Below, one piece after another: positions 1 through 64,000 of a stretch of 64,000 bases of DNA. The first letter of the stretch is position 1; the number at the start of each line of letters is the position of its first letter. A program made the position numbers and the translations under genes. Origin of the DNA: Acidobacteriota bacterium (GTDB lineage Bacteria; Acidobacteriota; UBA890; WLXD01); the NCBI GenBank assembly GCA_963666055.2, contig CAXWPH010000012.1, forward strand, positions 192,001-256,000. The letters run 5' to 3'. Below the pieces are notes generated by a model. It saw nothing but the letters and a program-made list of their open reading frames with translations. It searched no databases and was not told where the DNA came from.

Positions 1-56
1 CCGTAGCCACAGCCAGCGGCCGTGTGAGGCGCTCGTTCTCAACCAGGGAAAGCCTG

Positions 57-1751
57 ATGCAACATGATCGAAGAGCTTTTCTCAGGAACGCGTTCGCCGG
101 CGCGGCAGTAGCGGGAGTGGGCGAGCTCGGTCTCTCGAACTCAAACGTCAGACGAGATCTGGCCTTCCTGCAGGCCGTTGACAGAATCGGTGATCAGGAG
201 CGGAAGGAGCTCATCGCTGAAGCTCGATTCGGTCGAAAGACGCCTGCGCAGAGCCGGACGAGCATGGCGATCACCTCTCATCCGCTTGCCACGCGCGAAG
301 CCGTCAATGTCCTGAAGTCGGGCGGCAACGCCTGCGACGCAGCGCTCTGCGTAGCCATCACGCAGACCGTCATCCAGCCACACCTGGTGGGTGTTACTGG
401 GTATTTGACGTTGACGTACTACGACGCCGCGAGCGGCAAGACGATGTATGTCGATGGCAGTGCCAATGTACCGCTTCGAGCCGAGGAAGCTGACGCCACT
501 CCCGAGAGCTGGGGGGGAGTTGGGGTGCCGGGGTTTTGGGCCGGTTTCGAGGAGTCACTCTCTCGTTTCGGTACGAAGTCGAAGAAAGAGCTCATGGCTC
601 CGGCCATCCGCTACGCTCGCGAGGGGTTCGAGACCCATCCGTTCCTCTGGGGAGAGATCTTCATGGAGGCCGAGAAGATCGGCCGCTCCGATGCTGGGCT
701 GAGGATCTACATGCCCGACAGCGCCATCCCCCGCCCGGGCGAGATGCTCTACCAGCTTGAGGCCGCGGATACGCTCGAACATCTGGTCGAGCGAGGTAAC
801 GAATACTTCTACCGCGGTGATTTCGCCGAGGAGTTCTGCCGTATCTCCCACGAAGCCGGCCGCAACGTCACCCGCCAGGACATGGAGCGCTACGAGGCGA
901 CGACCGAAGAAGCAGCTTCGAGCAACTACCGTGGATTCGAGGTACGCGCGCTGCCGATCGCCTACCGTGACTTCAAGGGCTACGCGCTGCCGGTGATTAC
1001 CGAGACCTTGGATGTTCTGGAGTTGCTAGATATCCCGGCGCAGGGCCCGCCCACGGAATCGCCCGACACCATGTACCAGATGATCCGCAGCCTGACGATC
1101 GTCGAGGGAGACTACCTCAGACAAGGTTCACGCGACCTCGACCCTGACGAGTTGGCGCGCCGGCGCCTCGAGCAACTGAACACTCAGGAAGTAGCGCCAG
1201 ACACGTTTCCCGACTCCCTGCCCGAAGACACCTGCGCCGTGACCGTTGCCGACGGACAAGGGAACGTCGCCTGCATGGTGCACTCGTCCAACCAGGCTCC
1301 TTTCGAGACCGGTCTGTGGGTGAAAGGCGTCAACCTGTGCTCTTTGCGGGTTTATGGTGGCAGTCCGGGCGAGCGGGGGCTCGTGGGCCCCGGCGGCATG
1401 GTCGTCTTCAAGGACGGGGCACCCTTTCTCGCCGGCGGGTCGCCGAGTCGGAGCCTCTCCCAGTGCATGCTCCAGAACGCCGTCAACATCATGGACTTCG
1501 CCATGCCGATCGAGGAATCGGTGAACCGTCCGCGCTACGGGAGCCCGGTCGGCGGCCGCGGCATCACGATCGAGAAGAACTACGACCAACGTGTCCGCGA
1601 GAGCGTGGAGCAGCGGGGTATTGACTTCGACGTCGTCAATCCCTGGAGTCTCTATCACGGCGCCTTCGAAGGAATCCACTTCGAACCGGGCTCAGGCAGG
1701 TTGACCGCCTGCGGCGATCCTCGCCGCTGCAGCAAGGCCGAGGGTCTATAG
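57..1751 (+). CDS. Gamma-glutamyltransferase family protein, Tat-exported
   Basis: RRAFL twin-arginine leader; GGNACDAA, GVPG, YFYRGDFA, N-terminal-nucleophile Thr (DTCAVTVAD), C-terminal DPRR. ATG 57 chosen over GTG 24. Confidence 0.85.
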   Translation: MQHDRRAFLRNAFAGAAVAGVGELGLSNSNVRRDLAFLQAVDRIGDQERKELIAEARFGRKTPAQSRTSMAITSHPLATREAVNVLKSGGNACDAALCVAITQTVIQPHLVGVTGYLTLTYYDAASGKTMYVDGSANVPLRAEEADATPESWGGVGVPGFWAGFEESLSRFGTKSKKELMAPAIRYAREGFETHPFLWGEIFMEAEKIGRSDAGLRIYMPDSAIPRPGEMLYQLEAADTLEHLVERGNEYFYRGDFAEEFCRISHEAGRNVTRQDMERYEATTEEAASSNYRGFEVRALPIAYRDFKGYALPVITETLDVLELLDIPAQGPPTESPDTMYQMIRSLTIVEGDYLRQGSRDLDPDELARRRLEQLNTQEVAPDTFPDSLPEDTCAVTVADGQGNVACMVHSSNQAPFETGLWVKGVNLCSLRVYGGSPGERGLVGPGGMVVFKDGAPFLAGGSPSRSLSQCMLQNAVNIMDFAMPIEESVNRPRYGSPVGGRGITIEKNYDQRVRESVEQRGIDFDVVNPWSLYHGAFEGIHFEPGSGRLTACGDPRRCSKAEGL

Positions 1752-1826
1752 CGGCACTAACGAAACGAACCTGGCTAGGCGCGCCTGCGTTGCGTGACTG
1801 TTGTACGACTTGGAGGCCAGACCGAG

Positions 1827-2675
1827 ATGGGAGTTCTTGAAGGCAAAGTCGCGGTAATCACGGGGTGCGGTCGGGCACGCGGAATGGGCGAGGCGTCGGC
1901 TCTCAAGCTGGCGCAGGAAGGCGCCGCGGTGGTCGTCACCGACATCTGCCACCCCTACGCCGAGGACCTCGGCGAACGCACGCCGGAGGCCAACTCGGTG
2001 CTCGGATCCAAGGCCCATCTCGACGACGTCGTCGAGGCGATCGGTGGCCAAGCCCTGGCCGTGTGCTGTGACGTTACGCGCCGCCACGACGTCGAGAACC
2101 TTGTTCGGGCAACCGTCGAGGCGTTCGGCCGACTCGACATCCTGGTGAACTGCGCCGCCACCACGGTGGGGACCGTGCCATTTCTGGAGATTCCCGAGCC
2201 GGCATGGGACAAGACCTTCGCGGTGAACGCCAAGGGGCCCTTCTATACCATGCGCGCCGCGATACCCGAGATGCGCAAGGTCGGGGGCGGCAGGATCGTC
2301 AACGTCGTGACGTCGTTCACCGGCGGGGCCGGATACGGCGCCTACATCGCCAGCAAGGCCGCGCTGTGGTCGATGACCGAGTCGGTTGCCCAGGAATTCG
2401 CGCCGGAACACATCCTGGTGAACTCGATCACGCCGGGCTGGGTGGCCACTCAGATGGGCGAGCACGAGCTGCAGTGGTACGCGAGCGTAAAAGGAACCTC
2501 GGTCGGGAAAGTCGAACGGCAGATCTCCGAGAGCATCCCCCGCGGGAGGCGCGCCGAGGGACTCGACATTGCCAACCTGATTCTGTTCCTGGTCTCGCCG
2601 CTGAACGACTATATCGTGGGACAGAACATCAAGATCGATGGCGGCTTCGACATGACGCGAGCGATGCAGCTTTGA
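1827..2675 (+). CDS. SDR family NAD(P)-dependent oxidoreductase
   Basis: TGCGRARGMG, LVNCA, YIASK, IDGG motifs; GGAGG before ATG 1827. Confidence 0.9.
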   Translation: MGVLEGKVAVITGCGRARGMGEASALKLAQEGAAVVVTDICHPYAEDLGERTPEANSVLGSKAHLDDVVEAIGGQALAVCCDVTRRHDVENLVRATVEAFGRLDILVNCAATTVGTVPFLEIPEPAWDKTFAVNAKGPFYTMRAAIPEMRKVGGGRIVNVVTSFTGGAGYGAYIASKAALWSMTESVAQEFAPEHILVNSITPGWVATQMGEHELQWYASVKGTSVGKVERQISESIPRGRRAEGLDIANLILFLVSPLNDYIVGQNIKIDGGFDMTRAMQL

Positions 2676-2698
2676 CGTTCACGGGACCCCGGCCGCGT

Positions 2699-4240
2699 CT
2701 ACCGAGGCGGCGTCGATGCCCGTTCGTCGGAACGGAGCGATTTCGTCAACGACACGGCCATCGCCACGCCGGCGAACAAAATCGGAAACGACGCCAGAAG
2801 CGCCGCCAGCCGTATGACCTGCAGGCCGCCGACGAACAACATGAACAGCGGCAACGCACCGAGCACTAGCGCCCAGAACAACCGGTGTACTCGACCCGGG
2901 TTCTCGGCCGCCTCGAGCTCCTGGGTCACCGTCGCGGCGATCGTGTAGGACGCCGAGTCATAGCTCGTGGCGGCAGACACTATGCTCACCACGGCCATGG
3001 TCGCCAGCGCCACGGCGCTTGCCGGGAGCGAGGCCAGGATCTTGGCCGTCGCCACGCTCATGCCCGCTTCGGCGAGGATGTCGCTCACCGGCAGGAGGCC
3101 CTCGAGCTCCAGAAAAAGCGCGTAGTTGCCCAGCACAAAGAAAAAGACCCAGCAGCCGGCGCTGCCCAGGCAGGTCATCCCCAGGATCACCTGGCGAAGC
3201 GTACGGCCACGCGAGATACGGGTCACGAAGGTGCCCACCACCGGCGCGAAGGCGATCCACCAAGCCCAGTAGAAGACGGTCCACGACTCCACGAAACCGG
3301 CATCCCGGACCGGATCCGTCCAAGTGAGCATGCGGACGAAGTTCGCCATCATGAATCCGAGCGTCTCGGTGGACAGCTTGAGGATAAACAACGTCGGCCC
3401 GACGACGAAGATGTAGGTTAGAAGAAGGCCGAACAGCACCACGTTCAGATCACTGAGCCGCTTGATACCCGACTCCAGGCCCAGGTACACGCTGGCACCG
3501 AACAGCGCCACGCAGACCGCCATCGCAAGACCCTCCAAGGCGAACGAGGTGGCGATGCCGAAGAGCTCGGCAACGGTCGCGGCGATCAAGGGGGCAATGA
3601 AGCCCAGCGAAGTGCCGGCGCCGCCGAGGATTCCGAGCACGGCGGCGAGGTTCACCAATCGGCCGAAGAGGCTCCGATGCGCGTCCGGCCCCAGCAGTCC
3701 GTAGCAGGCCGTGCTGGCGCATAGATGCGGTACCCGATTGACATAGAACGGGTAGGCGATCGCCACCGTCGGCAACGCGTAGATACACCACGCGACCACC
3801 CCCCAGTGGAACGGACCATAGGCAGTCGCCCAACTGAGGGCCTCGGCGGAACGAGGCTCTGCGCCGAAGGGCGGGTTGCTGTAATAGGCGACCCATTCCA
3901 CCGCCCCCCACGACAGCAACGCGGCCCCGGTTCCGGCACAAAACAACATACCAGCCCACGAGAATGTCGAGAAATCCGGCTCCTCGTGCTCGGCCCCCAG
4001 ACGCACCGATCCGAAGCGTCCAAACGCTAACCACGCCAAGAAGCCGATCACGCCAACGGCCAACCACTGGTACAGGAAGCCGAAGTTGCTCGTCAGAGCA
4101 TCGTAGAGCTCGGAGACGAAGGCACCCGCCCGCTCCGGCATGAGACCCAGGGGTATGCACGTGGAGCCCACCACCAGCAGCACGACTGCGAGCATGACGC
4201 GGTCGATCTGCGGCGCCGACGCACCGTCGGTGGAGTCCAC
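2699..4240 (-). CDS. BCCT family (betaine/carnitine/choline) transporter
   Basis: SWAGMLFCAG, FHWG, WTVFYWAWW, RISRGRT signatures; ~12 TM helices. Confidence 0.92.
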   Translation of the reverse strand: MDSTDGASAPQIDRVMLAVVLLVVGSTCIPLGLMPERAGAFVSELYDALTSNFGFLYQWLAVGVIGFLAWLAFGRFGSVRLGAEHEEPDFSTFSWAGMLFCAGTGAALLSWGAVEWVAYYSNPPFGAEPRSAEALSWATAYGPFHWGVVAWCIYALPTVAIAYPFYVNRVPHLCASTACYGLLGPDAHRSLFGRLVNLAAVLGILGGAGTSLGFIAPLIAATVAELFGIATSFALEGLAMAVCVALFGASVYLGLESGIKRLSDLNVVLFGLLLTYIFVVGPTLFILKLSTETLGFMMANFVRMLTWTDPVRDAGFVESWTVFYWAWWIAFAPVVGTFVTRISRGRTLRQVILGMTCLGSAGCWVFFFVLGNYALFLELEGLLPVSDILAEAGMSVATAKILASLPASAVALATMAVVSIVSAATSYDSASYTIAATVTQELEAAENPGRVHRLFWALVLGALPLFMLFVGGLQVIRLAALLASFPILFAGVAMAVSLTKSLRSDERASTPPR

Positions 4241-4427
4241 GGTTCGCTCCTTAGAGTCCCAGGTTGACGAAGAGAGACCCCGAAATCAGCACGGCTAGCG
4301 TCACTGACACCGCCACGCTCAGCACGGCATTGAAGAACAGCAGAAATACCTCGAGATTCGGTTGCATGCCCGCTTGCGTCCCCCGTCGTCATGACGTTGA
4401 TTGGCTCTGCACGAGCTCGGAGAATAC

Positions 4428-5435
4428 ATGGCAATAGACGTTGAGATGCAAGAGCCGGGCTTCGGCTCGCACAGCGAGTTCGGCCGGCTGCGCGAGGTGG
4501 TGGTCGGCATCGCCGACGGGCTGACTCTGCCGCCGTTCTCCAAGGATCTCAGTCACTACAACGAGCAACTGCGCGCCGCGCTGGTCAACAATGACGGCAA
4601 GCCGCTCGATATCAGGGCGGCCTTTCCTGAGCGTTGGCAAGCGACCCTCGATCAAATGAACGCCATCGCCGCGACCTATGAGCGATTCGGCATCACGGTG
4701 CATCGCGTGCGCCCCTATACGCCGGAGGAGACCCTCTACCTTGACCACCTGCAACGTGGCCATTCCCAGCTTTATGTCGCCGACCCGGTATTCGTTATCG
4801 GGAAGCACTACATAGAGGTTTCGATCCGGCGCGCCTATCGCCGCAAAGAGGTTTTCCCGCTGCGCGACCTGATCTTGCCGATGATCGAGGACGACCCCGA
4901 CGCCCATTACGTGGCCATGCCACCATCAGGCCCTTGGACACCGCCGCACGAAGGGCCGGGTCCGTTCCTGGAGGGCGGCGACATTCTGATCCACGGCCGG
5001 GATGTCATTGTCGGTGTCGGTGATCTGTGCTCGGACCGCGCGGGTGTCGGCTGGCTCGCCCGCTACATCGGAGGCTTCGATTACCGGGTGCACCGCATGC
5101 CGATCAAGGGCGGGATACTCCATGCGCTGGGCGTCATGTGCCTGCTGCGCGAGGGTCTGGTCATGGCCCATCTGCCAGCCCTCGAGGAGGGGCTACCGGA
5201 GCGACTCAGGGATTGGGAAGTGCTGGAAATCACACGCCAGGAAATGGACGCGCACGCCACCGTCGGCGTCAGCCTCGACGACAGCCATTACATGATCAAC
5301 CCACGATTCAGCCGAATCATGGACATCCTCGACAAGCATGGCATCGAGCCGGTTCCAACCCCATGCGACTCGATCGGCTTCTGGGGCGGCGCCATCCGGT
5401 GCATCACGTTACCGGTGAGACGAGATGCAGCGTGA
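4428..5435 (+). CDS. Amidinotransferase/arginine deiminase (pentein) superfamily protein
   Basis: SEFGRLREVVVG, EGGD, catalytic His (LHAL) and C-terminal GGAIRC. Confidence 0.85.
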   Translation: MAIDVEMQEPGFGSHSEFGRLREVVVGIADGLTLPPFSKDLSHYNEQLRAALVNNDGKPLDIRAAFPERWQATLDQMNAIAATYERFGITVHRVRPYTPEETLYLDHLQRGHSQLYVADPVFVIGKHYIEVSIRRAYRRKEVFPLRDLILPMIEDDPDAHYVAMPPSGPWTPPHEGPGPFLEGGDILIHGRDVIVGVGDLCSDRAGVGWLARYIGGFDYRVHRMPIKGGILHALGVMCLLREGLVMAHLPALEEGLPERLRDWEVLEITRQEMDAHATVGVSLDDSHYMINPRFSRIMDILDKHGIEPVPTPCDSIGFWGGAIRCITLPVRRDAA

Positions 5436-5967
5436 GCACACAGGGTCGGGAGACGAGTTGAGCGAGACGGCTCCCCAGACCATCGACGACCAGCTCGCCG
5501 TTGATATCCTCGCCGCGGTCGAGGCCAGCTTCGAAGCGCAGACCATCTTTACCCAGGACCTGATCCGCCACCCATCGCTGCGCGGCCGGGAGCACACCTG
5601 TCAGGAATTCATCTTCCGGCAACTGGCGGCGCGCGCCACCCCGTTTCTGGCAAACAACCCACCTGAGGTCGAGTTCAACGGCTTCTTCGCCGAAGGTTAT
5701 GTGCTTGAAGAAGACTCCGACGCGGAACAGACGCTGACGCATGCCCATGTCAGAGCCTTCGGAACATCGCTGCAGAGCTTCGTTACGCCCGGCTACCTCG
5801 ACGGCCGCGTGTTCGTGCTCTATGACGATTGTCCGTGCCTCGTCTATGGCCCCTGCTCGGAGAACATCCACGCGTTCGATGAACGCGTCAGCCTGGCGTC
5901 CGTCAAACGGATCACCGGCACGATCGCACTGTTCATCGCCGAGTGGTGTGGCCTCGAGCCGGCTTGA
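5425..5967 (+). pseudogene. ArgE/DapE (M20) family deacylase with large in-frame internal deletion
   Basis: The M20 N-terminus (DLIRHPSLRGREH) joins directly to the C-terminus (YGP..NIHAFDERV). The metal-binding HxD, D and EE motifs are missing. Only 180 aa against ~430 typical. Confidence 0.75.
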
Positions 5968-6134
5968 CAAGCGACAACCCCGCACAACCTTCGCGCGACC
6001 CTGGCGAGCCACCCTCCTTGGATCGAGGGACGCTCTGACGATAGGCTTCAGGACGCGCTGCCGTTGCTGAGGCGGCGTAGGTTGACCGTCATCCGTTTCG
6101 ATGGCGCAGCTCGATCGTCCACGGAGGTAGGACT

Positions 6135-6974
6135 ATGACTCTTTGGGTTGCACCGTTGGCCGGCCTGATCGCCGCGATTCTCGGTCTCGGGCCGGCGCCG
6201 GCCGAGTCGCAGGTTGTCGCAACAACTGACTTGGACTACCGGCTTGACGCGGAGTACGAAGACCACCGAGACCTACTCGACGTCTATATGCCAGATCGTG
6301 CCGATCGTGTTCCGGTCATCGTCTTCTACCACGGTGGAGCCCTCCGCGCCGGGGACAAGAGCCAGGGAAAGGCGCTCGCCGACCGCTTCGTTCCAGCTGG
6401 GATTGGAGTGGTATCGGCCAACTACCGACTTTCCCCCCGAGTGATGCACCCCGCCCATGTCCAAGACGCTGCCGCGGCGTTCGCCTGGGTTGTGGAGAAT
6501 ATCGATCGCTACGGAGGTGATCCAAGCAACGTGTACGTTGCTGGCCATTCGGCTGGTGCCTACCTCGCCGCCCTCCTGGCGCTCGACGCCACCCATCTAG
6601 CCCAACATCATCTGGAGTTGAGCGCGATCCGCGGAACGATTGCAATCAGTCCGTTTCTCTACGTGGAGGAGACTGCTAGAGACCGGCCGAAGGACGTTTG
6701 GGGCGAGGATCCCGCCGCCTGGTCGAACGCGTCAGTCACGCCGCACATTGCCGCCGGAAAAGGGCCCATGCTGTTGATCTACGCCGATCACGACGCCGAA
6801 TGGCGCAGGCGGCAGAACGATAGCTTCGCTGAAGCCATGCGCGCCGTGGGGAGCAACGAGGTAGCCGTGATTGAGGTCCCAGACCGCGACCACCTCAGCC
6901 TCATCTCGAAGTTGAACGCGGAAGACGACCAGATCCGGGAAGCCGTTCACAGGTTCATGCATGATCGGCGCTAG
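6135..6974 (+). CDS. Secreted alpha/beta hydrolase (HSL-like esterase)
   Basis: Signal peptide, HGGA, NYRL, GHSAG, C-terminal His; GGAGG RBS. Confidence 0.9.
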   Translation: MTLWVAPLAGLIAAILGLGPAPAESQVVATTDLDYRLDAEYEDHRDLLDVYMPDRADRVPVIVFYHGGALRAGDKSQGKALADRFVPAGIGVVSANYRLSPRVMHPAHVQDAAAAFAWVVENIDRYGGDPSNVYVAGHSAGAYLAALLALDATHLAQHHLELSAIRGTIAISPFLYVEETARDRPKDVWGEDPAAWSNASVTPHIAAGKGPMLLIYADHDAEWRRRQNDSFAEAMRAVGSNEVAVIEVPDRDHLSLISKLNAEDDQIREAVHRFMHDRR

Positions 6975-6996
6975 CGGGCCGTGGCGAAAATACGCC

Positions 6997-8151
6997 ATGA
7001 ACCGAACCACGCTCACGCTCTTCGCGCTGCTCTCCGCCCTCTCGGCTGATACCTCGAGTGTGGCGCAACAACTCGACCGCACCGCGCGCTTGATGGAGGA
7101 GCTCACCAACGCCCCCGGTCCGTCGGGATTCGAAGGCCCAGTGCGAGAGATCGTCGTGCGCGAGTTCGGGGAGTTGAACGCGGCGATCGAGTACGACGGA
7201 CTCGGCTCCGTCATCGCGACGCTGCCCGGTGCTGCTGAGGGGCCGCGCATCATGGTAACCGCGCACCTGGACGAAGTCGGCCTGATGGTGCAGCACGTGC
7301 GCCCCGACGGCTTCATCAAGTTCAAGACGCTGGGCGGCTGGCTCCGGCAAGCACTTCCGGACCAACGGTGGATGATCGTCGGCGCCAATGGGCCAGTGCT
7401 GGCGATAAGCGGCCTGCGGACGGTCCACGTAACACCGCAGAGCGAACGCAACCAAGTCTGGCCCCTCGAGCAGATCTTTCTCGACGTGGGGGCCGGATCG
7501 GCCGACGAGGTCGCGGCGATGGGAATCCGACCAGGAGATCCAATCGCGCCTTGGAGCCCTTTCGCGATGCTTCCCAACGACCGATACGCGGCCAAGGCCT
7601 GGGATGATCGAGTCGGCCTCGCGGTGATGCTCGAAGCGGCGCGGCGCATTACCGAGCGGAGCATCAGTTTGCCGAACCGGGTTTTCTGGGTGGCGACCGT
7701 GCAAGAAGAGATCGGTCTGCGCGGTGCGCAGACATCGGTGCCGATCGTCGATCCAGACCTTGGCATCTCGATCGAGGCTGGGGTCGCCGCCGACTACCCT
7801 GGAGCGCGGCCGGAGCAGGCACAGGAGCGACTCGGTGACGGTCCCGGCATTTTCCTGCTCGACAGCTCGATGATCCCCAACCAGAAACTGCGCAACTTCT
7901 TCTTTGACGTTGCCGATGAGGAGGGCCTCGACCTTCAAGCGGATGTGCTAACCGGTTACGGGGAAGACGGGGCCGAGATCCAGCGTTACGACACCGGACG
8001 GCCGTCGGTGAACATGACCGTGCCGACCCGTTACCTGCACGCGCATAGCGGCATCATCCAGCGTAGCGATTTCGATCAGGCGGTCGATCTGCTGATCGCC
8101 GTGCTAACCCGGCTCGATGCTACTACGGTGGAGCGGCTCAGCGCTTTCTGA
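6997..8151 (+). CDS. M42 family metallopeptidase with signal peptide
   Basis: GPSGFE, AHLDEVG, AWDDRVG, QEEIGLRGA, RYLH motifs. Confidence 0.9.
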   Translation: MNRTTLTLFALLSALSADTSSVAQQLDRTARLMEELTNAPGPSGFEGPVREIVVREFGELNAAIEYDGLGSVIATLPGAAEGPRIMVTAHLDEVGLMVQHVRPDGFIKFKTLGGWLRQALPDQRWMIVGANGPVLAISGLRTVHVTPQSERNQVWPLEQIFLDVGAGSADEVAAMGIRPGDPIAPWSPFAMLPNDRYAAKAWDDRVGLAVMLEAARRITERSISLPNRVFWVATVQEEIGLRGAQTSVPIVDPDLGISIEAGVAADYPGARPEQAQERLGDGPGIFLLDSSMIPNQKLRNFFFDVADEEGLDLQADVLTGYGEDGAEIQRYDTGRPSVNMTVPTRYLHAHSGIIQRSDFDQAVDLLIAVLTRLDATTVERLSAF

Positions 8152-8226
8152 ACAGCGACCTCTTGTTGATGCATGGATTCGCACGCGCTTTCTAGCAACC
8201 GGCTGATACCAAACAAGGAGAACATC

Positions 8227-8655
8227 ATGATTCGCAAATACGGTCTTGTGGTTGGGGTGGCGGCTCTTGCGTTCGTTGCCGGCATGTCGGTCACCGCGGC
8301 GACCACGGTGGCGGCGCAGAGCAACCAGATCTACGAGCTCCGCATCTACACCACGGCCGAGGGCCGCCTGCCAGCGTTGCTTGAACGTTTCGGGGGAGGC
8401 GAGCTCGAGCTGTTTCACAAGCAAGGCATGACCAGCGTCGGCTATTGGGTGCCGGATGACGCGCCGGGCTCGGACAACACGATGATCTACATGCTCGCGC
8501 ATGACAGTCGCGAAGCTGCGGCGGAGTCGTGGCAAGGATTTTTTGACGATCCCGACTGGGAGAGGATGCGTGAAGCGTCGGTTGCGGACGGACCCATCGT
8601 GACGGATGTCGAGTCGACGTTCATGAACCCGACCGATTTCTCACCCGCCAGGTAG
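8227..8655 (+). CDS. NIPSNAP family protein with signal peptide
   Basis: IYELRIY, GYW, F..DPDW, PTDFSP; AAGGAG RBS. Confidence 0.85.
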   Translation: MIRKYGLVVGVAALAFVAGMSVTAATTVAAQSNQIYELRIYTTAEGRLPALLERFGGGELELFHKQGMTSVGYWVPDDAPGSDNTMIYMLAHDSREAAAESWQGFFDDPDWERMREASVADGPIVTDVESTFMNPTDFSPAR

Positions 8656-8672
8656 CGGGGGCTCGGTGCGGG

Positions 8673-8690
8673 GGCGACCTCCGGGTCGCC
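8673..8690 (+). terminator. GC-rich hairpin after the NIPSNAP gene
   Basis: GGCGACC-TCCG-GGTCGCC about 17 bp after the stop; no U-tract. Confidence 0.35.
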
Positions 8691-8929
8691 GTCCGATGCC
8701 GGCCCAGAAGGGTCTGCCGAAGGCTCTCAACCGATCGGCAAACGGGTTCGAGGTGATTCTCTCGCCGCCGTTATGCTCTGCCAGGGGGGTCGTCTCCGCG
8801 TGCCCAGAGGGCACCGTGATCCGCACGCCGCAAGGTGAGTGGCCGGGTACCCGCTCGGCCGATAGGCTTCAGACGCCACCCACCATGCTGTGAAGGCAAC
8901 TGGACTCGACGACTCTGGGGCTCACCGCC

Positions 8930-10263
8930 ATGAAAGCTCTTTTCTCCTGCACCTCGTTTCGAGGCCGATTGCTCGCCGCCACCCGGCGTGGCGCGGCGCT
9001 GTCCGGCGTCGCCGGGCTGGCGCTGATGACTACGGCAGTGGCAGCCGCCCAGCAGCCGCCGGGCCCGCTGTTGCTGGTGCCCGATAGGGTCTTCGACGGC
9101 GAACGCAGCCACCAGGGCTGGGCGGTGTTGGTGGAGGGCGAGCGGATTGTCCAGGTGGGTCCCGCCGCCGAGCTCGTGACAACCGCCGATGCCAGGGTGG
9201 TGCGGCTCGCGGATGCGACGTTGCTGCCGGGCCTCATCGAGGGGCACTCGCACTTCCTGCTGCACCCATACGACGAGACCTCGTGGACCGATCAGGTGCT
9301 ACGCGAATCGTTGGCCGAACGCACCGCTCGTGCGGTCGTGCACGCCCGCAAGACCCTGCTGGCCGGGGTTACGACGGTGCGCGACCTGGGCACCGAGGGT
9401 GCCGGCTACGCCGATGCCGGGCTCAAGGAAGCAATCGACAAAGGTGTGATACCCGGACCACGCATGCTGGTCGCGACCCAAGCGATCGTCACCACCGGCA
9501 GCTACGGCCCACGTGGCGCCCCCGAGATCCGCTTCCACAAAGGGGCCGAGATCGCCGACGGCCACGACGAGCTGATCCGCGTGGTGCGCGACCAGATCGG
9601 CCGCGGCGCCGACTGGATTAAGGTCTACGCCGACTATCGCTGGGGCCCGGACGGCACGGCGCAGCCGACTTTCACCCAACGCGAGCTAGAGCTCGTCGTC
9701 GAGGTAGCCGAAAGCTCGGGTCGGCGGGTGGTGGCCCACGCCGCTACCGCGGAGGGCATGCGGCGCGCCGCCCTGGCCGGTGTCCGTACCATCGAGCACG
9801 GCGACGGCGGCGATGCCGACACGTTCGCCATCTTGGCTGCCAACGACGTCGCGCTGTGCCCGACGATTGCCGCCGGCGACGCGATCCTGCAGTACAGCGG
9901 CTGGCGAAAGGGAGAAGACCCGGAGCCCGAGCGGGTGCGGAGCAAGCGCGACAGCTTCGCCGCAGCGATGGCCGCCGGTGTGTCCATCTGCTTCGGCGGC
10001 GATGTCGGGGTGTATCCGCACGGCGACAATGTGCGTGAGCTCGAGCTGATGGTGAACTACGGCATGACGCCGAGAGCCGCGCTACGCGCTGCCACCGCCG
10101 GCAACGCCGCCGTCTTCGAGAGCTCGACGAGGATCTCGGCTTCATCCGCGCCGGGATGCTCGCGGATCTCGTCGCAGTACTTGGCGACCCGACGCGCGAC
10201 ATCTCCGCCCTGCGCAACGTGATGCTGGTGATCAAAGGCGGTTCGGTAGTCATCGAGCCATGA
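8930..10263 (+). CDS. Metal-dependent amidohydrolase, frameshifted near 10120
   Basis: PGLIEGHSH, GVTTVRDLG, AHA, EHG, GGD. The conserved C-terminus (LGFIRAGMLADLVAVLGDP..VIKGG) continues in another frame after GAGAG at 10118-10122 and stops at 10263. Confidence 0.85.
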
Positions 10264-10384
10264 GCAAGAGGCGGATCACGTACGTTGGTCCGAGCGGCTC
10301 GTGGGCCAGGGAAGCGTCAACTTTGTAGCTGCGCCTTACTTCAGCCTTGGCGGTCACACGTCGGGCGCGTCAGGAGGAACGCCG

Positions 10385-10469
10385 GTGACACGCGCTCGCC
10401 TGGTTCGACGAGTACCTCTACGGCGCCGACACGCCGGATTTCGTCCACCCGGTTCCACTGAAGGAGTAG
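10385..10469 (+). pseudogene. Possible gene remnant resembling the C-terminus of an S9-type peptidase
   Basis: AGGAGG at 10372 and GTG at 10385, then an out-of-frame LAWFDEYLYGADTPDFVHPVPLKE* fragment. Confidence 0.3.
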
Positions 10470-10525
10470 GCGCTAGTCGCCCCTCGATCTGGGATCGGAG
10501 CTACCGCCGCCGCCGCCGGCGACGC

Positions 10526-11494
10526 TCAGCTGTTTTCTCGCGCCCAGCGCTCCAGGTAGCCGACGTAGCGTCGCAGCTCCCGGCTGAGGTCGCCCATCGA
10601 GGTGATGTCCTCGATGCTCAGCGGGACCGAAAACGCCACCGTACCAGTGTCTGCCCTCACCAGCTCGAGATGGCCCTGCAACGCGTGCGTGAGCGGCTCT
10701 TCGGTGCCAGTCATATGCGTGTTGGGGTTGGCGTTTGTCGACATCATCTCGGCGTCGACCACCTCCGTTGGCAGATCGCCCGGGTTGCTGGCCGAGTCGG
10801 CGTAGGCGGCATTGCCGTAGTCGCTGACGCTGAGCGCGACCACGTACTCGGCGAGCTCTCGGGCACGCACCAGGCCGAATCCGGGTGAGTTCCGGAGCGC
10901 CTGCCCGAGCTGTTGCTGCACGGTCGCCAGCTCTCCCTGACCGAGCATCAGTGCGTTGTCCAGGCCGGTGTCGTGTTCTCTTACCGACGTATCCATCTCC
11001 GCGACGAAAGCGCGCGGTGCCTTGAGCCGTTCCTTCAGGTCGCGGGGCGGATCGGCCACCTCCTTCAGCTGCTCGATCTCGAGGCTCATGTTCCGGCCCG
11101 CCTGATGGGCAAGGATAGTTTGCTCCCAGCAGATGTCGTAGTCACCCAGGCCGAAGGACGCAATCCCAGCCCAGAAGTAGATATCGGCTACCCCGGGATT
11201 GAGATCGTCGGCGGCCAGAAACGCCTCTAGCGCGCCTTTCTCATCTCCGAGCTGTCCAAGAGCCATACCCTTGAGAAACTGTGCCGTCCACAGGCCGCCA
11301 TCCTCCTGCAGGGCGCTGTCGAGCAATCGCAGAGCGAACTCCGCTTCATCGTGATCAATATGCCATTGAGCCCTTCGAATCGTCTGATCTTGTAGCTCGG
11401 CCTCGACCTCTTGCGCAGCTGCGCCCGCCGCACTCGGTGACACCGTCGCAGCGAGCGTGACCAGCACCAGCGTCGCCGTCGAAATGGAGCTCAT
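10526..11494 (-). CDS. Secreted tetratricopeptide-repeat protein
   Basis: Signal peptide followed by TPR-like helices (AQFLKGMALGQLGD..ALEAF..LNP..IYFWAG). Confidence 0.7.
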   Translation of the reverse strand: MSSISTATLVLVTLAATVSPSAAGAAAQEVEAELQDQTIRRAQWHIDHDEAEFALRLLDSALQEDGGLWTAQFLKGMALGQLGDEKGALEAFLAADDLNPGVADIYFWAGIASFGLGDYDICWEQTILAHQAGRNMSLEIEQLKEVADPPRDLKERLKAPRAFVAEMDTSVREHDTGLDNALMLGQGELATVQQQLGQALRNSPGFGLVRARELAEYVVALSVSDYGNAAYADSASNPGDLPTEVVDAEMMSTNANPNTHMTGTEEPLTHALQGHLELVRADTGTVAFSVPLSIEDITSMGDLSRELRRYVGYLERWARENS

Positions 11495-11621
11495 GGAGGT
11501 GTCCTTCACGGTAGGAGGCTCGCGGCCGCAGCCTGAGCGCCGCCTGATTCTACCGCAGCCGAACAGCTTCCGGTCTGTTGTCGACGGCACATTCGTGACC
11601 TGCGGCCGACCCGTGCGCCGG

Positions 11622-12749
11622 TCAGATCCGCAGGAAGACCCGCTTTCGGTAGAGGAGGTACAAGAACCCCCATTCGACGAGCACGAAGCCGCTCCACCAG
11701 AGCGTCGCTCTGGCGGGCTCGCTGAACGGTCTCAGCAAGCCCTGCAGGAAGAAGTCCGTCGAGTGGCCGAAGTCGACGATCAACCCGGCCATGTAGATGA
11801 GGATGGAGTTCATGCCGATGACGATGAAGAACATCGCCCATCGCCTCTTGCCCCACACGTCGATCACCGCGTAGAAGGCGGCGAGCAGGAGCAGGCTCCA
11901 CCCGCCGGCATATAAGACGAAGGAGCTCGTCCACAAGTTCTTGTTGATCGGAAAGACCAGATCCCAGAGCGCCCCGGACAGCAAGCCCACCGCACCGGCC
12001 CCGATCAAGATCCAAACCTTGCGCACGGCTGTGACGCCGGCATGGCGGCTGCGCAGCAGATGACCGGCGAACGCCCCGAGCAGTGCTGTCGAGATCGCTG
12101 GAATCGTCGACAGCAATCCCTCCGGATCATGGACACCCAGGTGCAGCCTGCCGGGAATCAGTAGTCGATCGAGGTAGCCAGCGAGGCTCCCGTCCACGGT
12201 CAGCTGGCCGGCGCCGTGGCCGGGCACCGGGATCAGCGTCATGGCTGCCCAATAGCCGAGAAGCAAGCTAGCGAACCAAGCGACCTGCGCGCGCCAGCGA
12301 GTGTTCAACACAATGAGAGCAGCGAACATATACGCCAAACCGATCCTCCCCAGCACGCTGGGGTAGCGCATCTGCTCGGCGCTCACGCGGAACAGCCCGT
12401 TGTTGTAGACGACTCCCAGGGCGACCAACACGAGGCCGCGCCGGACGACGTGGAGGATCAGCGCCCGCTTGTCCTCGCCGCGCTCCAGGCGCCCGGTTAG
12501 CGAGAACGGCATCGCCACGCCAGCGACAAACAGAAAGAGCGGGAAGATCAGGTCGTAGAAGACGAACCCGTCCCATTCGACATGACGTAGCTGGATCGAG
12601 CCCCACACTGCCAACGACCAGCCGGTGAGCTCGGCGAGCGCGTGGACGATGTCCTCGCCGCCGATGATCCAGAACATTACGAAGCCGCGCAGGGCATCCA
12701 GTGACCCTAAGCGAGCAGCACGCGTTGAGGGCGCTGCCAACGAACCCAC
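11622..12749 (-). CDS. Heparan-alpha-glucosaminide N-acetyltransferase-like (DUF5009/NagX) membrane protein
   Basis: RLGSLDALRG, DLIFPLFLF, VLGRIG, DPEGLLS, PINKNLWTSS, GMNSI. Confidence 0.9.
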   Translation of the reverse strand: MGSLAAPSTRAARLGSLDALRGFVMFWIIGGEDIVHALAELTGWSLAVWGSIQLRHVEWDGFVFYDLIFPLFLFVAGVAMPFSLTGRLERGEDKRALILHVVRRGLVLVALGVVYNNGLFRVSAEQMRYPSVLGRIGLAYMFAALIVLNTRWRAQVAWFASLLLGYWAAMTLIPVPGHGAGQLTVDGSLAGYLDRLLIPGRLHLGVHDPEGLLSTIPAISTALLGAFAGHLLRSRHAGVTAVRKVWILIGAGAVGLLSGALWDLVFPINKNLWTSSFVLYAGGWSLLLLAAFYAVIDVWGKRRWAMFFIVIGMNSILIYMAGLIVDFGHSTDFFLQGLLRPFSEPARATLWWSGFVLVEWGFLYLLYRKRVFLRI

Positions 12750-12765
12750 GCGGCGGTTCGCCTGG

Positions 12766-15091
12766 CTACTCGCCTTCCACCACCTGCAACGGCATCAGCC
12801 GGATCGCCTGGCCATCGGCGGTCGTATCCACTAACTGCAGCTCGACCAGGTACTCGTCGGGGTCGAGATACGGCAGCGGCAGAACCCCGCCGTGTACGCC
12901 GGGCCCCTCCAGCTGCAGTGCCTGGGGCCGGCACTTCGGCGATGGTACGTCGCGTGGCGCGATGGAAGATCGAAGCAGAAACGTAGGGGCTCGTGGCGCC
13001 GCGAACCTGAACGCTCGCGGAGATCTGGATGCCCGCAGGCACGCCCTGCTCTAGCAAGGGTCTGAGCCCGGCATCGGCGTCCACCACCACGAGCATCGGG
13101 TCCGCCATCGTCCACCCAGCGCTGGACGGAACCCGTATCTGCAGCCTTGAGGTGCCGAGTCGGTCACCGCCGTCTTCGGCCACCAGCAGACGGATATCGT
13201 AGGTCCCCGGCTCGACCGACCACTCCGTCGTATAGCGGAAGTGTCGGAAGGCTGCATCAGGTGCGTACTCCGCCAGATCCGCACGTGGCTGAACCACCTC
13301 GTGGGTCTCGCCGCTGATCTCGCCGGCACGGTTCAACACGATCGCATGGACGCGGAAGAACGGGATGCCGAGCATGTCGATCATTGCCTCGGGGATATCC
13401 TCGGCGGGATCGATTCCTCCGAACGCCGGTGCCCAGCTACCGGTGACCGCCTCTGCGGGCCGTGGCAACCCGGCAACCAGCACGATCTTGGCCGAGCCGT
13501 CGGCCTCAAAACGGTGGAACGCCGCGGTAGGCACGGGGCGTCCCATGACCGAACCCGGCAAGGCCAAGGCGGCGGCTACCTTGAGCGTCTCGAGCTCCGA
13601 GCCCGGCAGCTCTCGATAGCCTGGCCGCGCTCGCACCTCGGCATCCGGGTAGCTCACCCGCACCTCGATCTCGTGGTATTCACCATCCTCGTGCGGCGCT
13701 GGCGGCTCATAGAAGATCAGGTAGAACTGCGTCGAGTCGTTGTATTGCTCCTCGAACGCCCGGTCGAGATCACCCCAGCCGATGAACGCCCGGCCGCCGG
13801 TCTTGGCAGCCAACTCCACGAGCGGTGCGGTGAGGTCGCGATAGGCCGGCCGGACGTGGCGTCGCAATGCCGTGGAGACCAAGCCCTGGCCAATGGCGGC
13901 GCTGGTGCCGAGGCTGTTGAGCTCCGAGATCGGTCGCGGATCGACCGTGTAGATGCTCACGTTACCCGTGTTCGCCGTCTCGTACACCTCCTGCATCAAG
14001 TCCAGGATATGCGTATTGGGTGCCGACCTTGCCAGAGTCGATGTTCCCATCGGAGCGTCGACCGCCTCACGTACCGCTGCCGAGAACGCCGAGTAGGGTC
14101 CACCCTCGGTGATCATCGCACCCGACGAGATCCACACCAGGGCGGTGCGGCCCTCCATTGCCGACAAGGCGTTGGTGAACTGAAGAAGTGTGCGGAGCGT
14201 CCGTTCGCCGCGCAGACGCTCGACCTCGCCGTCTCTCTCGGCCTTTCGCTCTAGATTCTCGACGATGTTGCGCACCGTAATGGGCATGGAGTCGTCCAGG
14301 CCTCGTGCGCCGGCCGACGCCGCATTCTGCGCGTCGATAGCCAGCTGCATCAGTGGCTGATACTCGCGCTCCATGCGGCTGAAGATAGACGTGCTCGTTA
14401 GCCCTGCCGCCGCCACCGCCGCCGCCGTGTTACGAAGCACTTCACGATCGGTCGTCAATGGGGCCAGCTCCTGAACGGTGCCGCTGTTATCGATCATGAA
14501 CACGCTGCGCGGTACCTCCAGGTCGCCCTCCCCTTCGAAGAACGCCTCGAAAGTCTTGGTCAGCCGCGGCTTGTTCCGTCGATCCAGACTCGGCAGGTCG
14601 ACCAGATAGACGACCGCACCCAGACTCGCCGGGCTTCGCCGGACCGGCGTGGGCTCCGCCGGCGCGTTGGGCGGTTGCGGGCGCGCCAGCGGTTGGCTGT
14701 CCCCCGGGTTGCCGTCAATGTCGCCATTGAACGCCGTGGCCGCCTCGTCATGAGATGCCACGGTGGTGACCTGTCCTTCTGTCAGGCTGACGAACTGGAC
14801 GTTCAAGATCTCCTGCTCGACCCCGTCCTCGAAGACCCGGAAGTCGTCCGCCTTCAAGTCGTCGATAAAGCTGCCGTCTTTGTCGGAAACGATGGCGTCG
14901 ACACGCACGCGCGTCACCGCGGACCGAAAGTTCGGTTTCTGTGTCGGCAGCGCCTCCTGCGCCAACTTCCCAGACGACGTCGCACTCGAGCTCGCGCCAG
15001 CCGCCACGCCGGCGCTCGAAACCGCCGGCCCCGTGAAGGTCAACGCCAGGAGGAGCCCGAAAAACCGAATCGCGCGCTCGCGCTCTTTCAC
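12766..15091 (-). CDS. VWA domain protein (Acidobacterial VWFA-related), frameshifted near 12925
   Basis: FRSAVTRVRVDAIVSDKDG..DDFRVFEDGVEQEI, WISSG, IYTVDPR, TGG, FYLIFYEP, VRARPGY. Removing one base from GGGG (12924-12927) restores a plausible C-terminus ending at 12766. Confidence 0.85.
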
Positions 15092-15189
15092 CGAAGATCT
15101 CCTGCGCCCCAGGGCATCTCACACATCGCCTTAAACCTATCTGCCGGGCACGGGCCGGTTCAACTGCCCGCCAACCCTGGATGTGGGCG

Positions 15190-15460
15190 TCGCCGCCATC
15201 GCCGCACCTATTGTCTCGGATCGCCGGTACTCATCGCCCAGCTTGCGCTCGAGCTTGGCTGCCTCACGCAGAACGACACCGCCGTGCATGATCAATCTGC
15301 TGGGGACGATGGCCGCGATGATGAGAAGACTATCAAACGACGCTCCAATGCCGAGCTAAGCAAGGAAAAGACTGCGACACCTCGGGTTCCCGCGGCCATC
15401 GGAGCGGCCCCTTGTCGAGGTCATCCGGGTCGGGTCGTTGCGTCCGGTGTGCGCGGGCTC
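15190..15460 (-). pseudogene. Decayed isoprenylcysteine carboxyl methyltransferase (ICMT/PEMT) family remnant
   Basis: Minus-strand translation GNPRCRSLFLA*LGIG...VLREAAKLERKLGDEYRR, then frameshifted VRRW. This resembles the family consensus RNPMY..YLG...EE..L..KFG..Y..Y...VRRW. Confidence 0.55.
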
Positions 15461-15508
15461 CATTCTACTGGTCGCCGCGTCCACGCCCCTTGGATCAGGA
15501 GATTTCGG

Positions 15509-17032
15509 ATGAGCGAGCGCCGAGCTTCAAAGATACCGACGACAAGGACGCTGGCGGCCGGGTTGATCCTCACCCTCGGCGCTTGGGCAAACGGACAGGA
15601 ACCCGCCGACATCCCGCGGTTGGAGCCGGCGGAATGCGTCACCGAGGAACTGGCGGCCGCCGTCGCAGATTGCTATCGCTTCTACGCACAGGAGAATCGC
15701 GACCACCCCAACGGTACGGTGGTCGAGCTACCCCTGGGGATCATCCCGCCAAAGAGCGGCACCGCGCCGTCCGTTGACCCTCTGTTTTACTTTCCCGGCG
15801 GCCCCGGCGGGTCACCGCTCCGCGGCTTCGACTGGTTGCTCGACGTAAGCGGTGATCGCGCCGTCGTCGTCATTGATCATCGCGGGTTCGCCAACGCCAA
15901 GCCACACCTGGAGTGCCCGGGAAGTCAGCTCTCTCCATGGTTCAACCAGCTGTCGCCAGCGATCGTCTCATCCACCGACACCTGGGAGCGGCTGCGCATC
16001 CATGCCGAATCCGTCGAGCGCTGCTACGAGAAACTGGTCGGCGAGGGCATCGACGTTGCCCACTACAACGAGTACGACGTTGCCCGCGACGTTGACGAGA
16101 TTCGTGCCCTGCTCGGCTACGACAAGATCAACATCCTCGGTTGGTCGACCGGCGGCGGTGGGGTGATCTCGTACTTGCGCTACTACCAGGAAAACGTGCG
16201 CTCCATGGTCCTCGGCGCGCCGTGGTTCGGCGAATACCGCAACCGCGCCGCGATCGACGAGTTCTACACCTTGAAACAAAAGTACACGGACATCCTGGGG
16301 CTCTGTGTGGCCGAGGATCCACACTGCCGAGAGCTGCTGCCCGCCTGGTACTACGCCATCGATCGCGCCCGGCGCGCCCTCGACGAAAAGCCCTTCCTGA
16401 GCGCCGTCGAGACCAGCACAGGCGAGCCGCGCACGTTGTCTTTCGACGGCGTCGCGCTGATGGGCAAGATCTACCGCGACTTCGAGAACATCTACGCCAG
16501 GTTGCCGAACGTCCTCTCGAGGATCCAGCGCCATGACTACTCGGCCCTGGACGACTTCTTCGGAACGGATCAGTGGGTCGAGGTGTCGGGCGACAATACT
16601 TCCGGCATTCTCCCCTACGGCTACTACCTGGCACATATCTGTGGCGACCTGGGAACCAACCGTCCCTCCAAAGACGACGTTCGCGCCATGCTCGAGCGCG
16701 AGCCGGCCCTGCTTGGTTTCGAGGACATCAAGATCTGCGCCTGGTGGGGCGTTGATGGCGCCGTTCCGTCCGAACACAACGATCGTTTCCACTCCGAAGT
16801 TCCGGGATTGTCGCTACACGGCCAGGTCGACTCGTGTTGCGGTATTCGTTGGGGGCACTACGTGGCCAGGACCATGCCCAACCTGCAGCTCGTGGAGTTC
16901 CAGGCGCTCGGACACGGGATCCCGGGGACCTGCCGCACGACGATGATCGCGGGCTTCCTCGAAGACCCGTACGCTGTCGTCGACGCTAGCTGCACGAACG
17001 ATGTGCCGCTGGGCCCCTGGGTCTTCCAGTAG
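15509..17032 (+). CDS. Secreted alpha/beta hydrolase (TAP-like peptidase family)
   Basis: GGPGG, DHRG, GWSTG nucleophile elbow, C-terminal GH; AGGAG RBS before ATG 15509. Confidence 0.8.
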   Translation: MSERRASKIPTTRTLAAGLILTLGAWANGQEPADIPRLEPAECVTEELAAAVADCYRFYAQENRDHPNGTVVELPLGIIPPKSGTAPSVDPLFYFPGGPGGSPLRGFDWLLDVSGDRAVVVIDHRGFANAKPHLECPGSQLSPWFNQLSPAIVSSTDTWERLRIHAESVERCYEKLVGEGIDVAHYNEYDVARDVDEIRALLGYDKINILGWSTGGGGVISYLRYYQENVRSMVLGAPWFGEYRNRAAIDEFYTLKQKYTDILGLCVAEDPHCRELLPAWYYAIDRARRALDEKPFLSAVETSTGEPRTLSFDGVALMGKIYRDFENIYARLPNVLSRIQRHDYSALDDFFGTDQWVEVSGDNTSGILPYGYYLAHICGDLGTNRPSKDDVRAMLEREPALLGFEDIKICAWWGVDGAVPSEHNDRFHSEVPGLSLHGQVDSCCGIRWGHYVARTMPNLQLVEFQALGHGIPGTCRTTMIAGFLEDPYAVVDASCTNDVPLGPWVFQ

Positions 17033-17054
17033 ATAACTGCCGACGGAGGGTTTC

Positions 17055-17603
17055 ATGAGCAATGCTGTCATCGGGCTCGGAATCGTCATCGCGCTCCAGC
17101 TCGCCAGCGCGCCTGCGGGCACATTCCTGCAGAGCAGCGCCGAGGTCGCTGCCGCCACGCTCGTAACCGATGCCGAGATTCGAGCTGTCATCGACGCGGC
17201 TCCAGAAGATCGGGTCAGCGACGTGCAGTTCCGCATGGTGGACGCCGGCGGGTACAACGTCGGCATCGGCGTGGTACAGCGGCCCGCATCGGCGCCCGGG
17301 GGTGCGATCGAACACGACAAGCAAACCGAGATCTACCGCGTCCTGGCGGGTTCGGGGACGCTGATCACGGGTGGCGAGCTGATCGACGGTCAGCGTCTCC
17401 CCTCCGACGGCGACGTCGTCAAGCAGCTGACCGGCCCGAGCTCCTACGGCAGCGGCATTCGAGGCGGCGAAAGCCGGCAGATCACAGCCGGCGACATGGT
17501 CATCATCCCGGCCGGTGTGCCGCACGGGTTCAGCGAGCTGCAGACGGACATCATCTACCTGGTGGTACGGGTGGATCCAGAGCAGCTCGTGCAACTCAAG
17601 TGA
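17055..17603 (+). CDS. Secreted cupin domain protein
   Basis: EH..TEIYRVLAGSG and GDMVIIPAGVPHGF cupin motifs; signal peptide. Confidence 0.85.
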   Translation: MSNAVIGLGIVIALQLASAPAGTFLQSSAEVAAATLVTDAEIRAVIDAAPEDRVSDVQFRMVDAGGYNVGIGVVQRPASAPGGAIEHDKQTEIYRVLAGSGTLITGGELIDGQRLPSDGDVVKQLTGPSSYGSGIRGGESRQITAGDMVIIPAGVPHGFSELQTDIIYLVVRVDPEQLVQLK

Positions 17604-18565
17604 CGGGTGACGCGGCGTTTCGGCGCAAGCATCTCAAAGGCAGCGGCATCGAGTCGACGTACGCCGGGGCGCTGTCGTTCATGCGGCGCAAGTACACCCG
17701 TGACCTGGCCGGGGTCGATATCGCGGTCACCGGCATCCCGTTCGACCAGGCCACCAGCAACCGTCCCGGCACACGCCTCGGGCCTCAGGGGGTGCGGCAA
17801 GCATCGGCGAACTACGCCTGGGGACCGCAGTGGCCATGGATGTTCGACCCGTTCGACACCTTGGCGGTCACCGACTACGGCGATTGCCTGCTCGACTATG
17901 GCAGCCCGACGAAGGCGCCAGGCGCGATCGAGACACACATCAGCGGAATCATAGCCGGCGGCGCATCGTCGCTGGCGATCGGCGGCGATCACTACGTCAC
18001 CTACCCGATTCTACGAGCCTACGCCGAGGACCATGGACCGCTATCGTTGATTCAGTTCGATGCGCACCGGGACGTAGAACCCGGCGGGCGCGAGCGCATC
18101 GACCACGGAACCATGTTTGGCCAGGCTATTCGGGACGGCGTCATCGATCCGCAACGGTCGGTGCAGATCGGCATCCGCACCACCTACCCAGGCGAGCAAG
18201 TGTTCGGCATGCGGGTTCTATACGTCGACGAGGTCCACGCTTCCTCGGCCGAGGAGATCGCTGAGGAGATCCAACGCACGGTCGGCGATCGCAAAGCTTA
18301 TCTGACCTTTGACATCGATTGTCTCGATCCGGCCTTTGCGCCCGGCACCGGCACTCCTGTACCTGGCGGCCTGAGCACGCACCAGGCGTTGTCTATCCTG
18401 CGAAAGCTGACAGATATCGACTATGTTGGCATGGACCTCGTCGAGGTTTCGCCGCCGTACGATCACGCCCAGATCACGTTGCTCGCCGGGGCGGCGATTG
18501 TGCTCGAGTACCTGTGTATCCGCGCCTGGCAAGGCGGCGCACGCGGCACCCAGATGCCGGACTGA
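17600..18565 (+). CDS. speB: Agmatinase (ureohydrolase)
   Basis: RPGTRLGP, GGDH, DAHRD, DHG, DIDCLDPAFAPGTGTP, EVSPPYD. Confidence 0.9.
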   Translation: MTGDAAFRRKHLKGSGIESTYAGALSFMRRKYTRDLAGVDIAVTGIPFDQATSNRPGTRLGPQGVRQASANYAWGPQWPWMFDPFDTLAVTDYGDCLLDYGSPTKAPGAIETHISGIIAGGASSLAIGGDHYVTYPILRAYAEDHGPLSLIQFDAHRDVEPGGRERIDHGTMFGQAIRDGVIDPQRSVQIGIRTTYPGEQVFGMRVLYVDEVHASSAEEIAEEIQRTVGDRKAYLTFDIDCLDPAFAPGTGTPVPGGLSTHQALSILRKLTDIDYVGMDLVEVSPPYDHAQITLLAGAAIVLEYLCIRAWQGGARGTQMPD

Positions 18566-18587
18566 GCCCGCGAACAGGGCGGCCCTT

Positions 18588-20060
18588 CTACTGCCTGGTG
18601 AGCGGTCGGATCTTCAGCTCCCAGGCATCGTGATCGTCGGGCCCGGATGGGCCGATCATCCCCTCGGCTGACTTCAGCAACGCCGCCGGGTCGTACACCA
18701 CCCCTGCCTTGATCACCACGCGGACGTTGCGAGCGGTCGAGATGTCCTCCAGCGGGTTGCCCTCGGCAATAAACAGATCCGCGAGCTTGCCGGGTTCGAT
18801 CGAGCCGAGGCGATCCACGACCCCGAGCGCCCGGGCGCCGTTGATCGTGGCGGCCTTCAGCACCGCTGCCGGTGGCAGCCCGGCGTAGGCCATGACCATC
18901 AACTCGCGCTGGTAGGCGAAGCCTGGCAGCCAGGGCCCTGAAGTGGGCTCGTCGGTGCCGATGATGATCAGATCGGCGCCACCCGATTCGAAGAACGCTC
19001 CAACCTCGGCCATCCGCTGGCGAAAGCTCACCGACTCCACGTAGTCGCCTTGGCGCGCCGGGGTGGAGGCCAGACGCTCCCTGATCCGCGTTTGCGCGTA
19101 CGGCGTGAAGAACTTGAACTCGTCGACCCACACCATGTCCAGCTTCGTATGATTGGCCATGTCACCGCCAAACATCTGCAAGTTGGCATCGAAGTAGACC
19201 TGCTCTTCCAAGAACAGGTCGATCAGACGCTCGAGCTCGACCGGGTCCTCGCTGCTGCCACGCGTGATCCAATGCTCGACTCGATCGAGCCCCATCGCAA
19301 TAGCATCCTCGGGCTCAACGTCGTAGCCCCCAGCGTAGTTAGCGAGATGACTCGTGGTCGTCATGCCACGTCGATGCGCCTGGTCGATGAGGATGCGCAT
19401 CTCGTCCGGAGTCGACTGTTTGATCTTGATGCTCGTGACTCCTCGCTGCGCCCAGTAATCCACCTCGGCACGAATCTCCGGCTCGGTGATGTCGTTCGGC
19501 CACGCCGGGCAGTCGTCTTCGGCTGTCTGGATCTGGTACTCGCATCGGAACGCACCGAAGTAGGGTCCAGACGCGAATACGCGCGCCCCGATCGCCTCGC
19601 CACGATCGATCCGGTCGCGCGCTTCGATGACGCGCTCGGGAAAGAACTCCCCCGCCGACCAGGTGGCGGTCACACCGTTTGCCAGAAAGATGATCGAGTT
19701 GTAGGTAACCTCCTCGGCGCGCCCTACCCCCACCATGTTCATGTTGTGGTGCGCGTGGAGATCGATCATCCCCGGCAAGATGGTGGCACCGTCGTCGAGC
19801 TCAATCACCCGTGCCGCCGGGAAATAGCGGCCGCTGAGGTCGGCGCCGACCTCGATAAACTTGCCGTCTCGGATGACGATCCCGGTGTTGCGAACGCGTG
19901 TATCGCGGATGCCGTCGAACAGCCAGCCGCCGGTGATCACGACCTCACGAGGCGGCGCCTGAGCCCACTGTCCGGCCGCCGGCGCCACCCCGGATACCGC
20001 CAGCACCGCCAGCACCACCAGGCCCGCAATATTGGATGCGCGCACCCCTCCCGTCTTCAT
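18588..20060 (-). CDS. Secreted metal-dependent amidohydrolase
   Basis: PGMIDLHAH, NGVT, EH, GTD, LGSIEPGKLADL. Confidence 0.9.
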   Translation of the reverse strand: MKTGGVRASNIAGLVVLAVLAVSGVAPAAGQWAQAPPREVVITGGWLFDGIRDTRVRNTGIVIRDGKFIEVGADLSGRYFPAARVIELDDGATILPGMIDLHAHHNMNMVGVGRAEEVTYNSIIFLANGVTATWSAGEFFPERVIEARDRIDRGEAIGARVFASGPYFGAFRCEYQIQTAEDDCPAWPNDITEPEIRAEVDYWAQRGVTSIKIKQSTPDEMRILIDQAHRRGMTTTSHLANYAGGYDVEPEDAIAMGLDRVEHWITRGSSEDPVELERLIDLFLEEQVYFDANLQMFGGDMANHTKLDMVWVDEFKFFTPYAQTRIRERLASTPARQGDYVESVSFRQRMAEVGAFFESGGADLIIIGTDEPTSGPWLPGFAYQRELMVMAYAGLPPAAVLKAATINGARALGVVDRLGSIEPGKLADLFIAEGNPLEDISTARNVRVVIKAGVVYDPAALLKSAEGMIGPSGPDDHDAWELKIRPLTRQ

Positions 20061-20136
20061 GTCTCGCCCTCCAGGTCAGCAGTGGAACTCACGCACAGCA
20101 AACTTCGGCCACTGGACTGCCGTCCAACGCGTGCCG

Positions 20137-21408
20137 CTATGACGCAGACAGCGCTTGATCCAAGTCGCCGAGAATATCGTCGATATGCTCGATGCCCACG
20201 CAAAGCCGGATCATGTCCGGAGTCACGCCGGCGGCCTTTAGCTCGGCGTCGTTCAGCTGCCGGTGGGTGGTAGACGCCGGGTGGGCGGCGAGTGATTTGG
20301 CATCGCCGATGTTCACCAGCCGTTTGAACAACTCGAGCGCATCGTAGAATTTCACCCCGGCGTCAAATCCCCCCTTGGCCCCGAAGCTCAACAGCGCGGA
20401 TGGACGGCCGTTGGTGTACTTCTGCGCCAGGTCGTAGTACTTCGAGTCCGGCAAGCCCGCATAGTGCACCCAATCCACTTTGGCGTGTCCTTGCAGAAAC
20501 TCCGCTACCGCCTGCGCATTGTCCACATGCCGCTCCATGCGCAGCGGCAGCGTCTCAATGCCCTGCAAGATCAGGAACGCGTTGAACGGGCTGATGGCCG
20601 AACCGGTATTGCGCAGCGGCACAGTCCGCGCTCGTCCGATATACGCGGCCGGGCCTAGGGCGTCGGTATAGACGACGCCGTGATAGGAGGGCTCAGGCTG
20701 GGTGAGGCCCGGGAACTTGTCGGCATGATCGGCCCATGGAAAGTTCCCGCTATCGACGATCAGGCCGCCAAGCGAGTTACCGTGGCCGCCCATGTACTTG
20801 GTCAGCGAGTGCACAACGATGTCGACGCCGTAGTCGATCGGCTTGAGCAGCGGGGGCGGAGCCACCGTGTTGTCCACGATGACCGGAATACCGTGTTCGT
20901 GCGCCATCGTCGAGATCGCTTCGATGTCGGCAATATTGCCGGCGGGGTTGCCGATGGTCTCCGCGAAAACCGCAACCGTCTTGTCGTCGATCAGCTTTTC
21001 CAAATTGGCAGAGCTGTCGTCTTCCGCAAAGCGCACTTCAATGCCTTGCTTGGGCAACATGTGGGCAAATAGCGTGTAGGTACCGCCATACAGAAGGGGC
21101 ACGGAGACCACGTTGTTGCCGGCTTCGGCAATGTTGAGAATCGAATAGTTGGTCGCGGCTTGACCGGAGCTCACGGCCAGACCCGCGACGCCCCCCTCCA
21201 GTGCCGCAACGCGTTGTTCGAGCACATCCGCCGTGGGATTCATGATGCGGGTATAAATGTTACCCGGAACGGCAAGATTAAAGAGATCGGCCCCGTGCTG
21301 CGCATTGTCAAACTCGTAGGCCACGGTTTGATAGATCGGTACCGCCACCGCTTTGGTTGTCGGGTCGGTTGTATAGCCGGCATGTATGGCCAGCGTTTCG
21401 TCCTTCAT
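20137..21408 (-). CDS. metY: O-acetylhomoserine aminocarboxypropyltransferase (PLP-dependent)
   Basis: PIYQT, YTRIMNPT, DNT, HSLTK (PLP lysine), NIGDAKSL..HPASTTH; next to metA. Confidence 0.92.
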   Translation of the reverse strand: MKDETLAIHAGYTTDPTTKAVAVPIYQTVAYEFDNAQHGADLFNLAVPGNIYTRIMNPTADVLEQRVAALEGGVAGLAVSSGQAATNYSILNIAEAGNNVVSVPLLYGGTYTLFAHMLPKQGIEVRFAEDDSSANLEKLIDDKTVAVFAETIGNPAGNIADIEAISTMAHEHGIPVIVDNTVAPPPLLKPIDYGVDIVVHSLTKYMGGHGNSLGGLIVDSGNFPWADHADKFPGLTQPEPSYHGVVYTDALGPAAYIGRARTVPLRNTGSAISPFNAFLILQGIETLPLRMERHVDNAQAVAEFLQGHAKVDWVHYAGLPDSKYYDLAQKYTNGRPSALLSFGAKGGFDAGVKFYDALELFKRLVNIGDAKSLAAHPASTTHRQLNDAELKAAGVTPDMIRLCVGIEHIDDILGDLDQALSAS

Positions 21409-21480
21409 GTGAATCTTCTCTCCCTTGTCAGTTACCTGTGTCGTCGACGATAGCGAAATCACCTGCGGATGGTTGGCGAG

Positions 21481-22560
21481 TCAACGGGAACCAAGCCCAA
21501 GGCCGAGCGGGTCCTTCGCGTCTACCCCAGAGGCGAACGGCCGACGACGATCATGGTTCGTGTACTGGTAAACCAGTCCGAGCCAGTTGTTGAAAATGGC
21601 TTTGCCGGTATCGTTCCAGGTGTTGTCTAGATGGGGCGTTAGCTCCACCTCCGGGAACTCTGGAACGGCGTCCCCGGTGTTCTTGGCTTGCATCGCACTG
21701 CGCAGATAGGCCTCGGCAATATCGACGGCCGCGTCGTTGAAGTAGTTCTCGGGATATGGGGGCGGCGCGTCGACCTCGTCGTTGAGAAATCGAAACACCT
21801 CACGTTTGTATTCCTTGAGCAGACTATTGGAATCGTATTCGGGATGCCCCTGCATGTAGACGATGCGGAATTGGTCCGGGCTGGCCGCCATGTGTACTCC
21901 TGCTACCTCGCTTTCCACCAGGGTCTTCAGACCTGCCGCTTCCAGTTCGTCGCGCCGCACCTCGTTCCAACGAGAGTGCGGCACATCAAAGCGGGTGTTG
22001 ATGTCTTGCATGAGCGGATGATGTCTATCCAGCACTTGATGGCTAAACACTCCCCAACGTTTGCACGGCAACCGATGCCGGTCGATCTGATGCAGATGTT
22101 TGACCAGTGCATGGGTAGACAAGCATGAGCACAAGACGCTGGTGACGTTCTCAGCGGCCCACGCAATGACGTCCTGTAGTGGCTTCCAGAACGGTTCCAG
22201 TTGGATTGAAGGGCTGGTGACGTTGGCCCCCGAGATAATGAGGGCATCGAGGCCCGCTTCGCGCAACTGGTCGAAGCTGGTGTAATGGTTGTCTATGTAG
22301 GCCTCGGCCTCGGCGCTACGCGGTAGACCGGAAACCGAGAAGGGATGGACGTAGAATTGCGCAATCTTGTTGGAGCTACCGATGAGCCGCATGTACTGCT
22401 GCTCGGTGACCCTCAAAGCGGCATCCGGCATCATGTTCAGCAGGCCAACATGAAGCTCCCGTATGTCTTGCGACAGCGCCCGCTCCAAGCTGAGAACCTC
22501 CTGTCCTCGCGCTCGCAAGCGATCAAAAGTCGGCAGCTTAGAATGGGCGACCAGCGGCAT
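21481..22560 (-). CDS. metA: Homoserine O-succinyl/acetyltransferase, MetA family
   Basis: QDIREL..LLNMMP, catalytic Cys (CSCL), PHSR, GHPEYD, NNW. Confidence 0.9.
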   Translation of the reverse strand: MPLVAHSKLPTFDRLRARGQEVLSLERALSQDIRELHVGLLNMMPDAALRVTEQQYMRLIGSSNKIAQFYVHPFSVSGLPRSAEAEAYIDNHYTSFDQLREAGLDALIISGANVTSPSIQLEPFWKPLQDVIAWAAENVTSVLCSCLSTHALVKHLHQIDRHRLPCKRWGVFSHQVLDRHHPLMQDINTRFDVPHSRWNEVRRDELEAAGLKTLVESEVAGVHMAASPDQFRIVYMQGHPEYDSNSLLKEYKREVFRFLNDEVDAPPPYPENYFNDAAVDIAEAYLRSAMQAKNTGDAVPEFPEVELTPHLDNTWNDTGKAIFNNWLGLVYQYTNHDRRRPFASGVDAKDPLGLGLGSR

Positions 22561-22650
22561 GCTCGCTTCCCTACCTGCGGTGGCTTGGCGCCAGAAGTCA
22601 GCAGTCCTTGGCCAGACTACAGGAACCCGACCACCCACACGCGGAGGCCG

Positions 22651-23455
22651 TCACGCCAGGCAGCCGGCAGCGGGAACCCGGATCTCGAGTTCCGCGGCGA
22701 AGAGCATCGAACGGTCTAGATCACGGGCCGCCCAGCGCAACAGCGTGCCACACATGCATCTGGCCGCCGACATCTGTCCGTGGGCTGGCCAGTACCGCCG
22801 GGTGGCCGATCATCGGCACGAAGCCGGCCCACGGTGTCGGGTCACGAAAAGCCAGATACCAGGCACCGGTGCCGCCGTCCGACACCCCCACCACGTGCAC
22901 ACGGTTCTCGTCGACGTTGTAGATCAGCTTCAGACGCTCCAGTATTCCCGCAAGGCTGGCAAGCTGGCTTTCTTGCCACCACTTGGACGCGCCCCAAGCG
23001 GCGGGAAACACGGCGATGTGGTTGTTGCTCGCCAGCCGGTCTGGATCACGCCACCAGTCGCCGTTGGTCGGCAACTCGCGACGCGCAACGCCGCCGTGCA
23101 GATAGACGCGTACCGGGTAACGCGCCTCGGGGTCGTAACCATCTGGCACCAGCACCAGATAGGGGTGCTCGAGGCCACCAACGCGGTGGCTCCCCTGTAC
23201 TCGACCCGTGGCAACCTGGCTCCCGTAGCGAGGGCCAGCTTCGAGCGCGGCGAAGATCTCGTCAAAAGAACCCGTCTCAGCCAAGTGGTCCGCGACTGCC
23301 AGGCGGTGGGCCAAGTCGCCCTGCCAGATCTCCGAGGCGACATCGACGCCCTGCCGAGCATCGGTCGGCGATCCAGCCGAAGCTGCCGCGACCAGCAAGG
23401 CGGCAAGGATGCCGCCGAGTCTCTTGGGCCAACCGAGCCGTCCGCTTCTCGTCAT
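22651..23455 (-). pseudogene. Secreted esterase/depolymerase-like hydrolase with internal deletion and frameshift
   Basis: Signal peptide, YLHGG, DENRV, GVSDGG. The frame ends just after GQMHV, and a protein-like tail TLLRWAARDLDRSMLFAAELEIRV follows in another frame to a stop at 22651. The catalytic Asp/His region is absent. Confidence 0.65.
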
Positions 23456-23491
23456 CGAGCGCTTCCGCAGGGAGATATGTCGACAGGCGCT

Positions 23492-23768
23492 TAACAGGGT
23501 GCTGAAAAACTCTGATGGGTCTGGCGGGTGGGTCTTGCTGGCGAGATCAAGGAAGAGCGACGAGGGCGATGCCAGGGTCATCGTCGAGGAGCTCTGACGC
23601 TGAGATCGCCAGCAAGACCCACCCGCCCAACGGGTTACGGCGTCGTGGAGCCATCTGCAGCGTTGGCCCTCCTGGACGATACGACAAGCATCGCCCGCGT
23701 CGCGCCGCCTTGCATCTGGCTCCACGACGCCGTAACCAGACCCACCAGAGTTCTTCAGCACCCTGTTA
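23492..23768. mobile_element. MITE-like element, copy 1 (277 bp)
   Basis: 33-bp TIR TAACAGGGTGCTGAAAAACTCTGATGGGTCTGG with 2 mismatches; flanking TA; internal perfect stems 23523-23544/23606-23627 and 23633-23653/23717-23737. Confidence 0.85.
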
Positions 23769-23865
23769 GTGTATTGAAGCGCAACCAGGGTAGACTGCGT
23801 GACCAGTGATCGGCCGCCGGTCGCGGACCCCACCCAGGCGCCGCAACGTTGGAGCGAGGAATTCG

Positions 23866-25242
23866 ATGACCTTGCGCACCGTGACGCTCGAGATTCTAGT
23901 GATGCTGCTGGCATTCTTGCCGGCCAACGGTCATGCACAGCAAGACCAGGGCGGGTTGCAGATCGGCCGCCCCTTCCCGGACATCGCGCTGCCAGACCTG
24001 GACGGCAACCGTCGCAGCGTTGCCGACTTTCGTGGCCACAAGCTGATCCTGCATGTGTTCGCCTCGTGGTGAGCTGGCTGCCGCGTGCACGTGCCCGGGT
24101 GGCACGAAGCGACGAAGGCGTGGCAGGCGGCCGGCGACGTACAGATGCTCGGCATCGTTCAGGAACAGCATCCGGAACGAGCGCGCCTGTTCATGCAATG
24201 GAAGGAGATGGATTGGCCGGTGCTGGTCGACTCTCTCGATCTGCTCGAGATCCAGGTCGTTCCGCTGACCTTCGCGATCGACGAGCACGGCATCATCCGA
24301 CAGATCCATCCGCCGCTGGATCGTCCGGATGAGCTGCGGCGTACGTTCGTGGATGTGCAGTTTGAGCCGCTAGACAACACGGCGTCGACGTCGATGGCGC
24401 CACCCGACCTACATCGTCAGCGGGCCCACGATCTGTACCGCTGGGGTGACGACACCCAGATCGACGCCATCGTCGATGCATTCAAGACCGCCGCCAGCGA
24501 CAGCCCGGAGCATGGCTACGGGCTGTTCCGCACCGGCGTGGCATACCGACGCCGGCACGACTCAACCGCGGCGCACCTCGGTGACTTCCAGCGCGCCGTG
24601 CACTACTGGGAGGCTGCGCTAACGGTCGATCCTAACAACTACATCTGGCGCCGCCGCATCCAGCAGTACGGCCCACGGCTCGACAAACCCTACCCGTTCT
24701 ACGATTGGGTGCCGACAGCCCGCACCGAGATCGCCGCCCGCGGAGACGTGCCAGCGAGCCTGGCTGTCGAGCCCGGTGGTGCGGAGTTCGCGCAGCCAGC
24801 ACCAGCCTTCGCTGCCGACGCCACCAAGCCGCCCGAGATTGACGACCGCATCTTGCGCGACGACGGTACTTACATCGTCGCTGAGAGCACGCTCGTCCCC
24901 GGCACCGTTGCGCCGGGTGCCAGCACGCGCGCTCACATAACGTTCCTGCCCAACGCGGCGATCAAGGCGCACTGGAACAACGAGGTCGACGATCTCGTGT
25001 TCTGGATCGAGCCTCCCGACGGATGGGAGGTCGATCGTCGCTTGGTGACGGTAGCCAACCCACCACAAACCGTGAGCCTGGAGCCGCGTACGGTCGAGTT
25101 GGAGATTCGAGCTCCGGGCAACGCTACGAGTGGCGAGATAACCCTTCCTGGGTACGCTCTCTACTACGTCTGCGAAGACGTCAACGGTATCTGTCTCTAT
25201 CGTAGCCAGGACGTTGCGTTACAACTTCGCGTGCAGAACTGA
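23866..25242 (+). CDS. Putative exported selenoprotein: TlpA-like thioredoxin domain (UxxC) + TPR-like + DsbD-alpha-like domain, 458 aa
   Basis: ORFs 23806-24072 and 24085-25242 are in the same frame. TGA 24070-24072 gives FASW-U-AGC-R. SECIS-like hairpin downstream; GAGGA RBS; signal peptide; C-terminal YVCEDVNGICLY. Confidence 0.8.
24082..24111 (+). promoter_or_regulatory. Candidate bacterial SECIS element
   Basis: Stem CGTGCC (24090-24095) / GGCACG (24101-24106), loop CGGGT with G at position 2, 23 nt after the UGA; CGC/GCG lower stem. Confidence 0.65.
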
Positions 25243-25296
25243 ATGAAGGCCGTCCACCGAGCCACGCGCCAGAGCGTGCGGCGCAGGAGCATGCAA

Positions 25297-26724
25297 ATGT
25301 CGAGGACCTGTGTCTGGGCTACGGTGCTTGTCGCACAGGCAAGCCTTGTGGCCGCCCAAACATCATCTAGCCTCGCCCCGGAGACCATGGAGTTCGTCAG
25401 CGTCGACGCTCCGATCGTCGCGCTGACCGACGTGCAGCTGATCGATGGCACTGGCGGGCCGCCAAAGACCGGCCACACCGTGCTCGTGCGAGACGGTCGA
25501 ATTGCCGCCGTAGGTCCCGCCGACGAAGTAACCATCCCGGCAGGGGCCGAGGTGCTGCAGCTGAGCGGCCACACGGTCATTCCCGGCCTCGTTGGCTTGC
25601 ACAACCACACCTTCTACACATCGCCCGGCGCGAACTACAGCCACATGGTGTTCACGGCGCCTCGCCTTTACCTCGGGAGCGGCGTCACGACGATCCGTAC
25701 CACCGGCACGCTGATGGCCTATAGCGATCTGAACATCAAAGCGCAGATCGACCGCGGCGATATTCCCGGACCGAGAATCCACGCCACCGGCCCCTACCTT
25801 GACAACAGCGCCAACCCCCTCGACACGATCGAGCCGAAGACCGCCACCCCAGAGGACGCCCGCAGGCTCGTGGCCTACTGGGATGAGGAGGGCATCGAGT
25901 GGTTGAAGGCGTACACCAGCATCAGCCGCGAGGCCCTGGGCGCGGCGATCGACGAGGCGCACAAACGTGGGCTCAAGGTAACCGGGCATCTTTGCTCGGT
26001 GACCCACGGCGAGGCGGTCGAGCTCGGAATCGACAACCTCGAGCACTCCTTCATCACGATGAGCGACTTCGTACCCGGCAAGGAGGTCAACGAGTGTCCG
26101 CCCGAGATGAGCGCGACGCTTGCCAATCTGGACATTGCCAGCGATGAGGTACAGGAATCCATCCGCCACATCGTCGCCCACGGGGTGTCGCTGACGTCGA
26201 CGCTGTCGGTGTTCGAGTGGAGGATCCCCAACCGCCCGGACATACATCCGCGGGCCCTCGAGATGATGACTCCGCGGCTGCGCGAGGAGTACGCGGAGCT
26301 TCGCGAACGAACTCGCGAGACCGCCGATGAGCGCGCCTTCATGACGGGGTTGCTGACCAACGCCATGGCGTTCAACCGAGCGTTCGTTGACGCCGGGGGC
26401 GTGCTGGCGAGCGGCGTTGATCCGGCGGGCGGGGCGCTGCCGGGATTCGGCGATCATCGCAACTACGAGCTGTTCATCGAGTCGGGGTTTCGGCCGGAGG
26501 AGGCCATCCAGATCATGACGGCGAACGGCGCCGAGGTGCTCGGCGTGAGCAACGAGCTCGGCACGGTCGCGGTTGGTAAGTTGGCAGACCTGGTGGTGAT
26601 CGATGGCGACCTCACCGCGGACGCAAGCATGATCCGTAACGTGAGCATCGTTTTCAAAGATGGTGTTGGCTTCGACGCCGGTAAGCTGCTCGACTCGGTC
26701 AAGGGCCAGGTGGGGCTGCGTTAG
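25297..26724 (+). CDS. Secreted metal-dependent amidohydrolase
   Basis: PGLVGLHNH, GVTTIRT, GHL, EH, GVD, GKLADLVV; AGGAG RBS. Confidence 0.9.
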   Translation: MSRTCVWATVLVAQASLVAAQTSSSLAPETMEFVSVDAPIVALTDVQLIDGTGGPPKTGHTVLVRDGRIAAVGPADEVTIPAGAEVLQLSGHTVIPGLVGLHNHTFYTSPGANYSHMVFTAPRLYLGSGVTTIRTTGTLMAYSDLNIKAQIDRGDIPGPRIHATGPYLDNSANPLDTIEPKTATPEDARRLVAYWDEEGIEWLKAYTSISREALGAAIDEAHKRGLKVTGHLCSVTHGEAVELGIDNLEHSFITMSDFVPGKEVNECPPEMSATLANLDIASDEVQESIRHIVAHGVSLTSTLSVFEWRIPNRPDIHPRALEMMTPRLREEYAELRERTRETADERAFMTGLLTNAMAFNRAFVDAGGVLASGVDPAGGALPGFGDHRNYELFIESGFRPEEAIQIMTANGAEVLGVSNELGTVAVGKLADLVVIDGDLTADASMIRNVSIVFKDGVGFDAGKLLDSVKGQVGLR

Positions 26725-26769
26725 ACCCCCGTCGACGCCACCAATTCTCGTCGCCTCCAAGGAGCGCCC

Positions 26770-28020
<1,251 letters not shown>

Positions 28021-28048
28021 GCGGCACGATCGAGCGTCGACACGACGC

Positions 28049-30265
28049 CTACAGTCGAAGCAAGTAGATCCATTTGACGATCAGGCTACGCTCGCGAAGC
28101 AGCCAGGCGCTCTCGGGGCTGATGGCACGCTCGCTGAACACCACGTAGATGTCGCTGCCAGGTCGGTACGTGTAACGGAGACGCGCGTTGACGCCCAGCT
28201 CGCGACTCACGCTATTCCACTGCACGAGCGTTGACGTCCAGATGCGCGGGTTGAAAATGTAGGTGCCGCGCAAGCGCATTAGCGTGGCATCGAGATCGCC
28301 GGTCGACAGGTGGATGCTGCTGTTGGAGTAGCCGGCGTCCACCAGCAGGTGCCGGCTGGCCTTGAGAAACGCGTCGGCGCCCACATCGGTGCGAGTACCG
28401 CCGAAGAAGCCGCCGCCGCGCAGGCGTAGGGTTGCAAACAGATTCCGGCTCTGTGAGGTAGCGACGCGAAGCTGCCAGTAATTGAACCCGTAGCTCCCGT
28501 TTTCTACCGGCAAAACGCCGGCGACGAGAAACGGCTGCTGCACTACCTCATCAGCGCTCTGCCACCCGAACAACAGCGTATCGTCGGACTCCGATTGGAT
28601 CGTCAGGCTCTCCTCCCAGACCCGCGTCTCGAGAATACCCTGCAGATCCTCGACGTAGTCGAGCTCCGTGCGCAGGTAGATCTTGCGAATGCCGAGTCGT
28701 CCCGGCCGTGGGCTCACCTGTGCCTTGATATAGCGGCGGTTCATGCCGCGACGCTGCACGAAGCCAACACCGGGGTCGAAGGCGTCACCGACGCGCATCC
28801 AGTCGGTCTCGAAACCCAGCAGGTCATTCTCCAGCAGCACATGCGCCCGGTACGCGGACGAGCTCTCGCCGGCCCGATCGTCGCTGCTGCGCACCCAGAA
28901 CAGGTCGGCCTTGTTACGCGCCCCAAACGCCACGTTGGCGTCGAGTCCGAACACCTGGTTGGCGGTGTCGGTGCCACTGGAACGGCGATCGGTGAAGAGC
29001 ATCCCGACGCTTGACCGACCGAAGACGTCTCGCTTGATGCGCACTGCCGAGAAGTCGTTGCGCTCGTATTGCCCCTCCGCCGCAGTGCGCAATCCCAGCA
29101 CACCGACGCTGTAGCCACCCAGCTTGCCGGTCAGGCGGCCGCCCCCGCCGATCGGCACTGGCACACCATCCTCCAGCCCGATTCTACGACTGAAGAACGG
29201 CAGCACGCGGTAGTCGCCGTTGCGCACGCCGAAATCAAAGATCCCCTGCCCCTCTTGGAAGAACGTGCGCTTCTCCGGGAAGAACAACCCGAAGCGGGTC
29301 AGGTTGATCTGCTGCTCGTCCACCTCGACCTGGGAAAAGTCGGTGTTGTACGTCAGGTCGAGGTTCAGGCTCGGGGTGAACCCGTACTTGAGATCGAGTC
29401 CCGGCTCTACTCCCGACTGCGTGCGCTCCAGCCCTGCCACCTGGGCGCTGGAGTCGATCGACGCATACGGCTTGATCTCCACGTTATGGCCGCCGCCGAT
29501 CCCTTCCAGCCCATCCAGATCGGCGGCCGACGAGAGCTCGCCGATGCCCTGCGACGGATGAGAGTAGGCCGGCGATATCTGGGTCGCGTGCACCCATTCG
29601 TTGCGGTACAAGATGGCGCGCCGGACGTTGATCCCCCAGCGCCCGCCTCCGCTACGGTAGCGAATGCTCTTGAATGGGATCTCCACCTCGGCGGTCCAGC
29701 CTTGTGTGGTGATCTTCGTGGCGACATCCCAGACCGGATCCCAGAACCGGTTCCAGTGGCGCCCCTCGTCCGTACAGGCCCAGTCGCCACGCGTTCCCAA
29801 AGCGTTGAATATGAACTCGTAGCCATTGCGATGGTCGTGAAAGGTATCGAGGATGATGGAGATGGTGTCGTCCTGCCGGTGCATCTGTGGCTGGTCGTAG
29901 CGCAGCTCGTTGGCACGAATCGTGTCCGGATCGCGCTGGTAGACGCGTACGCCGAAGTACAGATCGGTGTCGGTATACAGGATCAGCACCTCGGTTAGTT
30001 CGCTCGCCGGCGCTCCGGTGTTGGGCACCTGCTGAAGGAACTGATCGAAGGGCACCGCCTGGTCCCAGATCCGCTCATCGAGGACGCCGTCGAGCCTCGG
30101 CGCCTCAGCAACACGTGTCGCGTGGAGCACCGTTTCGCCTGCTCCTGGCGACTGAGGCCGCGGCGATGCCTCCGCCGGGCCGGCAGGCGACCCTAGGAAG
30201 GCGACCACCACCGACACTGCGACGCGCTCAGCGCGAGAGCGGCGGAGACGCGCGCATCTCTGCAC
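28049..30265 (-). CDS. CBM9-like/DUF5916 outer-membrane-associated protein
   Basis: PRLDGVLDE, LDTFHD, WDPVW, EIPFKSIRY, NTDFSQVEVD, FFPEKRTFF, FFSRRIG; beta-barrel-like C-terminus. Start codon uncertain. Confidence 0.85.
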   Translation of the reverse strand: MQRCARLRRSRAERVAVSVVVAFLGSPAGPAEASPRPQSPGAGETVLHATRVAEAPRLDGVLDERIWDQAVPFDQFLQQVPNTGAPASELTEVLILYTDTDLYFGVRVYQRDPDTIRANELRYDQPQMHRQDDTISIILDTFHDHRNGYEFIFNALGTRGDWACTDEGRHWNRFWDPVWDVATKITTQGWTAEVEIPFKSIRYRSGGGRWGINVRRAILYRNEWVHATQISPAYSHPSQGIGELSSAADLDGLEGIGGGHNVEIKPYASIDSSAQVAGLERTQSGVEPGLDLKYGFTPSLNLDLTYNTDFSQVEVDEQQINLTRFGLFFPEKRTFFQEGQGIFDFGVRNGDYRVLPFFSRRIGLEDGVPVPIGGGGRLTGKLGGYSVGVLGLRTAAEGQYERNDFSAVRIKRDVFGRSSVGMLFTDRRSSGTDTANQVFGLDANVAFGARNKADLFWVRSSDDRAGESSSAYRAHVLLENDLLGFETDWMRVGDAFDPGVGFVQRRGMNRRYIKAQVSPRPGRLGIRKIYLRTELDYVEDLQGILETRVWEESLTIQSESDDTLLFGWQSADEVVQQPFLVAGVLPVENGSYGFNYWQLRVATSQSRNLFATLRLRGGGFFGGTRTDVGADAFLKASRHLLVDAGYSNSSIHLSTGDLDATLMRLRGTYIFNPRIWTSTLVQWNSVSRELGVNARLRYTYRPGSDIYVVFSERAISPESAWLLRERSLIVKWIYLLRL

Positions 30266-30276
30266 GGACTTGCGCC

Positions 30277-30813
30277 CTACCGGTGCTCCGGTGCCTGGAG
30301 CGGCACCTCCAACACCACGTCCTCGTCGAGAAAATCGTGCCCGACAGTCGCATGGTGGTAGCCCTTGCCCTGCGTGTTCTCGTAGCTCTGACTCCCCTCG
30401 ACCGGTAGCGGCGATGTGTGCCACACATCGGGGAGCATGCTCATACCGAGAGAACCATCGGAATAGAACGCCACAAAGTCCTCCGGGCGGAGGTTGTTCG
30501 TCGGCTTGGCGAGCAGGAACACGGTAGGTTTGCGATCTGCACCGATGAACGCCTGTGTCGCATCGCTGTGGAAGTTCACGTGGCTGACGTGTGCCGCGCC
30601 CTCGACCAGGGTGGCCACCACGCCTTCGTCACCCACCGCGAGATTCGCGAAGTACAGCTCGTCGCCCTTACGGAGCATCTCCATGCGCTCCGTCACCATC
30701 TCGCCCTCGCGAACCACGGGCTCCACTTCATCGAGGCTGCGAATCACCTTGCCGAAGCCCTCGGCATTCTCGCGCGTGAGTTGCTTCAAAGGAACGCGCA
30801 CCACTCGTGGCAT
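30277..30813 (-). CDS. Ureidoglycolate lyase-like (cupin) protein
   Basis: LTRENAEGFG, H...TQAF, AF...G....PDVWH pattern. Confidence 0.7.
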   Translation of the reverse strand: MPRVVRVPLKQLTRENAEGFGKVIRSLDEVEPVVREGEMVTERMEMLRKGDELYFANLAVGDEGVVATLVEGAAHVSHVNFHSDATQAFIGADRKPTVFLLAKPTNNLRPEDFVAFYSDGSLGMSMLPDVWHTSPLPVEGSQSYENTQGKGYHHATVGHDFLDEDVVLEVPLQAPEHR

Positions 30814-30826
30814 CGTATGGGACCTC

Positions 30827-31657
30827 TCAGACAAAGAAATCGGGGAGCAACTCCCCACCAGGGGTCATCGCATAGGAGTCGAGATCCGTTCCTCCTTCGG
30901 CAGTGAGGATCTCGTCGTCGATCACGAAGTTGCCGGTGAAATCGCGGCTGCTTTTGGTAAGGATGGCATGCGCGGCGTCGGCCATGATCTCGGGCTTGCG
31001 GCACCGCCTTATCGCCTCATCACCACCCAGAAGATTCTGTACCGCGGCGGTGGCGATGACAGTCCGTGGCCAGAGAGCGTTGACGGCGATGCCGTCTTTT
31101 CTGAGCTCCTCCGCCATCCCGAGCACGCACATGCTCATGCCGAACTTCGCCATCGTATAGGCGAGGTGCGGCGCGAACCATCGCGCTTGCATATCCAGCG
31201 GCGGCGAGAGGTTGAGAATGTGCGGATTGTCGGCGTTCTTCAGATGCGGGATGCACGCTTTGGAACACACGAAAGTGCCGCGCGTGTTGATGGAGTGCAT
31301 CAGGTCGTAGCGCTTCATCTCGGTCTGAAGCGTACCCGTCAGACTGATGGCACTGGCGTTGTTGACCAGGATGTCGATTCCGCCAAAGGTCTCGACCGCC
31401 AGTGCCACCGCGGCTTCGACCTGTTCCTCGAAGCGGATGTCGACCTGACAGGCGAGAGCCGCGCCCCCGGCCGACTCTATTTCCTCGGCAGCCGTATGGA
31501 TCGTCCCGGGCAGCTTGGGATGGGGCTCCACCGTCTTGGCGGCAATGACCACGTTGGCCCCGTCGTGCGCCGCGCGCACGCCGATTGCCTTGCCGATGCC
31601 GCGGCTGCCGCCGGTAATGAACAGAGTCTTTCCACTCAGGCTCGATGTCGTTGGCAC
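30827..31657 (-). CDS. SDR oxidoreductase, HSDL2-like
   Basis: TGGSRGIG, HPKLPGTI, NNASAI, YTMAK, ALWPRT, IMADAA; GTG start after AAGGAAG. Confidence 0.9.
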   Translation of the reverse strand: MPTTSSLSGKTLFITGGSRGIGKAIGVRAAHDGANVVIAAKTVEPHPKLPGTIHTAAEEIESAGGAALACQVDIRFEEQVEAAVALAVETFGGIDILVNNASAISLTGTLQTEMKRYDLMHSINTRGTFVCSKACIPHLKNADNPHILNLSPPLDMQARWFAPHLAYTMAKFGMSMCVLGMAEELRKDGIAVNALWPRTVIATAAVQNLLGGDEAIRRCRKPEIMADAAHAILTKSSRDFTGNFVIDDEILTAEGGTDLDSYAMTPGGELLPDFFV

Positions 31658-31702
31658 TCGACGACTTCCTTGTCTCAGGCGACCGGGATCAGGAGAGGAG
31701 TT

Positions 31703-31880
31703 TAGCAGGGTGCTGAAAAACTCTGATGGGTCTGGCGGGTGGGTCTTGCTGGCGAGATCAAGGAAGAGCGACGAGGGCGATGCCAGGGTCATCGTCGAGG
31801 AGCTCTGACGCTGAGATCGCCAGCAACCCCCACGCGCCCAACGGGTTACAGACCCACCAGAGTTCTTCAGCACCCTGCTA
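31703..31880. mobile_element. MITE-like element, copy 2 (178 bp, second hairpin module absent)
   Basis: Near-identical to copy 1 over the TIRs and first module; 99 bp shorter; ends TAGCAGGG...CCCTGCTA. Confidence 0.85.
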
Positions 31881-32060
31881 GGCTGCCCGCGACCTCGACG
31901 CTCAACAGCGATCCACCATCATTCGGCTTCGCCGTGTCTGGCCAAGCTCGCCGCGGTAGAGTTCGAATCGCTACGGGTCGAGACTGGTGCAAGTCGCTCG
32001 CATGGTAACGGCGACCACGAGGACCATTGACGCAAGCCTGACCCTCCGCAGGAGATTCGA

Positions 32061-32447
32061 ATGTTCGCAGAAATGCAGGCCCAAATGGACGCGCTCTCGC
32101 CAGCGGTGCAGATGTGGATTAACTGGATGACGCTGTGCCTGCTCCTTTCGCTGCTTTTTATCTGGAAGCACACGGCGGCGCGATGGACTCTGGCCGTGAC
32201 GGTCCTCACGGTGCCGCTCGGGGTGGCGATCTTCGCGCTCAGCGGCAACGTGCACCTGCTGGGGCTCGCGCACCTGATTCTGTGGACTCCACTGCTGATA
32301 TACCTGGTCAAGAACGAAGTAAGGGCCGACGGGTTCAATCCGGGCAGTCTCTACGGTATCTGGGTGATGCTGCTGGCCACTACGATCGTCGTCTCTCTGG
32401 TGTTCGACGTGCGTGACGTGATCCTGGTCGCGCTTGGCCAGAAGTAG
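32061..32447 (+). CDS. Small hypothetical membrane protein (4 TM)
   Basis: AGGAG RBS; four hydrophobic segments; GLAHLILWTPL. Confidence 0.75.
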   Translation: MFAEMQAQMDALSPAVQMWINWMTLCLLLSLLFIWKHTAARWTLAVTVLTVPLGVAIFALSGNVHLLGLAHLILWTPLLIYLVKNEVRADGFNPGSLYGIWVMLLATTIVVSLVFDVRDVILVALGQK

Positions 32448-32685
32448 CTCGTGCGGTCCTTGCCTCGTGCAATCCGTACACATCGTTGACCAGCCGCTGG
32501 GGCAACGAAATGGGCGAACCCCCCGGTCAGCGGCTCATGGGAGGACATCCGAATAAGAACGATCTCCCAGTGGAAAACGTTACTTCGCGGAGTTAGTGTC
32601 GCGTCAGCTTTGACGCGCATAGCTGGATTGCTCGCCGCTTCCACTGACGATGAGTTCCATCCGGCCAACGCCTGGGAGGAGATCG

Positions 32686-34020
32686 ATGAAGAATCCGGAG
32701 TTGAATCGACGAAACTTCATGGCGACCTCGGCCGCGTCCGCCGCGGGTCTGCTCGCTGCCGGTTCGGCGAGGGCCGCCACGGGCGGGTTCACACCGTACC
32801 GGACGACTCCCGGGGCAACCATCGGCGCGCATCCCCCACCGCCGTTCTCGAAGGCCGAGTACAAGGAGCGACTCAATCGCGTCCGCGAGCGCATGGCGCA
32901 GGACAACATCGACATGCTGTTCGTAACCATGCCCGAGGATATGTGCTACCTGCACGGTATCGAGCTCAACTGGTTCCAGCAGAACGGCCCCAAGGCATGG
33001 GGCATGAACTCGATCACCGCCGTGCACGTCGACCACGACACGTTGATCCACTTCGATAGCCACGACGATCTGATGGCGGCCACGTCGGCAGCCGAGGATA
33101 TCCGACGTCCGCAGAGCGGTGGCGGCCGTCCCTATGAAGGTCACGCCATGGAACTCGAAGCCGCCGGTTGGCTGCACGGCACCGTCGGCTTGCAGTACTG
33201 GAGCTACCGGCCGGTGCCGGCGCGCATGAAGGAGCTCGAAACCGTGTTCGAGGCGCGCGGATGTCCGCTCGTCGACGGCTCCGACATCATGGCCGACGTG
33301 CGGCTGCACAAATCGCCCGCCGAGATCGACGTCATAATGGAGGCGGCGCGCATCTGCGACATCGGTCTGCAGGCGATCATGGAGACGCTGCAGCCGGGAG
33401 TCACCGAGCTCGAGGTCTACGGCGAGATGGTACGAGCGATGACCCGAGCCGGAGGCGGGATGTCGGGGCTCTTGTCATCCATCAAGGTAGGCGGCGCGAC
33501 GTTCCTGCACGGCATCGCTTCGACGCGTGTGGTGCAGATGGGCGATCACGTGATCTGCGACATCTGTGGCGTCAAGAACCGCTACCACTCCAACACCGCC
33601 CGCGGCTTCTTCGTCGGCGACCCGCCCAAGAAGCTGGCCGACCTCTACAAGATGAACGGTCGCGCCATGGAAACGCTGGCCCATCACGCTCGTGCTGGCA
33701 TGCCGCTGAAGGAGCTCACCAAGATCATGCGTGAGTTCTATCAAGAGACCGGTGCGTGGCAGATGCGCCAGCGTGGCGAGATCAGCGGCTACACCGGGGG
33801 CTATGAGCTCGGCATCAGCTTCCCACCCGACTGGGTGGGATGGTGGAGCTTCAGCGTTGGTGAGGAAGACACCAACGACTGGATCATCCAGGAGCGCCAG
33901 GTGTTCAACTACGAGAGCTACTCGACCGGCAGCACGGCGTTGATCGACACGTTCGTGCACGAGACCGATCGTTGTCGGCGACTCTCGATGACCCCGGCAG
34001 ATCTGCTGGTCGTGGCCTAG
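32686..34020 (+). CDS. M24/creatinase-fold hydrolase, Tat-exported
   Basis: RRNFM Tat leader; FSKAEYKERL creatinase N-domain; KSPAEI, PGVTELE, RYHSN, GYELGISFPPDW. Confidence 0.85.
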   Translation: MKNPELNRRNFMATSAASAAGLLAAGSARAATGGFTPYRTTPGATIGAHPPPPFSKAEYKERLNRVRERMAQDNIDMLFVTMPEDMCYLHGIELNWFQQNGPKAWGMNSITAVHVDHDTLIHFDSHDDLMAATSAAEDIRRPQSGGGRPYEGHAMELEAAGWLHGTVGLQYWSYRPVPARMKELETVFEARGCPLVDGSDIMADVRLHKSPAEIDVIMEAARICDIGLQAIMETLQPGVTELEVYGEMVRAMTRAGGGMSGLLSSIKVGGATFLHGIASTRVVQMGDHVICDICGVKNRYHSNTARGFFVGDPPKKLADLYKMNGRAMETLAHHARAGMPLKELTKIMREFYQETGAWQMRQRGEISGYTGGYELGISFPPDWVGWWSFSVGEEDTNDWIIQERQVFNYESYSTGSTALIDTFVHETDRCRRLSMTPADLLVVA

Positions 34021-34027
34021 CGATAAA

Positions 34028-36445
34028 TCAGCGCTCCTTGACGATGAAGAGCCCTTCGCGAATGCTGGTGATGAGCACATAGCCGCTGTCGAAGAACGGA
34101 TAGTTGCTCCAAGAGAAGCTGGAGTACTGCGCCTCGTTCTCGTCCCACGGGACGGTATCGAAGTAGCCCGCCATCTCCGGATGTTCGGGATCGCTGATGT
34201 CGAGCACCCGTAGTCCGGCGTTGTAATTCGACTGATACATCCGATCCCCGACGATATAGAGGTTGTGGTCGATGGCGTCGGTGTCGTGGATGTACTCGTC
34301 CACCAGTATCGGATCGTCGAGCTCCTGCACGTCGAAGATCAGCGTGCGGGTACCGTCGACCGTCCCCGACGCCTCGTCGAGCTCGTCGTTCATGTAGAAG
34401 TAGCGATGATCATCGGTCAGCCATCCCTGGTGTGTATAGCCAACGTTCGGGTAGGTCGCCAGCGACACGGCCACCGGATTCCGCTTATTGGTGACGTCGG
34501 CAATGCTGACCGCTGTCTCGTTGGAACCGAAGCAGATCTCACGGCCCGCGTACTGCTCGTCCGGCCCCTCGTAGATCACACACTGGGCATCATGTGAGTA
34601 CCCGGTGCTGGCGCGCCCGGTACCGACGTCGGAGAAGCAGCCGACGAAGATCGGCTGCTTCGGATCCTCGATGTTGATCATGTGCAAGCCACCGCCACAG
34701 GTCTCAGCACCGCCGCTGGCTCCGACCACGTATGCGAAAGCGCTCTCCTCGTTGATGACGATGTTGTGGGCGCTGTCGATGCGGTCGTAGCGTGTGTCGG
34801 CGCTGAACACCATCGGGGCGCCGTCGTACTCGCGCAACCGCGTCAGGTCGAAAACCTGGACACCGTGCTCTTCGGCGGCATCTGCAACGATGAAGGCATG
34901 GTCGGCGTACACCTTGATGTCGCGCCAGTAGCTATCTGGCGATCCGGTGGTCTTCGGGAGGTTGCCCACGTAGACGGGGTTGTACGGATCGGTAACGTCG
35001 ACGAACGACGTGCGCCCCGAGAGTCCTACCAATGCGTAGTCATGGCCGGTCTCGGGATCTGTCCAGCCCCATACATCGTTGGCCCAGGTGCCGCGCTTGC
35101 CGCCCATCGTGTGGTTGGGCAGAAAAGAGATCAGGTCGAAGTTGTCGCAAGGGAAGAGGCCCGCCATGCCCTCGACGCACTCCACGACGCCACCCACCAC
35201 CGGGTCGAAGGCCAGCGCCTCGCTGAGCACCCTGGTGCGATCCCAGCCACCAAGCGAGCGCTCCATGATGACCGCAGAGCCGGCGCCAAGATCATCTTCC
35301 GGTACCCCGGCCACCAACACGTCGCCACTGAGCGCCAGGGACGAGGCGAATCCGGCGCGAAAGCCCAAGAAGGAGGTTCCCAGCTTGGTCGAACCGGTCC
35401 AGATCCCCTCGTCGTCGTAGCTGAACTGATAGATGCGGCCGTCGTCGTCGGCGCCGGGCGCACCAACCAACAACTCGCCATCGCCGACTGCGATTGCCGT
35501 GCCGAACCCCGCACCCGATTGTCCGTCGAACGGCTGCAGGACGCTGTCGGCGATCCAATCGCCATCTTCGTCGTCGAAGACGTATACGTGCACCGTGCCA
35601 ACGGCGCCCGCACCGACCTCTCCAACAAGGGCCACGCCGTCGGTCAAGACCACCGTTGAGCCAAATCCCCCTTCTTCGTCCGCGTCGGCGGGCGCCAGCT
35701 TGTCGAAGAACTGCCAGCCTTCCTCCTCGCGGCGAAAGGCATAGACGGTACCGGTCCCCGACTCGGTCGGGGCACCGACCATCGCCCAGTCGCCATCGAT
35801 CGCCACCGCGGCACCAAATCGGGCCGTCGGCTCGCCATCGTCGTCGGCATCCTCCGCGTCCTCCTGGTCGGAGGCGTCGGTGACGATGTCGTCCGGACTG
35901 AGCGCCTGAAGCAGCCGCCAGCCATCACCTTCGAGGCTATACAGGTACGCCGCCCCGCTGTCGCCACCGCTGCCGGCGGCGCCGACGAGCGCCACATCGC
36001 CGCTCATGGCGATGGCCGTCCCGAAGCTGTCGTGCGGCTCGCCATCGTGGCTTGCGAACCGTCCGGCCTGGATCCAGCCAACATCTCGGCGTTCGAAGAC
36101 ATAGACAGTCCCCTGACCGTCCGGCGCGGCACCAATCAGCAGCCGATCGCCGTCGGCCACCAGTCCCTGCCCGAAGGCATCACCGTTGGTCGCCGCTGAG
36201 CGCGTCAGGCGTTGAACCTCCTGCCAACCGCCGGCATCGGCGCGGTACACGTACACGAAGCCGGGCGCGATGCGATTGCCCGGCTCCCCTACCAGCACCT
36301 CGTCTTCCAGCGCCGCGACCGTGAGGCCGAAGCTGAACTGTGCCTCTGCCGGCGACAGCGGCGCCAACGAGCAGATCAGCATGGAGAGAATCAGCACCCT
36401 GAAGGCGCCGCGATTAGAACAACTACGCAGGCTCGAGAACTCCAT
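34028..36445 (-). CDS. Choice-of-anchor B family surface protein with N-terminal FG-GAP repeats
   Basis: Repeated FG..VA..GD..LVGAP...G.VYVF units, then NDVWGWTDP, WRDIKVY, YSHDAQC, YTHQGWLT, DHN, WSNYPFF. Confidence 0.85.
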   Translation of the reverse strand: MEFSSLRSCSNRGAFRVLILSMLICSLAPLSPAEAQFSFGLTVAALEDEVLVGEPGNRIAPGFVYVYRADAGGWQEVQRLTRSAATNGDAFGQGLVADGDRLLIGAAPDGQGTVYVFERRDVGWIQAGRFASHDGEPHDSFGTAIAMSGDVALVGAAGSGGDSGAAYLYSLEGDGWRLLQALSPDDIVTDASDQEDAEDADDDGEPTARFGAAVAIDGDWAMVGAPTESGTGTVYAFRREEEGWQFFDKLAPADADEEGGFGSTVVLTDGVALVGEVGAGAVGTVHVYVFDDEDGDWIADSVLQPFDGQSGAGFGTAIAVGDGELLVGAPGADDDGRIYQFSYDDEGIWTGSTKLGTSFLGFRAGFASSLALSGDVLVAGVPEDDLGAGSAVIMERSLGGWDRTRVLSEALAFDPVVGGVVECVEGMAGLFPCDNFDLISFLPNHTMGGKRGTWANDVWGWTDPETGHDYALVGLSGRTSFVDVTDPYNPVYVGNLPKTTGSPDSYWRDIKVYADHAFIVADAAEEHGVQVFDLTRLREYDGAPMVFSADTRYDRIDSAHNIVINEESAFAYVVGASGGAETCGGGLHMINIEDPKQPIFVGCFSDVGTGRASTGYSHDAQCVIYEGPDEQYAGREICFGSNETAVSIADVTNKRNPVAVSLATYPNVGYTHQGWLTDDHRYFYMNDELDEASGTVDGTRTLIFDVQELDDPILVDEYIHDTDAIDHNLYIVGDRMYQSNYNAGLRVLDISDPEHPEMAGYFDTVPWDENEAQYSSFSWSNYPFFDSGYVLITSIREGLFIVKER

Positions 36446-36603
36446 GGCCGACCTCGCTGCCGCTCCCCGGTGTAGGATCGCGACGCCCTATGAGGATAGG
36501 CTTCACGCGCTCCGAGGCCCGGCGGATGTTGAAGAAACGATGACCAGACTGACAGTAGGTCCCGGCCGGGCCGTCGGCAACCCAGCCACGACTTGGTGAG
36601 CGG

Positions 36604-37983
36604 ATGAGGAATCCCGAACCGGAGGCGCCGACGAACGATCCGCCACACACCACGGTGCGCGATTACTTGCGCGTTGTGGTGCCGTCGGCAGTCGGGGTTG
36701 CACTGTTCCTGGTCCCCATACGGTTCGGCGGCGACGTGACGATCGTGATGGGGGTGATCACCTCGATGCTCCAGACCCTCATCGGCGACCGGATGGCGTT
36801 GTTCACCACGCCTATCTTCGTCACCGGAGCGCTGCTCTCGGTGGCGTTCACGCTTGGTCCTGCGACCCTCAAGGCACGATTCCCCTACCTGGACTCGGTG
36901 TTCGAGACCAACGCAGTGTGGCTCACCATGCGGGTAATCGCCGGCATCGGCGCCCCGATGACGATGTTCGCGGTCGGGCCCGCGTGGGTCCACGGAGCCC
37001 AGACCGGCGGCACGGCCTACGTCGAGATCGCTGGTCTTATCTTCCTGATCATCGGCGTCGCCTGTCTGCTGCTTCCGTTCCTCACCGAGTTCGGATTGCT
37101 GGAGCTCGTCGGTACGCTGATGCGCGCCCCGTTCAAGCGCATCTTCAACCTCCCGGGGCGCGCTACCATCGACACGCTAGCGTCGTGGGTCGGCGCCTCG
37201 AGCGTGGCGATACTGGTGACGGTACGGCAGTACGAGTCGGGCTTCTACTCGAGGCGGGAGGCAGCCGTCATCGCCACCAACTTCTCGGTGGTGTCGATTC
37301 CGTTCGTGGTGCTCACCTCACAGGTCGCCGGCATCGGTGAGCACTTCGTCGCGCTCTACGCGTCGATGCTGGTGGTCGGACTTACGTGCGCCGTGATCAC
37401 GCCACACCTTCCTCCCCTGTCGGGTTTTGCCGATACCTACTACGAGCCCGTGGGCCGGCAGATACACGAGGAAGTGACCAACGAGAGCTCGCGGCTCAGC
37501 TGGGCCGTACAACAGGCGGTTGCGCAAGCCCGGACCGCTCCGAGGTTCGGAGCGATGTTCAAACGCAGCCTCAAGGTAGTCTTCGACATCTTCTTCACCA
37601 TGATGCCGGCGGCCATGACAATCGAGTTCGTCGCCCTGGTTGCGTATCACCACACACCGGTGCTGCAGACCCTGACCCGACCTCTGATCCCGTTACTGAA
37701 CCTTCTGCAGATTCCCGAGGCGGCGGCCGCCGCCCCTGGCGTCGTTGTCGGGTTGCTGGATCAGTTCGTGCCGGCGTTGATCGCCGGCACCATCGACAAC
37801 CAAACCACCAGCTTCCTGCTCGCCGGACTATCGGTTACGCAGCTGATCTTCTTTGCCGAGACCGCGGTCCTGATCCTGCGCTCGAGCATCCCCTTGTCGC
37901 TCGGTCAGCTAGTCGCCATCTTCTGTCTGCGCACGGCGATCGCGCTGCCGTTGATGGCGATCGCGGCGAACCTGCTGGTGTAG
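36604..37983 (+). CDS. YjiH family (nucleoside recognition gate) membrane transporter
   Basis: FGLLELVG, LPGRATID..ASWVG, YSRREAAVIATNFS, QLIFFAE. Confidence 0.85.
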   Translation: MRNPEPEAPTNDPPHTTVRDYLRVVVPSAVGVALFLVPIRFGGDVTIVMGVITSMLQTLIGDRMALFTTPIFVTGALLSVAFTLGPATLKARFPYLDSVFETNAVWLTMRVIAGIGAPMTMFAVGPAWVHGAQTGGTAYVEIAGLIFLIIGVACLLLPFLTEFGLLELVGTLMRAPFKRIFNLPGRATIDTLASWVGASSVAILVTVRQYESGFYSRREAAVIATNFSVVSIPFVVLTSQVAGIGEHFVALYASMLVVGLTCAVITPHLPPLSGFADTYYEPVGRQIHEEVTNESSRLSWAVQQAVAQARTAPRFGAMFKRSLKVVFDIFFTMMPAAMTIEFVALVAYHHTPVLQTLTRPLIPLLNLLQIPEAAAAAPGVVVGLLDQFVPALIAGTIDNQTTSFLLAGLSVTQLIFFAETAVLILRSSIPLSLGQLVAIFCLRTAIALPLMAIAANLLV

Positions 37984-38031
37984 CCGACAAGCACCCTCGT
38001 CTGCCTCGAACACCAGGTTCGAGCATCGCCA

Positions 38032-38931
38032 CTACTCTCGCGGGCGCAGGCTGTCGTAGACGATCTTGACGAAATCCGCGGCGGCAGTGCCGCGTTCCTC
38101 ATACCCGGCGGTGGGGTTCGAGGCGATCACCTGATCGAGCGATCTACCCTGATTCATCAGTGCCTGAACGCGATCCCGAATCGTGCGCAACATGGTTCCG
38201 TAAGCGAGCAGGTCATCGCGGGTCGAGAGCTGCCCATGACCGGGAATGAACTTCGTATCCGCGTCGGTGATGCTGGCGAGGTAATCGACCGTACGGATCA
38301 TCCCCTCGATCGAGCCGCCATTCGGCTGATCGATATACGGAAACCCGTAGCGTACGAATATGTCGCCGGAATGGACGATGTTGGAGGTGCGAAAGTAGAT
38401 CACCGCGTCGCCGTCGGTATGGGCCGCGCCACGGTGAAACACGTCGATGGTCTCGCCGTTGAGATAGAAGCTCATCGAGCGGGTGAAGGTGATCTTCGGC
38501 AACCCGGCAGCCGAGTATGCCGGCTGCGGCCGATCGAACAGCTCGAGGAACTGGTCGGCCTCCATACGGCGGCGGCTGTTCTCATGCGAGACGATCAACG
38601 CGCCCGCCTCACCGAAGTTCTCGTTGCCGTCGGTGTGGTCGTAGTGCCAGTGCGTGTTGATCACGAACTCCACCGGTTGGTCGGTTAGCTGCGCGATCGC
38701 CGCGGTAATCTTGTCGGTGAGCGGCGCGAACTGGTCGTCGACGATGAAGGTACCGTCTTCGCCGATACACACCCCGATGTTGCCGCCGCTGCCCTCCAGC
38801 ATGTAGATCGAGTCGCTCAGCCGTGTTGTACGGATCTCGACCCCGCTGAAGTCTTCCTCATCCTGAGCGAGCGCCGGCGTTGCAATCAGCGTCAGCGCTG
38901 CCAGCAGGAGCGCGGCTCGTCTTCTCATCAT
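38032..38931 (-). CDS. Secreted MBL-fold metallo-hydrolase
   Basis: GGNIG, THWHYDHTDGN, AHTDGD, SGD, PGHG. Confidence 0.9.
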   Translation of the reverse strand: MMRRRAALLLAALTLIATPALAQDEEDFSGVEIRTTRLSDSIYMLEGSGGNIGVCIGEDGTFIVDDQFAPLTDKITAAIAQLTDQPVEFVINTHWHYDHTDGNENFGEAGALIVSHENSRRRMEADQFLELFDRPQPAYSAAGLPKITFTRSMSFYLNGETIDVFHRGAAHTDGDAVIYFRTSNIVHSGDIFVRYGFPYIDQPNGGSIEGMIRTVDYLASITDADTKFIPGHGQLSTRDDLLAYGTMLRTIRDRVQALMNQGRSLDQVIASNPTAGYEERGTAAADFVKIVYDSLRPRE

Positions 38932-38948
38932 CCCTCCGAGTGGCGGTT

Positions 38949-40562
38949 CTATTGAGACAGCGCTGGTGTGGTATCCGGCAGCCGGCGATGGCGCGTCGCC
39001 TGCTCGTAGGCGTAGGCCAGCGCGATCAAGGTCGGCTCATCGAACTCGCGCCCCAGCAGCTCCACTCCGACCGGTAGTCCGTCCACCGTAAACCCCGCCG
39101 GCACGGTGATCGCCGGCAAGCCGGACCGGGCGCTGAGGTCGCAATTGGGCATCGCTCCGCCCTGCTCCGGACCGAGAGGAGCCGGCGGCTCGTTGACGGT
39201 CGGATACAACAGCGCCTCGAGCCGATGCTCCGCCATCAGCGCCAAGATCTTGACCCTGAGCTCGTCGCGACGAATCAACATGTCCTTGTACTCCGCGCCG
39301 CCGAGGCCGTCGGAGTCGAGTGACTGCTGGAGATAGCCGAGCACGCCAGGGTGAGCCAGCCCGGACTCGACGATCTCGCGCAGCGTCTTGACTGGCGCAT
39401 CCGGCGTGGCAGCCAAGTAGCCCTCCAGATGGGCACGGAACTCGGGGATCTCCAGGTCGGGCAACACCAGGATAGCGGCGATCGCGGCGCTGCCCACCGC
39501 AACCAACTCGGCGCCCTGCGCCGCCATGTCGCCCGCCGCCCGGCGCACGATATCGTTGACCTCCTGATCGGCGTCGGTCTCACCGAACAGCTCCCGGAAG
39601 ATCCCGATGCGCGATCCCTGCAACGCATCGGATTTCAGAAAGCGCGTGTAGGTGTCGGGGATGTTTCCCACGCCAAGCGCCGTCACCGGATCCTCCGGGT
39701 CAAAGCCAACGGTGGCGTCGAGCACGATGGCGACGTCCTCGACGCTGCGTGCCAGCGGCCCGGCGGTGTCTTGAGTGAGCGCCAGCGGAACGATTCCATC
39801 GACGCTCGACAACCCGCGCGTCGGGCGGATGCCAACGAGGTTGTTGTGCGAGGAGGGCACGCGGATCGAGCCGCAGGTATCGGTGCCCATGCCCACGGCC
39901 GCGAAGTTCGCCGCGATCGCTGCGCCCGTGCCACCACTGGACCCCCCCGGATTACGGCTCAAGTCATATGGGTTCAGCGTCTGTCCCCCGAGTGAGCTGA
40001 ACGTCTCCCAACCCCATGCCAGCTCGTGCAGATTCGCCTTCGCCAGGATGATGGCTCCAGCCTCGCGCAGCCTGCGAGCCTGAAAAGAGTCGTCAGGCGC
40101 CATCGATCCTTCCAGCGCCTTGGATGCCGCAGTAGTCGGCATATCGAATGTGTCGTAGTTGTCCTTGAGGATCACCGGAATCCCATGCAGAGGGCCTCTG
40201 GCGCCCTGCCGCGCCCTTTCCTCATCGAACGCCGCCGCCTCCTCGAACGCCCTCGGGTTGATGGTGATGATGGCGTTGAGCTTTGGTCCGGCCTGGTCGT
40301 ACGCCTCAATGCGCGCCAAGTAGGCCTCGACGAGGTCGCGCGACGTGGTCGTGCCCGCCGCCATCGCAGCCTGCAACTCCGAGACCGTGGCCTCTAGCAA
40401 CTGGAAGGGTACAGTTTCAGAAAGCGCCTGATCCAACGCGCCGACCTCCGGGCTAGCTACTGCGAGGACCGCCACGAAGATCGAAGTCGCTCGCAGCCCC
40501 GCTGCGACCCGACCTTTGATCCCCGGGCGGACGAAATCGTAGTCTGGCAACGATCGTTTCAT
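38949..40562 (-). CDS. Amidase signature family protein
   Basis: GPLHGIPVILKDN, GGSSGG, GTDTCGSIRVP, GLPVG. Confidence 0.92.
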   Translation of the reverse strand: MKRSLPDYDFVRPGIKGRVAAGLRATSIFVAVLAVASPEVGALDQALSETVPFQLLEATVSELQAAMAAGTTTSRDLVEAYLARIEAYDQAGPKLNAIITINPRAFEEAAAFDEERARQGARGPLHGIPVILKDNYDTFDMPTTAASKALEGSMAPDDSFQARRLREAGAIILAKANLHELAWGWETFSSLGGQTLNPYDLSRNPGGSSGGTGAAIAANFAAVGMGTDTCGSIRVPSSHNNLVGIRPTRGLSSVDGIVPLALTQDTAGPLARSVEDVAIVLDATVGFDPEDPVTALGVGNIPDTYTRFLKSDALQGSRIGIFRELFGETDADQEVNDIVRRAAGDMAAQGAELVAVGSAAIAAILVLPDLEIPEFRAHLEGYLAATPDAPVKTLREIVESGLAHPGVLGYLQQSLDSDGLGGAEYKDMLIRRDELRVKILALMAEHRLEALLYPTVNEPPAPLGPEQGGAMPNCDLSARSGLPAITVPAGFTVDGLPVGVELLGREFDEPTLIALAYAYEQATRHRRLPDTTPALSQ

Positions 40563-40621
40563 TTTCTGCCTGCGCGCTGGAAGCAACCGTGCGTGACGGC
40601 TTCGACTCGGGAGCTACGACG

Positions 40622-41803
40622 ATGCGCGCCCAAGCCTACTCCGAACGCCTGCTGGCACGGCTCTTTCTCATGTGCCTGTCACTCGGTCTCGGCTTCATCT
40701 TTGTGGAGGTCTCGGCGCGGCTATTCCTACGTTATTTGGCAACCCCGGAACAGGTCACGTGGTACGCCTCGATTCCGCAGGTACTCGATCGGCCGGAATC
40801 GGTTCCCAAGTTCTCACCCCACCGTTACCTCGGCTACGTGCCGACACAAGGGTACCGACGTGGCCCCAACCAGCACAACTCGCTCGGCTTCCGCGGCGAG
40901 GAGATCGGCCGCGACAAGCCAGAGTCCGTGTTCCGAATCGTCTGCCTCGGCGGATCCACCGTCTACTCCGGCGGTGTAGACGACTTCCACGACTCCTACC
41001 CTCGAGCGCTCCAAACTCAACTTAACGAGCGTGGCTTCGCCTCCGTGCAGGTCATCAATGCAGGCGTGCCCGGATACGGGACGCTCGAGACGTTGATCAA
41101 CTTCCAGTCCCGAATCCTGGATCTGGCGCCGGATCTGATCATCGTGTACCACGGCTTCAACGATATCCACCCGAGGCTCGTATGGCCGCCGGAGGCTTTC
41201 CGCGGCGACAATTCCGGGCACAACGGGCTGTCGTGGAGCGTCCGTTCTCCCTCAATCTGGGAATACAGCACCTTGGTGCGGATGTTGATGTTGCGATTCG
41301 GACTTGCCGAGCCCCAGACCTCGCTCCGCCGTGCGTTCGGATCACCGCCGGAAACGTCCCGGGCGCTCGATTTCTGGATGCAGGTGCGCGACGGCCGTTA
41401 CCCCCGCGGCGTATTCCAGACGGCCTCGGCCAGCCAGATGCTGACCGAGAACGGGCCAGACTATTTCGAACGCAACCTCAATAGCCTGCTCGAGGTCGCC
41501 GCCGCAAACGAGGTAGCCGTCGTGCTTACGACGTTCGCCTACGCGCCATCCTCCGTCCACGAGACACGTTTGGCTACACCCGAGTATCAGCGCGCCATCG
41601 CGCAACAGAACGCTGTGCTGAAATCGCTCGGCTCAAACAGCACCGCCGCGACGCTGCTCGATCTAGCCGAGCTCATGCCCGACGATGGGCAGTACTTCGT
41701 CGACGGATACCACTTCAGCGCCGCCGGCAACGGGCTACGCGCACGCCACACGGCGGACCATCTGCTGGACAACGGGCTCTTGCCCTCCGCCCCACCGAGC
41801 TAG
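40622..41803 (+). CDS. Membrane-anchored SGNH/GDSL hydrolase family protein
   Basis: N-terminal TM, NSLGFRG, LGGST, NAGVPGY, GFND, DGYH. Confidence 0.85.
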   Translation: MRAQAYSERLLARLFLMCLSLGLGFIFVEVSARLFLRYLATPEQVTWYASIPQVLDRPESVPKFSPHRYLGYVPTQGYRRGPNQHNSLGFRGEEIGRDKPESVFRIVCLGGSTVYSGGVDDFHDSYPRALQTQLNERGFASVQVINAGVPGYGTLETLINFQSRILDLAPDLIIVYHGFNDIHPRLVWPPEAFRGDNSGHNGLSWSVRSPSIWEYSTLVRMLMLRFGLAEPQTSLRRAFGSPPETSRALDFWMQVRDGRYPRGVFQTASASQMLTENGPDYFERNLNSLLEVAAANEVAVVLTTFAYAPSSVHETRLATPEYQRAIAQQNAVLKSLGSNSTAATLLDLAELMPDDGQYFVDGYHFSAAGNGLRARHTADHLLDNGLLPSAPPS

Positions 41804-44199
41804 ACGTGCTGGGTTAGCGCGCCGTGCGGCTGGCGGTCTTCCTGTAGCGCCGCCAACACCATTTCGGTGGTGATGGGCGTACGGTTGAATGCCGCGCCGC
41901 CGACGGCGTCCTGAATCGCACAGGCGACCGCCGCGGCGCCCGCCGGCATCGAAGCTTCGCCGATACCCTTGGCGCCGACAGGATTCGAGGGGTCCGGCAG
42001 GTTCACGGCCTCCCATTGGACATCGAGCGGTACGTCGAGGATCGTCGGCGGCTTTGCTGCATGGAAGCCCTTGGTGAACGGCACGCCCCACTTGGGGTCG
42101 TATACCCACTTGTGGCTGCGGGCGACACCAAAGCCCTGGATCGCTCCTCCCAACAGTTGTGCCCCGAGGCCACGCGGATGTATCACGGTGCCGCAATCGG
42201 CGACGCACCGATAGTCGACGATATCGACGTGGCCAGTCTCGACGTCGACCTCGACTCGCGCGAACCCCACCACGAACGAGAGGGTGTCGCCCTCGTGAGG
42301 CAGGGTGTCCTTGGTCGCCGCGATCAACCCCTCGCCGGCGAGCGCCTCGACCGACCGTACCGTCATATCGTCGAGGTCTTCTGCGCGCTCGTGACCGCTG
42401 TACTTGCCTCCCAGATCGATGGCACGACGGGCCGCTTGCGCGAAGCTCATCCCACGGCTCCGATTGGCACGCGCGTATACCCTGCCGCCACCGACGTCGT
42501 AGTTAGCGGCAGAGCCGCCGAGATCACGCGCCGCGATCTCCTGCAGCAATGCCTTGGCGTGTAGCGCGGCCACGTAGTTGGCTCGCGTGTGCGCCCAGGT
42601 CGTTTGGCTGCCCGACTGCGACGCGGTGTTCGGCAAGTGTCGAGCGGTGCTGCCCCAAACTACCTCGCACTGCTCCCAGGGAAGATCCAGCACCTCGGCC
42701 GCCGTGCGCGCCGTATCGAACGTCGAGTGGGTGCCCAAGTTGCCGACACCCTGGTGGATGTATAGCTTGCCGTCCGGCCGAATCACCAGCAACGCATCCC
42801 ATCCGCTGCTGCCGGCGTAGAACGGGCTCAGGACCACGCCCGTGCCGATCGCCTTGGTACCGCGGCGTTGCCCGCTGAGCTGCTTCTGCTCTTCCCAGTC
42901 GAACAGCTCGGCGCCGCGATCGATAGCCTCCTGCGCGTAGACGCTCGAAAGGCTCCCCTGCCCCGACCCGTAGGTACTGGCGGCGTCGGGCGCGTTGATA
43001 CGGCGAATTTCCAGTCGGTCGATCCCCAGCTGACGCGCCGCCCGGTCGACAACTGGCTCCAACATTGCCGTCGCCTGTACCCCACCAGGGGCCCGCTGCG
43101 CCGACCGCGGCGGCGTGTTGGTTACCACGGGAACAGCCCGGAAGCGCATCGAAAGCGGCGTGTAAGTGAGCGAGGCCATCTCGCCGGCAATCCAGTAGTC
43201 CGCCTCGCCCAGATAGGGGCCGTTGTCCTGGACGACGTAGAAATCGAGCGCCGTCATGCGGCCGTCGGCGCGAAATCCCATCTTGACCCGACCCTGGAAG
43301 CCGGGCCGCGCCATGCCGAAGTAATTTTCCTCGGCGCGCGTCACCCGCAGCATCACCGGCCGGCCGGTCTGCTTGGAGAGGAGCGCTGCCACCGGCAGAT
43401 TGACGGAGCCGCCGATCTTGCTGCCGAAGCCACCGCCACAGTACTCGGCAATCAGCACCAGATCTTCCGGCTCGACGCCACAGGCTCGCGCTGATCCCGC
43501 AGCACTGTTGGCGGTGCTCTGCGTAGAGGCATGCAAGTACAGCTTGCCGTTTTGCCAGTACGCCATGGCGCTGCGCGGCTCGAGCGGATGGTGGGTCAGC
43601 GACTGGTGAGTGATCGTTTGGTCCAGTACCAAATCGGCAATGCCGAACCCTTCCTCCAGGTCGCCGTTCGTCCACTCGAAGAACGGCTCACCCATCGGCA
43701 AGCGGTCCTCATCGGCTTCGGCGAAGTCCTCCTCCGTCCATTTAATGGTGTGGAACTCGCGTCCACCGTAGACATTGCCCTCCGATCGGGCATTGATACC
43801 GCCGGGCCGCAGACTGTCCAGCGGATCGATGACGAACGGCAGCGGCTCCAGATCCACGTCGATACGCTCGATCGCATCCGCAGCGGTAGTCTCATCGACC
43901 GCAGCGACAGCCAAGATCGGCGCGCCCTCGTACAGCGGCTCGTTGGTAAGCGCCGGCTCGCGGTGCATCGGCACTTCTGGAATATCGTCGGCGGTCAACA
44001 CGCCTTCCACGCCGGGCATGGCCAGCGCGCGGCTCGCATCGATACGACGCACGCGCGCGTGCGGCATCGGGCTGACCAGCAGCTTGGCGAACAGCATCCC
44101 CTCGGCACGGAAGTCCTCGGCGTACTTCGCCTTGCCCTGGACCTTGGCAACCAGATCCGGGGGCGTGTAATTCTTGCCGAGCAGCTTGTAGTCCGCCAT
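41800..44199 (-). CDS. Xanthine dehydrogenase family molybdopterin-binding subunit
   Basis: GKAKYAED, SPMPHAR, GGGFGSK, QRAPG, VEVDVETG, GAKGIGE; GGAGGTG RBS. Confidence 0.92.
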   Translation of the reverse strand: MADYKLLGKNYTPPDLVAKVQGKAKYAEDFRAEGMLFAKLLVSPMPHARVRRIDASRALAMPGVEGVLTADDIPEVPMHREPALTNEPLYEGAPILAVAAVDETTAADAIERIDVDLEPLPFVIDPLDSLRPGGINARSEGNVYGGREFHTIKWTEEDFAEADEDRLPMGEPFFEWTNGDLEEGFGIADLVLDQTITHQSLTHHPLEPRSAMAYWQNGKLYLHASTQSTANSAAGSARACGVEPEDLVLIAEYCGGGFGSKIGGSVNLPVAALLSKQTGRPVMLRVTRAEENYFGMARPGFQGRVKMGFRADGRMTALDFYVVQDNGPYLGEADYWIAGEMASLTYTPLSMRFRAVPVVTNTPPRSAQRAPGGVQATAMLEPVVDRAARQLGIDRLEIRRINAPDAASTYGSGQGSLSSVYAQEAIDRGAELFDWEEQKQLSGQRRGTKAIGTGVVLSPFYAGSSGWDALLVIRPDGKLYIHQGVGNLGTHSTFDTARTAAEVLDLPWEQCEVVWGSTARHLPNTASQSGSQTTWAHTRANYVAALHAKALLQEIAARDLGGSAANYDVGGGRVYARANRSRGMSFAQAARRAIDLGGKYSGHERAEDLDDMTVRSVEALAGEGLIAATKDTLPHEGDTLSFVVGFARVEVDVETGHVDIVDYRCVADCGTVIHPRGLGAQLLGGAIQGFGVARSHKWVYDPKWGVPFTKGFHAAKPPTILDVPLDVQWEAVNLPDPSNPVGAKGIGEASMPAGAAAVACAIQDAVGGAAFNRTPITTEMVLAALQEDRQPHGALTQHV

Positions 44200-44417
44200 T
44201 TCAACTCACCTCCAAGTTGGCACTCGCCCCGACGGTACCGCCGCAACCGCTTATCGTCCAGTGGCGCGGGGATCCCTACGGCACGAAACAGCAAACCGAC
44301 GTCAAGACTCCGATCGACCGGCCCCGCTCCACAATGTATAACGCCTGGTGGATCGTCTCGTTTCTTGACCGGGCCGTCGTATTGTTCCGCGGCAGGTCCA
44401 AGGTCTCAGCAACGGTC

Positions 44418-45288
44418 ATGGTTTCCGCAAAGGGGCTCCTCAAGAGGGCCCTCGGCTTGTTGGCCCGCTCAGATCGCGCCTGCGCTGCGCTGCTACCCAC
44501 CCTGCGCGAGGTCGAGCGGCAAGTTCGCGCCAAGGACCGCGTCTTCATCGAGGCGGCGATACGGCGCGCGTTCCCGGAGCTCACCGTCCGCCACGGACCG
44601 TTCGCCGGGCTCGTCTACCCCTCTGCTGCTAGCTTCGGCAGCGTGCTCTTTCCCAAAGTGCTCGGCAGCTACGAACGCGAGCTTCATGAGGCCATGGAGG
44701 AATCGGTCCAGAAGAGACCCACCGCGATCGTCAACATCGGATGCGCAGAGGGATATTACGCTGTCGGGTTGGCGCTCCGGGTTCCCGAGGTGCAGGTGTT
44801 CGCCTTCGAAACAGATCCACAGGCGCGAGACGCCTGCCTACGGATGGCCCAGGCCAACCGCGTGCAGGAGCGCCTGCAGGTCTCGGAACACTGCACTGCC
44901 GACGCGCTCATCAAGCTGCCCCTCGGAGATCGGGCCTTGATCATCGCCGATTGCGAGGGCGACGAGCGGTGGCTGTTTACCGCTGACGCTGCCGAAGCCC
45001 TGCGCCACCACGACCTGATCATCGAGATAGCACGACTTCGTGTATGCCGGTACCGGTGAGTTGCTCGCCGCTCGCCTGGCCGCCACACACCGGGTAGCGA
45101 GCATCCCTTGTATCGACGACGCGGCGAAGCTGTCGAGCTATCAGTACGCGGAGCTGCAGCCGTTCCGGCGCCGCCAGCGTCTGCGGCTACTGGCGGAGCG
45201 ACGACCCGCGGGAATGTACTGGCTCCGGTGTTCGCCAAAGAACGTCAGGTGCGCTCCGCCCAGGGATACTGGAACTCCGGGCGAATGA
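44418..45288 (+). CDS. SAM-dependent methyltransferase (FkbM-like), frameshifted near 45029
   Basis: GPFAGL.Y, LGSYEREL, NIGCAEGYYAVG, DCEG. After IIE the sequence HDF...ERRP.GM.WL continues in another frame (ORF 45040-45288). Confidence 0.75.
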
Positions 45289-47236
45289 CGTCGGTGACCA
45301 ACTCCTGCACGGCGCGGTGCGCCTGATCGAACGCCGCCTGGGTGAGACAGGTGGCCGCAGCGTCGGAGTTAGCCACCGCGATGCGGCCAAAACGCTTGCG
45401 CCCCATCACCCAGGGAGCCTCGTCGTAGCCCCAGTCGGGATCGTAGAGGTCGTTCGCTGCGCCCGCGTAGCCGTGCGGCCAGCGGTTGCAAATAATCGCC
45501 TCGACGTCGCGCGCCGGGTCGAACCCGCTGCCGTCCAAGGCGCGAGTGAGCTGATCGCGGGTTTTGCGCTCGACGGTCTCGAAGGTGGTGGCCAGCAGCT
45601 CCTCGCGGCCGGCGCGGAACTGCTCCTTGGGGTGCAGTCCCGGCTTGATGGGCACGAATGACAGATGCAGCATCATCGGGTCCTCGGGGCCTCGGGAGCG
45701 CTTGTAGTCGCCGATGCTCGGAGCCCAGTCACTGAGCGAGATTGATTGGTGGTAGCCCATCGGACAGCTAATGCGGGCGATTCCGAGCTCGTGAAATGCG
45801 CGCCAGTCTCGTAACACGACGTTGGTCGAGACATAGGGCTTACGAACCGCCCACTTCAATGCCGCCTTCTGCTCCTGCGGGAAGTCAGGGCACAGGTACG
45901 GGATCATGGCGTTGTAACAGGCCATGACGCAGGTGCCGCCGCGGACGCGGCGAGCCTTGCCGTCTTGCACGTAGGTCACCTCGACCTCGCCGGCGGTGCG
46001 GCGCTCGCCACGATGTCGGGTGTTGACCACCATGCTGCTCAGACGGATGCGCACCGCATTGCTCGGCTTGTCGAGCTCCCCGTAGCGGACGTGCGTGGCG
46101 ACCGAGTCCTCCATGGTGGTGCCGGGGAGCGAGTCGGGGATCAGCCAGCGAACGATCAGCCGCGCGATCCCGGCGTTGCCATCCGGGAATTTGATTCCCT
46201 CCCACGGGTTGTCGTGCCCCTCGAGCCAGTTGCGCGGCGGCCGCTCGAGCCCCATCGCGTCAAGTCCCGGAACCCATCCTGACCGGAACGCACCCCAGGC
46301 GCTCTGGGTGTCGATACCGGCGACGCCGTTGGAATCCGGGCTATGCCAGAAGTACTTGACGACGCTGGCGTCGACCCCTACGACGTCAAGCAGGAAGTCT
46401 TTGTAGCTCATCTTCTTGAGGCGGCGGACCTTCTCCTCGACACTCACGCCCGGCATGCAGTCACGCGAGTTGTCATACAGGTCGGCGATGTCCTGCTGCG
46501 CCTGCCGCGGCAGCGGCGTTTTGGCCAGAAACTCCGACCACGGCAGCGGCGGCGCTCCGCTGGCGCGACGTCCAGGCACCCCCACCGCGAGTCGATCCTC
46601 GCCGAAGTTTTCCTCGTCGAAGAACACTGCGTTCATCAGGCCGTACTCTCGAGCCAGCATGCCGCGTTCGCCGCCGAGCGCGTGGAAACGGTGAGGATCA
46701 ATGCCAATGTCCTCGAGCAGGGTTTCACCCTCGGGCGTATATGCACCGGTGATGTACGAGGTACCCCCGGTACCGATGACCTGGTGACCGTTGACCATGA
46801 CCTCGTTGCGCTTGGCGTGCCCGCCGAAGTCGTCGTGGTTGTCGAGCACCAGGACCTTCGACTCGGGCAGCGCTTTCCTGAAGAAATACGCCGCCGCCAG
46901 ACCGCTCAGCCCACCACCGGCGACAATCAGGTCGTAGGTTTCGCCGGTATCCTCGGGGTTGTCCCAGGTCTTGCCATAGCGCATCTCGTGCGCCACCTCG
47001 AACGAGCCCTCGTGGCTACCCCGCATTCCGGTCAGGCCCGGCGGATAGTGCTCGTCGGCATCCTGGAAGCCAGCGCTCGGGGAGGTTGCGGCGCTCGAGC
47101 TGCTCGCCGCGTGGGCATCGGCCGGGCGCATCGCGCCGATCGCACCTGCGCCACCGATCGCAACGCTGGCGCCATTGAGGAAATCGCGCCGTGTGATGGC
47201 ACGATCCATCCCGAGCTCACGGTCGGTGAACTTCAT
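45245..47236 (-). CDS. Spermidine dehydrogenase (SpdH)-like FAD oxidoreductase, Tat-exported
   Basis: ITRRDFLNG, YPPGLTGMRGSH, GGGLSG, DNHDDFGGHAKRNE, FPDGNA, NRWPHGYA, ANSD. Confidence 0.85.
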   Translation of the reverse strand: MKFTDRELGMDRAITRRDFLNGASVAIGGAGAIGAMRPADAHAASSSSAATSPSAGFQDADEHYPPGLTGMRGSHEGSFEVAHEMRYGKTWDNPEDTGETYDLIVAGGGLSGLAAAYFFRKALPESKVLVLDNHDDFGGHAKRNEVMVNGHQVIGTGGTSYITGAYTPEGETLLEDIGIDPHRFHALGGERGMLAREYGLMNAVFFDEENFGEDRLAVGVPGRRASGAPPLPWSEFLAKTPLPRQAQQDIADLYDNSRDCMPGVSVEEKVRRLKKMSYKDFLLDVVGVDASVVKYFWHSPDSNGVAGIDTQSAWGAFRSGWVPGLDAMGLERPPRNWLEGHDNPWEGIKFPDGNAGIARLIVRWLIPDSLPGTTMEDSVATHVRYGELDKPSNAVRIRLSSMVVNTRHRGERRTAGEVEVTYVQDGKARRVRGGTCVMACYNAMIPYLCPDFPQEQKAALKWAVRKPYVSTNVVLRDWRAFHELGIARISCPMGYHQSISLSDWAPSIGDYKRSRGPEDPMMLHLSFVPIKPGLHPKEQFRAGREELLATTFETVERKTRDQLTRALDGSGFDPARDVEAIICNRWPHGYAGAANDLYDPDWGYDEAPWVMGRKRFGRIAVANSDAAATCLTQAAFDQAHRAVQELVTDVIRPEFQYPWAERT

Positions 47237-47307
47237 GGCTGTCTCCTCGGTCTCGCGGGGCAGTAGCGGCGGAGCGCCGCTCGGCAAGCCTTGCTAGTAG
47301 GGGTGCC

Positions 47308-47604
47308 TCAAGCCCGGCCGAGCCCCGTAGCTGCGGCACAAGCTAGCACATCGTCTTTCTGGTCGAAACGGGGCGCCGCGATGATAGTCTTCACCGCTCC
47401 AAGGCTCAGAGCGAGAACCAGCAATCCAGTCGCCAATCGCGTATACGTCACGGCCCCGTGGATCGGCTGAACAAGGAGCACCGCAGCGAATTCTGGCGGC
47501 CAACTTCGCCGTGAAGCTGATCGACGAAGGCGCCGCGCTGGGACCAAGAAAATGATGTTTCGATCCGCGGCAAGAACGAGCCGGTGCGGATCTACGGCGC
47601 GCAT
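47308..47604 (-). other. Short ORF or fragment of a membrane protein, uncertain
   Basis: 98-aa ORF with one hydrophobic stretch in an otherwise empty 440-bp gap; no recognisable motif. Confidence 0.2.
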
Positions 47605-47680
47605 GCGGCAGCGCTCACTCCACTGCCGTGTTTAGGACACAATCCCCACTTGCTTGCTTTGGCTCCGTCGAGGAACGCGT

Positions 47681-48133
47681 ATGACCGACACGACTCGCAA
47701 GGTACGTATGATCGGCATCAACCATGTCGTGCTGGAGGTCGGCAATCTGGATGAAGCGCTCGTCTTCTACGGTCGGATCTTCGAGCTCGTGTTCCGCAAC
47801 CGGTTCCAGCACATGGCGTTTCTGGATATGGGCGACCAGTTCCTCGCCCTTGCAGAGAACGCCTCGCGAGAGCCCGACGAGGAAAGGCACTTCGGCCTCG
47901 TCGTCGACGACATGGAGCTCGTTCGCGCGCACCTGGCAAGCCTCGAGGTTGAGATCCTTCCGTCTTCGGGGTTGGAGTTCCGAGACCCTTGGGGGAACCG
48001 CGTTCAGATCGTCGAGTACGCCAGCATCCAGTTCAGCAAGACACCTGCGGTTCTTCGAGGCATGGGTTTGGAGAACCAGCCGAAATCGGCCGACGCCATA
48101 CGAGAGCTGTCCGACAAACGCATGGCGTCGTAA
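47681..48133 (+). CDS. VOC/glyoxalase family protein
   Basis: GINHVVLEV, HFGLVVDD, FRDPWGNRVQIV. Confidence 0.9.
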   Translation: MTDTTRKVRMIGINHVVLEVGNLDEALVFYGRIFELVFRNRFQHMAFLDMGDQFLALAENASREPDEERHFGLVVDDMELVRAHLASLEVEILPSSGLEFRDPWGNRVQIVEYASIQFSKTPAVLRGMGLENQPKSADAIRELSDKRMAS

Positions 48134-48164
48134 ACGCCCGCAACTCGTCCCCGAGAGCATCAAC

Positions 48165-48710
48165 ATGCGAATTCAACACACCGCGCTGATCGCCGCCGCT
48201 GTGTTAGTGGCGGCCGCACCCGCATACTCGCAGGGGCACATCGGGCCCGCGCACGACGCCCGATCGCCTGTCAGCACCCTACAGCAACAGCAACAACCTC
48301 CGTGTTCGACGCCCGAGCACCGGCAGTTCGATTTCTGGATCGGGGATTGGGAGGTTTTCAACCCGCAGGGCCAACGAGTCGGAAGTAATCGCATCGACAA
48401 AGTCCTGGGTGGCTGCGCTCTGCACGAGAGCTGGCGTGGCAGCACGGGCCATCGCGGTTCCAGCTACAACTTCTACGACGCTGCCGACGGGAACTGGCAT
48501 CAGACCTGGATCGATGTCGCAGGAGCGCCCCTGTACATCAACGGCAGCTTCGAGGACGGGCGGATGAGGATGGTCGACGATGCCGGCACTAGCCGCATCA
48601 CTTGGACACCGCTCGAGAGCGGCCACGTCCGCCAGCACTGGGAACAACGCGCCGACGGCAGCGCGACTTGGGCTACGGTGTTCGACGGCGAGTACCGACG
48701 CGTCTACTGA
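48165..48710 (+). CDS. Secreted conserved hypothetical protein (beta-barrel-like)
   Basis: Signal peptide; C...EHRQFDFWIGDWEV, WHQTWID, VRQHWE, FDGEYRR. Confidence 0.75.
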   Translation: MRIQHTALIAAAVLVAAAPAYSQGHIGPAHDARSPVSTLQQQQQPPCSTPEHRQFDFWIGDWEVFNPQGQRVGSNRIDKVLGGCALHESWRGSTGHRGSSYNFYDAADGNWHQTWIDVAGAPLYINGSFEDGRMRMVDDAGTSRITWTPLESGHVRQHWEQRADGSATWATVFDGEYRRVY

Positions 48711-48740
48711 CCACGGCGATCACCGGCCCCGGTTGTTCAC

Positions 48741-51179
48741 ATGAAGATCCTGAAGTTCGGCGGGACCTCGCTGCAGAACGCCGACCGGATAACGGCGGCG
48801 GCGCGCATCGTTGCGCAAGCGGCAAGTAGCAGCGAGATCTGCGTGGTGGTGTCCGCCATGGGCGGGGTCACCGACGCGCTGCTAGGTGCGTCCGAGCACG
48901 CGGCCGTGGGCGCCAACTTCGAGGCTACCTGCGACGAGATCGAATCGCGCCACATGGAAGCGCTCGAGATCCTTGGGGATCCAACCACCCGTGACGCGCT
49001 GCGCCAGCGCCTCGAATCGGTGCTGGGTGAGCTACGCGACCGTCTGCGAGGCGTCGCCCTGGTGGGCGAAAGCAGCCCGCGGACACTCGACTCGATCCTC
49101 TCTGTCGGAGAGCGCCTGTCGGTCGAGATCGTTGCCGAAGCGCTGCGACGCGAAGGGTTGGCAGCCGAGGCCTGCGACGCTCGACAGCTGATCGTCACCG
49201 ACCGACGCTTCGGCGCCGCCGCAGTGGAAACGGAAGCCACTTACAAGCGTCTTCGTGCTCGTCTCACAGAAGTAGAAGGAATACCGGTACTCACCGGCTT
49301 CATCGCCTCCACCACCGACGGCAAGACGTCCACGATCGGCCGCGGCGGCTCAGATCTCACAGCGGCGCTGGCCGGGGCGGCCGTCGGCGCAGAAGTGATC
49401 GAAATCTGGACCGACGTCGACGGCGTTCTGAGCGCCGACCCGCGCCTTGTCCCCTCGGCTCGCCCCATCGGCCACCTGAGCTACGAAGAGCTCATGGAGC
49501 TGTCGCACTTCGGCGCCAAGGTCGTCTATCCGCCGACCGTGCGCCCGGCACGCGATGCATCTATCCCCCTGGTGATCCGTAACACCACGAACCCTGGCTT
49601 CGCCGGTACACGCATCGACAACGAGCGCCCAAATCGGCCGCGGGCGGTGTGCGGGATCGCGTCGATTAGCCGGGTCAGTCTGATACGTCTGGAGGGCGAC
49701 GGCATGGTCGGTACGCCCGGAATTGCGGCGCGCCTGTTCGGGGCGCTGGCTGGTCAGGAGATAAACGTCATCCTGATCAGCCAGTCATCCAGCGAGCACT
49801 CCATCTGTCTGGCGGTTCCAGCTGACGCGGTCGACGAGGCACGCGCCCGGATCGACAGGGAGTTCCGTCTCGAGCGCAGTACCGGTCTCATCGACGAGCT
49901 CGTCGTAGAGCATGGCCTGTCCGTGCTGGCGGCGGTCGGTGAGGGCATGCGCCACACCCCTGGAATCGCCGGCAAGCTGTGCAGCGTGCTGGGGGCCGGC
50001 GGGGTGAACATTCACGCCATCGCCCAGGGCTCCTCGGAGCTCAACATCTCGTTGGTGATCGAGAGGGCGGATGAACGCCGGGCGCTCCAGGCGACGCACG
50101 CGTCCCTGTTCGAAGACCCCGTAGCAGCACGCATCGTGGTGCTAGGCACCGGTAGAGTGGGATCGGAGCTATTACGACAGCTGCAGGCAGCCGCCGAGAT
50201 GCGCCCCGGCCTGGTGGTCGCCGGAGTCGCCAACAGCCGTGTCATGAGGACAAGCATCGCGGGCCTGGCCGACGGGGAAGCGGAGGAGCGCGCCGCGGAC
50301 CTGACCGACCTGGTGGAGTGGACTCGCAGCCTCGACGGGTGTCGGGTGTTCGTGGATTGCACCGCGTCGGACGAGATCGGCGAAGTATATGCGCCGCTGC
50401 TGCGTGCCGGCGTCGCCGTGGCCACCGCAAACAAGAAGCCGCTGGCGGGCACGTTCCATGCTTGGGAGACCATCTACAGGGCGTCGATGGGCGACGCTGG
50501 TCTGTACCACGAGGCTACGGTTGGTGCCGGCCTACCGGTGATCCGCACACTGACCGATCTGTTGGCGAGCGGTGACCGTTTGCTGAAGATCGAGGGCACC
50601 TTCTCAGGCACATTGAGCTACTTGATGGACAGATTGAGACACGGTGTGGCGTTCAGCGCCGCGGTCCGCCAGGCGCACGAGGCGGGCTATACGGAACCCG
50701 ATCCGCGTGATGACCTGAGCGGCATGGACGTTGCCCGTAAGATGCTGATCCTGGCGCGCGTGGCAGGGCACACGCTGGAGCCTGGCGACGTTCGAGTCGA
50801 GCCATTGGTCACCGATGCATCGCTCACCGCGGCATCGCTCGATGAGTTCTGGGTCCGGCTAGAGACCCTCGACGAAGGGTTCGCGCAGCGGCAAGAAGAA
50901 AGCGCGCAACGCGATCATAGCCTGTGCTACTTGGCCACGCTGGATGACCAGGGAGCAAGCGTCGGTCTACGGGAGGTCCCTTCCGACCATCCGTGTGCCG
51001 GTGTCCGAGATCGCGACAACCTCTTCGCTTTCTGGACCGAGCGCTACAGCGATACGCCGCTGATTGTGCAAGGGCCCGGGGCTGGTCCCGAGGTAACCGC
51101 CGCCGGCGTGCTAGTGGATATCCTCAGCGCAGTGAGAAACTCGGGCGCGAGGCCAGCACGAGAGGGAGGACCCACGTGA
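48741..51179 (+). CDS. thrA: Bifunctional aspartate kinase / homoserine dehydrogenase I
   Basis: KFGGTS, GRGGSD, WTDVDG, two ACT domains, GTGRVG, ANKK, EATVGAGLP, EPDPRDDLSG, GPGAG. Confidence 0.95.
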   Translation: MKILKFGGTSLQNADRITAAARIVAQAASSSEICVVVSAMGGVTDALLGASEHAAVGANFEATCDEIESRHMEALEILGDPTTRDALRQRLESVLGELRDRLRGVALVGESSPRTLDSILSVGERLSVEIVAEALRREGLAAEACDARQLIVTDRRFGAAAVETEATYKRLRARLTEVEGIPVLTGFIASTTDGKTSTIGRGGSDLTAALAGAAVGAEVIEIWTDVDGVLSADPRLVPSARPIGHLSYEELMELSHFGAKVVYPPTVRPARDASIPLVIRNTTNPGFAGTRIDNERPNRPRAVCGIASISRVSLIRLEGDGMVGTPGIAARLFGALAGQEINVILISQSSSEHSICLAVPADAVDEARARIDREFRLERSTGLIDELVVEHGLSVLAAVGEGMRHTPGIAGKLCSVLGAGGVNIHAIAQGSSELNISLVIERADERRALQATHASLFEDPVAARIVVLGTGRVGSELLRQLQAAAEMRPGLVVAGVANSRVMRTSIAGLADGEAEERAADLTDLVEWTRSLDGCRVFVDCTASDEIGEVYAPLLRAGVAVATANKKPLAGTFHAWETIYRASMGDAGLYHEATVGAGLPVIRTLTDLLASGDRLLKIEGTFSGTLSYLMDRLRHGVAFSAAVRQAHEAGYTEPDPRDDLSGMDVARKMLILARVAGHTLEPGDVRVEPLVTDASLTAASLDEFWVRLETLDEGFAQRQEESAQRDHSLCYLATLDDQGASVGLREVPSDHPCAGVRDRDNLFAFWTERYSDTPLIVQGPGAGPEVTAAGVLVDILSAVRNSGARPAREGGPT

Positions 51180-52252
51180 GGACACTGCAAGACCTCGGAC
51201 TCAGTGAAAAGATCCCGGTCTGCTTGCTGGGCGCGACCGGGAGCGTCGGCCAGCGGTTCGTAAGCCTGTTGGCAGAGCACCCCTGGTTCGACATCCGTGC
51301 GCTCATGGCCTCGGACCGATCTGCCGGCAAGAGCTACTCGGAGGCCACTAGCTGGGTTCAATCCGCTCCCCTGCCCGACCGCGTCGCCGGAATGATCGTG
51401 CAGCGGTGTGAGCCGCGCGAAGACTGTCCGCTGGCGTTCTCGTCGCTGGACTCGAGCGTCGCCGGCGACATCGAGAGCAGCTTCGCCGAGGCCGGCTCAC
51501 TGGTCGTGTCCAACGCCAAGAACCACCGCATGGACGCTGACGTGCCGCTGCTCGTACCCGAGGTCAACTCAGCGCACCTCGATCTGGCTCCTCTGCAACA
51601 ACATTCCGGTGCCATCATCACCAACCCCAACTGCTCGACCATCGGCGTTGTGCTGGCCTTGAAGCCATTGTTCGACGCCTTCGGTGTCGAGGCGTTCTCC
51701 GTGGTCACGCTACAGGCGGTCTCGGGCGCAGGGCTTCCCGGCGTATCGAGTCTGCAGATGCTCGACAACGTACTGCCGTACATCGACGGAGAGGAAAACA
51801 AGATCGAGACTGAATCCTGCAAGATCCTCGGAGTGCTGGAAGAAGGTGCGATCAATCCGGCGCCGATCATCGTTAGCGCCGCATGCAATCGCGTCGCGGT
51901 GATCGACGGACACACTTCCTGCGTCTCCGTCCGGCTGGCCAGCGAGGCGACGCACGACGACCTGCTGAGAGCTTGGGATCGCTTCAGCGCCGAGCCCCAG
52001 CAGCTCGGACTCCCTTCAGCACCGGCGCGCCCGGTGCACTATCTGACCGGGCGAGCCGATCCTCAACCGCGACTGCACCGAGATCTGGGGAAAGGCATGT
52101 CGGTGTCCGTGGGCCGCCTACGCGATTGCCCGGTTCTCGACTTCAAGTTCGTGGCTCTGTCACACAACACCGTACGGGGTGCCGCCGGTGGCGCGATCCT
52201 GGCCGCCGAGCTCGCCATCGCGCGCGGCCTCCTGCCAGACAGCTCTCGCTGA
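51176..52252 (+). CDS. asd: Aspartate-semialdehyde dehydrogenase
   Basis: GATGSVGQRF, NPNCST, QAVSGAG, CNRV..DGH, HNTVRGAAG; GTG overlaps the thrA stop. Confidence 0.95.
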   Translation: MRTLQDLGLSEKIPVCLLGATGSVGQRFVSLLAEHPWFDIRALMASDRSAGKSYSEATSWVQSAPLPDRVAGMIVQRCEPREDCPLAFSSLDSSVAGDIESSFAEAGSLVVSNAKNHRMDADVPLLVPEVNSAHLDLAPLQQHSGAIITNPNCSTIGVVLALKPLFDAFGVEAFSVVTLQAVSGAGLPGVSSLQMLDNVLPYIDGEENKIETESCKILGVLEEGAINPAPIIVSAACNRVAVIDGHTSCVSVRLASEATHDDLLRAWDRFSAEPQQLGLPSAPARPVHYLTGRADPQPRLHRDLGKGMSVSVGRLRDCPVLDFKFVALSHNTVRGAAGGAILAAELAIARGLLPDSSR

Positions 52253-52288
52253 CACGCGCCCGTGCTCGTCGCGCCGGATGTGCTTGTC

Positions 52289-53068
52289 TTATCTAAGCCT
52301 TCGCAGCTCGACCCTGCGAAACTCGACCGGGTGGCTCTCCGACTGTAGCGAGATCGATCCGCCGCTCAGCATGATGCCGCCGGCAGCAAGCTGCCGCGCC
52401 ACCGGGTCGCTTTCGTCCAGCTGCGGCTCCGAGTATTCAATCAGCACGTCGCCATCGATCAGATGCCTGACAAGGGCATTGCCCCGCACCTCGACCTCGA
52501 CCGTGACCCATTGATCGCCGTGGTACGTCTTGGAGATCGAGTTCGTGCAGTGCTGCGTCACCAGCTCGCCGTCCATGACAACGTGGGTGCCAGGTGTGCA
52601 CAGGTTTGCGGTGGGACGCTCCGTGGCTTCGTCGCCCCCCAGCAGTTGCACCTCGATCGACACCGGGAAGTCCGCGTCGCGCTGCATGCTTTCCGCAGGC
52701 TGCCCGTGGATCATGATGCCGCTGTTACGGATCGCCCAGTCTGGCCCCCCCGGAACCTGCTCCCCGACGAACCGGTATTCGACGCGAAGCACGTAGTTCG
52801 AGAACGACTCGGCAAAGAACAGGTGCCCGAAGCGTCCGTCGAAGGTGTCGTAGGCGTCGTAGACCACCTTCAGGATGCCGTTCTCCACCCGAAACGTATC
52901 GCCGAAGTTGTCGCCGAGCTCGTAGCCAGTGATCTTGGGAGTCCACCCAGTCAGGTCCGTACCGTTGAACAGCTGCATCCACTCCTGCGACTCGCCATCA
53001 TCGACCGGGAGCGCTGCAACGCTGGTCATGAGCGCTGCGGCGGCGCCGATCAACTTCCAGTTCTTCAC
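52289..53068 (-). CDS. DUF1080 (3-keto-disaccharide hydrolase-like) secreted protein
   Basis: LFNGTDLTGW, NSGIM, EVQL, LQSESHPVEFR. Confidence 0.9.
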   Translation of the reverse strand: MKNWKLIGAAAALMTSVAALPVDDGESQEWMQLFNGTDLTGWTPKITGYELGDNFGDTFRVENGILKVVYDAYDTFDGRFGHLFFAESFSNYVLRVEYRFVGEQVPGGPDWAIRNSGIMIHGQPAESMQRDADFPVSIEVQLLGGDEATERPTANLCTPGTHVVMDGELVTQHCTNSISKTYHGDQWVTVEVEVRGNALVRHLIDGDVLIEYSEPQLDESDPVARQLAAGGIMLSGGSISLQSESHPVEFRRVELRRLR

Positions 53069-53136
53069 GTCTGCCTCCCTGCTGCGACAGGGTCTATTTG
53101 CGACAATACGGCGACCGAGGCGATCACACTGTAGTG

Positions 53137-54420
53137 CTACGGAGCGCGATATGACTCCGGCGCAGACCGCACGCGTAGGCGCATCAGCCACCAGGTGGCT
53201 CCAAGGCCGATCAGCGACGCGGCGGCGATGTAGGCGAAGAATAGCTGATAGGCGACTTGGTCAGGGTACGTTCTGATCAGGTAGCTGCTGACCTGCGGAA
53301 TGTAGATGTCCGAGGAGTAACCCACGATGGAAATGAACCCGATGGCGGTGCCGGTGAGATAGGTGGGAATGGGGCAGTCGTGCAACACCGCCCAGATCAG
53401 ACCCCGGACAGCGTAGACGAGGCTGCCGAACGGCACGACCAGCGCCCACAAGATCCAGGCTGCGTCGGGGCTCGTGTTCATCGTCGCCAGGAACACGCAG
53501 ATCGCCGCGCCGGCGACGAACAGCCACAGCAACGCCCGCGGGTTGGTTACCCGGTCGCCGACGACGCCACCGAATACGCCGCCGATCGGCCGCATCCACA
53601 CTCGCACCGTTCCGAGCGCCAGGGTCGCAGCCACCGTCATCCCGAACCCGGCACGCTCGCCGAAGCTCGGGAACTCGATGGCTGCCCAGAACAGGTGGAA
53701 GACCGCTGTCAACATGATGCACATCAGCCACACCGTTGGCTCACGGACGATCAGCAACACCTCCGACAGCTTGAAGCCGGCGGGCTCCTCGGCGACCGCA
53801 TCAGCGGAAGCCGTGCCGAACAGCATCCACAGTCCGATCCCGGCCGACAGCACCGCGTAGAAGCCGAACACCGCGGACATGCCCAGCGTCTGTGTGGCAA
53901 ACCAGCTGAACAGCACCGAGGCGATGGTCATGATGATCGCCTCGAGCAGCCCACGGGAGCCCTCCAGTAACCCGAACAGTCGCCCTTGCTCGTCGGCGCT
54001 GCCAAGCAATCGAACCTGCTTGAGCATCGCCGACCACAGGATTAGCACGCCGATGACACCCCACGCCGCATAGATCACCAGCAGCGACCGGTAGCCGGGG
54101 ATGGTGGCGACCCAAAAGAACGTCACCGCGCCGGTCAGCAGCGAGATAATCACCAGCCGCCGCGGCGCCACCTTGTCGGCCAGCCAGCCCCCCGGCAGGT
54201 AGCAGATCACACACGCCACCGCGTAGGTCGAGCTCAGGTTGCCCAACTGCGCCTCGGTAAGCTGGAAGACCTCCATCAGCGGCGACCTGAACAGCTGCCG
54301 AAGGTAGGGGGCGCTGTAGATAAACGACGCCGCCAGCGACAGCAACAGCACCTGAAGGTACTTGAGCGTCCGGGCGCTGTGGATGCGGTCGGCGGACTGA
54401 TCCGCGGGCTTAGATTCCAT
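53137..54420 (-). CDS. MFS transporter
   Basis: 12 TM; GGWLADK motif A; TGTAIGFISIVGY. Confidence 0.9.
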   Translation of the reverse strand: MESKPADQSADRIHSARTLKYLQVLLLSLAASFIYSAPYLRQLFRSPLMEVFQLTEAQLGNLSSTYAVACVICYLPGGWLADKVAPRRLVIISLLTGAVTFFWVATIPGYRSLLVIYAAWGVIGVLILWSAMLKQVRLLGSADEQGRLFGLLEGSRGLLEAIIMTIASVLFSWFATQTLGMSAVFGFYAVLSAGIGLWMLFGTASADAVAEEPAGFKLSEVLLIVREPTVWLMCIMLTAVFHLFWAAIEFPSFGERAGFGMTVAATLALGTVRVWMRPIGGVFGGVVGDRVTNPRALLWLFVAGAAICVFLATMNTSPDAAWILWALVVPFGSLVYAVRGLIWAVLHDCPIPTYLTGTAIGFISIVGYSSDIYIPQVSSYLIRTYPDQVAYQLFFAYIAAASLIGLGATWWLMRLRVRSAPESYRAP

Positions 54421-54552
54421 GGTTCTAATTGAGTGGCTCCGGGTTACCGACCACAAAGGTCTTGGCGTCGACGATCTTCATGGGCAGATCGTCTCGTGCG
54501 CCTTCCTTAGAGCCGGCTCACGACCAGACGGTCGCTTACCGCGGTCGTTGAA

Positions 54553-56001
54553 CTAGTACCTGGCCTTCTCGGCATAGAAACCGTTGATCACCTTCGTCTC
54601 GAGAAACTCCTCGAGCCCGTGCCCTCCCCATTCGCGGCCGTTGCCCGACTGCTTGTAGCCGCCGAACGGGGAGTCGTAGTCCTGCGCGTTGCCGTTGAGG
54701 TACACGCTTCCGGCCTTGAGCCGCCGGGCGACCCGACGAGCACGCTCCCAGTCCTGCGTGTGAACGTAGGCGCCGAGACCGTACGGCGTATCGTTGGCGA
54801 TGTGGATCGCCTCCTCCTCGTCGGCGAACGGGATCACGCAGAGCACCGGGCCGAAGATCTCTTCCCGGGCGATGGTCATCTGGTTGTTGACGCCCACGAA
54901 GATCGTCGGCTTGACGAAGTACCCGGTGTCGTAGCCGTCTGGCTTGCCTGGACCGCCCAGCACCAACTCTGCCCCCTCGTCGAGTCCGGTGTTGATCAAG
55001 CGCTGCACCTTGTCGAACTGTGTCTTGGACACCAGCGGTCCAATGTGGGACCCACTCTCGGTGGGGTCGCCAACCTCGACGCCCTCGCCTACTCGAACTG
55101 CGGTCTGCACCGCCTGCTCATAGACGCTCTCGTGAACCAGCATGCGAGTCGGGGCGTTGCACGACTGCCCGGTGTTCTCGAAGCAGTGCAGCACGCCCTT
55201 GCGCACCGCCCCCTCGAGGTCGGCGTCCTCGAAGATCACGTTGGGCGACTTACCGCCGAGCTCCTGTAGCACCCGCTTGACGCTGTCGGCAGCGGCCTTG
55301 GCGACGGCGGTCCCGGCGCGCGTCGAACCGGTGAGCGACACCAGGTCGACATCGGGATGCTCGGCAAGCCGGGCACCCACTACCGGACCCTCCCCGTGCA
55401 CCATGTTGAACACGCCGGGCGGCACGCCGACCTCATCGACGAACTCGGCAAACAAATGCGCTGACAGCGGTGACAGCTCACTGGGCTTGAGCACCATCGT
55501 GCAACCGGCCAGCAGCGCCGGCGCCACCTTGCAGGCCAGCTGGTTGATCGGCCAGTTCCAGGGAATGATCAATCCACAAACGCCGATCGGCTCGAGCACG
55601 ACGTTGCCGCTGCGCCCGGACTTGTGCTCCAGCGACAAATCCTGCAGGGCGGCAATCGTAGCCTCGAAGTGTCCCGGGCCGCAGGCTGCCTGCGACCGGT
55701 AGCTCAGGTCATGCGGCGACCCCATCTCGGCGATGATGGCGTCGACCATCTCGTCGTACCGACGCTTGAACACCGCGACGATCTGCTCGGCGAGCTCGAC
55801 TCGCTCTGCCACCGAGCTGGTCGAGTAGCTCTCGAAGGCCACTCGGGCTGCTGTGACGGCACGGTCGATGTCCGCCGCGCTCCCCATGTAGATCTCGGCA
55901 ATCGTCTCTTCGGTGGCGGGATTGATCACCGGGGCGGTCACTGCGTCACCCTCAGGTGTCGTCCACTGCCCGTCGATGTAGAAGCCCAGAGGCTCACCCA
56001 T
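54553..56001 (-). CDS. Aldehyde dehydrogenase family protein
   Basis: PWNWP, KPSE, TGS, ELGGKSP, GQSC, EEIFGPV, PFGGYKQSG. Confidence 0.95.
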   Translation of the reverse strand: MGEPLGFYIDGQWTTPEGDAVTAPVINPATEETIAEIYMGSAADIDRAVTAARVAFESYSTSSVAERVELAEQIVAVFKRRYDEMVDAIIAEMGSPHDLSYRSQAACGPGHFEATIAALQDLSLEHKSGRSGNVVLEPIGVCGLIIPWNWPINQLACKVAPALLAGCTMVLKPSELSPLSAHLFAEFVDEVGVPPGVFNMVHGEGPVVGARLAEHPDVDLVSLTGSTRAGTAVAKAAADSVKRVLQELGGKSPNVIFEDADLEGAVRKGVLHCFENTGQSCNAPTRMLVHESVYEQAVQTAVRVGEGVEVGDPTESGSHIGPLVSKTQFDKVQRLINTGLDEGAELVLGGPGKPDGYDTGYFVKPTIFVGVNNQMTIAREEIFGPVLCVIPFADEEEAIHIANDTPYGLGAYVHTQDWERARRVARRLKAGSVYLNGNAQDYDSPFGGYKQSGNGREWGGHGLEEFLETKVINGFYAEKARY

Positions 56002-56057
56002 CAGCGTTTCTCCACTTGTTCAGAACCAGATAGGCAACCTATAGCACACTCCGACGC

Positions 56058-56087
56058 GACCGCCACACTTCCACCACGGCCTGCTAG
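56058..56087. repeat. Isolated right end of the MITE-like element (copy 3 subtype)
   Basis: GACCGCCACACTTCCACCACGGCCTGCTAG vs copy 3 end GACCCACCACACTTTCACCACGGCCTGCTAG. Confidence 0.7.
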
Positions 56088-56129
56088 TGTCGTGTAACAG
56101 AGGTTTAGCTGCTACCCGTGGAGAACATC

Positions 56130-56600
56130 ATGCCAAGACATATCCTGGCGATCTTCGCCGGTGCGCTGTGCACCGCCCTCGCTTGCGTTGGCTCCGTTCA
56201 TGCCCAGTTCCCCAACCCGTTGAACGCCTTGAACGCCGGCACGGTGAGCGCACTCTTCGACGGCCGGAGTTTCTCTACGAACCCCAGCTTCGCCATGATG
56301 GACGGCGACAAGCTAATCATCACCAGCCTCAGCAACGTTGTGCAGATCCAGGTGGAAAATGCCGCCGTGGATGACTTCGAGATCCAGCTGAACGCCAACG
56401 GGAGTGCCGGCGACACGATGCTCGCCTTCCAGCCACAGAACGGCGTCTACATCGTTGCGATTGCCGGTACGTTCACCATCGACACCCTGACGAGCAGCGG
56501 GGTCAGCGGGAGCTTCGAGCTCACCGGCAGCAACGAGAACACCGAAGAGACCTTGCAGATCACCGCCGGTAGCTTCGAAGTCAAGTTCATCGGCGGGTGA
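56130..56600 (+). CDS. Secreted hypothetical protein
   Basis: GGAGA RBS; signal peptide; beta-strand-rich (GTFTI..VSGSFE..ITAGSF). Confidence 0.75.
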   Translation: MPRHILAIFAGALCTALACVGSVHAQFPNPLNALNAGTVSALFDGRSFSTNPSFAMMDGDKLIITSLSNVVQIQVENAAVDDFEIQLNANGSAGDTMLAFQPQNGVYIVAIAGTFTIDTLTSSGVSGSFELTGSNENTEETLQITAGSFEVKFIGG

Positions 56601-56713
56601 ATCGGGACGGGAAGACGCTCGCCGGGCCCGATCGCGCCCGAGCCCATCATGTCCGTCCGTTGGCGAGCCACCTGCGCCTGTGTTTCGGAGCGCTCCTAGC
56701 CTGAGGAGTTGCG

Positions 56714-58003
56714 GTGGACAATCGCAAGACCATCGCCTTCTTTCCCGAGGCTGCTTTCGGACCTGCGCTGAACTCGGTGGGCATTGCCCAACAGTGCCGC
56801 GAGCTCGGGCACCGTGCGGTGTTCCTGTGCGATCCGGGGTTCGCCGGTGTGTTCGAAGGCTACGGCTTCGAGGAACGGACGATCAACATGTCCAAGCCCA
56901 TGGCGACGGAGGAGATGACGCGCTACTGGTCCGATTTCATCAACGGTCAACTTCCGAACTTCGGAAAGTCGCCGTACGACCAGATCGACAACTATGTGAA
57001 GGACTGCTGGGCGGCAATCGTCGATACGGCAATTTGGGCCGAAAAGGAGTTACCCATGGCCCTCGGCGAGCTGCGGCCCGACCTCGTGTGCGTCGACAAC
57101 GTCATCCTCTTCCCAGCCATCAAGCGCTTCGCTGCGCCGTGGGTGCGCATTATCTCGTGTAGTGAAAACGAGATTCCGGATCCGGACTTGCCACCGCACC
57201 TGTCGGGATGCGGCGCGTCCGACCGGGAGTGTGCGGCACGCTACACGAAGCGTTTCAACGACGTCATCGCTCCGATCCACCGACGCTTCAACGCCTTCCT
57301 GCACGAGTGTGGCGAAAAGCCCTATGCGCTCGGCGAGTTCTTCGAGCCATCGCCGTTCCTGAACCTGTTGCTTTACCCCGAGGCGGTGAGGTTCGTGCGG
57401 CGTGTTCCGCTTGATCCGCTGCGGTTCCAGTATTTGGAGGGCTGCGTCCGGCAGGAGGAAGGCTATGACATGCCGGTGTTCGAGGCCCACAACGAGGGAC
57501 CGCTGGTGTACGTCAGCTTCGGCAGCCTCGGCGCCGGCGATACCGCGCTACTGGAACGCATCATCGGCGTTCTCGGCAAGCTACCGTATCGGGCGCTGGT
57601 CAACGTCGGTGACTACCTTGAGCGCTCCGAAGCTCCGCCGCCGAACGTGCGCCTGGCGTCGTGGTTTCCGCAGCCGTCGGTGATCGCGCAGGCCGACGTG
57701 GTCATCCACCATGGTGGCAACAACAGCTTCACGGAGTGCCTGTACTTCGGCAAGCCAGCGCTCGTTCTCCCCTTCGTGTGGGACGGTCACGACAACGCCA
57801 CTCGCGTCCAGGAAACCGGACACGGCCTCAAAATGCATCGATCGGAATGGACCGATGTCGAGCTCGCAGCAGCCCTGACGACGCTGCTGGACGATCAGCC
57901 CATGCGCACCAGACTGATGACCGCCAGCGCACAGATGCGGGCACAGAACGGCCCGAGGCGCGCTGCCGAGCTGCTCGAGACGCTGCTACGAGCGAGCCCC
58001 TAG
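56714..58003 (+). CDS. Glycosyltransferase family 1 (MGT/UGT-like)
   Basis: YVSFGSLG, WFPQ, HHGGNNSFTE, DGHDNA; GAGGAG RBS. Confidence 0.9.
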   Translation: MDNRKTIAFFPEAAFGPALNSVGIAQQCRELGHRAVFLCDPGFAGVFEGYGFEERTINMSKPMATEEMTRYWSDFINGQLPNFGKSPYDQIDNYVKDCWAAIVDTAIWAEKELPMALGELRPDLVCVDNVILFPAIKRFAAPWVRIISCSENEIPDPDLPPHLSGCGASDRECAARYTKRFNDVIAPIHRRFNAFLHECGEKPYALGEFFEPSPFLNLLLYPEAVRFVRRVPLDPLRFQYLEGCVRQEEGYDMPVFEAHNEGPLVYVSFGSLGAGDTALLERIIGVLGKLPYRALVNVGDYLERSEAPPPNVRLASWFPQPSVIAQADVVIHHGGNNSFTECLYFGKPALVLPFVWDGHDNATRVQETGHGLKMHRSEWTDVELAAALTTLLDDQPMRTRLMTASAQMRAQNGPRRAAELLETLLRASP

Positions 58004-59509
58004 CTCTTCCTTACGCTTGGTGACATAGGCGCAGAGCTCCTCGTCGATCGCCGAATCCAGCGGCGGCTGTTCGTACTCTTGCAACAGCTGCTTCCAGATG
58101 CCGTTGGCGCGGGCGCGCGTAGCGACGGACCCGGCCTCCTCCCAGGTCTCGTAGTTGCGCCAGTCGGAAAGCATCGGTGAGTAGAAGGCGGTCTCGTAGC
58201 GCTCCAAGGTGTGCGGGGAGCCGAAGAAATGTCCCCCTGGGCCGACTTCCCGTATCGCGTCGAACGCCAGCGTGTCCTCGTTGACCTCGATCGGGCGGAG
58301 GTACTCCGCCAACATCTGCAACATCTCGGCGTCGATGATCAGCTTCTCGAACGAGGCCGTCAGCCCGCCCTCGATCCAACCGGCGGCGTGCTCCACCAGG
58401 TTCGTGTGCGCCAAGACGGCGCCCCATAGCGACATCGAGCTCTCGTACACCGCCTGCTCGTCGACGGTAGGCGACGCGGTGGTGTTGCTGGAGCGGAACG
58501 GCAGGTTGTGGCGGCGCGCCAGCTGACCGCTGGCGTGCGCTGCCTTGGTGTACTCGGGTGTGCCGAAGGCCGGAGAGCCCGAGCGCATGTCGACGTTCGA
58601 GGTGAAGGCTCCATACACCGACGGCGTCCCCGGATTGACGATCTGTGTGAAGGCGATACCCATCAGCGCCTCGGCGTTCTGCAGCGTCATCGTACCGGCA
58701 AGCGTTGCCGGCCCCATGGCTCCGGCCAGCGAGAACGGTGTGACACAGACCGACTGCCCAGCCCGCGCCATCGCGATGGTGCCCTCGGCCATCGGAATGT
58801 CGAACTGCAGCGGTGTGTTGGTGTTGATGATCGACAGCAGCGCCGGACGCCGCATCAGCCCTGCACGGTCAACACCGAGGCCGATGCACGCCATCTCAAT
58901 AGCGTCCTCGGCGCGCTCCCGGCCAAGCGCCTGTGGCTGCCAAGTCTTGTCGAGCAGCCGGGCCTGCGCCAGGTACAGATCGAGGTGACGCGTTTCTGGG
59001 TGTAGATCCATCGCCTCGAACGGGCCACCGCCCTCCTGGTGAACGATGTTGAGGCTCTGGACGAGGCGCAGATAGTCGCACTGCTCCTCGTAAGTACCGG
59101 TGCGGCGGCCGCCATCCAGGTCGTTGCAAAATGCCGGGCCGCCGACGGAGGTAAACACGATGTTGCGGCCGCCGATCTTGACGTGACGATCGGGGTTGCG
59201 GGCGTGGAGAATGAACTCCGACGGCGCCAGCTTCACCTTCTCTTCGATGAACGCCGGATCAAAACGCACCATCTGGGCCGCCTCGTCGACGTCTGCTCCA
59301 GCCTCGCAAAGCAGGCTGCGAGCTTCGCCCTGAAGCACGCGGACGCCGATTTCCTGGAGCAACCTCAGCGATGCAAGGTGGATGGCCTCCACCTGATCGT
59401 CGCTGAGCACCTCCATCGGCGCATACGGGTTGACCACCTCGCGCCACGGCAGCTGACGCACACCAACCTGGGAACGCCGCTTCCGAGCCCGGCCCCTCCG
59501 TCTCGCCAT
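57986..59509 (-). CDS. Trimethylamine methyltransferase (MttB) superfamily protein, non-pyrrolysine
   Basis: GAMGPATLAG, DMRSGSPAFGTPE, HAAGWIEGGL, GPGGHF; no in-frame TAG. Confidence 0.92.
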   Translation of the reverse strand: MARRRGRARKRRSQVGVRQLPWREVVNPYAPMEVLSDDQVEAIHLASLRLLQEIGVRVLQGEARSLLCEAGADVDEAAQMVRFDPAFIEEKVKLAPSEFILHARNPDRHVKIGGRNIVFTSVGGPAFCNDLDGGRRTGTYEEQCDYLRLVQSLNIVHQEGGGPFEAMDLHPETRHLDLYLAQARLLDKTWQPQALGRERAEDAIEMACIGLGVDRAGLMRRPALLSIINTNTPLQFDIPMAEGTIAMARAGQSVCVTPFSLAGAMGPATLAGTMTLQNAEALMGIAFTQIVNPGTPSVYGAFTSNVDMRSGSPAFGTPEYTKAAHASGQLARRHNLPFRSSNTTASPTVDEQAVYESSMSLWGAVLAHTNLVEHAAGWIEGGLTASFEKLIIDAEMLQMLAEYLRPIEVNEDTLAFDAIREVGPGGHFFGSPHTLERYETAFYSPMLSDWRNYETWEEAGSVATRARANGIWKQLLQEYEQPPLDSAIDEELCAYVTKRKEELGARS

Positions 59510-59760
59510 CAACCACTCCACTCTTCGGTACTTTGGATCGCCTGCCATTCTACCAAGTCGATCTAACGTAATTGTTTGTAACAAGTTGTCTCAGTTGCCG
59601 CAGCCTGAAACATTGCATCGTACTCGCCGGCGCGATTGGTATTAGACTGCCCGACTGCAGTTTTCCCGCGTCGGGCCGACTCCCCTGTGCGCTTCTCATC
59701 GCGCCCGGTCGTTGTTCACAATCGACCGTGGGTAGTTGTGGGCGAGTGAGCCTCGAGCGC

Positions 59761-60037
59761 TAGCAGGCCGTGGTGAAAGTGTGGTGGGTCTGGCGACAGG
59801 GTCTTGCGAAGTGGAGGCAAGGAGAGAGGAGGAGGCGATGGGTACCCCATCGTTGACAAGGAACGACGCAGCATGCGCGCGCAACCCCCTGTCGCCCGAA
59901 GGGTTACGACGATTTGGGGCCATCTGTAGCGTTGGCCTTCCTCGACGATGGCTAGGGCATCGCCTGTGTCAGGCTGCCTTCCATCTGGCCCCAACTCGCC
60001 GTAACCAGACCCACCACACTTTCACCACGGCCTGCTA
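59761..60037. mobile_element. MITE-like element, copy 3 (277 bp, diverged subtype)
   Basis: Perfect 34-bp inverted repeat 59760-59793/60005-60038. Same length and scaffold as copy 1 (GGGTCTGGCG, GGGTTAC, GTAACCAGACCCACC), with two inner hairpins. Confidence 0.85.
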
Positions 60038-60052
60038 GGAGCGACTCCGCGA

Positions 60053-60304
60053 GTGAGCCTTACGACCGGCGATCAAAGCCGCTACCGAGAATTCCGCTCG
60101 CACTATTTGCCGCGTACCGCCAAGGGGCGCGGTGCCGTGTTGCTCTACATCGGCGCGTTCGCGTTCGCCGAGTGGCCGCTGCTACCGCTGGCAAATCGAA
60201 TCGAACCGACAGTACTAGGGTTCCCGTTCTTGTTCGCTTATCTGTCGGTTGTCTATGCCGCCAAGTTGGCAGTGCTGATCTACGCGGCACGTCAACAACT
60301 GTGA
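60053..60304 (+). CDS. Small 2-TM accessory protein of a solute symporter (DUF3311-like)
   Basis: NRIEPTVLGFPF motif; directly upstream of the SSS gene. Confidence 0.75.
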   Translation: MSLTTGDQSRYREFRSHYLPRTAKGRGAVLLYIGAFAFAEWPLLPLANRIEPTVLGFPFLFAYLSVVYAAKLAVLIYAARQQL

Positions 60305-60321
60305 GCCGAGGGGGCTGAGCG

Positions 60322-61812
60322 GTGGAACCGTGGGTAGTGGCGCTGTCGATGATCGGCGTCTACCTGGTGATGACGTTGCTGTTGGGCGTGGTTGCCAACC
60401 GACGCCTCGAGGTGAACCTCGAGGACTTCCTGCTCTGCGGTCGTCGCGCCGGTTTCTTCGTCCTCTACCTCACGATGGTCGCCACCTACCATAGCGCCTT
60501 CGCGTTTCTAGGCAGCAGCGGCTTCTTCTATACGCATGGGATCGGATTCTGGGTTGCGGGTACCTGGACCCTGATGGCGGGCGCGATCACCTACGTACTG
60601 GGTCCTCGGATCTGGGCTCTGGGGAAGAAGTTCAATTACATGACTCCCGCAGACATGTTGGCCGACTACTACGAAAGCGAGCCGGTGCGGGTGGTGGTGG
60701 CGGCGGTATCAGTCGTCTTCACGATTCTGTACATCCAGGTTCAAGCCCAGGGACTCGGCTACATCATCAGCGCTGCCTCCGGCGATCGGGTCTCGTTTGA
60801 GGTCGCCACTGCGGTGTTGCTGATCGTGGCCGCGACCTACCTCATGGCCGGTGGCCTGCGCGCCGTCTACTGGACCGATGTGTTGCAAGGCGTCTGGATG
60901 TATGTCGCGGTCTGGGCCGGAGCGATTTACCTCTCCTACGAGTTGTTCGGCGGGCCGCTGCAGCTGCTCGATGCAGTCAGGGAGCAGCGACCCGACCTGA
61001 TGACCATCCCGGGCCCACGCGACTTCTTCACCTATCCGATGTGGTTCGGGATGATGATCGCGTTGTCGTTCGGGGTCGTCCTTCAGCCGCACATCCTGAT
61101 CCGTTACTACACCGCGGTTGACGCGCGGACGTTGAAATGGCTGGGCGCCACGATCCCGATCTTCTTGCTCACCTTGTTCATCCCCACCGCGTTCGTCGGT
61201 TTGGGCGGCGCGTTGGCGATGCCGGGCATTGCCATCCCGGACCGGATCTTCCCGGAGTTGCTGTTTGCCTACGCGCCGGCCTGGTTAACCGGGCTGATCC
61301 TGGCCGGGGCCACGGCCGCGGCGATGTCGACGCTCGACTCGATACTTCACGCCAACTCGGCGGTTCTTACACGCGATATCTATCAGCGCTACGTACGCCC
61401 TGACGCCGATGTGGGCCACTACGTCACCGTGAGCCGAGTGTTCATTGTCGGGTTCCTGGTAATCGGCTACATCCTCAGCGTCTACACGTTCGAGTACCTG
61501 GTGATCCTGGTGACGCTTTCGGGCGCCGGGGCGTTGCAGCTCTTGCCGGCAGTGCTCGGCGTCACCTTCCCGGCGCGCATCCGACTCACTGCGACCGGCG
61601 TGCTCGCAGGCATCGGGGTCGGCCTGGCAGTGCTGTTCCTCACCCTGGTCGTCTGGCCCCACCCACTGACCCTCCACGGTGGGGTGTGGGCGCTGCTGGC
61701 GAACGGCCTGATAGCGCTCTTGGTATCGCCCCTGAGCCAGGCCCCGTCCGCTGCCACCGTCAACCGGATACACGGCGCAATCGAAGAGCTTGTCTACGGT
61801 GCCGGCGAGTAA
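60322..61812 (+). CDS. Sodium:solute symporter family protein
   Basis: SAFAFLG, GGLRAVYWTDVLQG, AAAMSTLDS, TRDIY. Confidence 0.92.
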   Translation: MEPWVVALSMIGVYLVMTLLLGVVANRRLEVNLEDFLLCGRRAGFFVLYLTMVATYHSAFAFLGSSGFFYTHGIGFWVAGTWTLMAGAITYVLGPRIWALGKKFNYMTPADMLADYYESEPVRVVVAAVSVVFTILYIQVQAQGLGYIISAASGDRVSFEVATAVLLIVAATYLMAGGLRAVYWTDVLQGVWMYVAVWAGAIYLSYELFGGPLQLLDAVREQRPDLMTIPGPRDFFTYPMWFGMMIALSFGVVLQPHILIRYYTAVDARTLKWLGATIPIFLLTLFIPTAFVGLGGALAMPGIAIPDRIFPELLFAYAPAWLTGLILAGATAAAMSTLDSILHANSAVLTRDIYQRYVRPDADVGHYVTVSRVFIVGFLVIGYILSVYTFEYLVILVTLSGAGALQLLPAVLGVTFPARIRLTATGVLAGIGVGLAVLFLTLVVWPHPLTLHGGVWALLANGLIALLVSPLSQAPSAATVNRIHGAIEELVYGAGE

Positions 61813-61815
61813 GTC

Positions 61816-63795
61816 GTGAACAGGCTTGTGATCGGCATCGATACCGGCGGCACCTTCACGGACTTTGTCCTCATGAAGGACGGCAAGGTCCGCGTCCACA
61901 AAGAGCCTTCCACACCCGATAATCCAGCCGCTGCGATCCTCAGCGGGCTTCGAGAGATGGGCGTTGACGGCGTCGAGATCGTTCATGGGTCGACGGTGGC
62001 GACGAACGCCTTGCTCGAGCGACGTGGCGCCCGCGTCGCCTTGGTCACGACGGCCGGATTCGAGGACGTACTCGAGATCGGCCGGCAGACGCGCCCGGCG
62101 ATCTATGAGCTGGGCGTGACCAAGCCGGCGCCGCTGGTAGCCGCGGGCGACCGCTTCGGGGTGCGCGAGCGCCTCGACCCACAGGGCGCCATCGTCGAGG
62201 CCGTCGATCCCGACAGCGTCGCCGCGGTCACCGATCGCATCGCTGAGGGCAACTACGATTCCGCGGCGATCTGCCTGTTGCATGCCTACGCCAATCCGGC
62301 ACACGAGCGGGCGGTGCTGAGCGCCCTCGCCGACAGGTTCGCGGGGTTCATCACGGCATCGCACCAGGTCGTTCCGGAGTTCCGCGAGTACGAGCGCACC
62401 AGTACCACCGTCGCCAATGCGTACGTCGGCCCGATCATGCGACGGTACCTCGGACAGCTGGCCGACCAGTTGCCGGGATCGCCGATCCGAATCATGCAGT
62501 CGAACGGTGGCTCGATCTCGCTGCAGTCAGCGCAGCGAGCGGCGATTCAGACGGTGCTGTCGGGACCCGCGGGCGGCGTTGTCGGCGGCGCCGAGATCGG
62601 GCGGCTGGCCGGCTTCCCCAACAGCATTACCTTCGACATGGGGGGCACGAGCACCGATGTCAGCCTCTGCCAGGGTGAGCCCGGCCGCACCGCCGAATCG
62701 AGCATCGGCGGCCTGCCGATCCGCCTCCCGGTGATCGACATCCACACCGTTGGCGCCGGCGGCGGCTCGATCGCCTACCGCGACCCGGGTGGCGCCTTGA
62801 AGGTCGGCCCCCGCAGCGCCGGCGCCCAGCCCGGGCCGATCTGCTACGAACGCGGAGGCACCGCGGTGACGGTCACCGACGCCAACCTGTTCCTCGGTCG
62901 CCTGGCCCCGAACCACTTCCTGGGCGGCGGACAGCAGCTAGCCGAGGAACCCGTTGAGGCGGCGATGGGAAACCTCGCCGCCGAGCTCGGCATGGAGCCC
63001 ATCGAGCTCGCCGAGGGCGTCCTCCGCGTCGCCAATACGACCATGGCCGGGGCGATTCGCGTAATCTCCGTGGAGCGCGGGTTCGATCCGCGAGACTTCA
63101 GCCTGGTGTCGTTCGGTGGGGCCGGCTCGATGCATGCTGCGGCGCTGGCGCGCGACCTCGGCATTCCTCGGGTGATCGTTCCGTTCGCCGCGGGAATCCT
63201 CTCGGCGCTCGGCATGCTCCTCGCTGACATCGTGCGCGACTACTCGCAGACGCTGCTGGTCGCTGCAACAGCACTCCAACCCGAGGTTCTCGAGACAGAG
63301 TTCAGGAAGCTCGAGGCCAGGGCGCTCGAAGACTTCGCGCTCGATGGCCTGGATGCGGCCGACCTGCGCTACGAGCGTAGCGTCGAGCTGCGCTACATCG
63401 GCCAGGGCTACGAGCTCGAGGTGCCGATGCAGGCGGACTTCGAGGCGGCGTTCCATGAGCATCACGAGCAAAGGTATGGATACAGCGATCCCCAGCGACC
63501 GACCGAGGTGGTCAATGTCCGCCTACGTGTCGTGGCACCTACGCAGAAGCCGGCGATGGAGAGCGAGCCCCTGACCGAGTCCGACAGCACCGCGGCCGTT
63601 CTCGGAGAACACGAGATGGTCTTCGACCAGCAGACGCACGCCGCAAGGCTCATCGACCGGGACCAGCTACACCCCGGGAGCACATTCATCGGCCCGGCGC
63701 TGGTCGTCGAATACAGCACGACAACGGTGGTCCCGCCGGATATTCGCTGTCGCATCGACGGCCACCGCAACTTGATCATGGAGATCGCCCCATGA
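61816..63795 (+). CDS. Hydantoinase/oxoprolinase subunit A
   Basis: DTGGTFTD, HGSTVATNALLE, EYER, SGPAGG, DMGGTSTD, GAGGGS, SAGAQPGP. Confidence 0.95.
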   Translation: MNRLVIGIDTGGTFTDFVLMKDGKVRVHKEPSTPDNPAAAILSGLREMGVDGVEIVHGSTVATNALLERRGARVALVTTAGFEDVLEIGRQTRPAIYELGVTKPAPLVAAGDRFGVRERLDPQGAIVEAVDPDSVAAVTDRIAEGNYDSAAICLLHAYANPAHERAVLSALADRFAGFITASHQVVPEFREYERTSTTVANAYVGPIMRRYLGQLADQLPGSPIRIMQSNGGSISLQSAQRAAIQTVLSGPAGGVVGGAEIGRLAGFPNSITFDMGGTSTDVSLCQGEPGRTAESSIGGLPIRLPVIDIHTVGAGGGSIAYRDPGGALKVGPRSAGAQPGPICYERGGTAVTVTDANLFLGRLAPNHFLGGGQQLAEEPVEAAMGNLAAELGMEPIELAEGVLRVANTTMAGAIRVISVERGFDPRDFSLVSFGGAGSMHAAALARDLGIPRVIVPFAAGILSALGMLLADIVRDYSQTLLVAATALQPEVLETEFRKLEARALEDFALDGLDAADLRYERSVELRYIGQGYELEVPMQADFEAAFHEHHEQRYGYSDPQRPTEVVNVRLRVVAPTQKPAMESEPLTESDSTAAVLGEHEMVFDQQTHAARLIDRDQLHPGSTFIGPALVVEYSTTTVVPPDIRCRIDGHRNLIMEIAP

Positions 63796-64000
63796 GCTTG
63801 CGGCCAACGGAAGCAGGCGCGGAATACGACCCCATTCAGCTGGAGGTATTCCGCAACCTCTTCCACTCGACAGCGGAAGAGATGGGCGTGGCCCTGTGCC
63901 GAACGTCTTTCTCCCCCAATATCAAGGAGCGCCGCGACTATTCGTGCGCCATCTTCGACGGTGCCGGGCGCGTAGTTGCGCAGGGCGACCATATGCCTGT
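63792..64000 (+). CDS. Hydantoinase/oxoprolinase subunit B, partial (runs off the window)
   Basis: ATGA overlap with subunit A; DPIQLEVF..AEEMG..RTSFSPNIKERRDYSCAIFD. Confidence 0.92.
   Translation, partial: MSLRPTEAGAEYDPIQLEVFRNLFHSTAEEMGVALCRTSFSPNIKERRDYSCAIFDGAGRVVAQGDHMP

Follow-up and report, generated by a model that had tools for sequence, protein, structure and literature searches.

Selenoproteins that carry a UxxC motif in a redoxin-type domain are a catalogued class (PMC13188914, Table 1; PMC9312934), and common methods of selenoprotein discovery lean on cysteine homologues (PMC12013277). A relevant precedent outside this class is the pairing of a thioredoxin-like (Trx-like) domain with an Ig-like domain in Arabidopsis SOQ1 and human NHLRC2. 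The CTD of SOQ1 resembles nDsbD (bioRxiv 2021.03.16.435614), and it has been described as receiving electrons from the Trx-like domain and reducing MetO, the question of repair by a Trx-fed Ig domain being left open for nDsbD and NHLRC2 (bioRxiv 2024.11.01.621559).

The window, by which we mean the whole 64,000-nucleotide stretch analysed, holds two forward-strand ORFs, 23806-24072 and 24085-25242, which lie in one frame and are separated by the TGA at 24070-72. A sequence-only reading had proposed that the two halves form a single gene; their coordinates bear out the shared frame, and the read-through peptide which it quoted, KLILHVFASW-U-AGC-RVHVPGW with the downstream VDSLDLLEIQVVPLTFAIDEHG, matches our translation exactly. 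Read through from ATG 23866, the gene yields 458 aa. The UGA almost certainly encodes selenocysteine (Sec) in one 458-residue, likely exported redox enzyme, a prediction to which we attach this confidence because the TGA lies at a Trx active site, is kept in all related DNA copies examined and is followed by a conserved hairpin. The features of the locus, of which the earlier reading left the signal peptide, the TPR region and the C-terminal Ig domain with its Cys pair unmentioned, are as follows.

23856..23860, + strand: Shine-Dalgarno-like GAGGA, 5 nt ahead of ATG 23866 (from sequence)
23866..25242, + strand: full coding sequence, 458 aa, Sec as residue 69 (from translation and model)
23866..23937, + strand: predicted Sec-type signal peptide, residues 1-24 (hydrophobic core KD11 2.79; cleavage site placed by eye)
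23947..24366, + strand: TlpA/ResA-like thioredoxin-fold domain, approximately residues 28-167 (PF00578, Foldseek, VIA)
24070..24072, + strand: in-frame UGA, predicted selenocysteine codon, U69 (TGA in 158/158 covering loci)
24090..24106, + strand: predicted bacterial SECIS hairpin with a 6-bp stem and 5-nt loop CGGGU (folding, frozen codons, covariation, model criteria)
24409..24738, + strand: helical TPR-like region, approximately residues 182-291 (Pfam TPR_2, model helices, invariant columns)
24838..25239, + strand: C-terminal Ig-like beta-sandwich with Cx6C (model pLDDT 95.8; Cys436 at 25171-73, Cys443 at 25192-94)

In domain and motif, the 458-aa protein agrees with the definition of the Prx-like thiol:disulfide oxidoreductase selenoproteins (PF00578, UxxC), namely UxxC in an AhpC-TSA/Redoxin-type thioredoxin fold. 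The tables of catalogued UxxC redoxins, with which comparison is by description only, give no TPR or DsbD-N-like partner domain. It is quite possible that the family is already catalogued under a generic redoxin name. We found no description of a three-domain family (UxxC Trx, TPR and Ig) in the literature searched on bacterial selenoproteins. The best NCBIfam match was NF041054 (ResA-like WAxxUGC motif-containing protein), with which the protein has the ResA-like Sec domain in common and whose weak matches run into the helical region in two family members. However, it falls outside NF041054, scoring 61.4 bits where the model's cut-off is 300 (four other members reach 57-79), and it carries UAGC where NF041054 has UGC, as well as the extra Ig domain. 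No NCBIfam model was matched at cut-off, all scores being far below. A second gene of the same genome, L107, is a much closer match to NF041054 (274 bits).

With TlpA, ResA and CcmG (DsbE) the protein has in common its fold (Z up to 12.4), export signal and Pro loop, and DsbD, too, joins a Cys-pair Ig domain to a Trx fold; the protein differs from these in its Sec active site, its fused TPR and Ig domains and its lack of a membrane domain. The likeness to SOQ1 and NHLRC2 lies in a domain that is Trx-like and in an Ig-like one at the C-terminus whose last hairpin bears a Cys pair. SOQ1 is likewise extracytoplasmic, and the NHLRC2 pair, given as C689/C696 (bioRxiv 2024.11.01.621559), has the same Cx6C spacing as C436/C443. 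The differences are TPR helices for the NHL propeller, Sec for Cys, and the lack of any HAD or transmembrane part. Judged by its predicted structure, which places no NHL beta-propeller between the domains, the 458-aa protein is not a member of the SOQ1/NHLRC2 family.

The AlphaFold model of residues 25-458 reached a pLDDT of 94.7 and a pTM of 0.92. The protein begins with a hydrophobic stretch, as do the products of 72 of 78 homologous loci, ten of them lipobox-like, and such N-termini make it very likely that the protein is exported to the periplasm. The thioredoxin-fold domain carries U69-A-G-C72 and a V132-P133 loop; it scored 50.6 bits against PF00578 (cut-off 26), exceeded the cut-off of PF08534 as well, and its top folds were ResA/DsbE (Foldseek, ResA at E 1e-9; VIA, 4grf at Z 12.4, rmsd 2.1 over 133 residues). 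The TPR-like region includes the conserved segment NxYIWRRRIQQYGPRLDKPYPFYDW, and, at E<=1, Pfam TPR_2 matched 70 of the 101 divergent members searched. TPR proteins also dominated a PDB sequence search with alignment A2, because that alignment spans the whole downstream part.

Besides U69, the only cysteines of the protein are C72, C436 and C443, the latter two in the Ig domain. Against 13 PF11412-matching sequences, hhalign gave this domain a probability of 80% (E 1.4e-5; reversed control 0.2%), and the Cys pair fell on the same columns as theirs. Pfam returned no PF11412 match for the query domain at E<=1, the cut-off not being reached, and weak PF11412 matches in 4 of 101 family members (best 0.0072). 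Fold searches returned generic Ig folds, and DsbD-N was not among the matches listed; SOQ1 (7djl, Z 8.7, rmsd 3.2, 104 aligned) appeared amid unrelated Ig folds with a best Z of 11.1, and its match is thus not above those of unrelated Ig domains. We consider the C-terminal domain probably, not certainly, DsbD-N-like.

The best overall explanation of these features is, in our estimate, a selenoprotein acting as a two-centre envelope reductase in which electrons pass from the Trx domain to the C-terminal pair (probability roughly 0.58). A specific relay, from CcdA to U69-C72 to C436-C443 to substrate, is one that we favour by little more than even odds. Electrons from cytoplasmic thioredoxin would cross the membrane via CcdA and reduce the U69-C72 selenenyl-sulfide; reduced U69/C72 would then pass electrons to the DsbD-N-like Ig domain by reducing its C436-C443 disulfide, and the reduced pair would in turn reduce or repair oxidised envelope proteins, probably bound by the TPR region. 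The genome contains an ordinary MsrA, and an Msr role for the selenoprotein is therefore not required by default.

The flow may instead be reversed: like nDsbD, the C-terminal pair would draw electrons from a donor in the membrane and recycle a Sec site that itself works on substrates, whether as an isomerase, a disulfide reductase or a peroxidase. This direction suits the usual role of Sec as the catalytic residue that faces the substrate. A precedent exists in nDsbD, which donates to Trx-fold proteins such as PilB (bioRxiv 2024.11.01.621559). The genome's only PF11412 match also lends itself to such a flow: it belongs to L117 (G000:C15:815500-816820), in which a DsbD_N domain (PF11412, E 2e-12) is fused to an AhpC/TSA Prx-like UxxC protein (W-U-P-Y-C), a setting in which it would be natural to recycle the peroxidatic site. 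However, the sole transmembrane donor in the genome, its only DsbD-TM match, is a CcdA-type protein of 242 aa, and CcdA reduces Trx-fold partners directly, while SOQ1, the one characterised Trx plus nDsbD-like fusion, runs from Trx to CTD. Reversed flow thus appears unlikely.

Fairly improbable is a single-centre, ResA/CcmG-like selenoenzyme, engaged for example in apocytochrome c reduction, in which the TPR region would be a chaperone and the C-terminal disulfide structural. The ResA/DsbE top folds would suit such an enzyme, as would the matches of TPR_CcmH_CycH to 7 of 101 members (best 1.5e-5) and the non-redox nature of the Ig domain's best fold matches. Against this, the last hairpin holds the Cys pair, which aligns with the catalytic pair of DsbD_N, and no cytochrome-maturation gene occurs among the shared neighbour clusters. 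Moreover, the C-terminal pair is gone in non-Sec forms. All 153 complete loci retain C72 together with the Cx6C pair (151 by pattern, two by eye; 5 of 158 loci were incomplete and excluded from this count). Full-length relatives without Sec are few and degenerate, comprising P0266 and P0326 (C-E-G-S, CxxS) and P0328 and P0327 (S-x-x-C, the latter with a chimeric C-terminus). The HVPGWH peptide is gone from all four, and the C-terminal pair is missing in P0266, P0326 and P0328. They sit on long branches in a quick tree of 63 rows (every third locus plus 12 others) and may have a single origin; the apparent co-loss of Sec motif and Cys pair rests on one or two lineages.

We fetched 80 genome loci and, with a divergent alignment, 80 metagenome loci. 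The UGA column is covered by 79 of each, with TGA in 79/79 and 79/79, or 158 of the 158 covering loci among the 160 fetched; 150 of the 158 surrounding 60-mers are distinct. The TGA occupies the first C position of the CxxC column, and all covering loci display a UxGC motif. By record labels the homologous loci fall into six phyla (Acidobacteriota, Gemmatimonadota, Planctomycetota, Verrucomicrobiota, Anaerolineae and Krumholzibacteriia), the nearest relatives of the host organism being Acidobacteriota (L009, 79%). A few records come from genomes marked unpublished (L023 of G014, one of 79 loci; G126, one of 18 carriers; G223 and G101 in the baseline), and no conclusion rests on them. The sequence-only reading would have taken as refutation a complete genome lacking the Sec machinery, close homologues that all carry Cys and lack a conserved hairpin, or raw reads with TGC or TGT. 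None of the three applies. The homologues carry TGA and a hairpin that is conserved and covaries, and contigs of public runs agree with the assembly: Logan contigs of X1, X3 and X4, which are assembled contigs and not raw reads, span 23736-24105 with an identical TGA. These three runs derive from two studies, of which one may have supplied the assembly, and X6 was without coverage of the TGA.

The hairpin is found exactly where the earlier reading placed it, with its stem at 24090-24095/24101-24106 and its G-containing loop CGGGU at 24096-24100, beginning 23 nt past the UGA. The bSECIS model, as given in the source, specifies a loop of 3-9 nt, a stem of 4-16 bp, a G in the first two loop positions, a spacing of 16-37 nt and an MFE <= -7.5 (PMC13188914); the hairpin has a 5-nt loop, 6 bp, C-G-G, 23 nt and -14.7 kcal/mol for 24080-24115, in keeping with a bacterial SECIS element. 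Two measures were rejected as evidence. Firstly, stability was no better than chance (z -0.28 to -1.57 over four windows). Secondly, a crude SECIS-like rule was passed by 1156 of 5979 (19%) arbitrary motif-flanked TGAs of the same genome.

Support for the predicted hairpin is instead drawn from conservation, that is, from frozen synonymous sites and covariation, and not from folding energy. The top codon accounts for 76/79, 78/79, 76/78, 73/74 and 74/76 occurrences (96-99%) at H75, V76, P77, G78 and H80, respectively; at 44 further columns with conserved H, V, P or G its share is 0.37-0.74. Of the cells in 146 distinct sequences, 95.7% were paired, and two-sided changes were seen in three of six stem pairs (18 cells), including a compensatory G-C to C-G change in ten sequences which couples Val-to-Leu with His-to-Gln. 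Slid partners paired at 18-62%, and none of 500 shuffles reached the observed level, relatedness inflating the shuffle control. RNAalifold independently recovered a 5-bp core of the hairpin, and 153 of 159 sequences have G[G/U] at positions 2-3 of the loop.

The decoding machinery is present in the host. In the assembly (95.7% complete), selA, selB and selD were all over cut-off, and two tRNA-Sec (UCA) genes represent selC, so that all four genes which the sequence-only reading proposed to look for are present. SelB-mediated insertion of Sec at U69 is, in our estimate, very close to certain. Among 78 genomes behind homologous loci, 74 contain selA; of the four others, three have selB over cut-off and the fourth a tRNA-Sec. 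Co-occurrence with selA within the phylum was set aside as uninformative: 16 of 18 carriers have selA, and this is weak evidence because 229 of 301 genomes have it anyway. The two carriers without selA both have selB and tRNA-Sec.

Several observations accompany this search. The host's tRNA-Sec genes, L007 and L008 (G000:C13:66094-66187 and C6:7936-8029), are almost identical and have the same downstream flank; several further genes and tRNA clusters also occur in two copies, and duplication or strain mixing is possible. The host SelD is a Cys form (C-A-G-C-G-S-K) within a 758-aa frame. ARAGORN called a tRNA-Pyl (CUA) at G000:C5:65608-65685, which may be spurious. In a related genome, an EF-Tu-like match under the selB cut-off contains one internal TGA (G155/G065:C6:15269-16447).

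It is very improbable that the UGA is read, without SelB, as Cys or Trp. Cys would keep the CxxC motif, but tRNA-Sec genes are the only UCA-anticodon tRNAs called in the genome, UGA also serves as the terminal stop of this same 458-aa gene, the hairpin fits the SelB-type SECIS model, and each of the carrier genomes tested possesses one or more Sec-specific genes. A true stop, whether through nonsense mutation, assembly error or two products with a GTG restart, is the least probable of all: TGA does serve as the true terminal stop in 30 of 79 family loci and V76 is GTG, a possible start codon, in 78 of 79 genome loci, but the same TGA recurs in 158/158 loci of several phyla with both halves conserved and in the public contigs, GTG 24085 has no Shine-Dalgarno-like motif upstream on inspection of the sequence, the split would cut the modelled thioredoxin fold at its active site, and V76 changes from GTG to CTG or GTA jointly with its pairing partner, so that conservation as a restart codon is disfavoured.

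The UGA also explains how the family has been stored. Among 268 relatives from the databases, 266 begin at residue 70 or later, in line with the earlier expectation that annotation would miss the full 458-aa protein. The 120 matches listed for a whole-protein search each cover just 79-84% of the query, and among the best 120 of 191 matches listed for residues 28-130 none covers more than 58%. The search profile comprised 402 positions without the pre-UGA region, because truncated rows formed the majority; full-length Cys forms were not favoured by it, and extra searches were run to compensate. No canonical CxxC form was found in the database searches (268 relatives, and the best 120 of 191 matches with residues 28-130), and no relative among ten candidate viral contigs. 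P0189 was rejected as a full-length relative, its upstream reach depending on an unrelated N-terminal reading. At 50% identity and E<=1e-30 the family comprises 450 clusters. Its members, stored as truncated "TPR/hypothetical" proteins, expose a systematic annotation error and add a nearly Cys-free selenoprotein family.

UGA recoding is probably common in the host organism, judging by 19 other in-frame-TGA candidates (L104-L123) hand-picked from two crude screens of its genome: read through, 18 match catalogued selenoprotein types, mostly below equivalog cut-offs. These comprise three DUF3179, DsrE, AhpD-like, arsenite methyltransferase, PrdB/GrdB-like, two glutaredoxin-like, WAxxUGC-like, five AhpC/TSA- or ResA-like, deiodinase-like, rhodanese and weak MerB-like proteins, while L123 matched no protein type. 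The predicted selenoproteome is large for an Acidobacteriota-like genome. Also in this genome, L110 (G000:C14:570311-571631, - strand) is a paralogue with 61% identity and the same UGA and SECIS; immediately ahead of its C-terminal Cys pair, a T run seems to contain a frameshift, which may be an assembly error or a real break.

L106 (G000:C6:363900-365450) is a UxxF protein and a second Sec protein carrying the same Ig family (E 6e-12); it consists of a signal peptide, a deiodinase-like domain (C-L-T-U-P-P-F), an HWNN...YYxC-x6-C Ig domain and EF hands. Proteins of the L117 kind are also encoded at L124-L128, L131 and L133, and 7 of 13 PF11412 matches in a class sample lie downstream of such a UGA.

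A broader extension of the two-centre reductase would make the 458-aa family the bacterial counterpart to SOQ1/NHLRC2, found widely and depending almost strictly on selenium. The enzyme would be secreted and act in repair, its Sec-thioredoxin charging a DsbD-N-like Ig domain that itself reduces MetO or other oxidised residues on TPR-bound envelope proteins, and it would be one of several fusions of Sec-Trx with DsbD-N-like domains (the 458-aa family, L106 and L117). In this full form the proposal is speculative and rather unlikely. If true, it would imply that Acidobacteriota and other phyla that are poorly studied possess a redox network of the envelope, based on selenium and so far unrecognised. 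The protein itself, small, soluble and bacterial, offers a model for testing whether a Trx-fed DsbD-N-like Ig domain can repair oxidised proteins.

The gene neighbourhoods of the 79 homologous loci contain no conserved partner that would hint at a donor or a substrate, and the most widely shared cluster of neighbours occurs in 6 of 79 loci; selB adjoins the selenoprotein gene in three. In the window, a Cys/Met PLP enzyme and homoserine O-succinyltransferase lie upstream (20137-22638, - strand), and an amidohydrolase beginning right at the stop, followed by a beta-lactamase-family serine hydrolase, lies downstream (25243-28020, + strand); both sets are absent from the shared neighbour clusters. 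A promoter and terminator scan around the gene gave chance-level results only. Just upstream of the gene, at 23492-23768, is a MITE-like element of 277 nt with 33-nt terminal inverted repeats and internal hairpins, of which a shorter copy occurs at 31703-31880 and 148 BLAST pieces, 21 of at least 250 nt, genome-wide.
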